Of a stretch of DNA of 64,000 nt, positions 1 through 64,000 are shown piece after piece (the stretch's first letter is position 1; each line of letters starts with the position of its first letter). Source of the DNA: Stegostoma tigrinum (lineage: Eukaryota); assembly GCF_030684315.1 (NCBI RefSeq), contig NC_081357.1, positions 20,276,255 to 20,340,254 on the forward strand, in the 5' to 3' direction. The position numbers were made by a program, and so were the translations under genes. The notes beneath the pieces were generated by a model. That model was given only the letters and a program-made list of their open reading frames with translations, searched no databases and had not been told where the DNA came from.

Positions 1-873
1 CTCGTTGGCATACTGGTATTAGTGGAAGTTATTTGTGGAATGTTAATAACATGCATTCTGGCATATAGCCACTCTCCATGGTACGCCAGTGACAGTATTA
101 GTTGGATATCAATGACATGCATTTTAAATGAGCATGTTAATATCTCTCGAAAAACATTTGTGCATTCATTTTAACACTTGTTGCTGCAGCACAGGGTTTA
201 GAAAGGTTAAGGCCGAGTATTCATGTCTGTAACATGGATAGGATGTTCCTTTGCACTAGCAGGAATACCCTAACCCGGTGAGTTGCTCATCTCTGATGGA
301 GAGAAAATTAGGGCAGATCCCTGCCATTTATGATAAGAGCAGCTGAAGTCTGTCAGCTTATAAATGTGCATGATATTTTGACCCAGGGTCAGGTTTGTGA
401 CATAAGGGAATTTAAAACGATGCTGACTTGAGAGTACTTTTATGCTATTGCCGTTGTTAAGGGGACTGACGTGTGTGCAACACTGATTTCTGCAGTTGGC
501 TGGTTTGGAAACAGAAGATTGAGGGGATTACGGTCTCACCACAAAAAAGCAGCACAGGTCTGCTTTTTTTTTAATGAGGACATCACGTTCTCACATTAGC
601 TGCTGTTGTTACACAAGGGGTGGACCATACGTTCTGCTGAGACGTGAAAACCACCCTTGACTGCTGCTGACTTCAGCTTGGTGAGGTGCTTAAATGGAGT
701 TTTGCAACAAGAAAGGTGATGAGAACAAATTGATAATTCAGTGATGACAAGAATTATATCCCTATTTCAATTCAAATAAACCTCTTAATGTTCAATCTGA
801 ACTAGTTCAGTCTGGACAGTGCATTTAGTTTAACGCATGACCCTGACTGCAGCTGATACCCACGCTTGCCAGT

Positions 874-1216
874 ATCATAGAATCCCTACAGTGTGGAAAC
901 AGGCCATTCGGCCCATTGAGTCCACACTGCCCCTCTGAAGAGCACCCTGCCCAGATGCCACTACCTGTCCCTGTAACCCTGTATTTCTCATGGCTAACCC
1001 ACCTAGCCTGCACATCCCTGGCCACTATGGGGCAATTTAGCATGGTCAGTCCACCTAATCTGCACATCTTTGGACTGTGGGAGGAAACCAGAGCACCCAG
1101 AGGAAAGCCATGCAGACACGGGGAGAATGTGCAAACTGCACACAGACAGTCACCCCTGGAATTGAACCCAGGTTCCTGGCAATGTGAGGCAGCAGTGCCA
1201 ACTTCTTGGCACAGTG
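874..1216 (-). mobile_element. HE1-like tRNA-derived V-SINE
   Basis: Reverse strand shows a tRNA-like head, the V-domain core (gtttgcacattctccccgtgtctgc...ccacagtccaaagatgtgcag) and a CR1-like tail (ccacactgtagggattctatgat). Confidence 0.85.
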
Positions 1217-2194
1217 TTTCTGGGCAGTGGTCAGGAGTGAGTACCCTCACTGATCTTTCTACTGCATAAGGACACAGACCAACTGTAACTTTCCATTTAT
1301 GGTCACTAGCCAACGAGGATCTACTAATTCATCTCAGGACATTTATCAGGCTTGAAAGTTTCCTGGCTTGCACAACACCTCTCCCTGTATGAAATGAGCC
1401 AGCCATGTGGGGAGCTCCTGAACAAAGGATTTCAGTGACTACAAGGAGATTAATTGAATAACGAAGTAGTTGCTGAAAGCCAACGTTCGATACCAATTAC
1501 ATCAGTTACTGTAAAATATATTAACAGTGGGATGCTGTAGTTGCTAAAAGCAAGGATTAAACTGCCCAAGCTTATCTTGTATACATAGGGATGTATGTGT
1601 ACTAGTGGAATGGAATTCAGAGTTGATTTAGCAACAGCTATCCTGCATTTGAAAGCTAGCAGATCTTTTTCTTGGAAAAAAAACTGCTGATTGAGTGATA
1701 GTTTTATCCTGACAGTCACAGTGGGTCATTCTTTCAGTTCTCAATTTGCATCCAAATATGTTAATGTAATTTTAACAGTGGGTAAAATAAATGCTGCTTC
1801 AGCAGTAACATCCTCAATAGACTGAATTTCCTCTTGGGTTTGTTTTCTTGTTAATGCTCTGTAAGAGTGCAGATTGTAGCTAAATCTTGCTTCTGCCATG
1901 GGCTAAAAAATGCCAAGACTGAGTCAAGGTTTTATTTTAGCCTAACGCTTGCTGTGCTTCTAGAAGATGGGAATGAATCACTTCACAGCAACTTCCCTAC
2001 ACTGCCTTGATACAGCAACATTATGTCTCTACTTGAAAGAGAAGGTTGGGCCTCGGTTTACATGCCTCCAAAAGTCAGCAGTTCCAGAAGTAACACTGAA
2101 GCATCAAACACTTGAACTTACTGGTTATCTAAATATGCAATGTTTCGATTGCTACTTGAAAGGACTGTAGTAGCCAATAAGTCCAACATAACTT

Positions 2195-2830
2195 GGGGGG
2201 AAATGATGGCCTAGCCGTATTGTCATTAAACTATTAATCCAGAGACTCATCTAATGTTCAAGGCAGCCAGTTCAAAGCCTACCACAGCACATATTTGTTT
2301 ATTCATTCACAGGATGATGGTGTCCCTGGCCAGGCCAGGTAAGGATAGCAGTTTCCTTTCCTCAAAGACATTAGTGAACCAGATGGGTTTTTCCCAACAA
2401 TCAACAATGGATTCATGGTCATCATTAGATTCATAATTCAAGATATTTCTCTAATTCAATTCCATCATCTGCCATCATGGGATTTGAACCTGGGGCCCCA
2501 GAACATTACCTGGGTCTCTGGATTAACAGTCCAGTGATAATACCACGAGGCCATTGGCTCCTCTAATTTAGATGGTGGAATTTGAATTCAGTTTTTTAAA
2601 AAACCTGTAATTAAGAGTCTAATGATTGCCATAAACAATTGGCAATTATCAGGAAAAACCTATCTAGTTCACTAATGCCTTTTAGGGAGGAAAACCACCA
2701 TCGTTACCTGGTCTGACGTACATGTGACTCCAGACCCACAGCAATGTGGTTGACTCCTAACTGACCTCTGACCACTCAAGGCAATAAATGCTGGCAATAC
2801 TTTCAACTTGTGAATGAATAAAAAAAATTA
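2195..2830 (+). mobile_element. SINE family 2 copy interrupted by an antisense copy of the same family (2294-2563)
   Basis: Head at 2195-2290, inverted copy, then the body resumes at agatggtggaatttgaattc and ends tgaatgaataaaaaaaa. Confidence 0.78.
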
Positions 2831-3091
2831 CCATCTAAGGAGGAGAGTTCTAAATTTCTATTATCCTTTGTGCGTAAGAGTGTTTTCCACTTGAGTGCTG
2901 ACAAATGTGGCTGTAACATTTAGTTGTGGCCGAAGTAGTAGGCTGCTAAACCGGTGGAAATATTTTTTCCATTTACTGTGTCTGATTTCTTTCATAAAAA
3001 CTTGAAATGTTGAAAAATGAAAACTTGAATCAAATCGTCCCTTGATCAGATCAGTTTTGCAAAATATAGCACTCATTTGTGTAACCTTTCC

Positions 3092-3715
3092 TTGTATAAT
3101 GCTAGCATCATACCTTTCCTGTTACAATTACAGCCCAAAACAATTTTGATCTTTAAAATCTGCAGGGTGTACAGTGACGCTGAGATGAAATGCCAAATAG
3201 TGTAAAAGCAAAATACTATAGACGCTGGAAATCTGAAACAAACTAGAGTGCTGGAGAATCTCAGCATGTCTGGCAACATCTGTGGAGAGAAATAGTTAAT
3301 GTTCTGAGTCTGGTATGACTGCTGTTTGGTATCTCAGCAGAATAGAATGGATAAACTGGGATTTTACAGCTGAATAATTACCTCTGAATTCCAAGGATGG
3401 CAAGTTTGTCATGTGGAGAGATTTTCTGTGTTTCCTATGTCAGATCAGAAGATATCAACTAAAATTTGAGATAATTGTTTATATAAGCTATTTCAGGAAA
3501 GGTTTCTTTTATAGTGCAAATCTTTGGAACACTTGCCTTTTTTAATTCTTTCATGGGATGAGGGCTTTGCTAACAAAGCCGAGATAGAACATAGAAAAGT
3601 ACAACACTGTACAGGCCCTTCGGCCAACGATGTTCTGCCGTGGAATAATCCTAATAAATATATTGTATAGTGCTAGCATCATACCTTTCCTGTTGCAATT
3701 GCATCCCAAGACAAT
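3092..3715 (+). repeat. 53-bp dispersed direct repeat (3092-3144 and 3663-3715)
   Basis: ttgtata(a/g)tgctagcatcatacctttcctgtt(a/g)caatt(a/g)ca(g/t)cccaa(a/g)acaat; 48/53 identical. Confidence 0.88.
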
Positions 3716-3779
3716 AATTGATATATTGCCTATTCCTCGCCTACAATTGAGCTGCCTTCTTGAACTGTTGTAACATAGT

Positions 3780-4670
3780 AATTTAAATGGAGAACAAGGA
3801 AATGGAGAGTTGGAGACGGGTGAGGTGAAAATGAGAGGAGAGATGGAAATTGGAAATAAAATTGGTTGATCTTTCCAATTCCAAGTGGGAGAAGGAAACA
3901 GCAGCACATGCATCATTAGCACATTGGAGGAAGAGTTGTGGGTGGGGGGGGCCTGAGTCGGACTTGAGCAAGAAATACTCCACATATCCCACAAAGAGAC
4001 AGGCATAGCTGGGACCTGTATGGGTAGCCATGACCACATCCTTGACGTGGAGACAGTGAGATGAGTTATAGGAGAAGCTGTTCAACATAAGAATGAGCTG
4101 AGCCAGAGAAAGTAAGGTAGTGGCGGATGAAGAACATTCAGGCCTCTTTTCAAGGAAGAAACAAAGAGCCTTGATGGGAAGTAGACATGTAGAGGGATTG
4201 CACGTCCATGATGAAGAGGTGACAGCTGAGGCCAGAGAACTGGAAATTATGGAACCGATATAAAGTTCAGAAGGATCACAAATGTAAATGGAAACCGGCT
4301 GAACAAGGAGGGGAACACAGGTACAATTGTGAGAAGTAAGCTCAGTGGGGCAGGTATGAGTGAAATAATAGCTCTGCCCAGGCAGTTTTGTTTCTGCGCC
4401 TATTCTGCATTTATGTCACTCTTCTTGACTGCCTCCTGTTCTCTATTACTCAGGGCACCCTCGCCATCCGTCCACTTTTCCTCTTCGTTCATAAATAAAG
4501 TAAAAGCCTTCATTTTCCAGCATCTTTCAGTTCTGAGGAAAAGACATATTGGATTCAGAACATTAACTCCATTTCTCTCTCTGCAGACATTATTAGACAT
4601 GCTGAATTTCTCCAGCAATTTCTGATTTTATTTTGGATCTCCAGTATCACAGTACTTTGTTTTTACATTC
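3780..4670 (-). mobile_element. Penelope-like element remnant: RT fragment (-) plus inverted terminal repeat (+, 4420-4670)
   Basis: Minus-strand VVMATHTGPSYACLFVGYVE corresponds to the PLE RT motif GxAMGxxMGPSYAxLF. The terminal repeat at 4530-4670 has an oppositely oriented counterpart at 3203-3320. Confidence 0.75.
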
Positions 4671-6899
4671 AGAGTTGATGAATTTGCGAGGTAATCTTTT
4701 CAATAGTCGGAGCTAGATTGGATAAAAGAGCGTACTTGCTTAGGATGAATATAATTCACAAGTAACACTTTCTACAGTTGATTTTGCTGTATATGCATGC
4801 TACCTTGATCCGGTCCTGTGCCACAGGGTGTAATACTGGAGATGTGCATAACAGTCATTACACAGATGTCTGTATTTCGGTTCAGTTGCATGCATTTTTC
4901 CCAATGTTTCTTTTGGGTCAGATTGTTCATTTCAGCAGCTGCATGCTTTTTGAGATCTGGCAAGCTCTGACAACCACCGTCCATTCTTATTTTAAAAGGA
5001 TGTATGAGTGTACAAGCAGAATTAAAAACATATCAGCATTTGCAGCTGAAGACATTTTGTCATGTATTTTTAAATCGTTTAAAAACAGAGGAGTACAAAT
5101 CATTACCAAAACAAAGCAGCCTTGCTTGATCGTATGGCAACAATAGCCCAAAGATGTCTGAGTCACTGCAGTAAGTCAACTGGTGTCTCTTTTTGAGAAT
5201 TGACTCATTTTCATAAGAAGGACTGGACATCCTGGAAAAAGCTGAGCTGTGAAACGAAATTTTATTTACCTCGTATGGCTTTTTGCCACATGGTTGGATC
5301 CTCATGTCGGTAAAAAGAACTGAAAACATTGCAACTCTGGGTCATTTGTTGAATTGTGGTTTTTATTATTGCTGCAACTGGATCTTGATATTTTGGGGGA
5401 AGAAATTTGTTCCCTTATCAATGTCATGGAGCTTATTCAGGTAGCAGTCCATAATACTGCCTAGCCCCCAGGAGCGGGCACAAGTCTGTGTGGTATGGTG
5501 GTTGCAAGCTTCTCTTTTCTAGACACCAGAAGGATCGATTGCTGAATCATTTGCATTTTACAGTATCATTTCTGAGTGAACGCATGCAAATACTGCATTT
5601 TTTTTAAAAAAAGAAAATAGTTTTAATGCACATGAAATTGAAAAAAAAGTCTCATTTGAAAGGATTGTGCTGAAATTGCACTCAGTGATATGAATCATAA
5701 ACTCATTAGCTTTAACATACAGATGACCCTTTGACAAAACTGGACAAGGCTCAATAATTTGGGCATATTGTGGTAGCCTGTTCAACCTGATGCAAACATT
5801 TTGCAAACTTTGTTATGCCTGTTGATTTTAAACAGTAGGCGCTGTAGCCCAGCAGGACATGGGCTGTGAGTGGCTGCAGAGCTCAGCCAGCAGCCCATGT
5901 TCATGCATGTACTATGTAAAGCCAGCCTGTTAAAAGGGAAGTGCACTCTTAGAGCCAGTTTTGGAAGTGTCTGAGCAGGAAGAGGGTAATGGTGAGATAG
6001 GCCAAAGGGTGTTCTTGCAGATTTGCATTACTGGAGGCCTTGGTGCAGGAAGAGAGAGGCTGTTTCACAACAGCAGATCAGAAGGCTGGCCAGACACAAA
6101 TATCTGTGAAGACCGGGGGCAGATAGTGGCAGTGTTGGTTAGCGTCAGCAGTGTAACCCAAAGGACTGAGTGCAGTTTGGCAAGAAGTGCAGTGACTCTA
6201 CATTAATGCTTATCATCAATGAATCCAATTTTAACTACCATCCGCTACCAGCAACAGCATTAACCTCGCAAAGTGTTCATTTCACCACCTCGATACAATC
6301 ACTCACAGGCAGCCATGACTCAATATCACTTTCGGTTTCATTGCTCCCTCATATGCATAACGTACACACAGCATTCTCCAAAAGCTTGTGATCTTAAATA
6401 AACCTATTGGACTCATAACCTGGTGTTGTGCAACTTCTAACCTATTCAGTAATGACAGACACATCGTCCAAAAACATTACAGCACTTTCATTCATGCAGT
6501 TCTGTATTCCCAGGCAAGATGACACATTAGGACAGGCACCTATCTAATGGGAGACTGGATCTCCTTGCCCATTTTAGGAGATGACACTCGTTGTCATTGG
6601 AACAGATGTGTCTGTAACCAGGGGCAGGGCTAACACCATTGAGGATGTCTGTATATTACTATCTACTCCTCCTGTTTGCATCCCACATCTTCTTCATCCT
6701 TACCTCTCGTCTGATTCACAAGCTTGCAACCCTTACATCCTCCCCACTGTTACCTCATTGCAGCTCTGTTGTTGAACCTTTCTCCCTTCAGATGCCCAAG
6801 TATTAACACTTGGCCAGGCAATGGTATCAAATGTATGAGGATTCAGACATTGACAGAATACATGCAGTTGATCTCACTCTGAGCCACTAGCAAAAGCTG

Positions 6900-8220
6900 A
6901 CATTATTCATATTTGGTAGCAAGGAGGCATGAATATAAATCAGCTACAGCCATGGTAGGGGTTAAGGACGAGTTGCAGGCAGGTCCTGCTGTAGAGGAGG
7001 ACACTGATGAAGAGTTTAATGAATTGGCTCACAGAAAACGATTGATGAGCTTGCATAATGAAAATGCTTTGTGCATCGGCAGGCATGCCACAAAACCTGT
7101 CATCGTAATCAAGGAGCAGGGAGGAGTGCAGTATTGACTTGCCAAGAAGCCTCGCACAGAACCCGTCCTTCCCATCATGAAAGTGACAGCCAATCCACAA
7201 GAACACTTGTAGGCCCAGTTAACTTCCTTGGTATCCATTTACCTGAGCAGGAGGGGTCAGTCTGTCTTCCTCGATTGTTCATTTGAATTTCTTCAATATA
7301 AACTCGACCCAGCTCTTTCCCCTTCCAAACCAATGACACTTGCTGACAAAATAAAAAGTATTCCAGGTCTTTTTAGTCAAGCTTATCAAGCATATGATGA
7401 CATATACCCTAGGACAGGTAAGACTTTATCCCAGCTGAGACTCTAGCCTAGAGGTAGGTATATTACTGCAATGGCACAAGACCTTATCCAGCCCAGATGT
7501 AAACAAATGCCCCAATGAATATCAGCTGACCTCTTTATCTCTGGAGTATGTCTGGTGGCTTCTTGGTATCATATATAACATTGTCAGACCAAATCATGGT
7601 CTGACAGCTGAAGTCTCAATCTCCATTGGATGGAGGATGAAGCAATGCAAGCCTAGCTTATTGTCATACAGGCATGGAGAGCTAGCAGTATGGCTGCAGA
7701 ATCTAACAGCCATGAGATGGTTTATGTTGGTGGCTCAAATAGTGATGGCACAAATGACTGCTGCTTTAATGCCCAGCAATCACCTGCGTGACATGTTGTA
7801 CCTGATCACAGATCAGCCGCACATTCATGGAATACAACCCTTTGCAGTACATCTTTTCTTAAATTCAAATGCAGCACCCACTTGTGTAAAATAGAGTTGA
7901 GACATGCACACTACTGATTGCTAAAGTCTCTGAAAGGACCTTCTGCTGAGAATCCTTCTGTCATTTCACCTCATCTCTGTGTGAGGAGCTGATCCTCCTC
8001 AGTGTTGCCTCTGTGCAATTTTCCTGACATGCCCTGGGTAGAGGGGATGGTATCTGTGACCAGAGGCAAGTGGTAGGATCAGCTCCCCTGAACCAAAGCA
8101 AATACCAGGTCAACATCACACCAACAGTTTTAACTGGCTGTAGAAAACTCAACACCTTTAAACTAACATGAACAGAGTTAGTAGAAATCAGTTGGTAGCT
8201 AACATGAACGTAGTTGATGA
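6900..8220 (-). mobile_element. Highly decayed PIF/Harbinger DNA transposon
   Basis: Minus strand ~7770-7850 reads CKGLYSMNVRLICDQ (cf. Harbinger NRKGxHSINVQLVCD). The + strand 6913-7137 may be a remnant of the companion Myb/SANT ORF. Confidence 0.5.
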
Positions 8221-10519
8221 TCACTGTAGTATCCTGAATGAGTGTTCAGCTGTGTAAGGTTAAGCGAGCGTGCTAGAGAGAGCACAGAGGTCAAAAATGG
8301 TAGTGGGCTGCAGCGTCATGCCCTGATTGAATACCATGATCACCTCACTCATCATATATTTGGCGCACATTGGTAATTCTTGTGTGAAACTGGTATCCGT
8401 TAAGACTCATACCCAAGCGTGGAACCGAAAGGTCCTTGTGGCAATGGAAAGACACTTGTTATGCAAACAAATTTTATAACTATCTGTTATTTCAGGAAGA
8501 AACCAGTGGATTCGACACTGGCAACTCGTTGCGAGCTCCCTACGGCAGATCTTATTCTCACGTTTCTTACAATCATTCCGCAATTTTGAACCCAATTACG
8601 AACAATGTTCTTTTAAATCTACTTCAAATTTAATGTTGATCTTGCTTTTGTGTGTCTCCTGTGCAGCCACAAATCAGTGTGCCTCGCTCTGTTCAATTAC
8701 CCTCTGATCTAGCACGTCCTTGTATGTTATGATCTGCCTGTACTGCACGCAAAACCAAACTTTTCACTTACTAACATAAAATCAAATCAGATCAAGATAA
8801 TTCCTTCCTTAAAAATATTGGAAATAATTTGATAAAAGCCATAAAAAGTAATGATTGATATTACTCAGTGAAATTTCATGCATTTGTACTTATTTTGAAT
8901 CTCCTGTTATGTCTGATGTTGTTGTTTTGTTGTGTTTTGGAAAGCGACTACTTATTTATTTATGTAATGCAAAATCCACTGAGGAGAGGGGGTAGGGATA
9001 TGAAAGCTAAGTCAATGTTGCATTGCTTAACAAGAGAGTAGCTAGTACAATGGACTGATTTTGCTTCGTTATTGTTTTGTAACTAGTATACAGAACAAAA
9101 AGGGCATAAGCAGCATTGATCGGAAACTTACACTTCAGAAATTTTTCACCCTGGCACTTAAACAGTAATCCTTCAGATGTGGGCTGAGCATCTATGTAGT
9201 AATGTGCAGCAGACTTCCAGCAAGCAGAATTGACAGCTTGCAAAGGTTTTATACTGGACAACACTCATACATAATGGAACCCTTGTGAATGGGCATATTG
9301 TACACTTAATAATCAGTCTTGTATCTCTAGCAGAAATGTTGTGAAGGCTTTTCAATTTGTGACTAAATGTCACTCTGTGCAGAAGGCAATTTGTTGCTTG
9401 TTATGAAAGGTCGAGCTTCCAGGAAGCACCTATCGAGTATTCGGTCTGCCTGTCAGCTGCTGTTTGTGGAACTGAATTAAATGACTCATCAGCAAGTGAC
9501 TTTTTGAGAAACTGCTTAGGATATTTCAATTTCCTTAAGACGAACATTGTTCAGACACCAAATACATGTTTTGTCGTATAACCTTTGCAAACCAGACTTG
9601 CAGGGAAACTAAGTAATATTTGTACTAACTATTCAACAGTTGAATAATATGTAATCATTTTGAAGTACCTTAAAATTACTCCACATTCTATTATGCCTGC
9701 AAAAACAGTCATTAATGTCCTGTGTATGACAGCTGTAAGCAACACAATGTTATCAAATAAGTGAAGTTTGTTAAGCCAATTTGGCTAACTTGAATCAGTG
9801 ATGAGTCAGTGCAGCTGCTATATTGATGAGTGCACCCACACTCATCACAGCAGCTGTACCTTTACACATGCTGCATGTTCAGTAATGATGAATTATTATA
9901 CGTAATATCACAGTGAAACACCACAGAAAGATTTGGTTATGTGTCTGCGATTTATGTAGATTGTGCCTAAAACTTGGAATTGAGGCCTGCTCTGAATGGT
10001 ATTACAAGAAATCGCAGTAATGAGTTTGGAACTTCAGTGACAATACATACTTGCATGAAATATTTCCACATCCGCTAATGTGTGAACACTTGTTAACTGG
10101 TAAAGTGTGATCAAGTCAAATTTTTGAATAATCAGTTGGCAAGTCCACTGGTGATCCAATTTAATGGTAGCTATCTGCTGTTTCACAGTTTGCAAGATAT
10201 TTCTCAAAACAATTATTCATAATTTTTAAAGTTCATTGTTTATTCCACAACCAGCTCTAATAATATTGTCAAACCTTAAAATAACTACAGCAGGTAAGAA
10301 AATAAACTCGAAAATGTAAATTGCTCTACTGAGAACATGGCATTGTTTCTGAAACACAGAGTAAATTTTGGTCCTTGAGGTGCCAATGGACTATGTGTTG
10401 AAGTATAGTTGCTCGTTCGTAGCAAAGGTCCCAGCTAATATACACAGCAAGACCCGACAAATGGCAGTGAGATGAAGTATCATTTCTTGATTGAGGGAAT
10501 GTGCTCATCAGATCTTACC

Positions 10520-11490
10520 TGGTACAACCTGCGGTTGTTGGAGGTTGGTCATCCCAGGGCCATGAGTTCCTCAGGCTAACCATCTGCGGCTGCTTCATCA
10601 GTGACCTTTCCTTCATCATAAGGTCAGAAGTGGTGATGCCTGCTGATGGTTGCACAATGTTCAGCACTAGTTGTGACTTCTCAGATACTGAAGCAATCCA
10701 TGTCCATATGCGACAAGACTTGGACAATATCCAGGCTTGGGCTGATGGGTGGCATGTAACATTCATGCCACAAAAGTGCCAGAAAATTACCATCTCCAAC
10801 AAAAGTGAATCTAACCATCGTCTCTTGGTGTTCAGTGGCAATGCCCCCAGCTATCCCCAACCTGCAGGTTACCATTGACCGGAAACACTGAATCTAAGTA
10901 GCTATCTAATTACTGTGGCTACAAGAGGAGGTAAGAGGCTAAGAATCCTGCACTTCCTGACTCTCCTAATCCTGGTCCACCATCTACAAGCTGAAAGTCA
11001 GTATTGTGATGGAATACTTCCCACTTGCCTGAAAGAGTACAACTCCAACAACATTCAAGATGCTTGTCACCATCCTGGACAAAGTTAAGCCATGTAATTG
11101 GCTCCAAAACCATAAACATTCACTCTCTCCACCACGAGCAACAGTGTGTACATCTACAAGATGCACTGCAGAAATTCACTAAAGCTCCTGAAACTGCACC
11201 TTCCAAACTCAAGACCACTTCCGTCTAGAAGACAAGAGCAGCAGATACATGGAAACACCAGTACCTGCAATTCCCCTCCAAGCTACTCGCCATCCTGATT
11301 TATAAATATATCGCCATTCCTTTAGTGTCACTGGTTCAAAGTCCTGAAACACCATTCTTGACAGCATTGTGGATCTACCTAAAGCAAATGGACTGCATTG
11401 TTCAAAATGCCTTCTCCATCTTCTCAAGGGCAACTAAGGACGGGCAATAAATGCTGGCCAAACTAGAATCCCATGTGCACAGAATAAAAG
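10520..11490 (+). mobile_element. Degenerate LINE 3' half (RT C-terminus and 3' UTR), second CR1/L2-group family
   Basis: Translates to DLDNIQAWADGWHVTFMPQKCQ; the 3' end gggcaataaatgctggcc matches the SINE family 2 tail. Confidence 0.8.
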
Positions 11491-12445
11491 AGCACATGGT
11501 TATTCTACTTAATAGTGTTCAGCATATCATTTCCAATCACTTTTAAACCTTATTTCGTCCTTTAATATCTCAGCAGAAGCCACTCCATGACAGTGCAGAG
11601 GTCTGTCAGTATTGCATAGAAGTATCATTGAAATATCAGCATTTCTAATTTATTTGGCTCCAATTTAATCATTGTGATAGGTAAGAGCCGTAGAGATGTA
11701 CGGCACAGAAACAGAGCCTTCAGTCCAACTTGTCCATGCCAACCAGTGATCCTAAATAAATCTAGTTCCATTTGCCAGCATTTGACCCATATCTCAGTGA
11801 AATACATTTCTCTACATTGGAAATAATGTCCGTCGTCTCATGATTGACTTGTTCTGCTTGTCTGCAGTGGTGACAGATAAATTTGTACGTTAAAGTGTTC
11901 TGTTTCTGATGCTGTGTCAGTGGAAGAGGGAGAGAAGGATGTCAAGGAATTGGAGTAATATTGTTGAGATTTTTGTGCAAGAGGAAAGCTTTGACTTCTC
12001 AAGTGTACAATGTATACAATAAGTATCCATTTTTCAACTTCAGCTTTTCTTTGTCTTTACTTTCAAGAAAACACTTTCAGGTGCTCATTCAATATATTGT
12101 TTGAAATAACTTGTCTTTGTAATTTTATTTGTTTCTGTTAGTACTTTGGATGCTCTCTTCCCTGAATTTTAGGACTTGCATCGCGAGGTTTTGGAATCCC
12201 GCTGCACTTTGGTGTGTAATCCAGTTTGCTGATTCAGCACTGCATTGTCAGACATCCCATCCTTTCGATGAATTGTTAAAGCTGCAATAGGAAATGGATA
12301 GGCCTGGCTTCATAAACTTGAATTCATCCACGAGTCTACTACCAGTGTCCTTCCTTGCACCAAGTTCCATACACACTTCTCCCACATGCTGCTGATCCAT
12401 TGGCTCCCAATCAAGGAATTCATCGATTGTGAAATGTTGGGAAAG

Positions 12446-12702
12446 TGATGGCAGATGGTGGAATTTGAATTCAATAAAATATCTGGAATTAAGAGTCTAA
12501 TGATGACCACGAGTCCATTGTTGATCATCAGAAAAACCCATCTAGTTCACTAATGTCCTTTAGGGAAGGAAACTGTCATCCTTACTTAGTCTGGCCTACA
12601 TGTGAGTCCAGACCCACACCAATGTGGTTGACTCTGAACTGCCTTCTGGGCAATTAGGGATGGGCAATAAAAGCTGCCCGCATCCCATGAATGAACAAAA
12701 AA
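12446..12702 (+). mobile_element. SINE family 2, 5'-truncated
   Basis: atggcagatggtggaatttgaattc...gggcaattagggatgggcaataaa...atgaatgaacaaaaaaa. Confidence 0.8.
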
Positions 12703-12704
12703 AA

Positions 12705-13075
12705 CTCCATCCCATTTTCAAGTTCTTCCATGACCTCATGCCTCACTACCTCTGCAATCTCCTCCAGCCCTACAACCCTCCAGGGTAGGTGTACTCATCA
12801 AGTTTGGCCTCTTGATAGTTTTTGATTTTATTTGCTCCATCCTTAATGGCCATGTATTCATCTACCTAGGCCCCACACTTCTGAATTTCCTCCCTAAATT
12901 TCCCCAGTTTTGTGTCACACTTCCCTTCTTTAAGAGACTCATTCATATTTACTACTTTGACCATGCTTTGACAATCTGCCCATGTATTACCGTCTGGACT
13001 TTGGCATCTAATTGTGTTTTATAATACTTCTGTGGAGCACCAGTGCTATATTGTTATGTTAAAGTGCAACGTAGT
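12705..13075 (+). mobile_element. Old L2-type LINE 3' fragment
   Basis: ctacctctgcaatctcctccagccctacaaccctcc and ctgaatttcctccctaaa; related pieces at 35270-35460, 39950-40420 and 63080-63680. Confidence 0.55.
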
Positions 13076-13273
13076 TAGAAGTTTTATCTTAGAAGGTGGA
13101 AATCAAAAGGCCTTCTTTATCCAAACTTACCTACAATGTCCTATCTTTTGCCATTTTTCAGAATCCACTTTCCTACTTTACTTAAGTTCTCAAGAAGCTT
13201 TAGAATCTCAATGTATTTCCTGCAATGTACAATAATTATTAAACCATTTTTATTTGTCTTTTCTATGTTCCAG

Positions 13274-13433
13274 GTTAGAAAGCCACTTAAACTGTGTTGC
13301 AATCAGACAGCTAACCGAGGTATTATTGATGTTGTGGCAATAAACGTCACATATAGCATACAAGTGGCAGCATATACCAACGCTGGAATTGGGCCTTACA
13401 GTGATCCAACACACGTGTTCATTGGGAGCAATG
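13274..13433 (+). CDS. MERTK: MERTK exon (~human exon 9), second half of the membrane-proximal FN3 domain
   Basis: ttctatgttccag|GTT...AAT G|gtattt; 160 nt, phase 0 to 1; VRKPLKLCCNQTANRGIIDVVAINVTYSIQVAAYTNAGIGPYSDPTHVFIGSN (FN3 YxIxVAAxTxAGxGPxS). Confidence 0.88.
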
Positions 13434-15334
13434 GTATTTATTGTTTTATGTTGTGGAATGTGTCAGTGCAGTCAATTAACATGAATATTTGTTGAGCAGT
13501 TTTAACTGAAAAACATGCAGTGTAAACAAACAAAACACTTAAGTAATTTTTTTTATTTTTTCACAAATCTGGTAATAAAATTGGGATTATTTGAATGAAA
13601 GAGAATGGCTGCAAAATTTAACGTGGATATACTTTTGTTAGGATTAGCAAAGGTCAGAATTTTGGCTTATCTCGTCCAGCCATTAACTCAACATTCTCCT
13701 GAGGGCAGTTCTGACTTTACAGTTTTTAATACTTGCTTCTTCAAAATGACACAAGCACCAGTTCAGTCTGTTGGAATTATAACTGGTGGCTTCATCCAGA
13801 TTTCCCCCACAAGTGAAGTCTTGATGCTTGGTATGACTGTCTTAAAGAAATTATAAGCAGGACTTGACTACCTCCATACAGGAATCTCCTAGTGGTTCCC
13901 TAAGGCACATCCCTTCTCATCCCATGCCCACCCAACCTCTTGGAGAAGGCTGTGTGCCCCATACACAACTTGGAGAAAAGGAATGATAAAACTCCAGTTG
14001 TGGGGCAGTGAGTCTGTTGGATTTTGGTTATAGAAGCAACCCTTGAAAGTATCAGTTTGCAGTCTGACAATAAGATGTGTTGCTCCATATCAGTTTTGCT
14101 GAATTACAGTACCAAATCTGGAAGGTCTAAGAGGCGCAAATGACAAGCAATCTTGTTCACATGTTTGGCTGCCCAAAGACATCAACTACATCAATGCGAC
14201 AAGAGATGCTGACTGACATACAAGTCATAGATTCTATTTCCTGTGTTCGAAAAAGTCTTGTCATCCTTTTGTATCAATTAGGCCAACATGAGTAGTTAAT
14301 TCTCTTCTCTGTTAAATTCAGGCCTTTTTTCCCAAATTTAGGAGTGATCCTAAATCAAGGTCATTGACTGTTCCTCCAAGTGAATCTAGAATTGAAGCCT
14401 GTGATAACATCAGTCTTTTCTCTTCAAAATAGACATGGCAGTCTGTTAAATTCTGCTGGGAAATGAGCTACACTCCAGATCTTTACAATATTGACATTTC
14501 TCCTGTGAGACCCACTCATTTCCAAACTTGATGCCATCCTGGCTGGATTTGCTTTTGAACATTGTTCCTCTCTTATGACAGCAAAATCTGTTCCTTGTTT
14601 TTTTGAGGAGGTGTCACATGCTTTGCTGCCGTTCTACTTTTGCCCAAAAAAACGTGTCCGATCTTGTATATTCAGAAGTAATATTGATTCACCTTGCATT
14701 AATCTTTCCCGTTACATGAACTGTTGTGTCATTGCCTTCTTGTGAAGTACCCAACAGATATTTCTCTGTATCGGGGCTGATAGAAAAATGCAGGTTATTT
14801 TCTCATTGTGAAGTTGAAGAAAAATTAAAACATGACCCTGTTTAAAATTGTCCTCTTTTATAATATTTTGGACACGGAGGAGCTCCACCCATTCCGGTAT
14901 ATAACGCAGCCACAAAATGGGACATTCAGCCATGGGATGCTGCCGTGGTCTCTAGATAGAAGCACATCTGCCTTCTCTATCTCTAGTTTGCATCGTGATG
15001 TAATCTACATATAGTTAATGAAATTTAAGATTCTACATCTTATTAAAGTGAAGGGCTTCATTTGCTGAAATGTATCAGTGGTCCACCTTCACCATGCACG
15101 ACTGAACCCTCTTTTAGAAAGGCATTAAGTTGGTTGCAGGACTCTACCACAACAACTTGCTGGCAGTTGGCACCCAGGCACCATATCACATTGTAACAGG
15201 GTACAACAGTGGCCTTCTCGTCACAATTATAACATATACTTGCTTCATAATTCTACATAGCTAAAAGTTAGAGGCTAAATATAAATTGTTTATTCATCTG
15301 AAATTAATTTGCTCTTCTATTTGTTTCCTTACAG

Positions 15335-15500
15335 GTGAGATAATACTTTCACCGTCCTCAACTACTGCAGCTGCTGATGGCAGTAATACTGAGAATTCCC
15401 TTATGGTGCTAATTGGAATTATTTGTGCCAGCGGCATAATTATTACAGTTGCATTCATATATGCAGCTATGAAAAAGCGGATGACAGAGACAAAGTTTGG
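15335..15500 (+). CDS. MERTK: MERTK exon (~exon 10), juxtamembrane stalk and transmembrane helix
   Basis: tttccttacag|GT GAG...TTT GG|gtcagt; 166 nt; hydrophobic LMVLIGIICASGIIITVAFIYAAM followed by basic KKRMTETKFG. Confidence 0.92.
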
Positions 15501-18500
15501 GTCAGTATCCGCAACTATACAAAACCTTGACTACTTTTCTGAAAACTTCTTTAATAAGAAAACTGGGAAATTGTTAACAACCACACAGATTTCTGGAACC
15601 AATAAAGATGGAAATGATATCCCAGATGAAGTAACAGTGTTGGTAGTTTCATAGTTACCTCTGTAAAAATCTCCATTAGCTTGGACCACAAGCAAAGGAT
15701 AAACCAAATGCCTGGTTATAATGAAATGTTCTTTTTATTTTAAAGTGCCAGTGAGAATCTGTGGCTCATGAGTAAAATAATAATATTATAAAATGTAAGG
15801 CACAGTGGGAAAATGTTGTTGAAAAGTTCATTTGCATCAAAGGATACTAGAATCTGAACTTCTTTCAAAGTTCGTAATTATCATTACAGTTGATGATCAT
15901 GATGGTAATCATGGGAATGTCCATAAATTACTGACCTGGAAGTAGATTTTAGGAAAAGCTTATGTTTTAAATGAGGTTAAAAGGGTTCACTGCTTCCTTT
16001 TCAGGTCCCATTCTTCCATTGGTCATAAAACATATTAAATTTAAGCAAATAAGTGATTCGGCCAATTACATAGATCTTGGACCGTGCTAGGTTCAGTATT
16101 AAGAACAAGTCGACAAAATTTCTTCAGTCAACAGTAAATAACTGCCTTACTTCCAAAAATAAACTTGCTCAAACAAAGATACAAAGATTATTAGCAAATC
16201 GTTTGGATTATGCAAATATATATATCTGCACTCCTAAGAAATTAACATGTGCACAGACATCCAAAGAGATAACTCTGGAAAAACTTTGCACAGTGCTAAC
16301 TTGAGAGTACTTTGATCATATCATTGTTAAACCCATGTGAGTGAGGTTAGTTAATGGATTGTCACAAACAGTGTTCAAGTTCCAGAGTTATTCTCTTCAC
16401 GTACAGGGTTGTGGTACTGGGGTATTCTTGGAGCAGCTGTACTTAGCTGATTTGCTTTTGCTTCAGATGATAGGGTAGATTGCTAAGAAATTCCTTTTTA
16501 GGCACTCTTTCCCCAAGTGGTAAAGATTGTTTTCAGTAGGTTTAAGCTGTCATAATTTGCTAAGAGGAGTTGCAAAGAAAGAGAGATGGAACAATGAGCT
16601 GTAACTGTTATGTCAAGTTTAAAATCTCGCTCACTAAGTTCAAAAGTAGAAATAGAAATCCCTCCCTGTGAAAGCTCTTCAGAATGGAAGATTTTATCCT
16701 GTTCCTTGCAGCTAACACACTGTTCCTGTTCTACCCAATAGCTTTTCCTTAACAAAGTGCCCTTAGTTTAAAATAAAGCTCAAAACATATTGACGTGGAT
16801 CTTGTTGTCTTTTTTGAAAATAAGTACATTTGAATCACATCTCATCATAACACATGACAGAGCAGGATTGGTTTCAGATGGTCTGTGAGCCAACATAGGT
16901 ATGATGGACCAAGTGGTTTACTCCTGAGCTGCAAAGCTTTGTGGTACTTACATTTATTGAACAACTGCTTGAAATGTTCCCTCAGAGTTCCAGTAAGTGG
17001 CCTCTCTCCCTTTTGTTATTTGTCCCAAAAGAGAAATTAGCAAGGTGTTGCTCACATTTCGCATTTCTTTAAACAAAACAATATGTATTTGTACAATTTA
17101 AATCATAAAAGCTGTAGAAAAGTTGAGACAAGAAAGCTATAATTAGAGGTCAAAATTTAACCTTGCAGACAATGCTTCTCCCTTACAGGATACCGGATAT
17201 GTGCAAGAGGCCCATAGAAAGCCAAGTCCCTTCTTTAGAAATTTCAGCACCCTTTTAAAACTTACTGCCAATCAAATCCTTTGCTGCTGTTTGTGGGGTT
17301 TCATTCCTGTAGGCTTTGAACTGTTTTGAGAACTTTGAAAAATATCATTTTTTAAGCAATTAAATTCCTTTCATGTTGCCCGTTTGTTTTTTGGATGTTG
17401 AATTGCACTTTAATTTTATCCTGACCATTCGTCAGCCCTCCTTGAGTTTCTATCTTAATCCTTCAATCTGAATGTTTAGGGAAATGTCTTCTCACTCACA
17501 TACTAGATGCCCAGTTCCCCTGCTGAAACAAGGCTTGCTGCCACTTTGCGGGTGAAACCATTTTGGAGCTAAAGTGCTGGGGGGCAAAACTAACTTACAG
17601 CAAGTGCTGTTCACTGCTATGTTACAGTAAACTCTGGCCGTTTGTTTACTTCTGCTTTCAGCAGAATGGCATGTTCAGGATTTCCTTCTATTTTGTCATG
17701 CTGTTACGCCTTTTAACTTTCTCATCGCCAAATATTTTAGGAATTTCTACTGAATAGAGCGGGCAAATTTGCCTTCACTTTCAAAGAAGCAGATTAACTC
17801 TTGGACTGCCAGCAATTCCAGGGAACGTCCTGCCTCTCTTGATAGATTTGTAATGAGTTGCTAAAAATAAGACATTACAGCAACGAGTTTATAATCCTTT
17901 ACTCAAATGTTGACTATAAGCTGCCAAAATAAATAATGGAATGTAGGAACAGGAATAGGTGATTCAGTCCCTTGAGTCTGTTTCACTATTCATTGCTGAT
18001 CTGTATCAGAATGTTGGTTTTTGTACCAATGAAGCACTGTTTAGCCACCAGCAGCCCCACAAACCCCGAACCTCTATTCCTCTGTGCAGGAGAGAGTTTG
18101 AGATTTCCATCACCCTCATGTAACAGTGCTTCTGAATATCAACCCTGAGTGGCCCAGGTTTCATCTGTAATTTTAAGGTCATGCCCCAGTATACTTCCTT
18201 CCTGTCACACCCTACCAGTGAAAGTAGTTTCATTCTCAAAAGAACTGTGGATCCTCCACAGTTGAATGTATTAAAGGCTCTCAGAATCTAACAGAGGAGG
18301 GTAAGAAATTGACTTTGAAGGAAAGAAAGCAGCCACAATTCATTCACTTCTTGAGGGCCTTAATGAACCAGATGGGGTTTAACCCCACAATTGGCATAAG
18401 TTTCATATTCATCCGTAGACTCTTTATCCCACATTGGATGGTGGGGGGAGACAGTTGTTTCCCCCCCACTCCCCACAATCTACTGTCTGCCGTGGCAGGA

Positions 18501-19189
18501 TTTGAACCTAAATCCCCAGAACATTGTATCTGCTTCTGGATGAATAGTCATGTGATAATACCACCAGGCCATTATCTCCCTTCTGTTTGAGATGTATTCA
18601 AATCCAGTTTTCAATTTTAAAAATTCATCACAACTCATTCTTTCCTGGATGTTTTCTCTTGTTAAGTCTTAATTGCCTTTGTGTACTCTTATTAAGAGTG
18701 CCGATTAGTTACAATTCATCTGTTTGTAACATTGTCGATTTATTTGGATAAATTGGCTGAATATGTGTGAAATATGCAGAGTCAAGAATTTAATTTCAAA
18801 GAGTCAGACATTAGCTTGCACCGTACAGTTTTTGGAGCAGCTCAAGGGCTGAAATGGCCTACCCGTTACTCCTGACCATATGTGGATCAACTATCATTGT
18901 TCCCTTCTGCATCTCTTTGGAGAATTCTGATTCCTTGTGGCTAAGACCCGTCCCATTTGTGAGTTTATTGTGCTTGATTGCACTGCCGTTATACCTTTGA
19001 TGGGAATCAGGCCCAGGGATAATGTCACCTTCCCTTTAAATAAAACCTCCCTTTACCTTGACACCGTTGTCTTGCTCAGATTAACTTGGTAATGCTGTGG
19101 CTTTTATAATCAATTCATTTTGTCTATAACCTACTGATTCGAGACTTTGTATGCCTCTGAACATCCCGATAGTTCTATACCTCTCATCT

Positions 19190-19920
19190 AAAATTCTGTT
19201 CCTCCATCACCCCTAAATGCCATTGAAGTTTTCTTACCAAGGTCTCTTTATTGTCTTCCTCCCTCAATTTCTGTAATGAATCATTTTGCATTTCGCTGAA
19301 GCTTTCATTTTCCACCTTGATTCATCGTGCTCTCTCTTCTCTCAGTTCACTGCCTTCTTAACCTCAGTTTATCATTCCCTCAGTATGAACCCCTACTTAC
19401 ATTTACTATCTTGACTTTATTGTCTCACATGGCCTCACTATTCCTGTTATGAATCATAAATGAGGCCATACCTGATCATTTCCTGATGTCTTTTTACATC
19501 CATATTTCATCTTCCCATGTCTGCCCATGGACCTCTCATTCCTAGTTCACTTACAACTGTGTCTTCAAACTCTTCAGCTTTTGGCTGTCCATTCAGCATG
19601 ACATTTCTACTACCACAGATCTGCTCAAGCACACTTTCACCTCACTGTCAATACCCTAGTCTCTTCTGAAACCATTACTACTCACCCTGACCATTCTCAC
19701 CAATGTGCTCCTCATGCTTAAGGGATGCAGGCTTGAATGGGCATTGCAAATTACTGCTTTAGTTGCTCATTACCAAATCTTGCAGCACCACTAAAAGCAC
19801 AATAGGTGCTGATCCCAATACTATTCCTGTTGACTGTTTAAGTGTTATCCTGAAATGCAAAGATGACCCTGAACTTCTTTTCACCATGCCGAGCCATTAT
19901 TTTAAATTCTTACGTCCTCA
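19190..19920 (+). mobile_element. Old L2-type LINE remnant (APE region, pyrimidine-rich)
   Basis: Remnants resembling Y.PP, PT...LD.I and SDHF motifs, with the C/T-rich strand bias typical of L2. Confidence 0.5.
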
Positions 19921-22344
19921 TTTCTGAAAAGAAACATGAAGAGACGTAAGGCAAAAGAGCAGAAATAGGTAACTCACCCCATCCCATCTGCTGTGCCATT
20001 CAGTGAGATCACAGCTGATATTTAAACCTGAACTTCACTCTCTTGGAATGGGATTTGAGAGGTGAAGCAACCTGCTGTGGTATTAGTTTACAGGCTTCTT
20101 CAGTTATCCCTTAACCACTCAGAGAGGTCAGTCTCTAATAGGTTGAGAGGTAGAGAACATATGAGCAGAAGAACTAAGAGTAAGAATAGGCATTTCAGCC
20201 CTTCGAGCCTGTCTGCCATTTCAGTATGATTAAGACTGATCTTATCAACTCCATTTCTTGCCCATCCTTTATGACTCTTTAACGTAATGAGTCTATCTCC
20301 TCCTTAAATTCACTTAATACCCCAGCATCCACTGTACTCTAGAGTGGTGAATGCCACAGATTCACAATCCTTTGAGAGAAGTAATTCCTCCTTATCTTTT
20401 TTAAGTCTGCTAACCTTTATCCCAAAGAACAGAGAGATGGAAGCAGCCTAATGGTCTTGGGAACAAATGCTAAGATTAAAGGTTGTGAAATTTTAAACAA
20501 ATTTGGAAGATTAGCCAAGCTTTTATGAGAGGGAAGAATCTCTCGCATAGCCCTCATCTTGAAAGTCAGCACTGCAATTCGAAGATATCCAGCTGGGAAT
20601 GGAAAAAAGCAAATAAGCCATCAGGAGCAGGGAATGGCTTTGGACTGGTTCCTGGGCAGAGTAATATAGACTCCTGGAGGAGAATTTTGGATCATTTTAA
20701 GAGTTAAATGGGGCCATTTTTCTATACTTTAAAATGTAGGTTGTCTCCTGAAATGGAGTTCAGTCAGTGTTGCTTTAATTTTATTACAGTAAATGTTTTT
20801 AAATTGTAATTTTGTTGTGCATTCAGTCCAGTCAATCACTGGAAATTCAGATATCCTTTGTAACAGTTGTTAGTTTCTACAAAGATTATACCACAATCCA
20901 TAATCTTCTCCCAACCCTCTATTGTCACTTCTTTAATTCAGGCTTCTTGAAAATCCCTGGTTTTAATTTACCCTTCACTGATGGCCATCCCTTTAGCAAC
21001 CATATGTCCAAAATTTCTAAAATTCCTTTGCTGAACTTCTCCAGTCTTCTACATCTCTACCTCCTTGAAGATGCTTTATGAATCCTTTCTGTTTAAAGTA
21101 CAATTAAATGTTAAATACGTCAATTTCCTTAACTTGAATTCTGCAGTTACTATCCAACTGAATCCATTTGACCTATCAGGCATTTATTGTTCGAGAAAAT
21201 CAAGTTTTAAACTTTATACTTGATTATTTTCTTTACACTTTGCTCGCACTTCCAGTTTGGGAGCTATGGATAAGTTTTCTCAAACTTCAAAGCCCAGAGC
21301 TGTGTCAAACTGTATCTCGGTCAAAGCTACTGACCCCACAAAACTGGACCAGCCGAAAATGTTAGTGCAAAAATCTGGTGGCTGAAGATTCTTTCCAGTT
21401 TGTTCACACCGTGATGAGAACAAGAATGACAGAATGCAGACATCAGCCAAGCGGAATTCTGAGAAACGCGATTTAAAACATTAGCATTTTGACAGGTCCA
21501 TTAAACTGTGGAGGTCAAATGGGTGACTGTATTTAATGGCGGCCTGAGCGATTTGCTATTACTCAGCATCGTTGAGAAAACAGGGCTTTCATCACCTTGA
21601 GGACTTTCTAGGCACTGTTACAGCAGTTGGGACAGCATATCGATTAAAATGTTGTTCTCTCAGCTACCATGTCATCCTGATCACTTTTTAGATGGGCTTC
21701 AGCAATGGTTTTGAGTGAGTTTTGCCCATTTGCCGCAGCTGCCCTTTTACCCAGCCACCGTCTCGGAGCTGACTTTGAGCCAGGCTGATGTTTGCTTTCA
21801 TGGTGTCATTTTTATTCCCAGCAGATGGTGCGGAAACATTAACAACGTTGTTTGAACTGAGACTGAGCCAGGGCTTTGCACTTCATTCCTTTGTGACTGG
21901 ACAGGAATTAAGGCCAGCAGCTTTAGCCAATGAGTAGCTCAAAACAAGTCAGATACCGTTGTAAGTTAATTTCCAGGGTGTGTATCGTGGTGATGTTGCA
22001 TTTCCCCTGGCTCTCCACAGTTAAAGAACCTATTGAAATGTTTGACAAATCTAGCAACAAAAAAATTCATGGTAGGGTATTTTGAACAATTGCTTCTACT
22101 TTTTAACCTATGTCTTGGCCCATTGCTAAATTTGATCTCTTGATTTCTCACACTATTCATTTAATAGCTAATTTGTAAAATGTACCTAGTACTTTCCCTC
22201 CCCAAGGGTGAACTGAAGTGCTTTTGTAAATGTGAGAAAGATAGATATAAGTTCAGAGTACTACATAGTGTAAATCATGAGACCAGAACAAATGACTACA
22301 GGTACAAGTTGTCAAAGACCAAGCTTAAACAAGATTTCATGGGG

Positions 22345-22795
22345 CTATTGTGGTGCAATGGTAATGTCCTTAACTATAAGCCAGGAAGTCAGGGTTCAAG
22401 GCTCTGCTGTTCCAGAAGTATGTCATAACACATTGAAACAGGATACTTGAAGATTCACACCTGTTCTAATTCCAGTTTGATTTAGCCCTCACTCCCCAAG
22501 CTGTTCCTCACCTTTGATGGTCTCCATTGCCCTTAACACATTTTGCATGTGAACTAATCAATTGGAAACACGGGTGATTTAGTACTTGTTGATAATAGAT
22601 TAAAAGTATCACAATTAATTTAGTGGTGGGAAAAAGAATCAGTTGTGTGTCAGAGTACCTTTAAATATAAAAAAAACAAAAGAGAAATATTGTAGCACAG
22701 TGGTAGCATCCCCATTTCTAGGCCAGGTAACCCAGGTGCAGGTCCCACATTCTCCAGAGGTGGTTCATAATGCATTTGAACAGGTTGATTCTTAA
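22345..22795 (+). mobile_element. Two copies of a short (~110 bp) tRNA-derived SINE family 3 (22345-22450, 22695-22795); a third copy at 29211-29322
   Basis: Shared pattern of tRNA-like A box, ggttcaag/ggtgcagg B box, ctccaga(g)gtgtgtcat and tgaacaggttgatt. Confidence 0.6.
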
Positions 22796-24061
22796 AAGAA
22801 ATGGTAGATTTCAGGAAACCCTTCTTTGGACTCTAATTATTTAATAAAATGATGGATTAATAGTTTGGGGCCTCAGAGTTGGTGCATTTATCAGATTGAT
22901 GAGCTGTGTTAGATTAAATAGCCTTCCAATCCATTTCTTGCTCTTTTGAGATAAATACTTGTACTGACAATGGGCTTGAAGGCTATACCTTCTGCTGATA
23001 ACTTGGCAGAAGATCAGTGAACACTCTTGTGAATCCACCTATTTAGGGTTCCTATAAATCAGGATTCCACAATGAGTTTCACAGCTATTTTAGTTATCGT
23101 GTACTTTTGTTGGGTTTAACAATTATTCACAGTACAGACTTCTGATAACATGGGATTCTGAATACAAGTGTTTTCAATTGTGTGAGACACATTAAATGTT
23201 TTCAGGAAACTAGCATCAAAAAGGCCAATGTAGTTTGGCATTAGGCTGTGTTTTTCTGCCTATTTACAGTCAATAACTATTAACTGATGAATTTTCAGAA
23301 TGGGACATTAAAGCTTTCAAAATTAAATGTCGAACTTGCCCTCAGCTTGACTTGGTTATTCTGAAAATAATGATTTGGTTCACATCAGGGCACAACATTT
23401 CTCCCCCAACAAGGACTCCTCTTCAAAGCTACTTTTTGACTTTCAGGGTCAGCTTTTTCATTTTCACTAGCTCCTTTATGAGATTGTGAGATCAATTTCC
23501 GGATTTGTATTACCGTATTAGATATTTGGACTCTCACAGCATTATAATAATTCAATATCCTTAATAACTATCAATCCCTTTAATTTTAAAACCATAACAT
23601 ACAGGAAAGAATGAATTTGCTAGATAACTGTATAAAATCTATACATACTTCTACACGAAAGCTGTCACCACATACAAGGGGAAGTCACAGCTAATATGTT
23701 TTCTTTGCCACAAAAACAGAAATTGTTGGGAAAACTCAGCAGGTCTGGCAATATCTGTGTAGAGAAATCAGAGTTAATGTTTCAGGTTCCTTTGAACTGA
23801 TTTTCTTTGCATGTGCACAAAGCTGAAATATTTTAAAAAGGCAGGTACTACCCATTTTCTGCATCTCAGCTCTCAACAAATTTAAATTTAGCAATTAGGT
23901 TGTCATTACCAGTGCATATTTTTATAACTCCTTAACAAACACAGCCTTAAGTTAGAGATAGTATACTCAGTTGCAAGTAGCTCATTAGCTTGGTGATTTC
24001 AAGTTTTCCAAGCTCCTAGTTTTGTCAACAGGTTTGAAACTGATCCCTCTTTGCATCCTCT

Positions 24062-24113
24062 CTCCCTTCCCTGCCCTTGCAGCCTCCCTCCCTTCCCTGC
24101 CCTTGCAGCCTCC
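24062..24113 (+). repeat. Perfect 26-bp tandem duplication
   Basis: ctcccttccctgcccttgcagcctcc x2 (24062-24087, 24088-24113) in pyrimidine-rich sequence. Confidence 0.9.
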
Positions 24114-25032
24114 CTGTCTCTCCCAACCTCCTTCCAGCTTTGCTATATTCACCTCTCCAGCTTCCAGACTTTGAGCCATTCCCCATTCCCTATGCTCCAG
24201 CTTCGCCAGATCCTCTATCTTCCATTCTCCCCAAACGACTCCCTCAATGCTGGGATCTATTTTCCTCACTAATAAGTCAATCCTGCAGCAAGCATGGGAG
24301 ACAACCAGAGTATGATTGGAGGATTAACTCTTTGTCATTTCCTTCCATTCTAATTATAGTGGAATGGGAGTTGTCATTTCCCTAATTGGTCGGCTCTGTG
24401 AGTCAAGTTTTGCAGGCAGTTTGATTATTCTGGAGCCCAATGCCCCCACCATCCCTGTATATTTCAAATGTTGGTTCAACTGCATTTGAATGTCTTGATT
24501 TAACAGAGAACAGAATCCAGGGACCTCAGTACATGCTTTAGAGCACCAAGCAACTATAAGCAGTGAATAGTCTTTTATAGGATTTGGAATAACCTCCAAC
24601 ACTGATGGAAAAATTCCCTGCTTGTTGCATGGCAGAACCTTTACCAAAGGTGGAAAATTCTTATCCCTGAAAATAATTTTTTATAACTTCCCTAATAGAA
24701 TTTTATTATTTGAAGTGGAGAAGGTTACATGATCATGGTGTGGAATTAATTGGGCAGCTCTTTGAGGGATCTGGCATCAGCATGAAAACCTTTTGAGACT
24801 TAACTTTATATGGCTTCCTAGACTGAAACCTCATGATTTGTACTGCCTTTACTTCTTCTGTGAGTGATGCTGAGATAAAAGAGGTGTATCATTGCCAGAT
24901 GCAGCTGATACTGTCAGGAGTGCCTCTTGTTTACAACCTGAAAAGATTGAGCTGGCTGGAGAAGTAATACTTTTGAAATTTTTGTTGCTTTTACCAGTCG
25001 TTCTCTGGTTAGAGTTGAAGAAAATAAAATTT

Positions 25033-25255
25033 GGATGTCAGAGGCAGGTTCTTTACGCAGAGAGTTGTGAGAGCATGGAATGCGTTGCCAGCAGCAGTTG
25101 TGGAAGCAAGGTCATTGGGGTCATTTAAGAGACTGCTGGACATGTATATGGTCACAGAAATTTGAGGGTGCATACATGAGGATCAATGGTCGGCACAACA
25201 TTGTGGGCTGAAGGGCCTGTTCTGTGCTGTATTGTTCTATGTTCTATGTTCTATG
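25033..25255 (+). mobile_element. 5'-truncated 3' end of the same young CR1 family
   Basis: Matches 59371-59591 with 6 differences counted by eye (all transitions), including the (TTCTATG)n tail. Confidence 0.93.
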
Positions 25256-25713
25256 AACTGGGCTGTCAACTGTCTAATTTGCTGACATTGAACTGACATT
25301 ATTGCACCAATTCAAGAATACCTCATCATCTTGGAACAACAGTGGAATAGTACCGTAGAATAATGGAATGTGGGGTGATGCTTTCAGTTACCCAAACTTC
25401 ACCTGAGTTTCTCAATCTTGATCATGCCCTTAAGTGGGAGTACTGAATATAACTCAGGCTGTTCCCACTCAAGAAAGATGGGAAATTGTGCAATTTCTCC
25501 TGACAGTTTGAGGCTTGGACAAGCTCCCACAACCTATCAATTGGTGTAACTAGGAAACTTGGGAATTGGCTGAAAAGAGCTCATTTCCTTTTCAGAAATA
25601 GTTTCAATTTTATAACTTTTTTTTATAAATGTGTAAAGATTAGAGCTAAATTAACCAAATAACATTAACGCTATGCTCATTAATGATGCCACCTTATTTT
25701 TTGTTAAATATAG

Positions 25714-25802
25714 GAATGCATTCGGTGATGGAGAACTCTCTGAACCAACTGTCCACTACAGAGCAAGGAAAACGTATTTACGGAGAGCAGTTGAGGTTAC
25801 AT
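25714..25802 (+). CDS. MERTK: MERTK exon (~exon 11), intracellular juxtamembrane region
   Basis: aaatatag|G AAT...ACA T|gtaaga; 89 nt; NAFGDGELSEPTVHYRARKTYLRRAVEVT; phases match both neighbours. Confidence 0.9.
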
Positions 25803-27949
25803 GTAAGATTCATCTTTACACTTCTTGCCTGAAGTGAAAATGGTGCAATAATAGACATGATTGTCTGTGAAGATTTTACATGCATGCACAAACACATATT
25901 CTGTCATCTGGTCACAATCTTTACATAGGAATTAACACATTTAACGTAAGCAGGTTAAAAACTATGTAACCATAGCTCAAGGTAAAACATAGTGCAAACA
26001 TGTAAAATATTCAGATTAGATCTTGAAGATAGTGCCAAAATTCTGCAACAATCAAGTGTTATGGGCTGAAAACAGGCTGCAGTTAACAGTAGAAAGATGC
26101 CTGTAAGAGATGGTAGCATTGATTGGCTTGTTTCCAGACCCCTAACTGTAGTGTGCTTTTTTAACAATGTAAGGGGTCATTTACAATTTAGGGATAATAT
26201 ATCATCATAGGGTTTCTACGCTTCTATGATAATCTAACTCACCTCCCAGGAGGTTGACAGGATCAAACACTCCATTCACTTTTTCATTGCAGTCAACAAA
26301 TGGCATTTGGTCCCATCCCCCTGGTTTTCCATCAATAATATTCAATTAAAATTAGCGGCATCAATTTGACGTTAGGAATAAACTATCCGTAGTCACCAGC
26401 TTTGAACATGTAGTTCAGTGTGTATTTAAACAATATACTGGCTTAAAACTGTCAACAAAAGGTATCTTGGTTTTTGTAACTCATCAAAATGTAAGTTAGT
26501 TTGATTTAGTTACTAATTTTCCCCCCCTTGCTCCTGAATTTCTGATGATAAGGCAGCAACATTTCAGTCTTTAGGGTTTGGTGGCGCTGTTTCAAAAGTG
26601 TGAGTCATGGAAGTGAATATTAGACTGTGTGTTGGTGTTCCAGTTGCTGCTATTGGCTTCTTCCTCACTATCACATGGACTTTATAACTGCATGACTATT
26701 ATAGCACTTTCTAGTGGATTTTCTTTCTCACCTTCTCTAATCATCCAGCCAAGTTAGGAACGTTTGAATCAGGAGCAGTAGTGGACCACATGGCCCCTTG
26801 AGCTTGCTCTGGCATTTAATAAAATTGTAGTAATCTGATTACTCCACATTCTCACCCTCCCCAGATTGCCATGTAACCCTTGTTAATTATAAGAACATGA
26901 GAAATAGGAGCAGGTGTAGGCTATTCACCCCTTCGACCCTGCCCCGCCACTCAGCAAGATCCTAGCTGAGCTCGCTCAGGCCTCACCTCTCTTATGCCAT
27001 CAACCCCATGATATTTCAAACGTCTGTGCACCTCCTCTCTAAATACTTTCAGTAATCTAGACTTCACTACCCTCTGGGGCAAAGAATTCCAGACCATTAC
27101 TATAATCTGGGAGAAGAAATTCCTCCACACCTCTGTTTCAAATGCTTGTCCTGACTTTCTGTCACCATGTCTCTCAAATACCCACAGATCACCTGTCATT
27201 TTTCCTGTGGTGTCACATTTCAGCTTTTTAAAGGCAGAAACAAGGTGAAGGTTCTCTCTCTCTCAGTTTTTATCTCCCACAGTTGCTGTCCTACTCATGT
27301 TGTTCCACTCCTCCTTATGAAGGACCCCTCTCGCAGCCAGCCTGCTTAACACTGATCCTGATAGCTGCACAATTGAGAATTAATCCATCTCTTAATTTCA
27401 AAGAAATCAAGTCCCCTGCTTCCTTTGCCTTTTAAATAAGAGTTCCAAAGACTGGTGACTCACTGTGAGAAAATAATTCTCTTTATCTCTGTCTGAAATG
27501 GGTGACCCCTCATTTTGAAACAGTGGTTCCCTTGTTCTAGATTCTCCCACAAGAGGAAATGTGCTTTCCACTTGCTCACAATTTCTATCTAATCCAATTG
27601 TAGTGTCCCCGAAGGTTGAAGGCGGACTAACACAGTACACTGCAGACCCTGAAGTAGTGAATTCCTGGTCTCTGCATTTACACATTGCTTCAGCTGGTAG
27701 TAATCAGCTGATTTTCTTGCAAGTTTCACTTTTAAATGGGAAAGCAAAGCAGTACAGTATAAAAATGGCACTGTCAGAATCCCTGAAATGGATCATGGTG
27801 CGCGATTTTGCTGACTATTAAACAGAATAGGAGAGCGCCGTTCAGCTAGGTGCCTCATAAAACACATCACCAGCATAGAACTCTTTCAGTGTTATGAAAT
27901 ACAGTGATTCAATAAATTGATTTTAATTTTCCACAATTTCTTCTCACAG

Positions 27950-28045
27950 TAGATAATTTGGGAATCCGTGCAGAATTGAAAGAAAAGCTCCAGGATGTAA
28001 TGATTGACAGGAAGCTATTGACTCTGGGTAAAGTTCTGGGAGAAG
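27950..28045 (+). CDS. MERTK: MERTK exon (~exon 12), start of the kinase domain
   Basis: ttctcacag|TA GAT...GAA G|gtgagg; 96 nt; [32 protein letters not shown]. Confidence 0.94.
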
Positions 28046-30052
28046 GTGAGGATTTGAATTGATCTTTGCAAACCCAGGCCTCCCATGCAGTTGAGGGCAG
28101 AATTCTACGCTGTGAGCTGTCTCTGCTATCCAGAGTTCCACACATTGTCTTGGATATTTGACTTCTATCTTCCTAGCAACATTATTCTGCTTTATGCCAG
28201 AAGTTCTCAGCTTCATAACATACACACCTGCATTAATCTGCTCTGTGTAATTGTTGTAATATTGTGTCAACCACAGTTTCTACTCTGGTACACCCTTGGT
28301 TTTATTGTAATATTTTTATCCCATTATACTTGAAATAATTAAGCTGATAGGTCGGAAATAACTTTAAACAACTTATAGAGTCATAGTGTCACACAGCATG
28401 AAACAGACCCTTCAATCCAACTCATGCATGCCGACCACTCATCCCAATCTGACTTAGTCCCATTTGCCAGCATTTAGCCCACATCCTTCTGAACTGTTCT
28501 GCTACATGTACCCATCCAGATGCCTTATAAATGTTGTAATTGTACCCGCCTCCACCTGGCAGCTCTCACAGCCTGTTGGAAGATTAGCTAAAATAAGAAA
28601 ACTCACTATTAGCTTCCTGTTCCCTTTTAGTTAAAAACCAAATCCATTTATTGGATGTTTTAAGATCTGTAGAAACCTAATCACTAATAGTGTAATTAAT
28701 TAGAAAAGTGTTGCAAGATTATAGATCATTGGTGAATTTTATCTCATTTCCAAGAATCATGCAGAAAGAGACCATTCAGCCCATCAGTAATCATGATGAA
28801 TTATATATATGGAAGTATGGTAATGGAGTTGAATTAGTTTGACTGTTCTGGACATGCACAGAAATCGTCTAACTTTGAAATCAGACTGGGGTAGGCTAAG
28901 ACATGTGTAAGTTGTACCATCTGTGACGTGTAAGGCTGACAAAATGCAGAACCACAACGGTCTTCTGGACCAAGAATTAGTTTATTTTAAAATTCATGGG
29001 ATGTGGATATGGCTGTCTGGGCCAGCATTTATTGCCGACCACAAATGCTGTGGAACTGACTGATTTGCAAGCCCGTTTCAGAGGGCAGTTAAGAGTCAAT
29101 CAAATTTCTGTGAGCCTGGAAATCAGGCTAGTCCAACCCTAAAGGACATTAATGAACGGAAGAGTTATATGGCCCATCTCTAGTAGCATGTGAGGCCTGC
29201 CTTCTTGGGAGTGCTCTTGTGGTACACAGTGCCCCTACCTCTGAGCCAGGGAGCCTGCGTTCAAGTCCTATCTGCTCCAGAGGTGTGTCATTTTTCTCTG
29301 AACAGATTGGTTAGAAAATATCTTGAGGGCTGCTTTCTTGAAAGGCTGAAGCCCATTTGGAGTAGATATGCTGACAATCTGTTAAGGAAGAAGTTCCAGG
29401 ATTTTGGCCCAGTGATACTGAAAAATGGTGATATATTTTCAAGTCAAGATGGCAAGTGACTTCGAAGGAAACTTGCAGGTGGTGGTGTTCCTTTATAAGA
29501 TGATAGTGATGGTGGTTTCTGTAGTGTACCTTGCAGATACCGTTAAGTAACAGTGATAGAGGAAGTGAATGTTTGGTGACCTGCTTTGCTTGGATAGTTC
29601 AAGTATTTTCAAGATTTGTTGGAGTTGCTTTCATCAGAGCAAATGGGGAACTTTCTATCACACACCTGACTTGTGGCTTATAGATGACAGACAGGCTTTG
29701 GTGAGTCAGAAAGTAACTTACTGCAGGATTTCTATCCTCTGACCTTGTTGGTACTGTGGATTAGAAGTATTGCATCAAATTTATAGCCTAACCAATTAAG
29801 TTACTTAATATAATATCAGGTGAGTGATCTTTCTAAAATTGAAATCTAATTAGTTGAATGAAACATGAAAACTGGCATGACAGGTGATGTGTTGTGCCTG
29901 TAGTATGTGGGATTTGTTGCACACCAATGTGACCTGCTGCTAGCCAATCTGAACGCAGTATCTCCAGTTCAGGAATCTTTCATAGAGTTGTTTTAAATTC
30001 TGGATGTGGGAACCCAACAGCTAACTGATCTTTAATTTCCTTTTTCTTACAG

Positions 30053-30133
30053 GAGAATTTGGCTCTGTAATGGAAGGACACATTCAACAGGCTGATGGTA
30101 CCAGTCAGAAAGTAGCTGTTAAAACCATGAAAT
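30053..30133 (+). CDS. MERTK: MERTK exon (~exon 13), Gly loop and VAVK lysine
   Basis: tttttcttacag|GA GAA...AAA T|gtgagg; 81 nt; [27 protein letters not shown]. Confidence 0.95.
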
Positions 30134-31811
30134 GTGAGGATACCACTGATGCCATTTCTAATCCAAAATAAAGAATGAACCAACATTTATATATACTGTT
30201 TCTCTTGCTATAACATCAACAGTGTTCCAAACAAATTATATAAAATAAATATAAATAGAAAAGAATGGACAGAGAGCAATGTCAATATAGTTAAAGATTT
30301 GAGAACATGAATTTCAGAAGCCTCTTGAAGGTGATAAGGAGGAAAAATATTGAAGTTTATGGAGGCCAAGCTAACTGGGGGCTTTCTCCATAGTATCAGT
30401 TGAGCTATGCATGTTATCCCACAACAGAGCCATCATGAAGGTGTGGAAAACCCCACTGCTGAAGAAGATTTGTGAAGGTCAAAGATTAGATTCACAGGAT
30501 TGACAGAATTTACTTGAGTTTGAGAGTGATGACACTAAATTAGAACAGGATGGCAGACGATTTCAAAATAATTGTAGATTTCTAACTTCCTGAATTGTTT
30601 CAGGAAGCTAGTGTCATTCAGCAAGGAAGGGGCTGTTGAGTGAGCAGTGTTTGGCGTGAGACTAGTTGTTGGTAGCGGAGATTTGTTGGAGGAGGACGGG
30701 AAAAGCAAGAAGTTGGAAAAACATACCTTACAGACAAGAAAGGAATGATGAAGAGTTTAGGTGTGATGAAGAGCATGGTAGGGACAAGTGCTACTGATGT
30801 TGCATCTGTGAAACATATGGTATTTGAAACATAAGTATCAGCCAAACCAAAAATGTCAGAGTTTGGCACAATTTAAGTGACCAGAGAGAGAGATTGAATT
30901 AGTAATAAAAGAGTGGAGGACCTGGATTGAAAAACAAAATCTGAGTACAAGGTGGACAGAGAAGTTGCATTGGGATAGGTGGGAATGCAGCGTGCAAAGG
31001 CAGTTTGACAAAATTAGAGTGTGCAGGAGAGGCCATGAGAAGGATTACATTTTTTATGCTGTTGAATGCTGTGTAGAGAACAAATTCGGATATCCCATCC
31101 AACTTAGTGGTAATCAGAAAGTAAATTTGCAAAGGTCTTCTTGCTGTGATCAACGTTGAATATGATCAGAGGCCAAATGATAGGATTTAAAGAGATTTTT
31201 TCCTCCTCATTCTAAATTCTTAAAAGAATGGTGCCTACCTCTTGATGCCTGAGCAAAGGTAAAAGTTCTTCAGTCCCATTAAGAGTATTGAATGTTTTAT
31301 ACAGGCCTAGTCTGTTCATTCTCTCCCTACAGAACAGCTCCCTCTTCAAAGAATCAATCTCATAAAATCATAAGAAACTCTTCTGAACTTCAATTGCTGC
31401 TGCTCTGAGGAAGATCAGTAATTTTGTGCAATTGAGTTGCTGCAGAATGTGCTGAATGACCAACTTTTTGCACAGTTCTTGAAGTGGAGTGTTGGCTCAG
31501 ACACTGAGAGCACTGCAATTCAGGATAAATTAACAAAGAGTTGAATGTCTCATTTCAAAGAGAGGCACCTCTGACAATACAGTATTACCAAGGGACCATC
31601 CTGAAGAATGGCTTACAATGCAGTTGTAAATAATTCAAAGTTTAATTCCAAGTTTCCAGAACAATTGACTGAGCTCAGCTACATGTAATTTGTTGTTCTG
31701 TACATTGAACTCAATCCAAGTATTTTGTTGTTTTTACAGTATCGTTCTAACTCTTCTGAAAGAGAAATGATACTTGATTGTGGAAATAAAATCATCCTGT
31801 TTTTGTTCTAG

Positions 31812-31904
31812 TGGACAACTTCTCACAAAGGGAGATTGAAGAGTTCCTGAGTGAAGCAGCTTGCATGAAAGATTTTGATCATCCAAATGTCATTAAATTG
31901 TTAG
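31812..31904 (+). CDS. MERTK: MERTK exon (~exon 14), alphaC helix
   Basis: ttttgttctag|TG GAC...TTA G|gtaggg; 93 nt; [31 protein letters not shown]. Confidence 0.95.
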
Positions 31905-33369
31905 GTAGGGTCTGTCCTTCTTTTAATCATATCCATATTGTGTTATTGTCACAAAAAATGTACATGGTTACAAATCATGAGCAAACTTATTGCATTACGT
32001 ACAGCATTTGTAAACTTGAATTGAGGTATGATCCTGGTGTCAGTGGCTGCATTCCCAACTGAGCAATGTAAGTGGTCATGTGTGAGCTTTACTATTGAAA
32101 CTCAGCAGACTGTTCAAACTGTGACAACATCATAATGCAGTCCAAAGACAAGATGCTTTTTCCCCGATTTAAGGGCAAGAACAAAATCAGGCAGCCCTTA
32201 ATTAACGTGCCTTTTTGTTGGCAACAGCCACCCTTTGGAGCATTTTCCTGAGGGCTAGTTCAGAGGCTGAGTGTCTTCCCATGAATGGCTGCTCGTGAGC
32301 CAGCGTGACATAGAAGCTAAGACCAATTATCACAGTTTGACTTGGATTTTCCAAACGGAGAGTTGCCCAACACTGAGTTCGCTCTCTTTACTGCTGAATA
32401 TTAATATGGCTAAAATCAATGTTGCTCTAAAAATGCAGCAGAATCTGAGTTGGCAGCACACTCTTTATCTAACTGTAGTAAGCCTGATTTCAGTCAGGAA
32501 ACTTGCAGTGAGGAGCAAGTATTGATGAAATTTATTAGAAAATATGAACAATGCTTCAATCTGAAATGTGACTGAGAAGGTTTATTTAAAAACCTATTCA
32601 AAGGGGGATTTTGAGACTCTCACTGATCACTCATGTCTTGCTAACGTGAAAAGTCCCCTATCACTGAGATTGCAGCATAACCTCATTATTTTGGCACTGA
32701 CATTTTTTCAGTGCACGATTCTTGGTTTTAATTGATGACAAAGCTTTTGGTCTCAAAATGTAGGAAGGAAGCAGCTGAGCTGCATTATGTCTGTCTGTCA
32801 GGATCATCCTTCAGAATGAAGCGGTGGGGGATTGGCATAGTGGTCAGGTCACTGGCATTGTAACCCAGAACTCACAGGCTAATGTTCTAGAAAAGTGGAC
32901 CCCCAAGGCAGATGGCAACATTTGAATTCAATAAAAGCTAAAATTAAAAGCTGGAATAATGTCAACCCATCTGGTTCATTAATATCCTTTCCATCATTAC
33001 TTGCTCTGGACTATGTATGAGTTCAGACCCACAGCAGTGTGGTCCTCTCGTAACTGTCCTCTTTGGCTCAGCAAGCCACTGATTTCAAGGGTGATTAGGT
33101 ATAGGAAATAAAATGGCCCAACCAGCAACATCTGCATCCCAAGCATCCCAACAGTGAGTCATCGCAAAATCGCAAGCCAATGGTGATTGGCAGGGTACGG
33201 GAGGGAGCCACAAGGGAGGAGTGATTATCAGTAAGGGCAGTCGAGTGGCTCAGAGCAGGCTTCCCTTCACAATTCCAGGCTTTCAACTAGGCAGTAAGTG
33301 CCTTCTGTTGGCTTTGTCAATGTAGATGTAATTAGACTAGAAGCAGGAGTGTCTCCCTGCCTTTGCTCC

Positions 33370-33905
33370 TTTTATGGGATGAGGGTATCGCTGGCTTAGG
33401 CAGCATTTATTGCCCATCCCTAATTGCCCAGAGGACAGTTCAGAGTCAACTACATTGCTGTGGGTCTGGAGTCACATGTAGGCCAGACCAGGTAAGGATG
33501 GCAGTTTCTTTCCCTAAAGGACACTAATGAACCAGGTGGGTTTTTCTGACAGAGATAACAGTAACTGCGGATGCTGGAGACTCCGAGATAACAAGGCGTA
33601 GAACTGGATGAACACAGCAGGCCAAGCAGCATCAGAGGAGCAGGAAAGCCGACGTTTCGGGCCGAGAAAGGGTCTCGGCCCAAAACATCAGCTTTCCTGC
33701 TCCTAAGATGCTGCTTGGCCTGCTGAGTTTTTCCTGACAATTGGCGATGGATTCATGGTCATCATTAGATTCTTAATTCTAGATATTTTATTGAATTCAA
33801 ATTCCACCATCTGCCATGGTGGGATTCGAACCCGGGTCCCCAGAATGTTTTCCGGGTGTCTGGTTTAGAAGTCCATCAATAATACCACTAGGGCACTGGC
33901 TCCCC
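33370..33905 (-). mobile_element. SINE family 2 with a nested Penelope-derived insertion (33552-33726)
   Basis: Complete antisense SINE split at a duplicated gtttttc(c)tgaca site. Confidence 0.82.
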
Positions 33906-34786
33906 AATGTGATTAAATGACACCCCACCATCATACCTACTGCCAGGCAGGGTGTACAATTCTTTTTTATTAGCCTAGATTCGAAAGAAGTACTTATTGG
34001 TTGACATTTTCCAGCTGTCTAGCATTTTGTTTTGGTAAACACTTGAATGTTTATAGTCCTTTCCTAATTTGCTTCTGGGATGTGACATTTATTGATCATT
34101 GCTACATGCCTGGGAATGAAGTAAAAACCGAAAGAGCCGAGAATGCAGTAAATTAGAAATACATACTAAAAGTTGCTCGAAATACTTCAGAGGAAAGGTC
34201 ACTGGACCTGAAATGTTCACTCTGATTTCTGTTCACAGATGCTTCCAGACCTGCTGAGCTTTTCCAGCAACTTCTCTTTTTTGCCCTGGAACTAAGTGTC
34301 TTGCGAAGCTACATTGCTGTGGGTCTGGAGTCACAGATTAAATTAGAACAGCAGATTTACTTCCCTAAGGTTTTTACGACAATTGATACTGGTTACATGC
34401 TCACAGTTAGGCTAGCATTTTTAATTCCCAATTTTTATTAAATTCAGATTTCATTATCTGCCAAGGTGAGATTTGAACCCATGACCCAGATCATTTGAGG
34501 CTCGGATTACCAGATGACTAGTTTAGCAATATTATCACCATGGCATTGCCCACCGCAACCCCTGCCCCTATCCCTGCCCCCCAGCCCCTCTCCAGCTATT
34601 GCCCTTCAAATGTGACCATAGCTTGAAAGTTAAGTATCTGCAAAGTTTTGTACAAACATGTGAAAGAGAAAATAATTCTAGATTGCCGATTCAGTGAAGT
34701 TTAGTGAACATTGATGGTAAAACTGAAGGAAGTGTGTGTGCAGTAAGTGAGGAGCTCTAAGTAAATTTAACTGTGCTTTGATGTAG

Positions 34787-34908
34787 CTGTCTGCTTGGAG
34801 GTGAGTTCGAGGGAACCAATTCCAAAACCAATGGTCATCCTCCCATTTATGAAATATGGGGATTTGCACAGCTTCCTACTGCGCTCGAGACTCGAAGAAA
34901 ATGCTGAT
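34787..34908 (+). CDS. MERTK: MERTK exon (~exon 15), kinase hinge
   Basis: ctttgatgtag|CT GTC...GCT GAT|gtaagt; 122 nt; [41 protein letters not shown]. Confidence 0.93.
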
Positions 34909-35689
34909 GTAAGTGAAAAAGTGCTTGCCCTCAATACTTTCATTGTGCCATTTGGAAGACTGTGAGGTCGTAAACCTCATTCATGTACTTCCAGGGAGCT
35001 ACAGTCTGGATCAAGGAGGATTGAAAATGACCAAGGGAAGAAACAGAGTTGATTTAAACTTCGGTATAGGCTATACCGTGTTATCTCAGATTCTCCAGCA
35101 TCAGCAGTTCCTACTCTCTCTGCATTGATTTAAACTTCTCTTATTTAATGCTGTCTTAGGCTCCATGCATCACCTAATTATCTGCACTCATTGTGCTTGA
35201 ATGTTTTGAAGGAACCTTGGACAAAATGATTTCAGGCTTTTACATGAAAAATTTCCAAGTGATAGATCTGCACATCCTTGTTTTGAAATCAGCCCATGGT
35301 CCTATCTTTGTAACCTACCACATTACCCTGTGACCATCTGAGGTATCTGCTATCCTCTCACACTTGCTCCAAGTTTAATGGGCTGTGGTTTCAGCTATTC
35401 GGGCACACAACACCAGAATTCCCTCCGTAAACCTCTCTGTCTCAATCTCTTTTCTCTGTTAAGACAACACTCAAATCTATTAAATAGGAGCACAAGTAGG
35501 ACATGTGGCCCTTCAATCCTCTCCCACCATTCAGTAAGATCATGGTTAATCTGTTTGTGATTTGTATTTATGTTTTGAACTCGTCTTAAAGCCTACTTCT
35601 TTGACCAAACTCTTTTTGACCTCCACTTAATGTCTCTTTATGTGGATCTGTGCTGAGATTTCATTTTATAACACACCTTGACTACCGCA

Positions 35690-36570
35690 GGGATCAGTGC
35701 CGGGCCCCTAATTATCTGTGATATAGATTCATGACTTGGATGATGGAAGTGAATGCTAGTGTCACAAAGTTTGTGGATGACACAAAAATAAGTAGGAAAG
35801 CAAGTAGTAAGGAAGACACAAAATCTACAGAGGAGTATGTAGGAAAATGTACAGAAGAAAGTGGAGCTGAATATTATTTAAATAGAGAAAGTGCGGAAAG
35901 CTCAAGCACAAAAGGATTTAGGAGTGCTTGTGCTTAAATCAAAGAAAGCTCGCATCCAAGTAATAGAGAAGGCAAAAAGAATATTAGCATATGTTTCAAA
36001 CAGGATGGAGTGTAATATTAGGGAAGTTTTGCTGAAATATTCAAGGCTTCTTTTAGGCCCACTCATCTGATGAAAGCTTTACTGGCATTGGAGACAGCCC
36101 AGAGAAGGTTCCCTAGATTAATCCCAGGGTTGGAGAGATTTTCTGATGAGCACAGGTTGAATATGTTGACCACATGCTCATTGGAGTTTGAGTTGAAGAT
36201 TGAGTGGTTACCTTATTGAAATATAAAACACTGTTAGTGGAATTGACAGAGCAGGTGCTGGGAGGTTGTTTCCTTTGTGGGGGCAACCACGACTGAGGGC
36301 ATAATCCCAGATTAAGCGGGTTGTCTAGTTAGGAGAGAGATGAGGGGGAATTTCTTCTGTCAGAGAGTATTGAAACTGGAATTCTTGTCCATAGAGGGCT
36401 GTTGAGGCTGCATCATTAGGTCTATTCAAGGCTGAGATGACTTCTTTTATCATAAAGGGATTTGAGGTTGTGGGAAAAAGTCAGGAAAGTGAAATTGGAA
36501 TTATTAGATCATTGAATGGCAGAGCAGACTCAATAGGCCGAATAGCCTATTGCAGCTCCTCCATTGCATG
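35690..36570 (+). mobile_element. Degenerate CR1 RT C-terminus and 3' end
   Basis: cagggatcagtgcgggccccta (PQGSVLGP-like), KFVDDTK, and 3' end gcagactcaataggccgaatagcct. Confidence 0.8.
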
Positions 36571-36618
36571 GCAAAGCCTGTTTGGATTTTTAAAAAATTT
36601 TAAGAACACTATTGCTGA

Positions 36619-36762
<144 letters not shown>

Positions 36763-37759
36763 TGAGTAAAGATTTTCATGGTATGGATTTGCCTGTGTTC
36801 CTTTGTGGGTGTGTGTATTTGGATATGCATGCCCCTTTACCTTTACTGCTGCCTGATCCTACCCCTCATGTTTGTAATATCTAGACTTTCAGAATAATTT
36901 TTAGATCTGTTTCTTTCATTCAATGTTCAATGATTGTTTATAATCTTCAATTCTACTTTTAAATAGTGCCAAGGAATCAAACTAACTGCTTCTGTGGCTT
37001 TTTGCCTTGAATTTTAAAATGTTCGACCCTTTCGAAATCCTTCATGAGCTCCTGAATTGCAGCATTTTATGAAAATAATTCTCTTGCTCGTTAACACATT
37101 GTTTTTATTCCAGTAGCTCTATTTAGTTGCAGTAAAGTTCCTGATAATCACATGACCATTGCAAACTGAGGGTGTCCTTTAACTGAACTGGCTTGCACAG
37201 GCATTAGCAGTGAACACAGTGATATCACAAAGATGTTTTCAAACCATGTATTATGTAAAGACCTTCCTTCAAATTGTAACCCAGCAAACCTGCCAGCTAA
37301 GGGGGAAGCATCAATTTTATTTACTGTAAGGTTTGTGATTATTTTCTTTCTCCTATCTCATGCCGTCCAATTTTTTGTTTATTCTTTCTATCCAAGAATA
37401 TGTGGCAGTCAGACTAATTCTGATTACCGAAGGGATGAAAAGACTTCCATTCTTGGACACAGCTCTTTGCACAACCACAGGGTCTATCAAACTCATTTAA
37501 AACGAAATGAGGCATTCCAGAGGACATTAAATGACTAATTGGATAGAAATGGCGTGCAGGGCTTTGCATTAGGTAATAGAACCTGTATTGGCATGAAGTG
37601 GCCTCTTTCTGTGCCATTTCAGTTCTGTGATTTTGTGAAATAATTTTGAACTACAGGTGATCATGTCATGGACGAAACAAAATGGGCCGATTTGTGCAGC
37701 GCAAGCTCTGCAGTGTGAGGTTGACTAGATTTCTTTTTTAAGTATGTTTATTGAACGAT

Positions 37760-37995
37760 AAATGTTGAACCACGGGGACAACTCTCCTCTGCTCATCTTT
37801 GAAATAGTGCCTTTGGAACCCATCATACCTGTTAGAGAGGGCAAGTGGCCTTGGCTTTATGTCTCATCTGAAAAATCTCACACCGGCAGTGCAGCACATC
37901 CTCAGTATTAAACTGGAGTGTTAGCTTTGAATTTTATGCTCAAGTCCTAGAGTCAGACTTGGACCCAGAATCTCGCTGAGGTCCTACAGACTGAG
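37760..37995 (-). mobile_element. Deu-domain SINE remnant (AmnSINE1/SacSINE1-like)
   Basis: ctctcctctgctcatctttgaaatagtgcc...gagagggcaagtggccttggctttatgtctcatctgaaa resembles the reverse complement of the Deu domain as recalled; the tRNA-like head lies at the right end. Confidence 0.62.
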
Positions 37996-38183
37996 CTATA
38001 GCAATATCCACTAGCTACTGCTTCAAGGCTGCTCATTAGGAAGTCCGTAAGGGCCAATTTCTCGGCATAGCTGCCCTCAAAATTTACGTTCTGCGCTACT
38101 GAGTTGGTTAGCCAGGCATTATTGATTTGAAAAGTGTCATAATTGAGAAGTATAAACTAATTGTTTATGTAATGATTGAACAG

Positions 38184-38343
38184 GTTACGTACTGATATGA
38201 CAGTATGTGTGGCGGATTTTGGCTTATCCAAGAAGATTTACAGTGGGGACTATTACAGACAGGGGCGGATTGCGAAGATGCCAGTAAAATGGATTGCTCT
38301 TGAGAGCCTTGCTGATCGAGTTTTCACAATTAAAAGTGACGTG
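38184..38343 (+). CDS. MERTK: MERTK exon (~exon 17), DFG, activation loop and TAM signature
   Basis: gaacag|G TTA...GAC GTG|gtatgt; 160 nt; [53 protein letters not shown]. Confidence 0.96.
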
Positions 38344-38794
38344 GTATGTTTTTAACAAGTGAAGTAAATATATAAAACTCATCTTTGTATGTATAATGTT
38401 TGTACATGTATATCTCTTTAGATATTCACTGTGGCCCCAATCTGTCACATATCACGGTGACTGTGATATATTTTCTGTTCTCAACTTGTCTGCAGCTTCT
38501 AAAAACGTTATCCAAATTATCTTCAACACCTTGTCTTTGTCACCCAGCTGGTTCTGTGCTTCCTTATCCAATCATTTTCACTGATTTTCCACCCCTGCAC
38601 TATCATTTCTCTTGATGCCTTAGGACAGGTTTTTGGCACACATCTTTTTTATCTGCATGCTGCTGTATCACAAGATCACCCACAGAATATGATGTTGCCT
38701 TTTGCATAATTAACTGCCCACTCCATATCTCCCAATTCCTCAATGCTGTCAGGCTTTGTCCAACATCCAATCTTGAAATAACTGCAACAGATGT

Positions 38795-39270
38795 TGTAGT
38801 GGTAAAGTCAGAAGACTTTTGATTCCAGAACCTCCGGGCTAATGTTTTGAGGAGATAGTAGGAACTGCAGATGCTGGAGAATCTGAGATAACAAGGTGTA
38901 GAGCTGGATGAACACAGTAGGCCAAGTAACATCAGCGAAACAGGAAGGCTGACGTTTTGGACCTAGACCCTTCTTCAGTAAAGAATCTAGGCCTGACACC
39001 TAGTTATCTCTAATGTTCTGAGGACATGGTTTTGAATCCTGCCATGGTAAATGGTGAAATTTGAATTCAACAAAAATTTGAATTGGGAACTGATCATAAC
39101 CATATAGTTTTGTAAATTGTCATTAAATCCCCATCTGGATCACTAACATCCTTTAGGGAAGAACATCTGCCATCCTTATCATGTGTGGCCAACTTGTGAC
39201 TGCAATGTAACTGAATCTCAACTATTCTCTGGTCATTTGGGTATGGACAATAAATGCTGGCCTAAAAAAC
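38795..39270 (+). mobile_element. SINE family 2 (diverged) with a nested Penelope-derived insertion (38854-39009)
   Basis: SINE head, duplicated ctaatgtt(t/c)tgagga, then SINE body and tail aataaatgctggcct. Confidence 0.75.
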
Positions 39271-40894
39271 CTTTGTCACACTATGCATGGATTCTTAAGG
39301 GGCTTAACAGGATAAATGCTGAAAGGATGTTTCGTCTCATGGTTTAAGAATAAAGGGACGCCAATTTAAGGCTGAGATGAGAGGAATTTTTTCTCTCAGG
39401 ATTGTAAGTCTTCGGAACTCCTCCCCATAGAGAGCTTTTGGGGCAGAGTTCCTTTCTATATTTAAGGCTAAGATAGATAGATTATTGATCAGTAGGGGAA
39501 TCAAGGGTTATAGGGAAAAGGCAGGAAGGTGTATGTGAGGAATATTGGATCAGCTACGAACCTACTGAATGGTGGACCAAGCTCAAGCTGAGCTACCTAC
39601 TCCTGTTCGTATTTCTTACTGTCTTATTTGGAAGATCACAATGATTATCTCTGCCTACATGATATTCTTGCCACTGTTGCTGTTCTTCTCCCTGACCGGT
39701 GACTCAAACTTACTTGAGCTGTTTGCAACCTGGAGCTGAGCTTCTGACCCCCGACCTCTGCAAACATGACTTCACTGCTTCCATCACTATGACATCACCA
39801 GTCACATGTCTTACTTCTGATCCCCTGCAGCTGGGTCACTTCTGAACATGATCATCCCACCAAACTCTAGGCCTGTCTCCCATCCTGCATTCTGTATAAA
39901 CTTCAAAGTATTCAACCTTCTTCTGCCTGTATTCTGTACTGTTGACCCCTGTCTACCCATCCTGTCCTTCATCCCGGTCCACATTTGGCTCCCAGTCCAT
40001 TCAAAACCTCCTAATATAAATTGCGCATCCTTCATGGGTTTGTTCCTTCCTGAACTTCCTTGAAAATTCTCCCTGTTCCTCAGCCTCAACCTTTTCCTCC
40101 CAAATCTGGCCAATAACACCTCACTGTCTGCCACGCCTCTTCATTCCTCTCAAACTTCTACTGTACTCCCTTCCTGCTCCCAACAGTTAGCTACATGTCC
40201 TCAGCCACTAGATTCATACAGTTTGGAGTTTACTGTCTGAAGCCCTCATACTCTCTTCCCTGAGCTATACCCTAGAGACCATCTCCCTTCAAGCTTTGGC
40301 TTGGTCTCCTAGATTTTCCACCTGGACAGAGCACCTATTCTTTTTCTGATTTCCTCTCATACCACTAGGATGTGCTTTTTGACATTCTTTCTACAGAAGG
40401 AGAGCATCAAAATTCAGGATGATGCGGTTAAGTAAGAGAAGAAAATTAAGTTAGCAGGTGTATGAACTTTGTATTTTAGTGCAACTCCTACAGACAGATA
40501 TTGTGACCATGCGACTGCTTGGCTCAGAGAGTGAGGAATAGTGTGGGAAATGTAGAAAAACTGAAGCAGTTGTTCATTTTATACTGGATTTTAGTGACCT
40601 TGGAATGGGTTCAAGGCACTGAAGGGTCAGATTACATCTTGAACCACAAGAAGCATATATTTCAACCAAGATGAGATTGCTACCCTGAAGTCACTTTGTG
40701 CTTATTTTAAAACCCATTACTGTTGTACTTTTAACTTGGTGTTCTGTTTTTGTGTACTTTTTATGAAAATTTTGGAAGAGATTTTCCAATAAATCTTGCA
40801 AGGGGAATCAAAAAGCAATTAGTTCAAATCACCTGATTGTGTGACTGTATGACACATTTCATCACAATATCCTTCTTTTAATGACTGATTTTGT

Positions 40895-41170
40895 ATCACC
40901 ACTCCATATGTTGTCTAAAAGTCCTCGTCAACAGCAAGCTCTAAATTTGTCTCTCTTCAGTCTAAACCACATTTTATTTTTGTTTGACCATCATGATGTA
41001 ATTTGAAGTAGAATTCTCCGGCATTGTCAGACATTGCTACAGTGACAGATCCCATTGTAGTCTCAGCCCTTGGCATCGTTCTTAGTAATTTCTGTTCATT
41101 GAGAACCAGAGCAGCTCCTGTTTCTGTTTGAAATCCACTCTGCCAAAGCATAGTGTAACACTGTTGCACT
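40895..41170 (-). mobile_element. Old RTE-type LINE endonuclease remnant
   Basis: LWQSG...GAALVLN...EFYFKL...KRD..EDF resembles RTE APE motifs (SG...GVA, EFYxxL, GDFN). Confidence 0.4.
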
Positions 41171-41744
41171 AGTCACAATACAGACTGTCATATTAAAAAG
41201 GAGAGATGTCGACTAAGGAACAGTGTAACTGGAGTACCTGGGTGCACAGGTTGTAATCACAAGGCTCGACGTAATGTGGCCCCCTGTTCCCAGCTAAAAT
41301 ACAGATGACAGGGGAGTTTTTCTGTCACTCACACTTCGGCCTTGCAGATGAAAATACCTATGATTGATTTTCTGCACGTCATTCATATTATTCAATCACT
41401 ACACTAGGTTGAAGAAATAATCAGTCTGTATTATGCGTCTGTTGCAATTTGTTCAACAAGACACAAAGCTGAAATCCGGAAGAATTGTGTGTTCAGTTTG
41501 CTGCAGTTAGGTAAAGATGGTTTATTAATAGAACGCGTAAATAGGCTTTGCATGCTTTCCTGTTTGTGGTTAAATACTCTGGTTTGCTTGGAATCGTACC
41601 ATTTGGTACGAATTCCATTTTTCAATTAACCAAGCTGACGTAGAATGGGTCTCGGTGTCTCGGTACTCCTATACCATTATGCATCAGTTCTGAATGCTGC
41701 AAATAATAAAAAGATGAGCATGTGAAAATGATAAGAATGCAGTG

Positions 41745-42059
41745 ATAATCAGATTAGATTCCCTAAGTGTGGAAACGGGCCCTTTGGCCCAACAAGTCCA
41801 CACCGCCCCTTGGAGCATCCCACCCAGATCATCCCATTATAACCCACACACCCCTGAACACTATGGGCAATTTAGCATGGCCAATCCACCTAGCCTGCAC
41901 ATCTTTGGACTGTGGGAGGAAACCGGAGCACCCGGAGGAAACCCACGCAGACACAGGGAGATTGTGCAAACTCCGCACAGAGAGTTTCCCGAGGCTGGAA
42001 TTGAGCCTGGGTCCCTGGTGCTGTGAGGCTGCAGTGCTAACCACTGAGCCACCATACTG
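41745..42059 (-). mobile_element. HE1-like V-SINE
   Basis: Same core as 874-1216, well preserved (ggtggctcagtggttagcactgcagcctcacagcacc...). Confidence 0.87.
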
Positions 42060-42289
42060 TAATAACAATGAAAAAGGTCGAGCTTGGCTTTAATGAACAA
42101 TAAGAAATCAGATGAAGAGGAATTTTAAGATCCAAAGAGAGACAGGTCGAAGCAGTGGAGCAGCTTTTTAATTTACATAAAGGCAAACCAAAAAGGAACG
42201 GCAAAGAGTTAGATGGCCGTAACAAGAATTAATTATTTTTTACAGAGCTCTCTGTCTGAAAGTTTGACACATTTATAATAAGATCAATG

Positions 42290-43200
42290 AACAAATAGCA
42301 CAAATGTGATAACAGTTGAAAAGTAATCACCCAATACAGAAACATAATTGCAAGGTGACAGGCTTGGAAATAAGTGCAACAGTGTACATAACATTCTGAA
42401 GAGACAGACAAGATAGGAAAGGAGGTGGAGTATCCCTGGTGGTTAAGGATGAAAAAGTACAGGAGTGATAAAGGACCTTGGCTCGGTATACCAGGAATTC
42501 AAATTATTCACATTGAAGCAAAGGATAGCAAGCATCAGAGTACCTGATGGGAGTGGTATACAGGCCCACAAACAGTAATTAAAATACTGGACAGATAATT
42601 AAGCAAGGTATTGTTTGAACTTCAGTGAGAATGAACAACTTGAATACAATTGAATTCCATATCAGGTTTGGGAATGATATAGCCAAGTCTCAAAAAAGGA
42701 CCTTAAAGCTAATTACCTGAGTATAAGGGGACAGCAAATTGTGATTGATTGATTGAATAGATTACAAGATATAACGGTGAATAAACAGTGTGAATAGTTA
42801 AAGGAAATGATTGAAAATGTTCAGCAAGCATACGTTTAAATCAAAATAAAAAAAGTCTTAACAAGACACATCTATGGTTTACTGGGAGGTTGAAGATAAT
42901 TTTGGATTAAAATTATAAAAGTCAACCTGAGAATTGGGAGAGTTCTAGAAACCAGCAAAAGATGACTAAAAAGCTCATAAAAACTTGAAAATAAACAGAC
43001 AATAAATTAGACAGGAATATAAAGTGAGATAATAAGTACATTTATAAATACATAAAAAGAAGATATGTAGCTAAGTTACATATTGATGCCTTAAAAGTAG
43101 AGACAAGAATTATTATGGGAATGAGGAAATGGCAGAAACATTGAAGGAATATATTGTGTCTGTCTTCAAAATATAAGGCACAAATTAGATACCAATGTTA
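42290..43200 (+). mobile_element. Very degenerate CR1 APE-endonuclease region
   Basis: Remnants resembling AITE, RDR..GGGVxL and GVVYRP, plus AETLxEYFxSVF. Confidence 0.6.
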
Positions 43201-44119
43201 AGAATACAATAGAAACTAACCACAAGGTCAGTAAAAGTGAGGGATGTCTGTCCATCAGTCGAAGTTAGGAATTCCACTGATGGGTTTCATCTTGGTATGT
43301 CTATTCATGAGGTTACCCCACCCTAGTAAATCAATTGGACATTTCCCCACACCTTATGTCTTCTGTGCATATATCACAAACGTCACCTGATGCTCGACAG
43401 CATTCTTGATGTTCCCTTTTAAAGAATAAAAGGCAGTTTCAGAAGATTTTGGACGAAATATAGCCCTTGTTTAAAGTAAAGAATATGACATACTAGGCTT
43501 AGCAAGTGAAAATAAAGAAGAGGAGGATGCGTTTAGTGTAGATGTTGGGGTTTGAAGAATAAATGGTGAAGAAATATAGTGCTAGGTTTGTATATTTGCT
43601 TTGTTTAATTCTTGTATAATTTCATATGAAAATGTGAAATGTCATGGATGTAATTCTTTTAGTTAATAACTGTGAGTTCATATATATTTTCAAGAGTTGA
43701 CGGCCTCCATTGTGATCGTAATGAGATTTTAAGAAAATATTTGACACCTTAACAAATAAAAGGCTAACAAAATTTCACGCATGAAATTGGTGGGGTTGTC
43801 CAATTGGATCAGAAATTGGCTGAAGGACAGAAAACTGCAAGTCACAGTAAATGTTTGTTTTTCAGGCTGGAGGCTGGAGGTTGGTGCTGCTCCCCAAGGG
43901 TCAGTGTGAGGACCATTTTCTCTTTTTGGCTACAGTTTTGGATCTTAAATATATTTGAGGCTGAGGTTGACAAATTTTGGTCCCTCAGGGAAACAAGATA
44001 GGAATGGAGTTTAAAGTAGAAGATCAGCCATGTGCGTATTGAATCTCAGAGCAGCCTTCATGAGAGGAAGGGAATGTGCTCTATTTCTGCTCGTGATCCT
44101 TGCATTCTAATTTTATTAT

Positions 44120-45180
44120 TCTTCCATTGCATGTGGATGTCGCTGTCAAGACCAGCATTTATAGCCTTTCTCCAATTCAGAAGGAGATGGTGAGCTGCTT
44201 TCTTGAAGTGCTGAAGTCTTTGTGGTGTAGGTGCGCCCACAGTGCTGTCCGGAAGGGAGATCCAGGAGTTTGATATTGCTACAGAAAAGAAGTAGTGATA
44301 TAGTTCCAAGACAAGGTGCTACGTTGCTGGGAGGGGAACCTACAGTTGATGGTGCTCCCTTGCCTGTCTTTCAAGATGGTAGAGGTCTCAGGTGTGGAAG
44401 GTGCTCTTGAGGGACCCTGGTGAGCTACTGCAGTGCACCATGTAGGTGGTACACTCTGCTGCCTGCCAATATGTGTCAGTGGTGGAGGGAGTGAATGTTT
44501 AAGGAGGTGGAAGTAGTGCCTGGTTAAGTGGAAAGCATTGTTGTGGATGCTGTCGAGCTTTTTGTGTTTTTTTTAATTCATTCATGGGATGTCGCATTGC
44601 CTGTCGCTAATTGATCTGGATCAGATAGTGTTAAGCTTCCTTCTTGAACTGCTGTCCTCTGGAGGGTATAGGGACACCCATAGTGCTATTGAGAAGAATT
44701 TTGGCCCAGCAACCCTGATGAAACAGTGATATATTTCCAAATCAAAATGGTGCGTGACTTGGACAGGAGAATGCAGCTTCCCATGTACATGCTGCCGTTG
44801 TTCTGCAGGGAGGTGGAGGTGGTAAGTTTGGACGATGCTGTTGGATGAGCCTTAGTGAATTTCTGCAGTGCATCTGGTAGATGATACACATTGCGGATAC
44901 TGAGCATCGGTGGCGAAGGAGTGGATGTTGAATGTAGTCGATGTAGTGCCAGTCAAGTGAGTTGCTCTGTCCTGGATAGTGTCAAGCTTCTTGAGTGTTG
45001 TTGGAGCTGCATTCAGCCAGGCAAGTGGGGAGTATTCTGTCACACTGCTGACTTGTCAATGATGAATGGGCTTTAGAGAGTCAGGAACTGAGTTAGTAAT
45101 TGCAGGATTCCTAGCCTCTAGCACACTTTTGTAGCCAGTGTTTTTCTCTGGCCACTTCATTTCAGTTTCTGGACAGGAGT
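44120..45180 (-). mobile_element. Two adjacent antisense fragments of the same second LINE family
   Basis: EYSPLAWLNAAPTTLKKLDTIQDRA on the minus strand; two separate 3' tails (about 44125 and 44575). A further antisense fragment lies at 29320-29760. Confidence 0.75.
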
Positions 45181-45588
45181 GTTATTAGATCTAGGCAGGT
45201 GGAGAGCATGCCATCACATTCATGACTTGCACCTTGTAAATTTTGATGGTGAGATTTTAAATTACAGTATGTACTAACATCAGAAATCAGAACCCAGTTA
45301 AGCACATCGAAAGGTAAAATTGATGAGAATTATATTTAGGTATATTCCTGTGACCATGTATAATTATCTTCCACCATCGAGTTAGTGATACCTGCTTTCA
45401 AATGTGTGTTGTGTGAGTGATGTCTTCGGGAAATTTGACACGTGTATTGGACCAGAAAAGGTTGTCTGTATTTGTACAATTAGTTTCTTGTCAAGAATTG
45501 TTTGATTTTTTCTTTATTTCTTGAATCATTTTGATCTATTACCTAATGATGCTGTTTCTATTTTAATGAGTTTTTTTTCTGTTACTAG

Positions 45589-45725
45589 TGGGCATTTGGA
45601 GTTACAATGTGGGAAATAGTTACACGAGGGATGACCCCTTACCCAGGAATACAGAATCATGAAATTTATGACTATCTGCATGGGGGCCACAGGTTGAAGC
45701 AGCCTTCTGACTGCCTGGATGAGCT
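45589..45725 (+). CDS. MERTK: MERTK exon (~exon 18), kinase C-lobe
   Basis: ttttctgttactag|TGG...GAG CT|gtgagt; 137 nt; [46 protein letters not shown]. Confidence 0.96.
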
Positions 45726-45799
45726 GTGAGTATGTCATACACCTATGGCCTGGTAGTTTTTCACAAGAAGCAAATTAACCTCCATTAAACCCAAGTTAT

Positions 45800-46672
45800 C
45801 AGCTGCAGATGCTGGAGAATCTGCGATAGCAAGGTGTACAGCTGGATGAACACAGCAGGCCAAGCAGCGTCAGAGGAGCAGGAAGGCTTCAGAAATCAGG
45901 GAGGGGAAGGGTGTTCTGAAATAAATAGGGGGAGAGGGGGCAGTGGATAGAAGGTGGATAGAGGAGAAGATAGCTGGAGAGGAGACAGACAGATCAAAGA
46001 GGCGGGAGTGGAGCCAGTAAAGATGAGTGTAGGTGGGGAGGTAGGGAGGAGATAGGTCAGTCCAGGGAAGACAGACAAGTCAAGGGGGTGGCTTGAGTTT
46101 AGTAGGTAGGAGATGGGGGTGGGGCCTGAGTTGGGAGGAGGGGATAGGTAGGAGGAAGGACAGGGTTAGGGAGGTGGGGACGAGCTGAGCTGGTATTGGG
46201 ATCCGGTAGGGGGAGGGGAGGTTTTAAAGCTTGTGAGGTGCTACACCTGCCCCTACACCTCCCTCCTCACCCCGAGCCCAGGTTTCAAGAAGACTTTCCA
46301 CATCAAGCAGATGTTCACCTGCACATCTGCCAATGTGGTATACTGCATCTGCTGTTCCCGTTGTGGCGTCCTCTACATCGGGGAAACCAAGAGGCTTGGG
46401 GACCGCTTTGCAGAACATCTACGCTCGGTTCACGCTGAACAACTGCCCCCCCCAGTCGCAAACTGTTAAACTCCCCCTTCCATTCTGGGCCTCCTGCATT
46501 GCCACAACGTTGCCACCTGAAGGTTGCAGGAACAGCAACTCATATTCTGCTTGGGAACCCTGCAGCCCAATGGTATCAATGTGGACTTCACCAGCTTCAA
46601 AATCTCCCCTCCCCCCACCGGATCCCAAAACCAGCCCCTCCTCCCAACTCAAGCCCCACCCCCATCTCCCTC
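45800..46672. mobile_element. Penelope-like element: inverted 3' repeat (-, 45800-46230) fused to a GIY-YIG endonuclease fragment (+, 46233-46672)
   Basis: CYTCPY...FTCTSANVVYCICCSRCGVLYIGETKR..DRFAEH is a PLE-type GIY-YIG with CxxC. 46110-46238 and 46585-46672 are reverse complements of each other. Confidence 0.85.
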
Positions 46673-47975
46673 CTAAAGGGAGGGAGGCAATACGTAAGAA
46701 ATTACAGACCAGTTAGTTTATCATCTGTTCTTGGCAAAGTGTTAGAATCAGTTATCAAGGAAGAGATATCGGGACATTTGCAAAGTCGAAACACTATCTG
46801 TCAGCATCAGCATGGTTTTATGAAGAATAAATCATGTTTGAGTAATTTGCTAGAATTCTCTGAAGCTGTAACAAGCAAAGTTGGTATTGGGGATCCTGTA
46901 GATGTAATATGTCTGGTCTTCTGGAAGGTATTTGATAAGGTGCCACACAAAAGGTTAATTCACAAGGTTGGATCATATGGGATTAGGGGTAATTTATTAC
47001 CTTGTACAGGTGACTGGTTGATGGACAGAAGACAGAGAGTCTGTCTGGATGACAAGAAGTAATTAGTGGGGTGGCACAGGTCAGTCCTTAGAACCCAGTT
47101 ACTTACAATCTACATTAACGACTTGGGTTAGGGAAAGAAGGCTCTATCGCCAAATTTGTGTTTGACACAAAAATAAGCAGGATGGTGAATTGCGATGAGG
47201 AAATAAAAACCTTACGAATGGATATAAATAGGTCAGAGTAGGCTAAACTGTGGCTGATGGAGTTTAACATGGATAAGTGTGAGTTCATGAGTCACAGAAA
47301 ACTAACACGCAGGTACAGCAGTTAATAAAGAAAGTGAATGGAATATTGGCATTTATAGCTAAATGAATAGAATTGAAAGGCAAGGAAGTATTGTTGTAAC
47401 TATACAAGGCATTGGTGAGACCACACCTGGAACATTCTGCACAGTTTTGCTCTCCTTATTTGAGGAAAGATGTAGTGGCATTGGAGACAGTTCAGAAGAT
47501 GCTCACTAGATTGATCCCAGAGATAAGGGATTTGTTGTATGAAAAGAAATTGATCAGTTTCGGCCTATACACTCTGGGATTAGAAGAATGAGGGGAGATC
47601 AAATTGAGGTATTCAAGATGATAAAAGACATGGAAAAAATAGATGTGGAGTGGATGCTTCCTGTTGTGGGGCTTTCTAGGACGAGAGGTCATCGTCTTAG
47701 GATAAGGAGGAGCAAATTTACAACAAAGTTGGAGAGAAACTACTTCTCCCAAAGGTGGTGAATCTGTGGAATTCACTACCCCAAAGTGCGGTTGATGCTG
47801 GGACAGTAAGTAAATTTAAGGAGGAGTTAGACAGATTTCTAATTGGTGATGGATTAAAGCTTTCGGGAGAAGGCAGGAAACGAGGTGAGGAGCATATTAG
47901 CCATAATCGAATGGCGGAACAGACTTCAATGGGCTGAATGGCCTAATTCTGCCCCTAAATCTTATGAACTTACGA
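46673..47975 (+). mobile_element. Degenerate CR1 RT and 3' end
   Basis: NYRPVSLSSVLGKVLE...QHGFMKNKSCLSNLLEF...FDKVPH; 3' end gggctgaatggcctaattctgc...cttatg. Confidence 0.87.
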
Positions 47976-48354
47976 GGTCAGCCAGTCTGGCACCGTCTGT
48001 GGAGTTAACACTTCAAGCCTGGTATGACTCCTCTAGTTCTGAGGAAACGTTATGTTGGATTTGAAATGCTAGTGCTGATTCTCTCTCCTGTGTGAACTGT
48101 TGAATTTCTGATGTTTTGCTTCAGTTTCAGGTTGGCCGTGATTTTATTAAATGCTAGAACAGGCTCAGGGGGCCAAATGGCGTACTCCTTTTGTAGTTTC
48201 CATGTACATAATCTTACAGTTTGAATTTTAATAACATTTAGAAATGGCCTTAAGGCAGTTAAGTACCAATCAGGCAACCTGTTCCAATATGCCTGAACAA
48301 GAAAGTGATGGTAATTGGTTAAAATTTGAAGTGATTCTGTCTGTTTGATTTTAG

Positions 48355-48817
48355 GTATGAGATTATGTACTCCTGTTGGCGAAGTGATCCTGCAGACCGA
48401 CCAACATTTACCGACTTAAAAGTGTTTCTCACCAAGTTTTTAGAGAGTATGCCTGAAATTCGAAGCAAGGAAGAAATTATTTATGTCAATACAGGTAACC
48501 CTGAAGAGCAGAGTGCTCTGACTGAAGAGCCTACCTTTTCCGATCTGCACCCATGCGATTGCAATGAAACAGAACCCTGCAGTCTGAGGCCTGCAGAAAC
48601 TACTGTCACTGTGGAAATCCATGAAGCCATGGAAACAGAAGACAGATACGTCATATCTGGGGTATCTGAAGAACAGTTGAACACATTAGATGCAAAAACA
48701 CCTTTGTTGCCTGGAGTGAGCCAAAGTAACGGGACAACATCCCTTGAAACTAGACCCCACTCTGAGGATATTCCTTACGCTGATGATTCATCCGATGACT
48801 CTGTTATAATGCTATAA
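48355..48817 (+). CDS. MERTK: MERTK last coding exon (~exon 19), kinase end and C-terminal tail
   Basis: tttgattttag|G TAT GAG ATT ATG...TAA; YEIMYSCWRSDPADRPTF, YVN (Grb2-type site), DRYV, ends ADDSSDDSVIML*. Confidence 0.95.
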
Positions 48818-49224
48818 AGGACTGCTCATGAGCTTTGTTCTGCCTGTTGCTGGACAGATCGAAAGTACTGCCAGATCCAAATATATATTTGTACATTTTG
48901 TTTTAAGAAAGTAATCAACAAATTTTGCTACTGTGACGAAATTCACCAGTATGTTTTTTATTCAGTTGTTAACTCATCTGAGAGCGGTCTTCTCACCAGT
49001 CCAGTGTTTGGGACTTGGTGATAAATCAGGGATCATTTTGAAGGTTTGTATATTTGTACACAATTACTTCCTAGTTCTGAGGATTTTCAGGGCATTGTAA
49101 GAATTGATACAGCATTTGAACTGTCTAACAAATATTTTTGTACTTAGTATTGGAGGCCTTAAAATATGAATTATTTTTTCCCATATATAACTGTCTCCGC
49201 ATCAATTGATGGGGGCCCGAATTG

Positions 49225-49230
49225 AATAAA
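49225..49230 (+). promoter_or_regulatory. Candidate MERTK polyadenylation signal (first AATAAA after the stop)
   Basis: AATAAA about 410 nt after the TAA in AU-rich 3' UTR-like sequence. Alternatives lie at 49891 and 53652; the sequence alone cannot show which is used. Confidence 0.4.
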
Positions 49231-50419
49231 GCAGTGTTCATTTCACATGATGATATCACAGGGAAAGACTATCCAGCCTGTTTCCGTTCATTGCTCGTGG
49301 TGAAATCCTAGTTCCTGTTATTTCTTTCACTGGCAAAGAACTTATTTTGATGTTCTCCCAAGGTATTTGCCTCACTGCTCCATGTGGAAATCTTTTCCAA
49401 GTGTATTATTTGAGTGAGGAACAAAGTCCTGATACCACTCCTGACTTTGCTTTTAAGTATTATATGACAAGTCTTAGATTTTTGAAATTACATTCTGATA
49501 TTTGATGTCCATTGGTATGTTTCATTTATAGTTAATGTTTTAGATCTAGCTGACTTTATTTCCTCAAAGTTCAATGGACTGGCCAATCGCTGGTGACAGT
49601 CCATAATCTGCTGGTAAACTAGTCGTTAAATGGGTAAATACTAAACAATCTTAATTCACAAAACAGGAGATGGTCATTTAGCCCATTGTTTCTGTTCCAG
49701 TTGTATGTTAGAGCAATCCAGAGCTTATCCATAAACCTTATCCATCTTTAGCTGATTCCTTATGGGGAACAGTCTCAATGAATAATCAACACCTTTAAAA
49801 GCAGCCAGTCTTCAGTTGTGAACCGAGATGATCACTGTCCTTGAGATTCAACCATGGCCAAATGCTCAGCTGCTGGTATCATTTGATTCCAATAAATGAC
49901 TGGTATTCCCTTCTCAAGATGAACCCTCTATGACTGTGGTGTAGTTATATTAACCAACCTGCTTGGACATGCTGTGACACACCTTCAGAGAAGGTGGTTC
50001 AGCTTTATGTTGTTTAATTTATGTTGATATCAGCTTAGATCTTTGTTATCTTCCTTACAGGAAGTGGTAGTGATACATTATGCTACTTCATTGAAAATAT
50101 TTTGCCCTTGACTTTATTAGGCCCAAACCCCTCCTCCTCCTCAATGGAAGAGGTAAGGGTATTGCTTAGAAAACTGGACTTGTTTTTTGACTTGTTAGTT
50201 AGGTGTTAAATGACCTGATGGCAGAGATCTTGCTGCCACTGCTATGTAGTGTCAGATTTTGACCATTGATAGTTATCCCTGAATACCTTTGTGAACTTTG
50301 TTCAAAACAATGGAGAGACTGCCATCATATGGAACTGTTTCACATTGTTTAGTCAGTTATTACTTGCTGAAATAATGCACAATCAATTTAAATCACTGAT
50401 TATTTTGAAGCATAAAAGC

Positions 50420-50920
50420 ACAAAAGATATGAATGCATTAGAGAGAATGTAGAAGTGATTGACAAGAATGGTTCCTGGGAGGAAGATCTTCAGTTGTGAG
50501 GATAGATTAAAGAAGTTGGAACTGTCTATCTTGGAGAGATGAAGGCTGAGGGAAGAGCTGTTTGAGGTTTTCAACAAGATGAGTGTGCTCGCTAGCGGAG
50601 ATGGGAGAATTTGTTCCCACTTGTAAAACAAACAGAAATGAGAGGGCACAGATTTAAAGTGATGTGCAAAAAAAGTGAGGGTGACAAAAACGTTTTCACA
50701 CAGTGAGTACTTAGGGTACGGAATGCATTGCCCGGAAATGTGCTGGGGATTCAATTTGAGACACTCAGGGGGCATCGGATTATTATTTGGATGGATGTAG
50801 TGTACTAGGGTATGGGGAAACAGCAGGAGGTTGGCACTGGGTAATGATGTTGTTTGAAGTGCCAGTACAGGTTCAGTGGGCCAAATTGCAGCCTCTTGAA
50901 CTGTAAGAATTCTGCAATTC
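50420..50920 (+). mobile_element. CR1 3' fragment
   Basis: ALERxQK..TRMVPG and FSQxVxRxWNALP remnants; 3' end gggccaaattgcagcctcttgaactgtaagaattctg. Confidence 0.72.
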
Positions 50921-51404
50921 AATTTTAAAAATAAAGATCACGTGGCAAAGTATCGTGATAAAGCTAAAATCATTCAAGTGGCCAATTTTTAAGTGAGCCT
51001 TACTGTATTACAAGCAAAGAATTGTACAGTTACCAAGCATGCAACCATGGCACATGATTGTAAGGCAATATAGATTATTCATGTAGATCTACTGTGAGAA
51101 CGTTTAAATCCTATTTGACAGATTTTGACAACTTTCATGTGAGGATGTGCATTGTGTTGAAACGCTTTGCACAGCCAAACAGATAAAACACAACACTTCC
51201 TAATTTTTTTTTGATGTTGTTAATAAGCACTTGTTGGTTGATTGACCTGCTAACCATCTGCCCTCACCAGACACATGCTTTCCTCCAGCCATTACATCTT
51301 AGATTATGTAACTTAATTTATTTCTTCCTCTTTTACTTTCTCCTTCCTTAATCCTATCCAGCCATGCTTTTCTCTGTACATTTTCCCCCTTTGGTTGGAA
51401 ATGT

Positions 51405-51890
51405 GGAGCCATGTATGAATAAGCAGTGTCCATGCCAAACATAATCCCAAACTACACTAGTCCCACCTGCCTGTTCCTGGCCCATTACCCTCTAAGCCTT
51501 TCCTCTTCATGTACTTATCCGAATGTCTTTTAAACATTGTAGTTGTATTATCAACCACTTCCTCAGGAAGTTCGTTCCACATGCAAACCACTGTCTGTGT
51601 AAAAAAAGTTTGCCCCTCATTTTTTAAAATTTAAATCTGCCTCCTCTCACCTTAAAAATGTGTCCCCTAATCTTGAAATCCCCCATTATAGGGAAAAGAC
51701 AACTACTATTAACTCAATCTATGCCCCTCATTATTTTATAAACTTGTATAAGGTCGCCTCTGAACCGACACTCCGGTGAAAAAAGTCCCAGCCTAATACA
51801 GCCTTTCTTTATAACTGAAAACTTCCATATTTGGCAACATCCTGGTAAATCTCTTCTGAACCCTCTCCAGCTTAATATTACCCTTCCTAT
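51405..51890 (-). mobile_element. CR1 3' fragment, antisense
   Basis: Reverse-strand ORF2 C-terminus and UTR; shorter similar pieces at 28375-28570 and 60840-61010. Confidence 0.72.
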
Positions 51891-52587
51891 AGCTTATGTG
51901 ATCCAGCCTCATGTGATTTCAGACCCACAACAATGTGGTTGACTTGCCTTCTGGAATGGCCTGGCAGTTCAAGGGCAATTAGGGAAGGGCAAGAATGCCA
52001 ACAATCTCCACACTTCATTATTTGATCATTCATCTCTGGTTACTAAATCTGCTTCAATTGACCTTTGCAACTTTGAAGCTGGAGTGAAACTATGCCTTGA
52101 GCACGTTTGAATTTTATGATTCTATAGTTATGACTTCTGTAAGTATAATTGATGCAGTGTTTCATGGTACCTCGAAGGTCACTGACTCATTTTGCTCGCT
52201 CTGACATGCATTAGAACTGGACTCCCAGCCAGGAAACCAACTGGACTACTTGCAAACTAAAACAGAAAAAGAAACGAGAAAGGGAAAAAACTAATGGACA
52301 GCATGAGAGTTTAAAACATGCACAAAGCACAAAACCAAATTGGGAAGAAATCCAGATTGGATGGTGCATGTGGTGTGGGCACTGTTGTATTCTTTGTGTA
52401 TTAAAGGCTAATCCTACACGTGGGCAATCCATGAACTTTAAATGTTCTTACATACAACAAAGAGCGCTGAGAGTTTTGGCACTGTCACATTAATTGTAAC
52501 TTAGTAAAAGCAATTACTTGGGAGGCTTAAGGCATTCCATTTTCATGAACTGTATCTGTCGTGGTACAGGCTGGGCTTTATGTTCCT

Positions 52588-52794
52588 CTATAATAGGTCA
52601 GGCAGCATCAGAGGAGCAGGAAAGCTGACGTTTCGGGTCTGGACCCTTCTTCAGAAAGATGGTGACTTCTGAAGAAGGGTCCAGACCCAAAACGTCAGCT
52701 TTCCTGCTCCTCTGATGCTGCCTGGCCTGCTGTGTTCCTCCAGCTCCACACCTTGTTATTCTCAGACTCCAGCATCGGCGGTTCCTACTATATT
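52588..52794. mobile_element. Penelope-derived fold-back insertion with TSD tttatgttcct
   Basis: 58-nt inverted arms (52599-52656 and 52667-52724, one mismatch); 11-bp direct repeats at 52577-52587 and 52795-52805. Confidence 0.82.
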
Positions 52795-53892
52795 TTTATG
52801 TTCCTGTGTCCTTTGTGTATTTGGCTGGTGTAGGTTGGGGGGAGGTCATAATATAAGCCAGTAGCTAGCACATGACTTTCGTACCCTTGCTGGTCACTCC
52901 TGGAACATATCACAGAATAGGCCGGGTGGCCAGCCATCATATTTAAATAAATAAATAAAGATCAATTGGTCCTATTTGCCAATCTGCCGACCTAAAAAGT
53001 ATGCTGCTTACACCATAATACAGCCTAATCTGGGAGTTAGCAGACAGACCATTTTTAAAATGCCAACATGAACAAAGGAAGTTGGAGTCACTTCATTTGT
53101 GGAGGGGCAGGTCTCTGTACAAGCACAGGGGCATTCCAAAAAGATGCCAAAATATCTTTCCATGATACTTGCCTGACAGAACCTAGCCCTTCTCCAGCTT
53201 ATTTCCCCACACCATGGTTACAAAAAACCCTGCTGAAACTCAAGCTACAGATTTCCACTCTGAAACCCCAAAACATGTTTTGTCAGGGCAGCCTATGTCT
53301 GCTGGAATGCCCATTACTGGGCTTTAATATACTGCCAGGTATAGTCGAATTGCCAGCCAATTAGTTTGACTGACAACAACTTTTTCCTCATTGAGGTCAT
53401 AAAGTCCAACCAACTAATAATCAATTCAGCCTGTCCACAGCACATTTTAGGTCCCACGCAGATGCACAAGGAACATATTAGCTGGCTTTCCTTTCTTGGG
53501 CTTTGGGTCAGCATCTTGCCCCTTAAAACTTCTCCCATAAAATTCAGCGAAATGTTTCCAATTCTGCTTTTAATTTCATTTGATCCATGTTTCAATCCAG
53601 TTTAGTTCACCCCAATCAAAATGCATTAAAGACTTACAATGTAAGTAGAAAATAAAAGTTTTTGTAAATCCTGTCTTTTTAGGTACTTTTATTTCAAAAA
53701 ATGACCTGTTGAATTTGTTTCTGCTTTAGAAAGTGTCACATTGAAATTGCTTAATGATAATTACAGATTTCTGTGGAGAGATAAGGTTCTGAAATTAAGA
53801 TGTTCATGTCCATGACAGAAAGAGGGTTGAAAATTGATGCTTACCAAAGATGAAGCTCCAGTGCTTGCAGGTTCATGTCGCAGGCTGAGGAA

Positions 53893-54215
53893 ATCATGGA
53901 ATCTCTACAGTGTGGAAGCAGGCCGTTTGGCCCACTGAGTCCACACCAAACCTCCAAAGAGCACACCACCTAGACCCACCCCCTACCCTATCCCTGCATT
54001 TCCATCCCAGACGTTATGGGCAATTTAGCACGGCCAATCCACCTAAAATGCACACCTTTGGGCTGTGGGATGAAACCAGAACATCCAGAGGAAACCCATG
54101 CAGACAATGGGGGGAATGTGCAAACTTTACACAGACAGTCACCCAAGGCTGGAATTGAACCTGGATCTCTGGTGCTGTGAGGCATTAATGCTAATCACTG
54201 AGCCCACGTGCTGCC
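53893..54215 (-). mobile_element. HE1-like V-SINE
   Basis: Same head, core and tail as the other copies. Confidence 0.85.
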
Positions 54216-54901
54216 AGAGGGCAACTTGTAACCAGTTGCAGATTGCTTGCTGTCATTCAAGCATTTTACAAAAGAAAATACAATGTTAGCACAATTGAGA
54301 ACACAAATGTTGATAAAGTAAAATATGAAGGAAGCTCCAGTTAGAATCAAAATGCAAACCTCATTATTTATACCAGACACAGGGGTTGTTGCTCCATCAC
54401 TCAGAATTTCTGTAAATCTCTATACTTCTGAAACACAGTGCAATTTATTTTACAATTGTTAACATTTTCTGTTAACAAGATCCGACTGCAAAGAAAAATG
54501 TTAGCTTCTGAGTGATTACAAATCACCCACAGTAACCATGGAAGTGAAAATCTCCACTTGTTTATTATATCAGAGATTACAGTTATGCTCTCTGAGGTCT
54601 TTTAGAGAAAAAAAAATCTGCCCTTTTATCATCCTATAGCTATTCCACCCATTGAACCTGCTCCATTATTCAATACAATTAAGGCTGACCCTGAGGCCTG
54701 GATAGAGTGGACATGGAGAAGATGTTTCCACTCATGGGAGAGATTACGACCTCCAGGCATGGACTCAGAGGGAAGGAATGACCCTTTAAGATTGAGATGA
54801 GGTGGAATTTCTTCAGCCAGAAGGTGGTGAATCTGTGGAACTTATTGCTGCTGAAGGCTGTGGAGGCCAAGTCATTGAATGCATTTAAGACTGAGATGGA
54901 T

Positions 54902-55095
54902 TGTAATGAGGTCAGCCAGGTGGACCTCATAGAATATGTGTTTCCTGTTTGATGATGTTAATCTGGTCCAATCAGGGAGCCTTGGCTGACAGATGAGAAC
55001 AGGAATGCCAGACATCCTGTTTAATCTGAGAGTTAAATCCTGGTATTCCTTTCAAGTCACAGTTCTGAGAGAAGTAAAGGTTTTATCCATGTAAA
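54902..55095 (+). mobile_element. Partial solo LTR (Gypsy-like)
   Basis: Starts TGT (tgtaatgaggtcagccagg), with a CCAAT box (ggtccaatcaggg) and degenerate TATA and poly(A) segments; resembles a recalled shark LTR. Confidence 0.45.
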
Positions 55096-55109
55096 GAAGA
55101 GGTGACATT

Positions 55110-55620
55110 TTAGGTCAGTCAATGCATGTTACCTGTGAGACCTTGTTTAGAATCTGTGTTTTAGTTTGGAGTCAGACTGGTTGCATTTTTAAAGTAGGAA
55201 TTTATAAAATGCCATATTGACTTTCTATCTATAAATGACATGCTTTTTGAACAAAATAAAATATATCTGCAAATACAAATTCACCCCATACATTCATATG
55301 TGTATTTTCTCGGTTCTCTCAGGACAGTGACTTGAGAGGAATTCAGGAATTTACATAGACATATTAATCAATTAAAGCTGTCTAACTGACTAAAGATTTA
55401 ACAGGATCTTAAGTTTGTTTAGTACATCGTCATCAATGGTGTGAACCTTTGATCATTTACTTATAAATTCTATATCTGATAGCACCCCTCTCACTAACAC
55501 CTGAAGAAAGCGTGAGGCTCCAAAAGCTTGTGTTGTCAAATAAACCTGTTGAACTATAACCTGGTGTCGTGTGATTTCTGACCTTGGCCATTCTAGTCCA
55601 ACACCAGCACCTCCACACCG
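55110..55620 (+). mobile_element. 3' terminal repeat region of a different Penelope-like family with a degenerate hammerhead core
   Basis: aacac-ctgaagaa...caaaagctt-gtgtt followed by aaataaacctgttgaactataacctggtgtcgtgtgatttctgacc; a related fragment lies at 6377-6445. Confidence 0.6.
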
Positions 55621-55656
55621 GAACTATTTCAAGACAGATTCCTGCTTAATAAGGTG

Positions 55657-55981
55657 ATCTACAGTGTGAGATCAGGCCATTTGGCCCATCAAGTCCACAG
55701 CAACTCTTTGGAGACCATCCCACTCAGTTCTGACTCTACCGTACCCTTGTAACCTTGCATTTCCATGGCTAATCCACCTTGCATGCACATTCCTGGACAC
55801 TATGGCAATTTAGCACGGCTTACCTACACATCTTTGGACTGTGGGAGAAAACTGGAGCACACAGACGAAACACACGCAGAGCGTGCAACTCCACGACTGT
55901 GTGACAGCTGCCCAAGGGTGGAATTGAACACAGGTCCCCAAAACTGCGAGGTGGCAATATTAACCACTGAGCCACCATGCT
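55657..55981 (-). mobile_element. HE1-like V-SINE, diverged
   Basis: Same core, immediately left of the young CR1. Confidence 0.8.
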
Positions 55982-56075
55982 TCTCCTCGATATCTTTGCT
56001 ATCTAAAAAGCTGTTTATTTATGACCTACCAGAGGAAGCCATAGTAGTCAGTTCTCTGGCACTGAGCCTGACACT

Positions 56076-56615
56076 GTGGCAAAGAAGGGAAGGGGGCAGA
56101 ATAGAAAAGTACTCGTGGTAGGGGACTCGATAGTTAGGGGAATCGACAGGAGATTTTGTGGTCAGGATCGAGATTCCCAGAAGGTATGTTGCCTCCCTGG
56201 TGCCAGGGTCCGGGACGTCTCCGATCGGGTGTATAAAGTTCTAAAAGGGGAGGGCAAACAGCCAGAAATCGTGTTACATATTGGCACTAATGATATAGCC
56301 AGAAATAGGATTGAGGATATAAAAAGTGATTACAGGGAGTTAGGATGGAAGCTGCAAAGCAGGACGAACAGAGTAGTGTTCTCTAGTTTACTACCAGTGC
56401 CACGAGATAGCGAGGCGAGGAACAGGGAGCGGGCGCAGCTTAACACATGGCTACGCAGCTGGTGTAGAAGGGAGGGCTTCAGATATGTAGATAATTGGAA
56501 TGCCTTCTGGGGAAGGTGGGACCTGTACAAGAAGGACGGGTTGCATCTGAACTGGAAGGGGACCAATATCCTGGGTGGAAGGTTTGCTCGAGTAGTTCGA
56601 GAGGGTTTAAACTAG
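56076..56615 (+). CDS. CR1 ORF1 C-terminal SGNH/GDSL esterase domain (5'-truncated)
   Basis: All four SGNH blocks present: VVGDSIVRG, PGA, HIGTND, DGLHLN; ends GLN*. An esterase domain in ORF1 is known for CR1-group LINEs. Confidence 0.88.
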   Translation: MAKKGRGQNRKVLVVGDSIVRGIDRRFCGQDRDSQKVCCLPGARVRDVSDRVYKVLKGEGKQPEIVLHIGTNDIARNRIEDIKSDYRELGWKLQSRTNRVVFSSLLPVPRDSEARNRERAQLNTWLRSWCRREGFRYVDNWNAFWGRWDLYKKDGLHLNWKGTNILGGRFARVVREGLN

Positions 56616-59503
56616 TATGGCAGGGGGGTGGGAACCTGAGCTGTATACCAGAGGTGAGAGTTGATGCAGGTGAGGCAGTAGCAAGAGGTAGACCAGCTAG
56701 TGGGAAGGACTTTCCTGGGAAGGAACCAAGGGATCAGTTAAAGTGTGTTTGCTTTAACGCAAGGAGTATCAGGAATAAAAATGATGAACTTAGAGCATGG
56801 ATCAGTACCTGGTGCAATGATGTTGTGGCCATAACAGAGACATGGGTTTCTCAGGGGCAGAAATGGTTGCTGGATGTTCCAGGGTTTAGAACATTTAAAA
56901 AGAATAGGGAGGGGGGAAAAAGAGGAGGGGGTGTAGCACTACTAATCAAAGAGGGTATCACAGCTACAGAAGCTTCCTTTGTCGAGGAAGATCTGCCTAC
57001 TGAGTCAGTATGGGTGGAAATTAGGAACAGCAAGGGAGCAGTCACCTCGTTAGGGGTTTACTACAGGCCCCCCAATAGCAGCAGGGAGATTGAAGAAAGC
57101 ATAGGTCAGCAGATTTTGGAAAAGTGTGGACGTAGTAGGGTTGTTGTAATGGGTGACTTTAACTTTCCTAATATTGATTGGAACCTTCTTCGAGCAGAAG
57201 ATTTGAATGGAGCTGTTTTTGTAAGGTGTGTTCAGGAGGGTTTCCTCACTCAGTACTTTGACAGGCCGACGAGGGGAGAGGCCATTCTAGACTTGGTGCT
57301 CGGAAACGAGCCGGGGCAGGTATCAGATCTTGTGGTGGGAGAGCATTTTGGTGATAATGACCATAACTGCCTCACATTCTACATAGCTATGGAGAAGGAG
57401 AGGATTAGGCAAAATGGGAGGATATTTAATTGGGGAAGAGGAAACTATGACCCGATTAGACATGAGTTAGGAAGCATGGACTGGGAGCAATTGTTCCATG
57501 GTAAGGGCACTATAGACATGTGGAGACTGTTTAAGGAACAGTTGTTGCGAGTGATGAGTAAATGTGTCCCTCTGAGACAGGCAAGAAGGGGTAAGATAAA
57601 GGAACCTTGGATGATGAGAGCGGTGGAGCTTCTTGTGAAAAGGAAGAAGGTAGCTTACATAAGGTGGAGGAAACTAGGGTCAAGCTCAGCTAGACAGGAT
57701 TACACGCAGGCAAGGAAGGAGCTCAAAAATGGTCTGAGGAGAGCCAGGAGGGGGCACGAGAAAGGCTTGGCAGAACGAATTAGTGAAAAGACAAAGGCAT
57801 TTTACACTTATGTAAGGAATAAGAGAATGGTCAAAGAAAGAGTAGGGCCGATCAGGGATAGCATAGGGAACTTGTGTGTGGAGTCTGAGGAGGTAGGGGA
57901 AGCCCTAAATGAGTTTTTTGCTTCTGTCTTTACGAAAGAAACGAACTTTGTAGTGAATGAAACCTCTGAAGAGCAGGTGTGCATGCTGGAATGGATAGAG
58001 ATAGAGGAAGCTGATGTGCTGAAAATTTTGTCAAACATTAAGATTGACAAGTCGCCAGGCCCGGACCAGATTTGTCCTCGGCTGCTTTGGGAAGCGAGAA
58101 ATGCAATTGCTTCGCCACTTGCGAGGATCTTTGCATCCTCGCTCTCCACTGGAGTCGTACCTGAGGACTGGAGAGAGGCAAATGTAATTCTTCTCTTCAA
58201 GAAAGGAAAGAGGGAAATCCCCAGCAATTACAGACCAGTAAGTCTCACGTCTGTCGTCTGCAAGGTGTTAGAAAGGATTCTGAGGGATAGGATTTATGAC
58301 CATCTGGAAGAGCATGGCTTGATCAAATGCAGTCAACATGGCTTTGTGAGGGGCAGGTCATGCCTCACAAACCTTATCGAGTTCTTTGAGGATGTGACTA
58401 GAAAAGTTGATGAGGGTCGAGCTGTGGATGTGGTGTACATGGACTTCAGTAAGGCATTTGATAAGGTTCCCCATGGTAGGCTCATTCAGAAGGTCAGGAG
58501 GAATGGGATACAGGGGAATTTAGCTGTCTGGATACAGAATTGGCAGGTCAACAGAAGACAGCGAGTGGCAGTAGAAGGATAATATTCTGCCTGGAAGTCA
58601 GTGGTGAGTGGTGTTCCACAGGTCTCTGTCCTTGGGCCTCTACTGTTTGTAATTTTTATTAATGACTTGGATGAGGGGATTGAAGGATGGGTCAGCAAGT
58701 TTGCAGATGACACAAAGGCTGGAGGTGTCATTGACAGTGTAGAGGGCTGTTGTAGGCTGCAGCGGGGCATTGACAGGATGCAGAGATGGGCTGAGAGGTG
58801 GCAGATGGAGTTCAACCTGGATAAATGCGAGGTGGTGCCTTTTGGAAGGTCGAATTTGAAAGCTGAGTACAGGATTAAGGATAGGATTCTTGGCAGTGTG
58901 GAGGAACAGAGGGATCTTGGTGTGCAGATACATAGATCCCTTAAAATGGCCACCCAAGTGGACAGGGTTGTTAAGAAAGCATATGGTGTTTTGGCTTTCA
59001 TTAACGGGGGGATTGAGTTTAAGAGTCGTGAGATCTTGTTGCAGCTCTATAAAACTTTGGTTAGACCGCACTTGGAATACTGCATCCAGTTCTGGTCACC
59101 CTATTATAGGAAAGATGTGGGTGCTTTGGAGAGGGTTCAGAGGAGGGTTACCAGGATGCTGCCTGGGCTGGAGGGCTTATCTTATGAGGAGAGGTTGACT
59201 GAGCTCGGACTTTTTTCATTTGAGAAAAGGAGGAGGAGAGGGGACCTAATTGAGGTATAAAAGATAATGAGAGGCATAGATAGAGTTGATAGCCAGAGAC
59301 TATTTCCCAGGGCAGAAATGGCTAACACGAGGGGTCATAGTTTTAAGCTGGTTGGAGGAAAGTATAGAGGGGATGTCAGAGGCGGGTTCTTTACACAGAG
59401 AGTTGTGAGAGCATGGAATGCGTTGCCAGCAGCAGTTGTGGAAGCAAGGTCATTGGGGTCATTTAAGAGACTGCTGGACATGCATATGGTCACAGAAATT
59501 TGA
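56606..59503 (+). pseudogene. CR1 ORF2 (APE endonuclease + reverse transcriptase) with two premature stops
   Basis: APE motifs NARS, AITETW, YRPP, MGDFN, LDLVL, DH; RT motifs NYRPVSL, QHGF, DFSKAFD, GVPQ(V)SVLGP, FADD. In-frame TAA at 58580-58582 and 59258-59260; the three ORF-track segments share one frame. Confidence 0.92.
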
Positions 59504-59591
59504 GGGTGCACACATGAGGATCAATGGTCGGCACAACATCGTGGGCTGAAGGGCCTGTTCTGTGCTGTACTGTTCTATGTTCTATGTTCTA

Positions 59592-59950
59592 CATCCATTG
59601 ATTTGACCTTCACAGCATTGAAATGCAGAAGGGCAGTGGTTCACTACCCTCTGAATGAAGAAATCCCTCCTCATCTCAGTCCTGCTGTGTCTACCCCATA
59701 TCCTAAGATCGTGGTCTCATGATTTAGATGCCCCAGCCAGAGGAAGCATCATCTCTACAACCAGAGTGTCCAACCATGCCTGAATTCTATGGTTCAATGT
59801 GATCCCCTCTCATTCTCCTAAACTGTGGGGTGAATACAGAGGTAGTCAACATGAAGTCTCCTCGTAGGACAATCCTATCATTCCGAGGATCAATCTGGTG
59901 AACTTTCACTGCATTGCCTCTACGACAAGTATATACTTACTCAGGTGAGT
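59592..59950 (-). mobile_element. Older antisense CR1 fragment, likely host of the young CR1 insertion
   Basis: ttcactaccctctgaatgaagaaatccctcctcatctcagtc is the reverse complement of a CR1 ORF2 end; it appears to continue at 55982-56020 on the other side of the young LINE. Confidence 0.65.
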
Positions 59951-62900
59951 GGATATAATCTCCATTTTAATTAATTTAAAATTCTTGAATTGCGAAACCT
60001 CCTTGAATTGTTCATACTCCCTGTCCTCAAAACTTGATTCCCTTTTGTGTATTTTTGCCACTTTTTTGTTAGATTTATAAAGAATTCAGCTCAAGTTAAA
60101 TAGTCACTTTAGTTATACAGTCTAGCCCATTGAATTCCCAAATAAAAAGCTTTGTAAGTTTTTTTTTTACAACTGTTATTTTCAATGAAATGTGTATATT
60201 GAGTCTATTTTATTTACTCATTCTGCAATAACAGTATCGAATGAATTACCTGTGTTTCTTCCAATGCCTTCGTTGAGGATATCATTGACAGAATAACAGC
60301 ATCTCCAGAAGCTGTTGAGCTTGTCACCATTTCTGCCAAATCCTGTTCATGGGTCAAGTCTACCTTCACAGATCAACAAGGTGCGTGTGGATACTACTGG
60401 CAGAGACAGCAGAATGGGAAAGATTTCATGAATAGTTGAGCTTTCTGGTAAACTCTGGTGGGTTTTAAATCTTGCCCTTTGATTTGGATGGAACTTGTCC
60501 TTCATTGAAGAAATCTGGCCATCCGAGTTTCTCCTCAGCCGGAGATTTTTTAATCTTGTAGAAACCAATCCATGTTACGAAAACATGGAAGATGAGCCTG
60601 AAGAAGGGTTAGGGCTGGGTTTTAGCTGTCCATGCACGTTGGTGGGCTTGGTTTAGGTGGAGGGGGTGGGGGCAAGTTAGTATATAAAATATGTTGGGTG
60701 TCCATCCTACCACCTTTCTGATCTGTTACCCCACTTCACCTATTCTGGGGGTGCCCCACTGGCCACCCATCCTTAGAGTGCATTAAGGCCCTTAATTAGA
60801 AATAACAGTCTGAAACTGTCTCCACTGCATTAAAATGTTAGCATAGAGTCATACAGATGGAAACAAACCATTTGGTCCAACCAGTTCTTGTCGAAAATAA
60901 TCCCAAACTAAATTAGTCCCAACTGCCTGCTCCTGCCTCATCTCACCTGAAACCTTTCCTATTCATGTACTTTCCCAAGTGTCTTTTAATTGTTGTAATT
61001 GCACCCAAATCCATACTTAATTTATCTTTTAAATGAGCAATATGGATGATTAGGTGGTGGTAAATAAACCAAAGGTGTATGAGGGTATTTATGAATGCAG
61101 GAAAAGCTAAATGCAAACCTGAAACATTGACATCAGAGCTCCATGCTGTGTTATATGTGAAACATTGACATGGCAGGTGTACTAGAGCACAAAGCTGTTT
61201 TGGAAAAGGAAGGTGAGGGGCTCATCATTAAGGGATGGTGCTGCGCCCATTGGGAGATGTCTTCCCTCTTGTTCCTCCTGGATTGCAGTATAAAACCCTG
61301 GAACTGCTCCATTCTCTTCTCCCAGGCTCTCCAATCCCCTCGTCCCTGAAAGGACTGGCATTCAGCGGTACCTGGCTGCTATTGCCCTTCTTCCTGCACC
61401 TCCCTAAGCTGTGTCCATCTCTGAGGTCTGGTGGCATTGAGTGGCCAGCAGCTCTCTCTCTACAGTGTGGACTTCATCTCTACTAAGGCCTGACTAGCCC
61501 ACCCCTGGCGTGTTACTGCTGTGCAGCAGGTTGCTTTTTAAAAATCTGTCTACTCGGGAAGGTCGTATATTATAACCTCCTGTTAGTCAAATCACGTTAC
61601 TCGATGCAATTAGCTTCAGACATGATTATACTTTTGTAACTTCATCAATTTTATGACAGATTCGAAGCTGCTGAGTATAAGTTGCTGCTTTGCTGCAAGA
61701 GAATACCTTATTACGTTTCATGCTGTTGGGTAATCTTAACAGGACTCTGTGGTTAGTTCTGTCCTGGTAACTATGCCAACTATGCACTTCACTAAATTTC
61801 CACTCCCTTTCTACCATGCTTCCCCGCCGTTGTGTAATGGTCTGTTGTGATTCACTTTCAATCCTGAGAGGCTGATTTTGCTGCTTTGGCATCTGAAGGC
61901 ACCACTTTGCTGAACAAGCAGCTCTGGTATGGGCTTTAGGAAATAAGCCTCCTGTGGTGTGTGTTGCAATAACAGCCATGATCACTTTATAGATGCCATC
62001 ATCCCTTTGCCTTGTGCAGGTCTAAGGACCTTTCTTGGTTTACCATGGTAGAGAAAAATCATTTGTGAGTTTTTTCAAGAAGCTGCTTATGTCTTGATTG
62101 AGATGGAGCTAGCGTTCGGCATGAAAGCAGTTCAGACCCTTTGAAGAGGCCTGTTCTCTTCATTATCTTCCAATATTTCATCTTTTCGCTGTCCATCCCC
62201 ATGATAGCTTTGGACTTGACCGAGTTGAATGTAATCTCTAACAACTGTCCCTTTTGGGACCATTACCTTGTACAATAATTAAATTACTTTGCACCAAAAC
62301 ACCTTTCTTTGTTCGGAAATGTTTCTAGTGTTGCGAGTCTGCCTATTTGATCAGCTGCCTAAAAATTCTTTTACTTAGAACTATATTATCACTTTCCCGT
62401 GATGAAAAATTAAATTCTCTCAGTATCACTGTGCATTCAGTGACCTTAAGATAGAAAACAATTGAATACAAAAACAAAAGTTTGCAGTGTTACACTAGTG
62501 AAATGCATCAATTCGAACAGTAACCTTGTTTAATTCTTTCTATCCTGGTTTATTTCATTCAATCTCATAGAATTGTTACAGGGCAGGAGCAAGCTATTCG
62601 ACCCATTGTGTTTGCACTGACTCTTTGAGCATTTTGACTTGAGCATCTCTCAATGTCTTGCCTTTTCCCTGTAACCCTGCTCTTGCTTCTGTCTAAATAA
62701 GCATCCAATTTAAATTGTCACCCAACTGAATTACATCAGTCCTGCTTAGGCCACTGTTTTCGCCAATAAAATATTGGGAAGGCTGGGGCAATTGGCTTTA
62801 GCTTCTGTCATAAACACTATACCCTCACTGCTGATTTCATTCTCATGTTTCATTGAACAGGACAACATCAGACCAGCTGAACTGAACTGTTGACACCTCC

Positions 62901-63687
62901 TCAATCTTCTCCATCACAATGTCTGCCTGTCTGTACCTCAGGAACATTGCCTTTTCCATCTCTGCCCTCACTTCATTTGCTGAAACTCTCACCTCTCAAA
63001 CAGACTATTTCAATGCTCTCACAGCCCAGCCTCCATGAAGCTCTCCTTCCTGTATTTTATCTCAAGTCAAGTCCTGCTCACACATTACCCATTTACATTG
63101 ACCTACATTGTCTCCCAGTTCCCAATTACCACATTTAAAGTTCTCACTTCCATATTTAAGTCATTTCATAGTCTCAGCCTGCTTTATACTCAATACTCCC
63201 CTATCTCTTCTTAAAATCTCTTTGACCAAACTTTTTGAACATTTCTGATTATTTTCTTTTTCTCTGGACCCATAAGCCCTCTGATTCATCCCAAGAACTT
63301 TTTCTCTTTTAGAGGTGCAGTGAAATTGCAAACTGGTGTTGTTGGCTGCTTGGTTAGCAGTCCTGCATGCAGAATACATTGGCATCCAGTTTCTGAGCAG
63401 ATTACATGTAAAATTCTTATCTCCATATTTAATCCCTTCATGTAGTCCTCCTCCCACCCTGTGGAAAATCCTCCAGTCCAACAGATGATTCCAGCAATCC
63501 TAAGAACTTTGCAGCCCTGAATTCTCTTGCATTCTCTTACGTTTTTGCCTCACTGTTACAGCCTTGTCTTCAGCTCTATCACTTAGCATTGGAATTCCCT
63601 TCCTAAACCTCTCTAACTCTCCTCTTCCTTTACGATCATCATGAAAAGAATACCTCTTTATCAAGCCTGTGGTCACACAATCAAATG

Positions 63688-64000
63688 GGGGAGATGACAG
63701 CTAAGTGGTATTATTGCTGGACAGTTAACCCAGAGACTTAGATACTGTTCTGGGGACCTGGGCTTGAATCCCACCATGGCAGATTGTGGAATTTGCATTC
63801 AATAAATATCTGGAATTAAGAGTCTAATGGTCATCATGAATCCATTGCCGATTGTTGGGAAAACCCATGTGGTTCACTAATGTCCTTTAAAGAAGGAAAC
63901 TGCCATCCTTATCTGTTTTGAACTACATGTGACTCCAGTGGTTGACTCTTAACTGCCCTCTGGGCAATAAATGCTGCCGAGTCAGTGATGCCCACATCCC
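63688..64000 (+). mobile_element. tRNA-derived SINE family 2 (tail gggcaataaatgctg...catccc), near full length
   Basis: A/B-box-like head (gctaagtggtatt...gggcttgaatccc) and a body shared with copies at 2195, 12446, 18355, 32825, 33370, 34070 and 38795. Confidence 0.8.

What the first reader, a model, noticed from the sequence alone, without database searches (positions are those of the whole stretch)
56595..56660. Candidate programmed -1 ribosomal frameshift joining CR1 ORF1 (esterase) to an ATG-less ORF2
Seen: ORF1 ends GAG GGT TTA AAC TAG, so T_TTA_AAC (56606-56612) lies in exact X_XXY_YYZ register immediately before the ORF1 stop. A -1 slip enters TTT AAA CTA GTA TGG CAG (FKLVWQGGG), which is the ORF2 frame. 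That frame has no ATG between the junction and the middle of the APE domain (first Met is in MGDFN; the ORF-track start at 56495 is a TTG inside ORF1). G-rich sequence follows that could pair (GUAUG.CAG 56615-56623 with CUGUAUAC 56641-56648, or CAGG/CCUG). Established: U_UUA_AAC is the coronavirus ORF1a/1b slippery site, and LINE ORF2s such as L1 are usually thought to use termination-reinitiation. Inference: this CR1 lineage may make an ORF1-esterase/APE/RT fusion protein by gag-pol-like frameshifting. I am not aware of this being demonstrated for CR1 elements.
Basis: partly seen in the sequence, partly recalled or inferred. Interest (0 to 1): 0.8.

Follow-up and report, generated by a model that had tools for sequence, protein, structure and literature searches.

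The report
Conserved frameshift signal in CR1 LINEs
A very common family of jumping genes (CR1 LINEs) keeps the same seven-letter slippery sequence, followed ten letters later by a run of Gs, exactly where its first gene ends and its second begins one base out of step, so the second protein is likely made by ribosomes slipping back one base, as retroviruses do.

Summary
Confirmed and extended. The window holds a dead, 5'-truncated CR1 LINE (56021-59591). ORF1 (SGNH esterase) ends T_TTA_AAC_TAG; ORF2 (APE/RT) runs in the -1 frame; its first Met is codon 182, inside APE. The signal is ancient. Of 121 ORF1 homologues that end where the query ends (sharks to birds), 114 end in Leu-Asn. In DNA of 18 lineages (43-79% alike), 16 have TTTAAAC, one GTTAAAC, one (a decayed copy) TATAAAC; synonymous codons are avoided, unlike at a control Leu. 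Added here: G is nearly invariant at +11 to +15 after the heptamer, including third codon positions. Best reading (0.8): programmed -1 frameshifting makes an ORF1-ORF2 fusion, with the G tract a likely stimulator. Against: no experiment; 6 of 18 lineages have an in-frame ATG near the junction. Ten paper searches found no such report for CR1, but the classic CR1 papers were not readable. A review states -1 frameshifting for Dictyostelium TRE LINEs. This scan noted the heptamer before in two other genomes.

The parts
56021..59591 (+). 5'-truncated CR1 LINE copy (dead)
   Evidence: 96.6% identical over 3572 nt to longer own-genome copies L155 and L156
56025..56615 (+). ORF1 remnant: SGNH/GDSL esterase domain ending ...REGLN*; N-terminal part lost by truncation
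   Evidence: Pfam PF13472 E 5.6e-14; the ORF1 frame is open for 327 codons in L155 and L156
56495..56612 (+). ORF1/ORF2 overlap: -1 frame open 37 codons before the heptamer here, no ATG; only 1-5 codons in 9 of 18 lineages
56606..56612 (+). Slippery heptamer T_TTA_AAC (X_XXY_YYZ)
   Evidence: sequence; conservation
56613..56615 (+). ORF1 stop TAG directly after the heptamer
   Evidence: TAA or TGA in other lineages, one codon later in a subfamily with 301 exact matches
56617..56664 (+). Out-of-frame ATG opening a 15-codon frame (neither ORF1 nor ORF2)
56623..56632 (+). G tract (G6, T, G3) starting 11 nt after the heptamer; candidate 3' stimulator
   Evidence: G at +11/+12 in 18 of 18 lineages, +13/+14 in 16, +15 in 17; third codon positions
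56606..59503 (+). ORF2 in the -1 frame: 44-codon linker, APE endonuclease, RT; stops at 58580-82 and 59258-60 in this copy
   Evidence: PF03372 residues 50-249, PF00078; 965 open codons in L155
57149..57151 (+). First in-frame ATG of ORF2 (MGDFN), codon 182, inside APE
59573..59591 (+). 3' tail of short (TTCTATG)n repeats
   Evidence: sequence

Best explanation
The CR1 ORF1/ORF2 junction carries a conserved two-part signal, U_UUA_AAC at the end of ORF1 and a G tract starting 11 nt later, which likely makes a share of ribosomes slip back one base and produce an ORF1-esterase/APE/RT fusion protein. Shown: the heptamer's register, the -1 offset, conservation at synonymous sites, the G tract, and no ATG before APE in this lineage. 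Inferred: Leu- and Asn-tRNAs slip together from UUA AAC to UUU AAA; unshifted ribosomes stop at once and release ORF1p with a whole esterase; shifted ones go on from CTA (56612) through a variable linker into APE and RT, setting a low ORF2:ORF1 ratio. Least certain: the G tract likely stalls the ribosome as a linear motif bound by a factor, or as a G-quadruplex, not as a pseudoknot.
For: 114 of 121 ORF1 homologues ending at the query's end finish in LN, while the residue before varies (76 of 80; 38 of 41). In 18 lineages: Leu codon TTA in 17 (background 26 of 206 Leu), AAC in 18 (39 of 87 Asn), and the codon before ends in T in 17, across six amino acids. The control Leu of the DGLHL motif is TTA in 1 of 11. 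The -1 frame is closed 1-5 codons upstream in 9 of 18 lineages, so upstream dual coding cannot explain it. It is open from the heptamer into APE in 14 of 18 lineages, across linkers of about 92-261 nt. A subfamily with the stop one codon later keeps the heptamer (301 exact matches versus 108). The exception GTTAAAC matches the G_UU(A) variant, and U_UUA_AAC is listed among the most shift-prone heptamers in mammalian ribosomes (PMC5009743 passages). G tract: third-position G in 18 of 18 (8.9 expected) and 16 of 18 (5.2 expected) at ORF2 codons 6 and 7.
Against: No experiment or ribosome profile. No stable or shared fold downstream (mean z -0.02, consensus energy 0), and no shared long-range partner, whereas most -1 sites have one. 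In-frame ATG within 10 codons in 6 of 18 lineages, including a TAATG stop-start overlap in 11 of 11 open copies of one shark lineage. L1 ORF2 is made without needing its AUG (PMC1965478, PMC5009743 passages). Lineages are related (seven are bird-like), so the binomial values overstate significance; the tree gives about seven deep groups. The site was picked as the best match to TTTAAAC in a 60-nt window and each lineage is represented by its commonest form. A loose end from 3 contigs of run X5 reads GGT TTA ATT TGA, a possible exception not followed.
Confidence: 0.8

Rival explanations
1. Termination-reinitiation: ribosomes stop at the ORF1 stop and restart ORF2 at or near it, at an AUG where one exists and at another codon where none does, as described for L1 and (recalled) SART1. 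The heptamer and G tract would be the restart signal.
For: TAATG overlap in one lineage, ATG 2 nt after the stop in four bird-like lineages, GTG or CTG in several more. The stop stays next to the heptamer in nearly all lineages. L1 tolerates any sense codon at its ORF2 start (PMC1965478 passage).
Against: 5 of 18 lineages, the window's among them, have none of ATG/CTG/GTG/TTG/ACG within 10 codons. It does not explain an exact X_XXY_YYZ motif upstream of the stop, nor a fixed -1 offset. TGGGA (TURBS core, recalled) is present within 110 nt in only 6 of 18, at no fixed place.
Confidence: 0.1
2. Mixed use: frameshifting is ancestral, but lineages with an AUG at the junction also, or mainly, make free ORF2p by reinitiation.
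For: In-frame ATG at codon 4 or 5 in 5 of 18 lineages, all of which keep the heptamer and G tract.
Against: Codons 4 and 5 vary freely (V, G, D, A, K, S, W), so Met there may be incidental.
Confidence: 0.06
3. The motif is not a translation signal: it reflects protein constraint (a C-terminal Leu-Asn, or Phe-Lys in ORF2), a splice site, polymerase slippage or an internal promoter.
For: LN is conserved at protein level. Some lineages have GT right after the stop. TTTAAA is TATA-like.
Against: Protein constraint would not fix synonymous sites. Phe-Lys cannot be reached by upstream initiation where the -1 frame is closed 1-2 codons earlier. GT and AG are not conserved. The T and A runs are three long. 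A downstream transcript would have no AUG before APE in the window's lineage or in lineage L122 (0 of 9).
Confidence: 0.04

Closest known systems
Coronavirus ORF1a/1b and retroviral gag-pol -1 frameshift sites (U_UUA_AAC, as in IBV)
   Same: Same heptamer in the same register at the end of a structural/upstream ORF, polymerase ORF in the -1 frame (PMC5009743 passages).
   Different: No pseudoknot or stem 5-9 nt downstream was found; a G tract begins at +11. The host is a non-LTR retrotransposon.
Arterivirus nsp2 and cardiovirus protein-stimulated frameshifting
   Same: Spacer of 11-14 nt to the 3' element, with trans-acting proteins (PMC5009743 passages, range: read). The G tract sits at the matching distance.
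   Different: Arterivirus uses nsp1beta with poly(C)-binding protein; here the motif is G-rich and no factor is known or tested.
Dictyostelium TRE5-A / TRE3-A (APE-type non-LTR elements)
   Same: A review's figure legend states that both need a -1 frameshift to translate ORF2 (PMC5911963 passage).
   Different: Different clade; their shift site and any experimental support were not seen here.
Mammalian L1 ORF2 translation; SART1 UAAUG coupling (SART1 recalled, paper not held)
   Same: Bicistronic LINE RNA; ORF2 made without dependence on a normal AUG start (L1).
   Different: L1 ORFs do not overlap and ORF2p is a separate protein; here a fusion is predicted.
CR1 clade LINEs with esterase ORF1 (chicken CR1 and relatives)
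   Same: Esterase ORF1, APE-RT ORF2, short tandem 3' tail; homologues named from sharks, rays, coelacanth, frogs, turtles, lizards, birds.
   Different: The passages seen describe two ORFs with no mechanism for ORF2 (PMC11835228).

Membership tests
Programmed -1 ribosomal frameshift site | X_XXY_YYZ heptamer in the zero-frame register within the overlap | tested here: met
Programmed -1 ribosomal frameshift site | Downstream ORF in the -1 frame, open from the heptamer | tested here: met
   14 of 18 lineages open into APE; 965 codons open in L155
Programmed -1 ribosomal frameshift site | Heptamer conserved beyond coding need | tested here: met
   TTA 17/18, AAC 18/18, first T 17/18; control Leu TTA 1/11
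Programmed -1 ribosomal frameshift site (classical type) | Stem-loop or pseudoknot 5-9 nt downstream | tested here: not met
   (these folds do not model pseudoknots, but the region is purine-rich and no shared stem was found); no Rfam match
Programmed -1 ribosomal frameshift site (factor-stimulated type) | Conserved linear motif about 11-14 nt downstream | tested here: met
   G at +11 to +15
Programmed -1 ribosomal frameshift site (factor-stimulated type) | Trans-acting protein binds the motif and is required | not testable with these tools
   needs pull-down and reporter
Programmed -1 ribosomal frameshift site | Trans-frame product measured | not testable with these tools
   needs reporter, mass spectrometry or ribosome profiling
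Termination-reinitiation (stop-start) junction | Start codon overlapping or close to the stop | tested here: not met
   absent in the window's lineage; ATG in 6 of 18 lineages
Termination-reinitiation (stop-start) junction | Upstream UGGGA (TURBS core; motif recalled) | tested here: not met
   6 of 18, no fixed position
CR1 clade LINE | Esterase ORF1, APE-RT ORF2, short tandem 3' repeats | tested here: met
CR1 clade LINE | RT phylogeny places it with named CR1 references | not tested
   no named reference set at hand; the label rests on architecture and on recall

The most novel reading that the evidence does not exclude
CR1 LINEs across jawed vertebrates, and deeper relatives, make their reverse transcriptase as a Gag-Pol-like ORF1-ORF2 fusion by -1 frameshifting at U_UUA_AAC, driven by an undescribed class of stimulator: an unstructured G tract at +11 read by a host protein or folded as a G-quadruplex, which would be a natural case of a stimulator that a 2016 review knew only from synthetic constructs.
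Probability: 0.5. Interest if true: 0.88.

Novelty: new variant of a known kind. Interest (0 to 1): 0.74.

Why it matters
How LINEs translate ORF2 is settled for very few elements. CR1 is the main interspersed repeat in birds (11.8% of the chicken genome, PMC11835228 passage) and abundant here. If true, CR1 ORF2 has been annotated with the wrong start: the working enzyme would be a fusion with ORF1p, which changes models of particle assembly and cis-preference and tells how to build a CR1 retrotransposition assay. The 22-nt cassette is small and directly testable, and its G tract points to a frameshift stimulator unlike pseudoknots.

Tried and rejected
Long-range partners of the G tract: best duplexes fall at different places; the recurring CLPG and YRPP sites vary at third positions. 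G-quadruplex: predicted in 6 of 18 folds only, and some lineages lack the second G run, so unproven. TURBS motif: rejected. Splice or polymerase slippage: rejected on sequence; contigs of 4 of 22 listed runs (RNA only by guess; no RNA holder listed) showed no indel at the heptamer and no GT..AG joint at the junction, which is weak. A variant with the stop 8 codons later has only 2 exact matches, inverted on one contig, so it was not used. Viral contigs: nothing. Rfam: 0 matches. Searches gave no new lineage. The 30 closest copies were chosen by likeness to the query and were not counted as conservation. No structure or complex prediction was run.

Full report
Observation. Window 56021-59591 (+) is a 5'-truncated LINE, 96.6% identical to longer copies in the same genome. 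The ORF1 remnant is an SGNH esterase (PF13472); the second frame holds APE (PF03372, residues 50-249 from the heptamer) and RT. ORF1 ends GGT TTA AAC TAG, with T_TTA_AAC at 56606-56612. ORF2 is in the -1 frame; its first Met is codon 182 (57149). This copy has two ORF2 stops. Copy L155 has ORF1 open for 327 codons and ORF2 open for 965 from the heptamer, with the first Met also at codon 182 (same locus as L010). All 30 closest copies fetched (of 40 listed, 1760 candidates) keep the junction, and one has a Met within the first 44 codons. They were chosen by likeness, so they show only that the junction is not a defect of this copy. The nearest named homologue is from Stegostoma tigrinum, 95% identical. 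The CR1 label rests on architecture and recall; no RT tree with named references was made.

Protein-level conservation. Two searches gave 103 and 65 ORF1 homologues. Of those whose end lines up with the query's end, 76 of 80 and 38 of 41 end in Leu-Asn; the other 47 are longer, shorter or broken and were not counted. Named sources include sharks, rays, coelacanth, a teleost, frogs, turtles, lizards and birds. The residue before Leu varies widely. Several frame-broken models (P0015, P0029, P0043, P0065, P0124, P0161) read FKL at that spot, as T TTA AAC T gives in the -1 frame.

DNA-level conservation. To avoid circularity, the own genome was searched with esterase parts lacking the last residues, and metagenome contigs with an ORF1 alignment (51 loci). 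Of 115 loci plus the window, 93 had an ORF1 C-terminal hit and 86 reached far enough past the junction; of the 7 dropped, two (L059, L072) show the exact heptamer and five end before it. The 86 form 20 clusters at under 80% identity (43-79% between clusters). Two clusters (L074; L084/L092) lack the heptamer and form their own supported esterase clade; I set them aside as L2-like, a recalled label. In the other 83 loci the heptamer is exact in 70. With one representative per lineage (the commonest form): Leu codon TTA in 17 of 18 against 26 of 206 Leu codons in the same ORF1s; AAC in 18 of 18 against 39 of 87; the preceding codon ends in T in 17 of 18 (GGT, ACT, GCT, TGT, TCT, CAT, TAT). The exceptions are GTTAAAC (L052) and TATAAAC (L097, a decayed single copy). 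The conserved Leu of DGLHL a few codons upstream is TTA in 1 of 11. Caveats: lineages are related, the tree gives about seven deep groups, and the script took the best TTTAAAC match in a 60-nt window, though the site lay in ORF1 register at the expected place except in copies with upstream indels.

Geometry. The -1 frame is closed 1-5 codons before the heptamer in 9 of 18 lineages, so ORF2 cannot start upstream there and dual coding cannot fix the motif. It is open from the heptamer into APE in at least one member of 14 of 18 lineages; the other four are cut short or carry stops. The linker varies from about 92 to 261 nt. The stop is TAG, TAA or TGA, and in one shark subfamily it lies one codon later: 301 exact matches against 108 for the sister form.

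Start codons. No Met lies in the linker in the window's lineage, in L122's (0 of 9 open copies), or in L053, L055 and L079. Against the simple picture, one shark lineage has TAATG with an in-frame Met at codon 4 (11 of 11 open copies), four bird-like lineages have Met at codon 5, and L075 has one just upstream: 6 of 18 within 10 codons. Five of 18 have no ATG, CTG, GTG, TTG or ACG there. TGGGA occurs upstream in 6 of 18 at no fixed place.

Downstream element. Over 18 sequences the mean z is -0.02 and the alignment fold is empty. Rfam gives nothing, and no common long-range partner was found. Instead, anchored on the heptamer without gaps, G is present at +11 and +12 in 18 of 18, at +13 and +14 in 16, at +15 in 17 (four representatives picked by hand within their clusters). 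Two of these are ORF2 third positions: G in 18 of 18 (8.9 expected) and 16 of 18 (5.2 expected). At least 4 of the 5 positions are G in 72 of 83 loci. A second G run at about +18 is common in vertebrate-type lineages but missing in L053, L055 and L057. A quadruplex is predicted in 6 of 18 folds. The pattern heptamer-N10-G5 occurs once in the window and in none of 100 shuffles.

Mechanism. Shown: register, offset, synonymous conservation, G tract, no ATG in this lineage. From established knowledge (PMC5009743, passages of the first 300,000 of 449,034 characters): U_UUA_AAC is among the most shift-prone heptamers for mammalian ribosomes; G_UU(A) is a natural variant; structural stimulators usually sit 5-9 nt away, factor-dependent ones 11-14 nt; G-quadruplexes stimulate shifting in synthetic constructs, with natural use unknown at that date. 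Inferred: tandem slippage gives an ORF1-linker-APE-RT fusion at low ratio (0.8). The conserved first T argues for two-tRNA slippage over a slip after termination. The G tract as stimulator is likely but untested. Rivals: stop-restart (0.10), mixed use (0.06), non-translational causes (0.04).

Literature. Ten searches found no paper proposing frameshifting for CR1; four returned nothing, and most listed papers were seen only as listings. Passages were read in PMC5009743 (no mention of CR1 in the part held), PMC11835228, PMC5911963 (TRE5-A and TRE3-A said to need a -1 frameshift), PMC1965478 and PMC4255032. Haas 1997, Kapitonov and Jurka 2003, the SART1 paper and the L1 reinitiation paper were not held; Kajikawa 1997 was not looked up; Repbase and Dfam notes were not available; no supplements were read. 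The site may have been remarked on there. Two earlier notes of this scan report the heptamer reading in other genomes; one gave the TRE lead. Their short summaries do not mention a G tract.

Expression. No RNA holder is on record; contigs of 4 guessed-RNA runs were laid and are not used as evidence.

Verdict. Observation confirmed, interpretation supported, not demonstrated. New variant of a known kind; interest 0.74.

Noticed in passing
L102-L121 (G000 shark lineage): The ORF1 stop overlaps an in-frame ATG (TAATG) right after the heptamer, so slippery site and stop-start motif coexist; best lineage for telling the two mechanisms apart.
   Followed up: partly
L031-L050; patterns: An amplified subfamily replaced the ORF1 TAG by TTC, moving the stop one codon (301 versus 108 exact matches).
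   Followed up: yes
L052:679-686: Deep lineage with G_TTA_AAC and a G run 3 nt earlier.
   Followed up: partly
L074, L084, L092: A separate esterase clade lacks the heptamer; ORF1 ends at TGA CTG A(C), in L084 and L092 with ATG shortly before the stop. May use another mechanism.
   Followed up: partly
run X5, loose end at window 56588: Three contigs read GGT TTA ATT TGA at the ORF1 end: a possible lineage or decayed copy without the heptamer.
   Followed up: no
P0105, P0124: CR1 ORF1 esterases 73-74% like the shark query are filed as Pseudomonas aeruginosa and Proteus mirabilis proteins; likely host DNA in bacterial records.
   Followed up: no
P0015, P0029: Ray gene models run esterase, FKL, linker and APE in one frame, one named hydroxyacid oxidase 2 isoform; probably copies with an indel, resembling the predicted fusion.
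   Followed up: no
window 46640-47576, 35903-36186, 51781-51891, 25033-25255: Other RT-bearing LINE fragments; the last is a 223-nt 3' end 99.6% identical to L155.
   Followed up: no
L158, L159 (G000:C9): Two copies sharing a rare junction variant lie inverted 2.8 Mb apart, probably a local duplication.
   Followed up: partly
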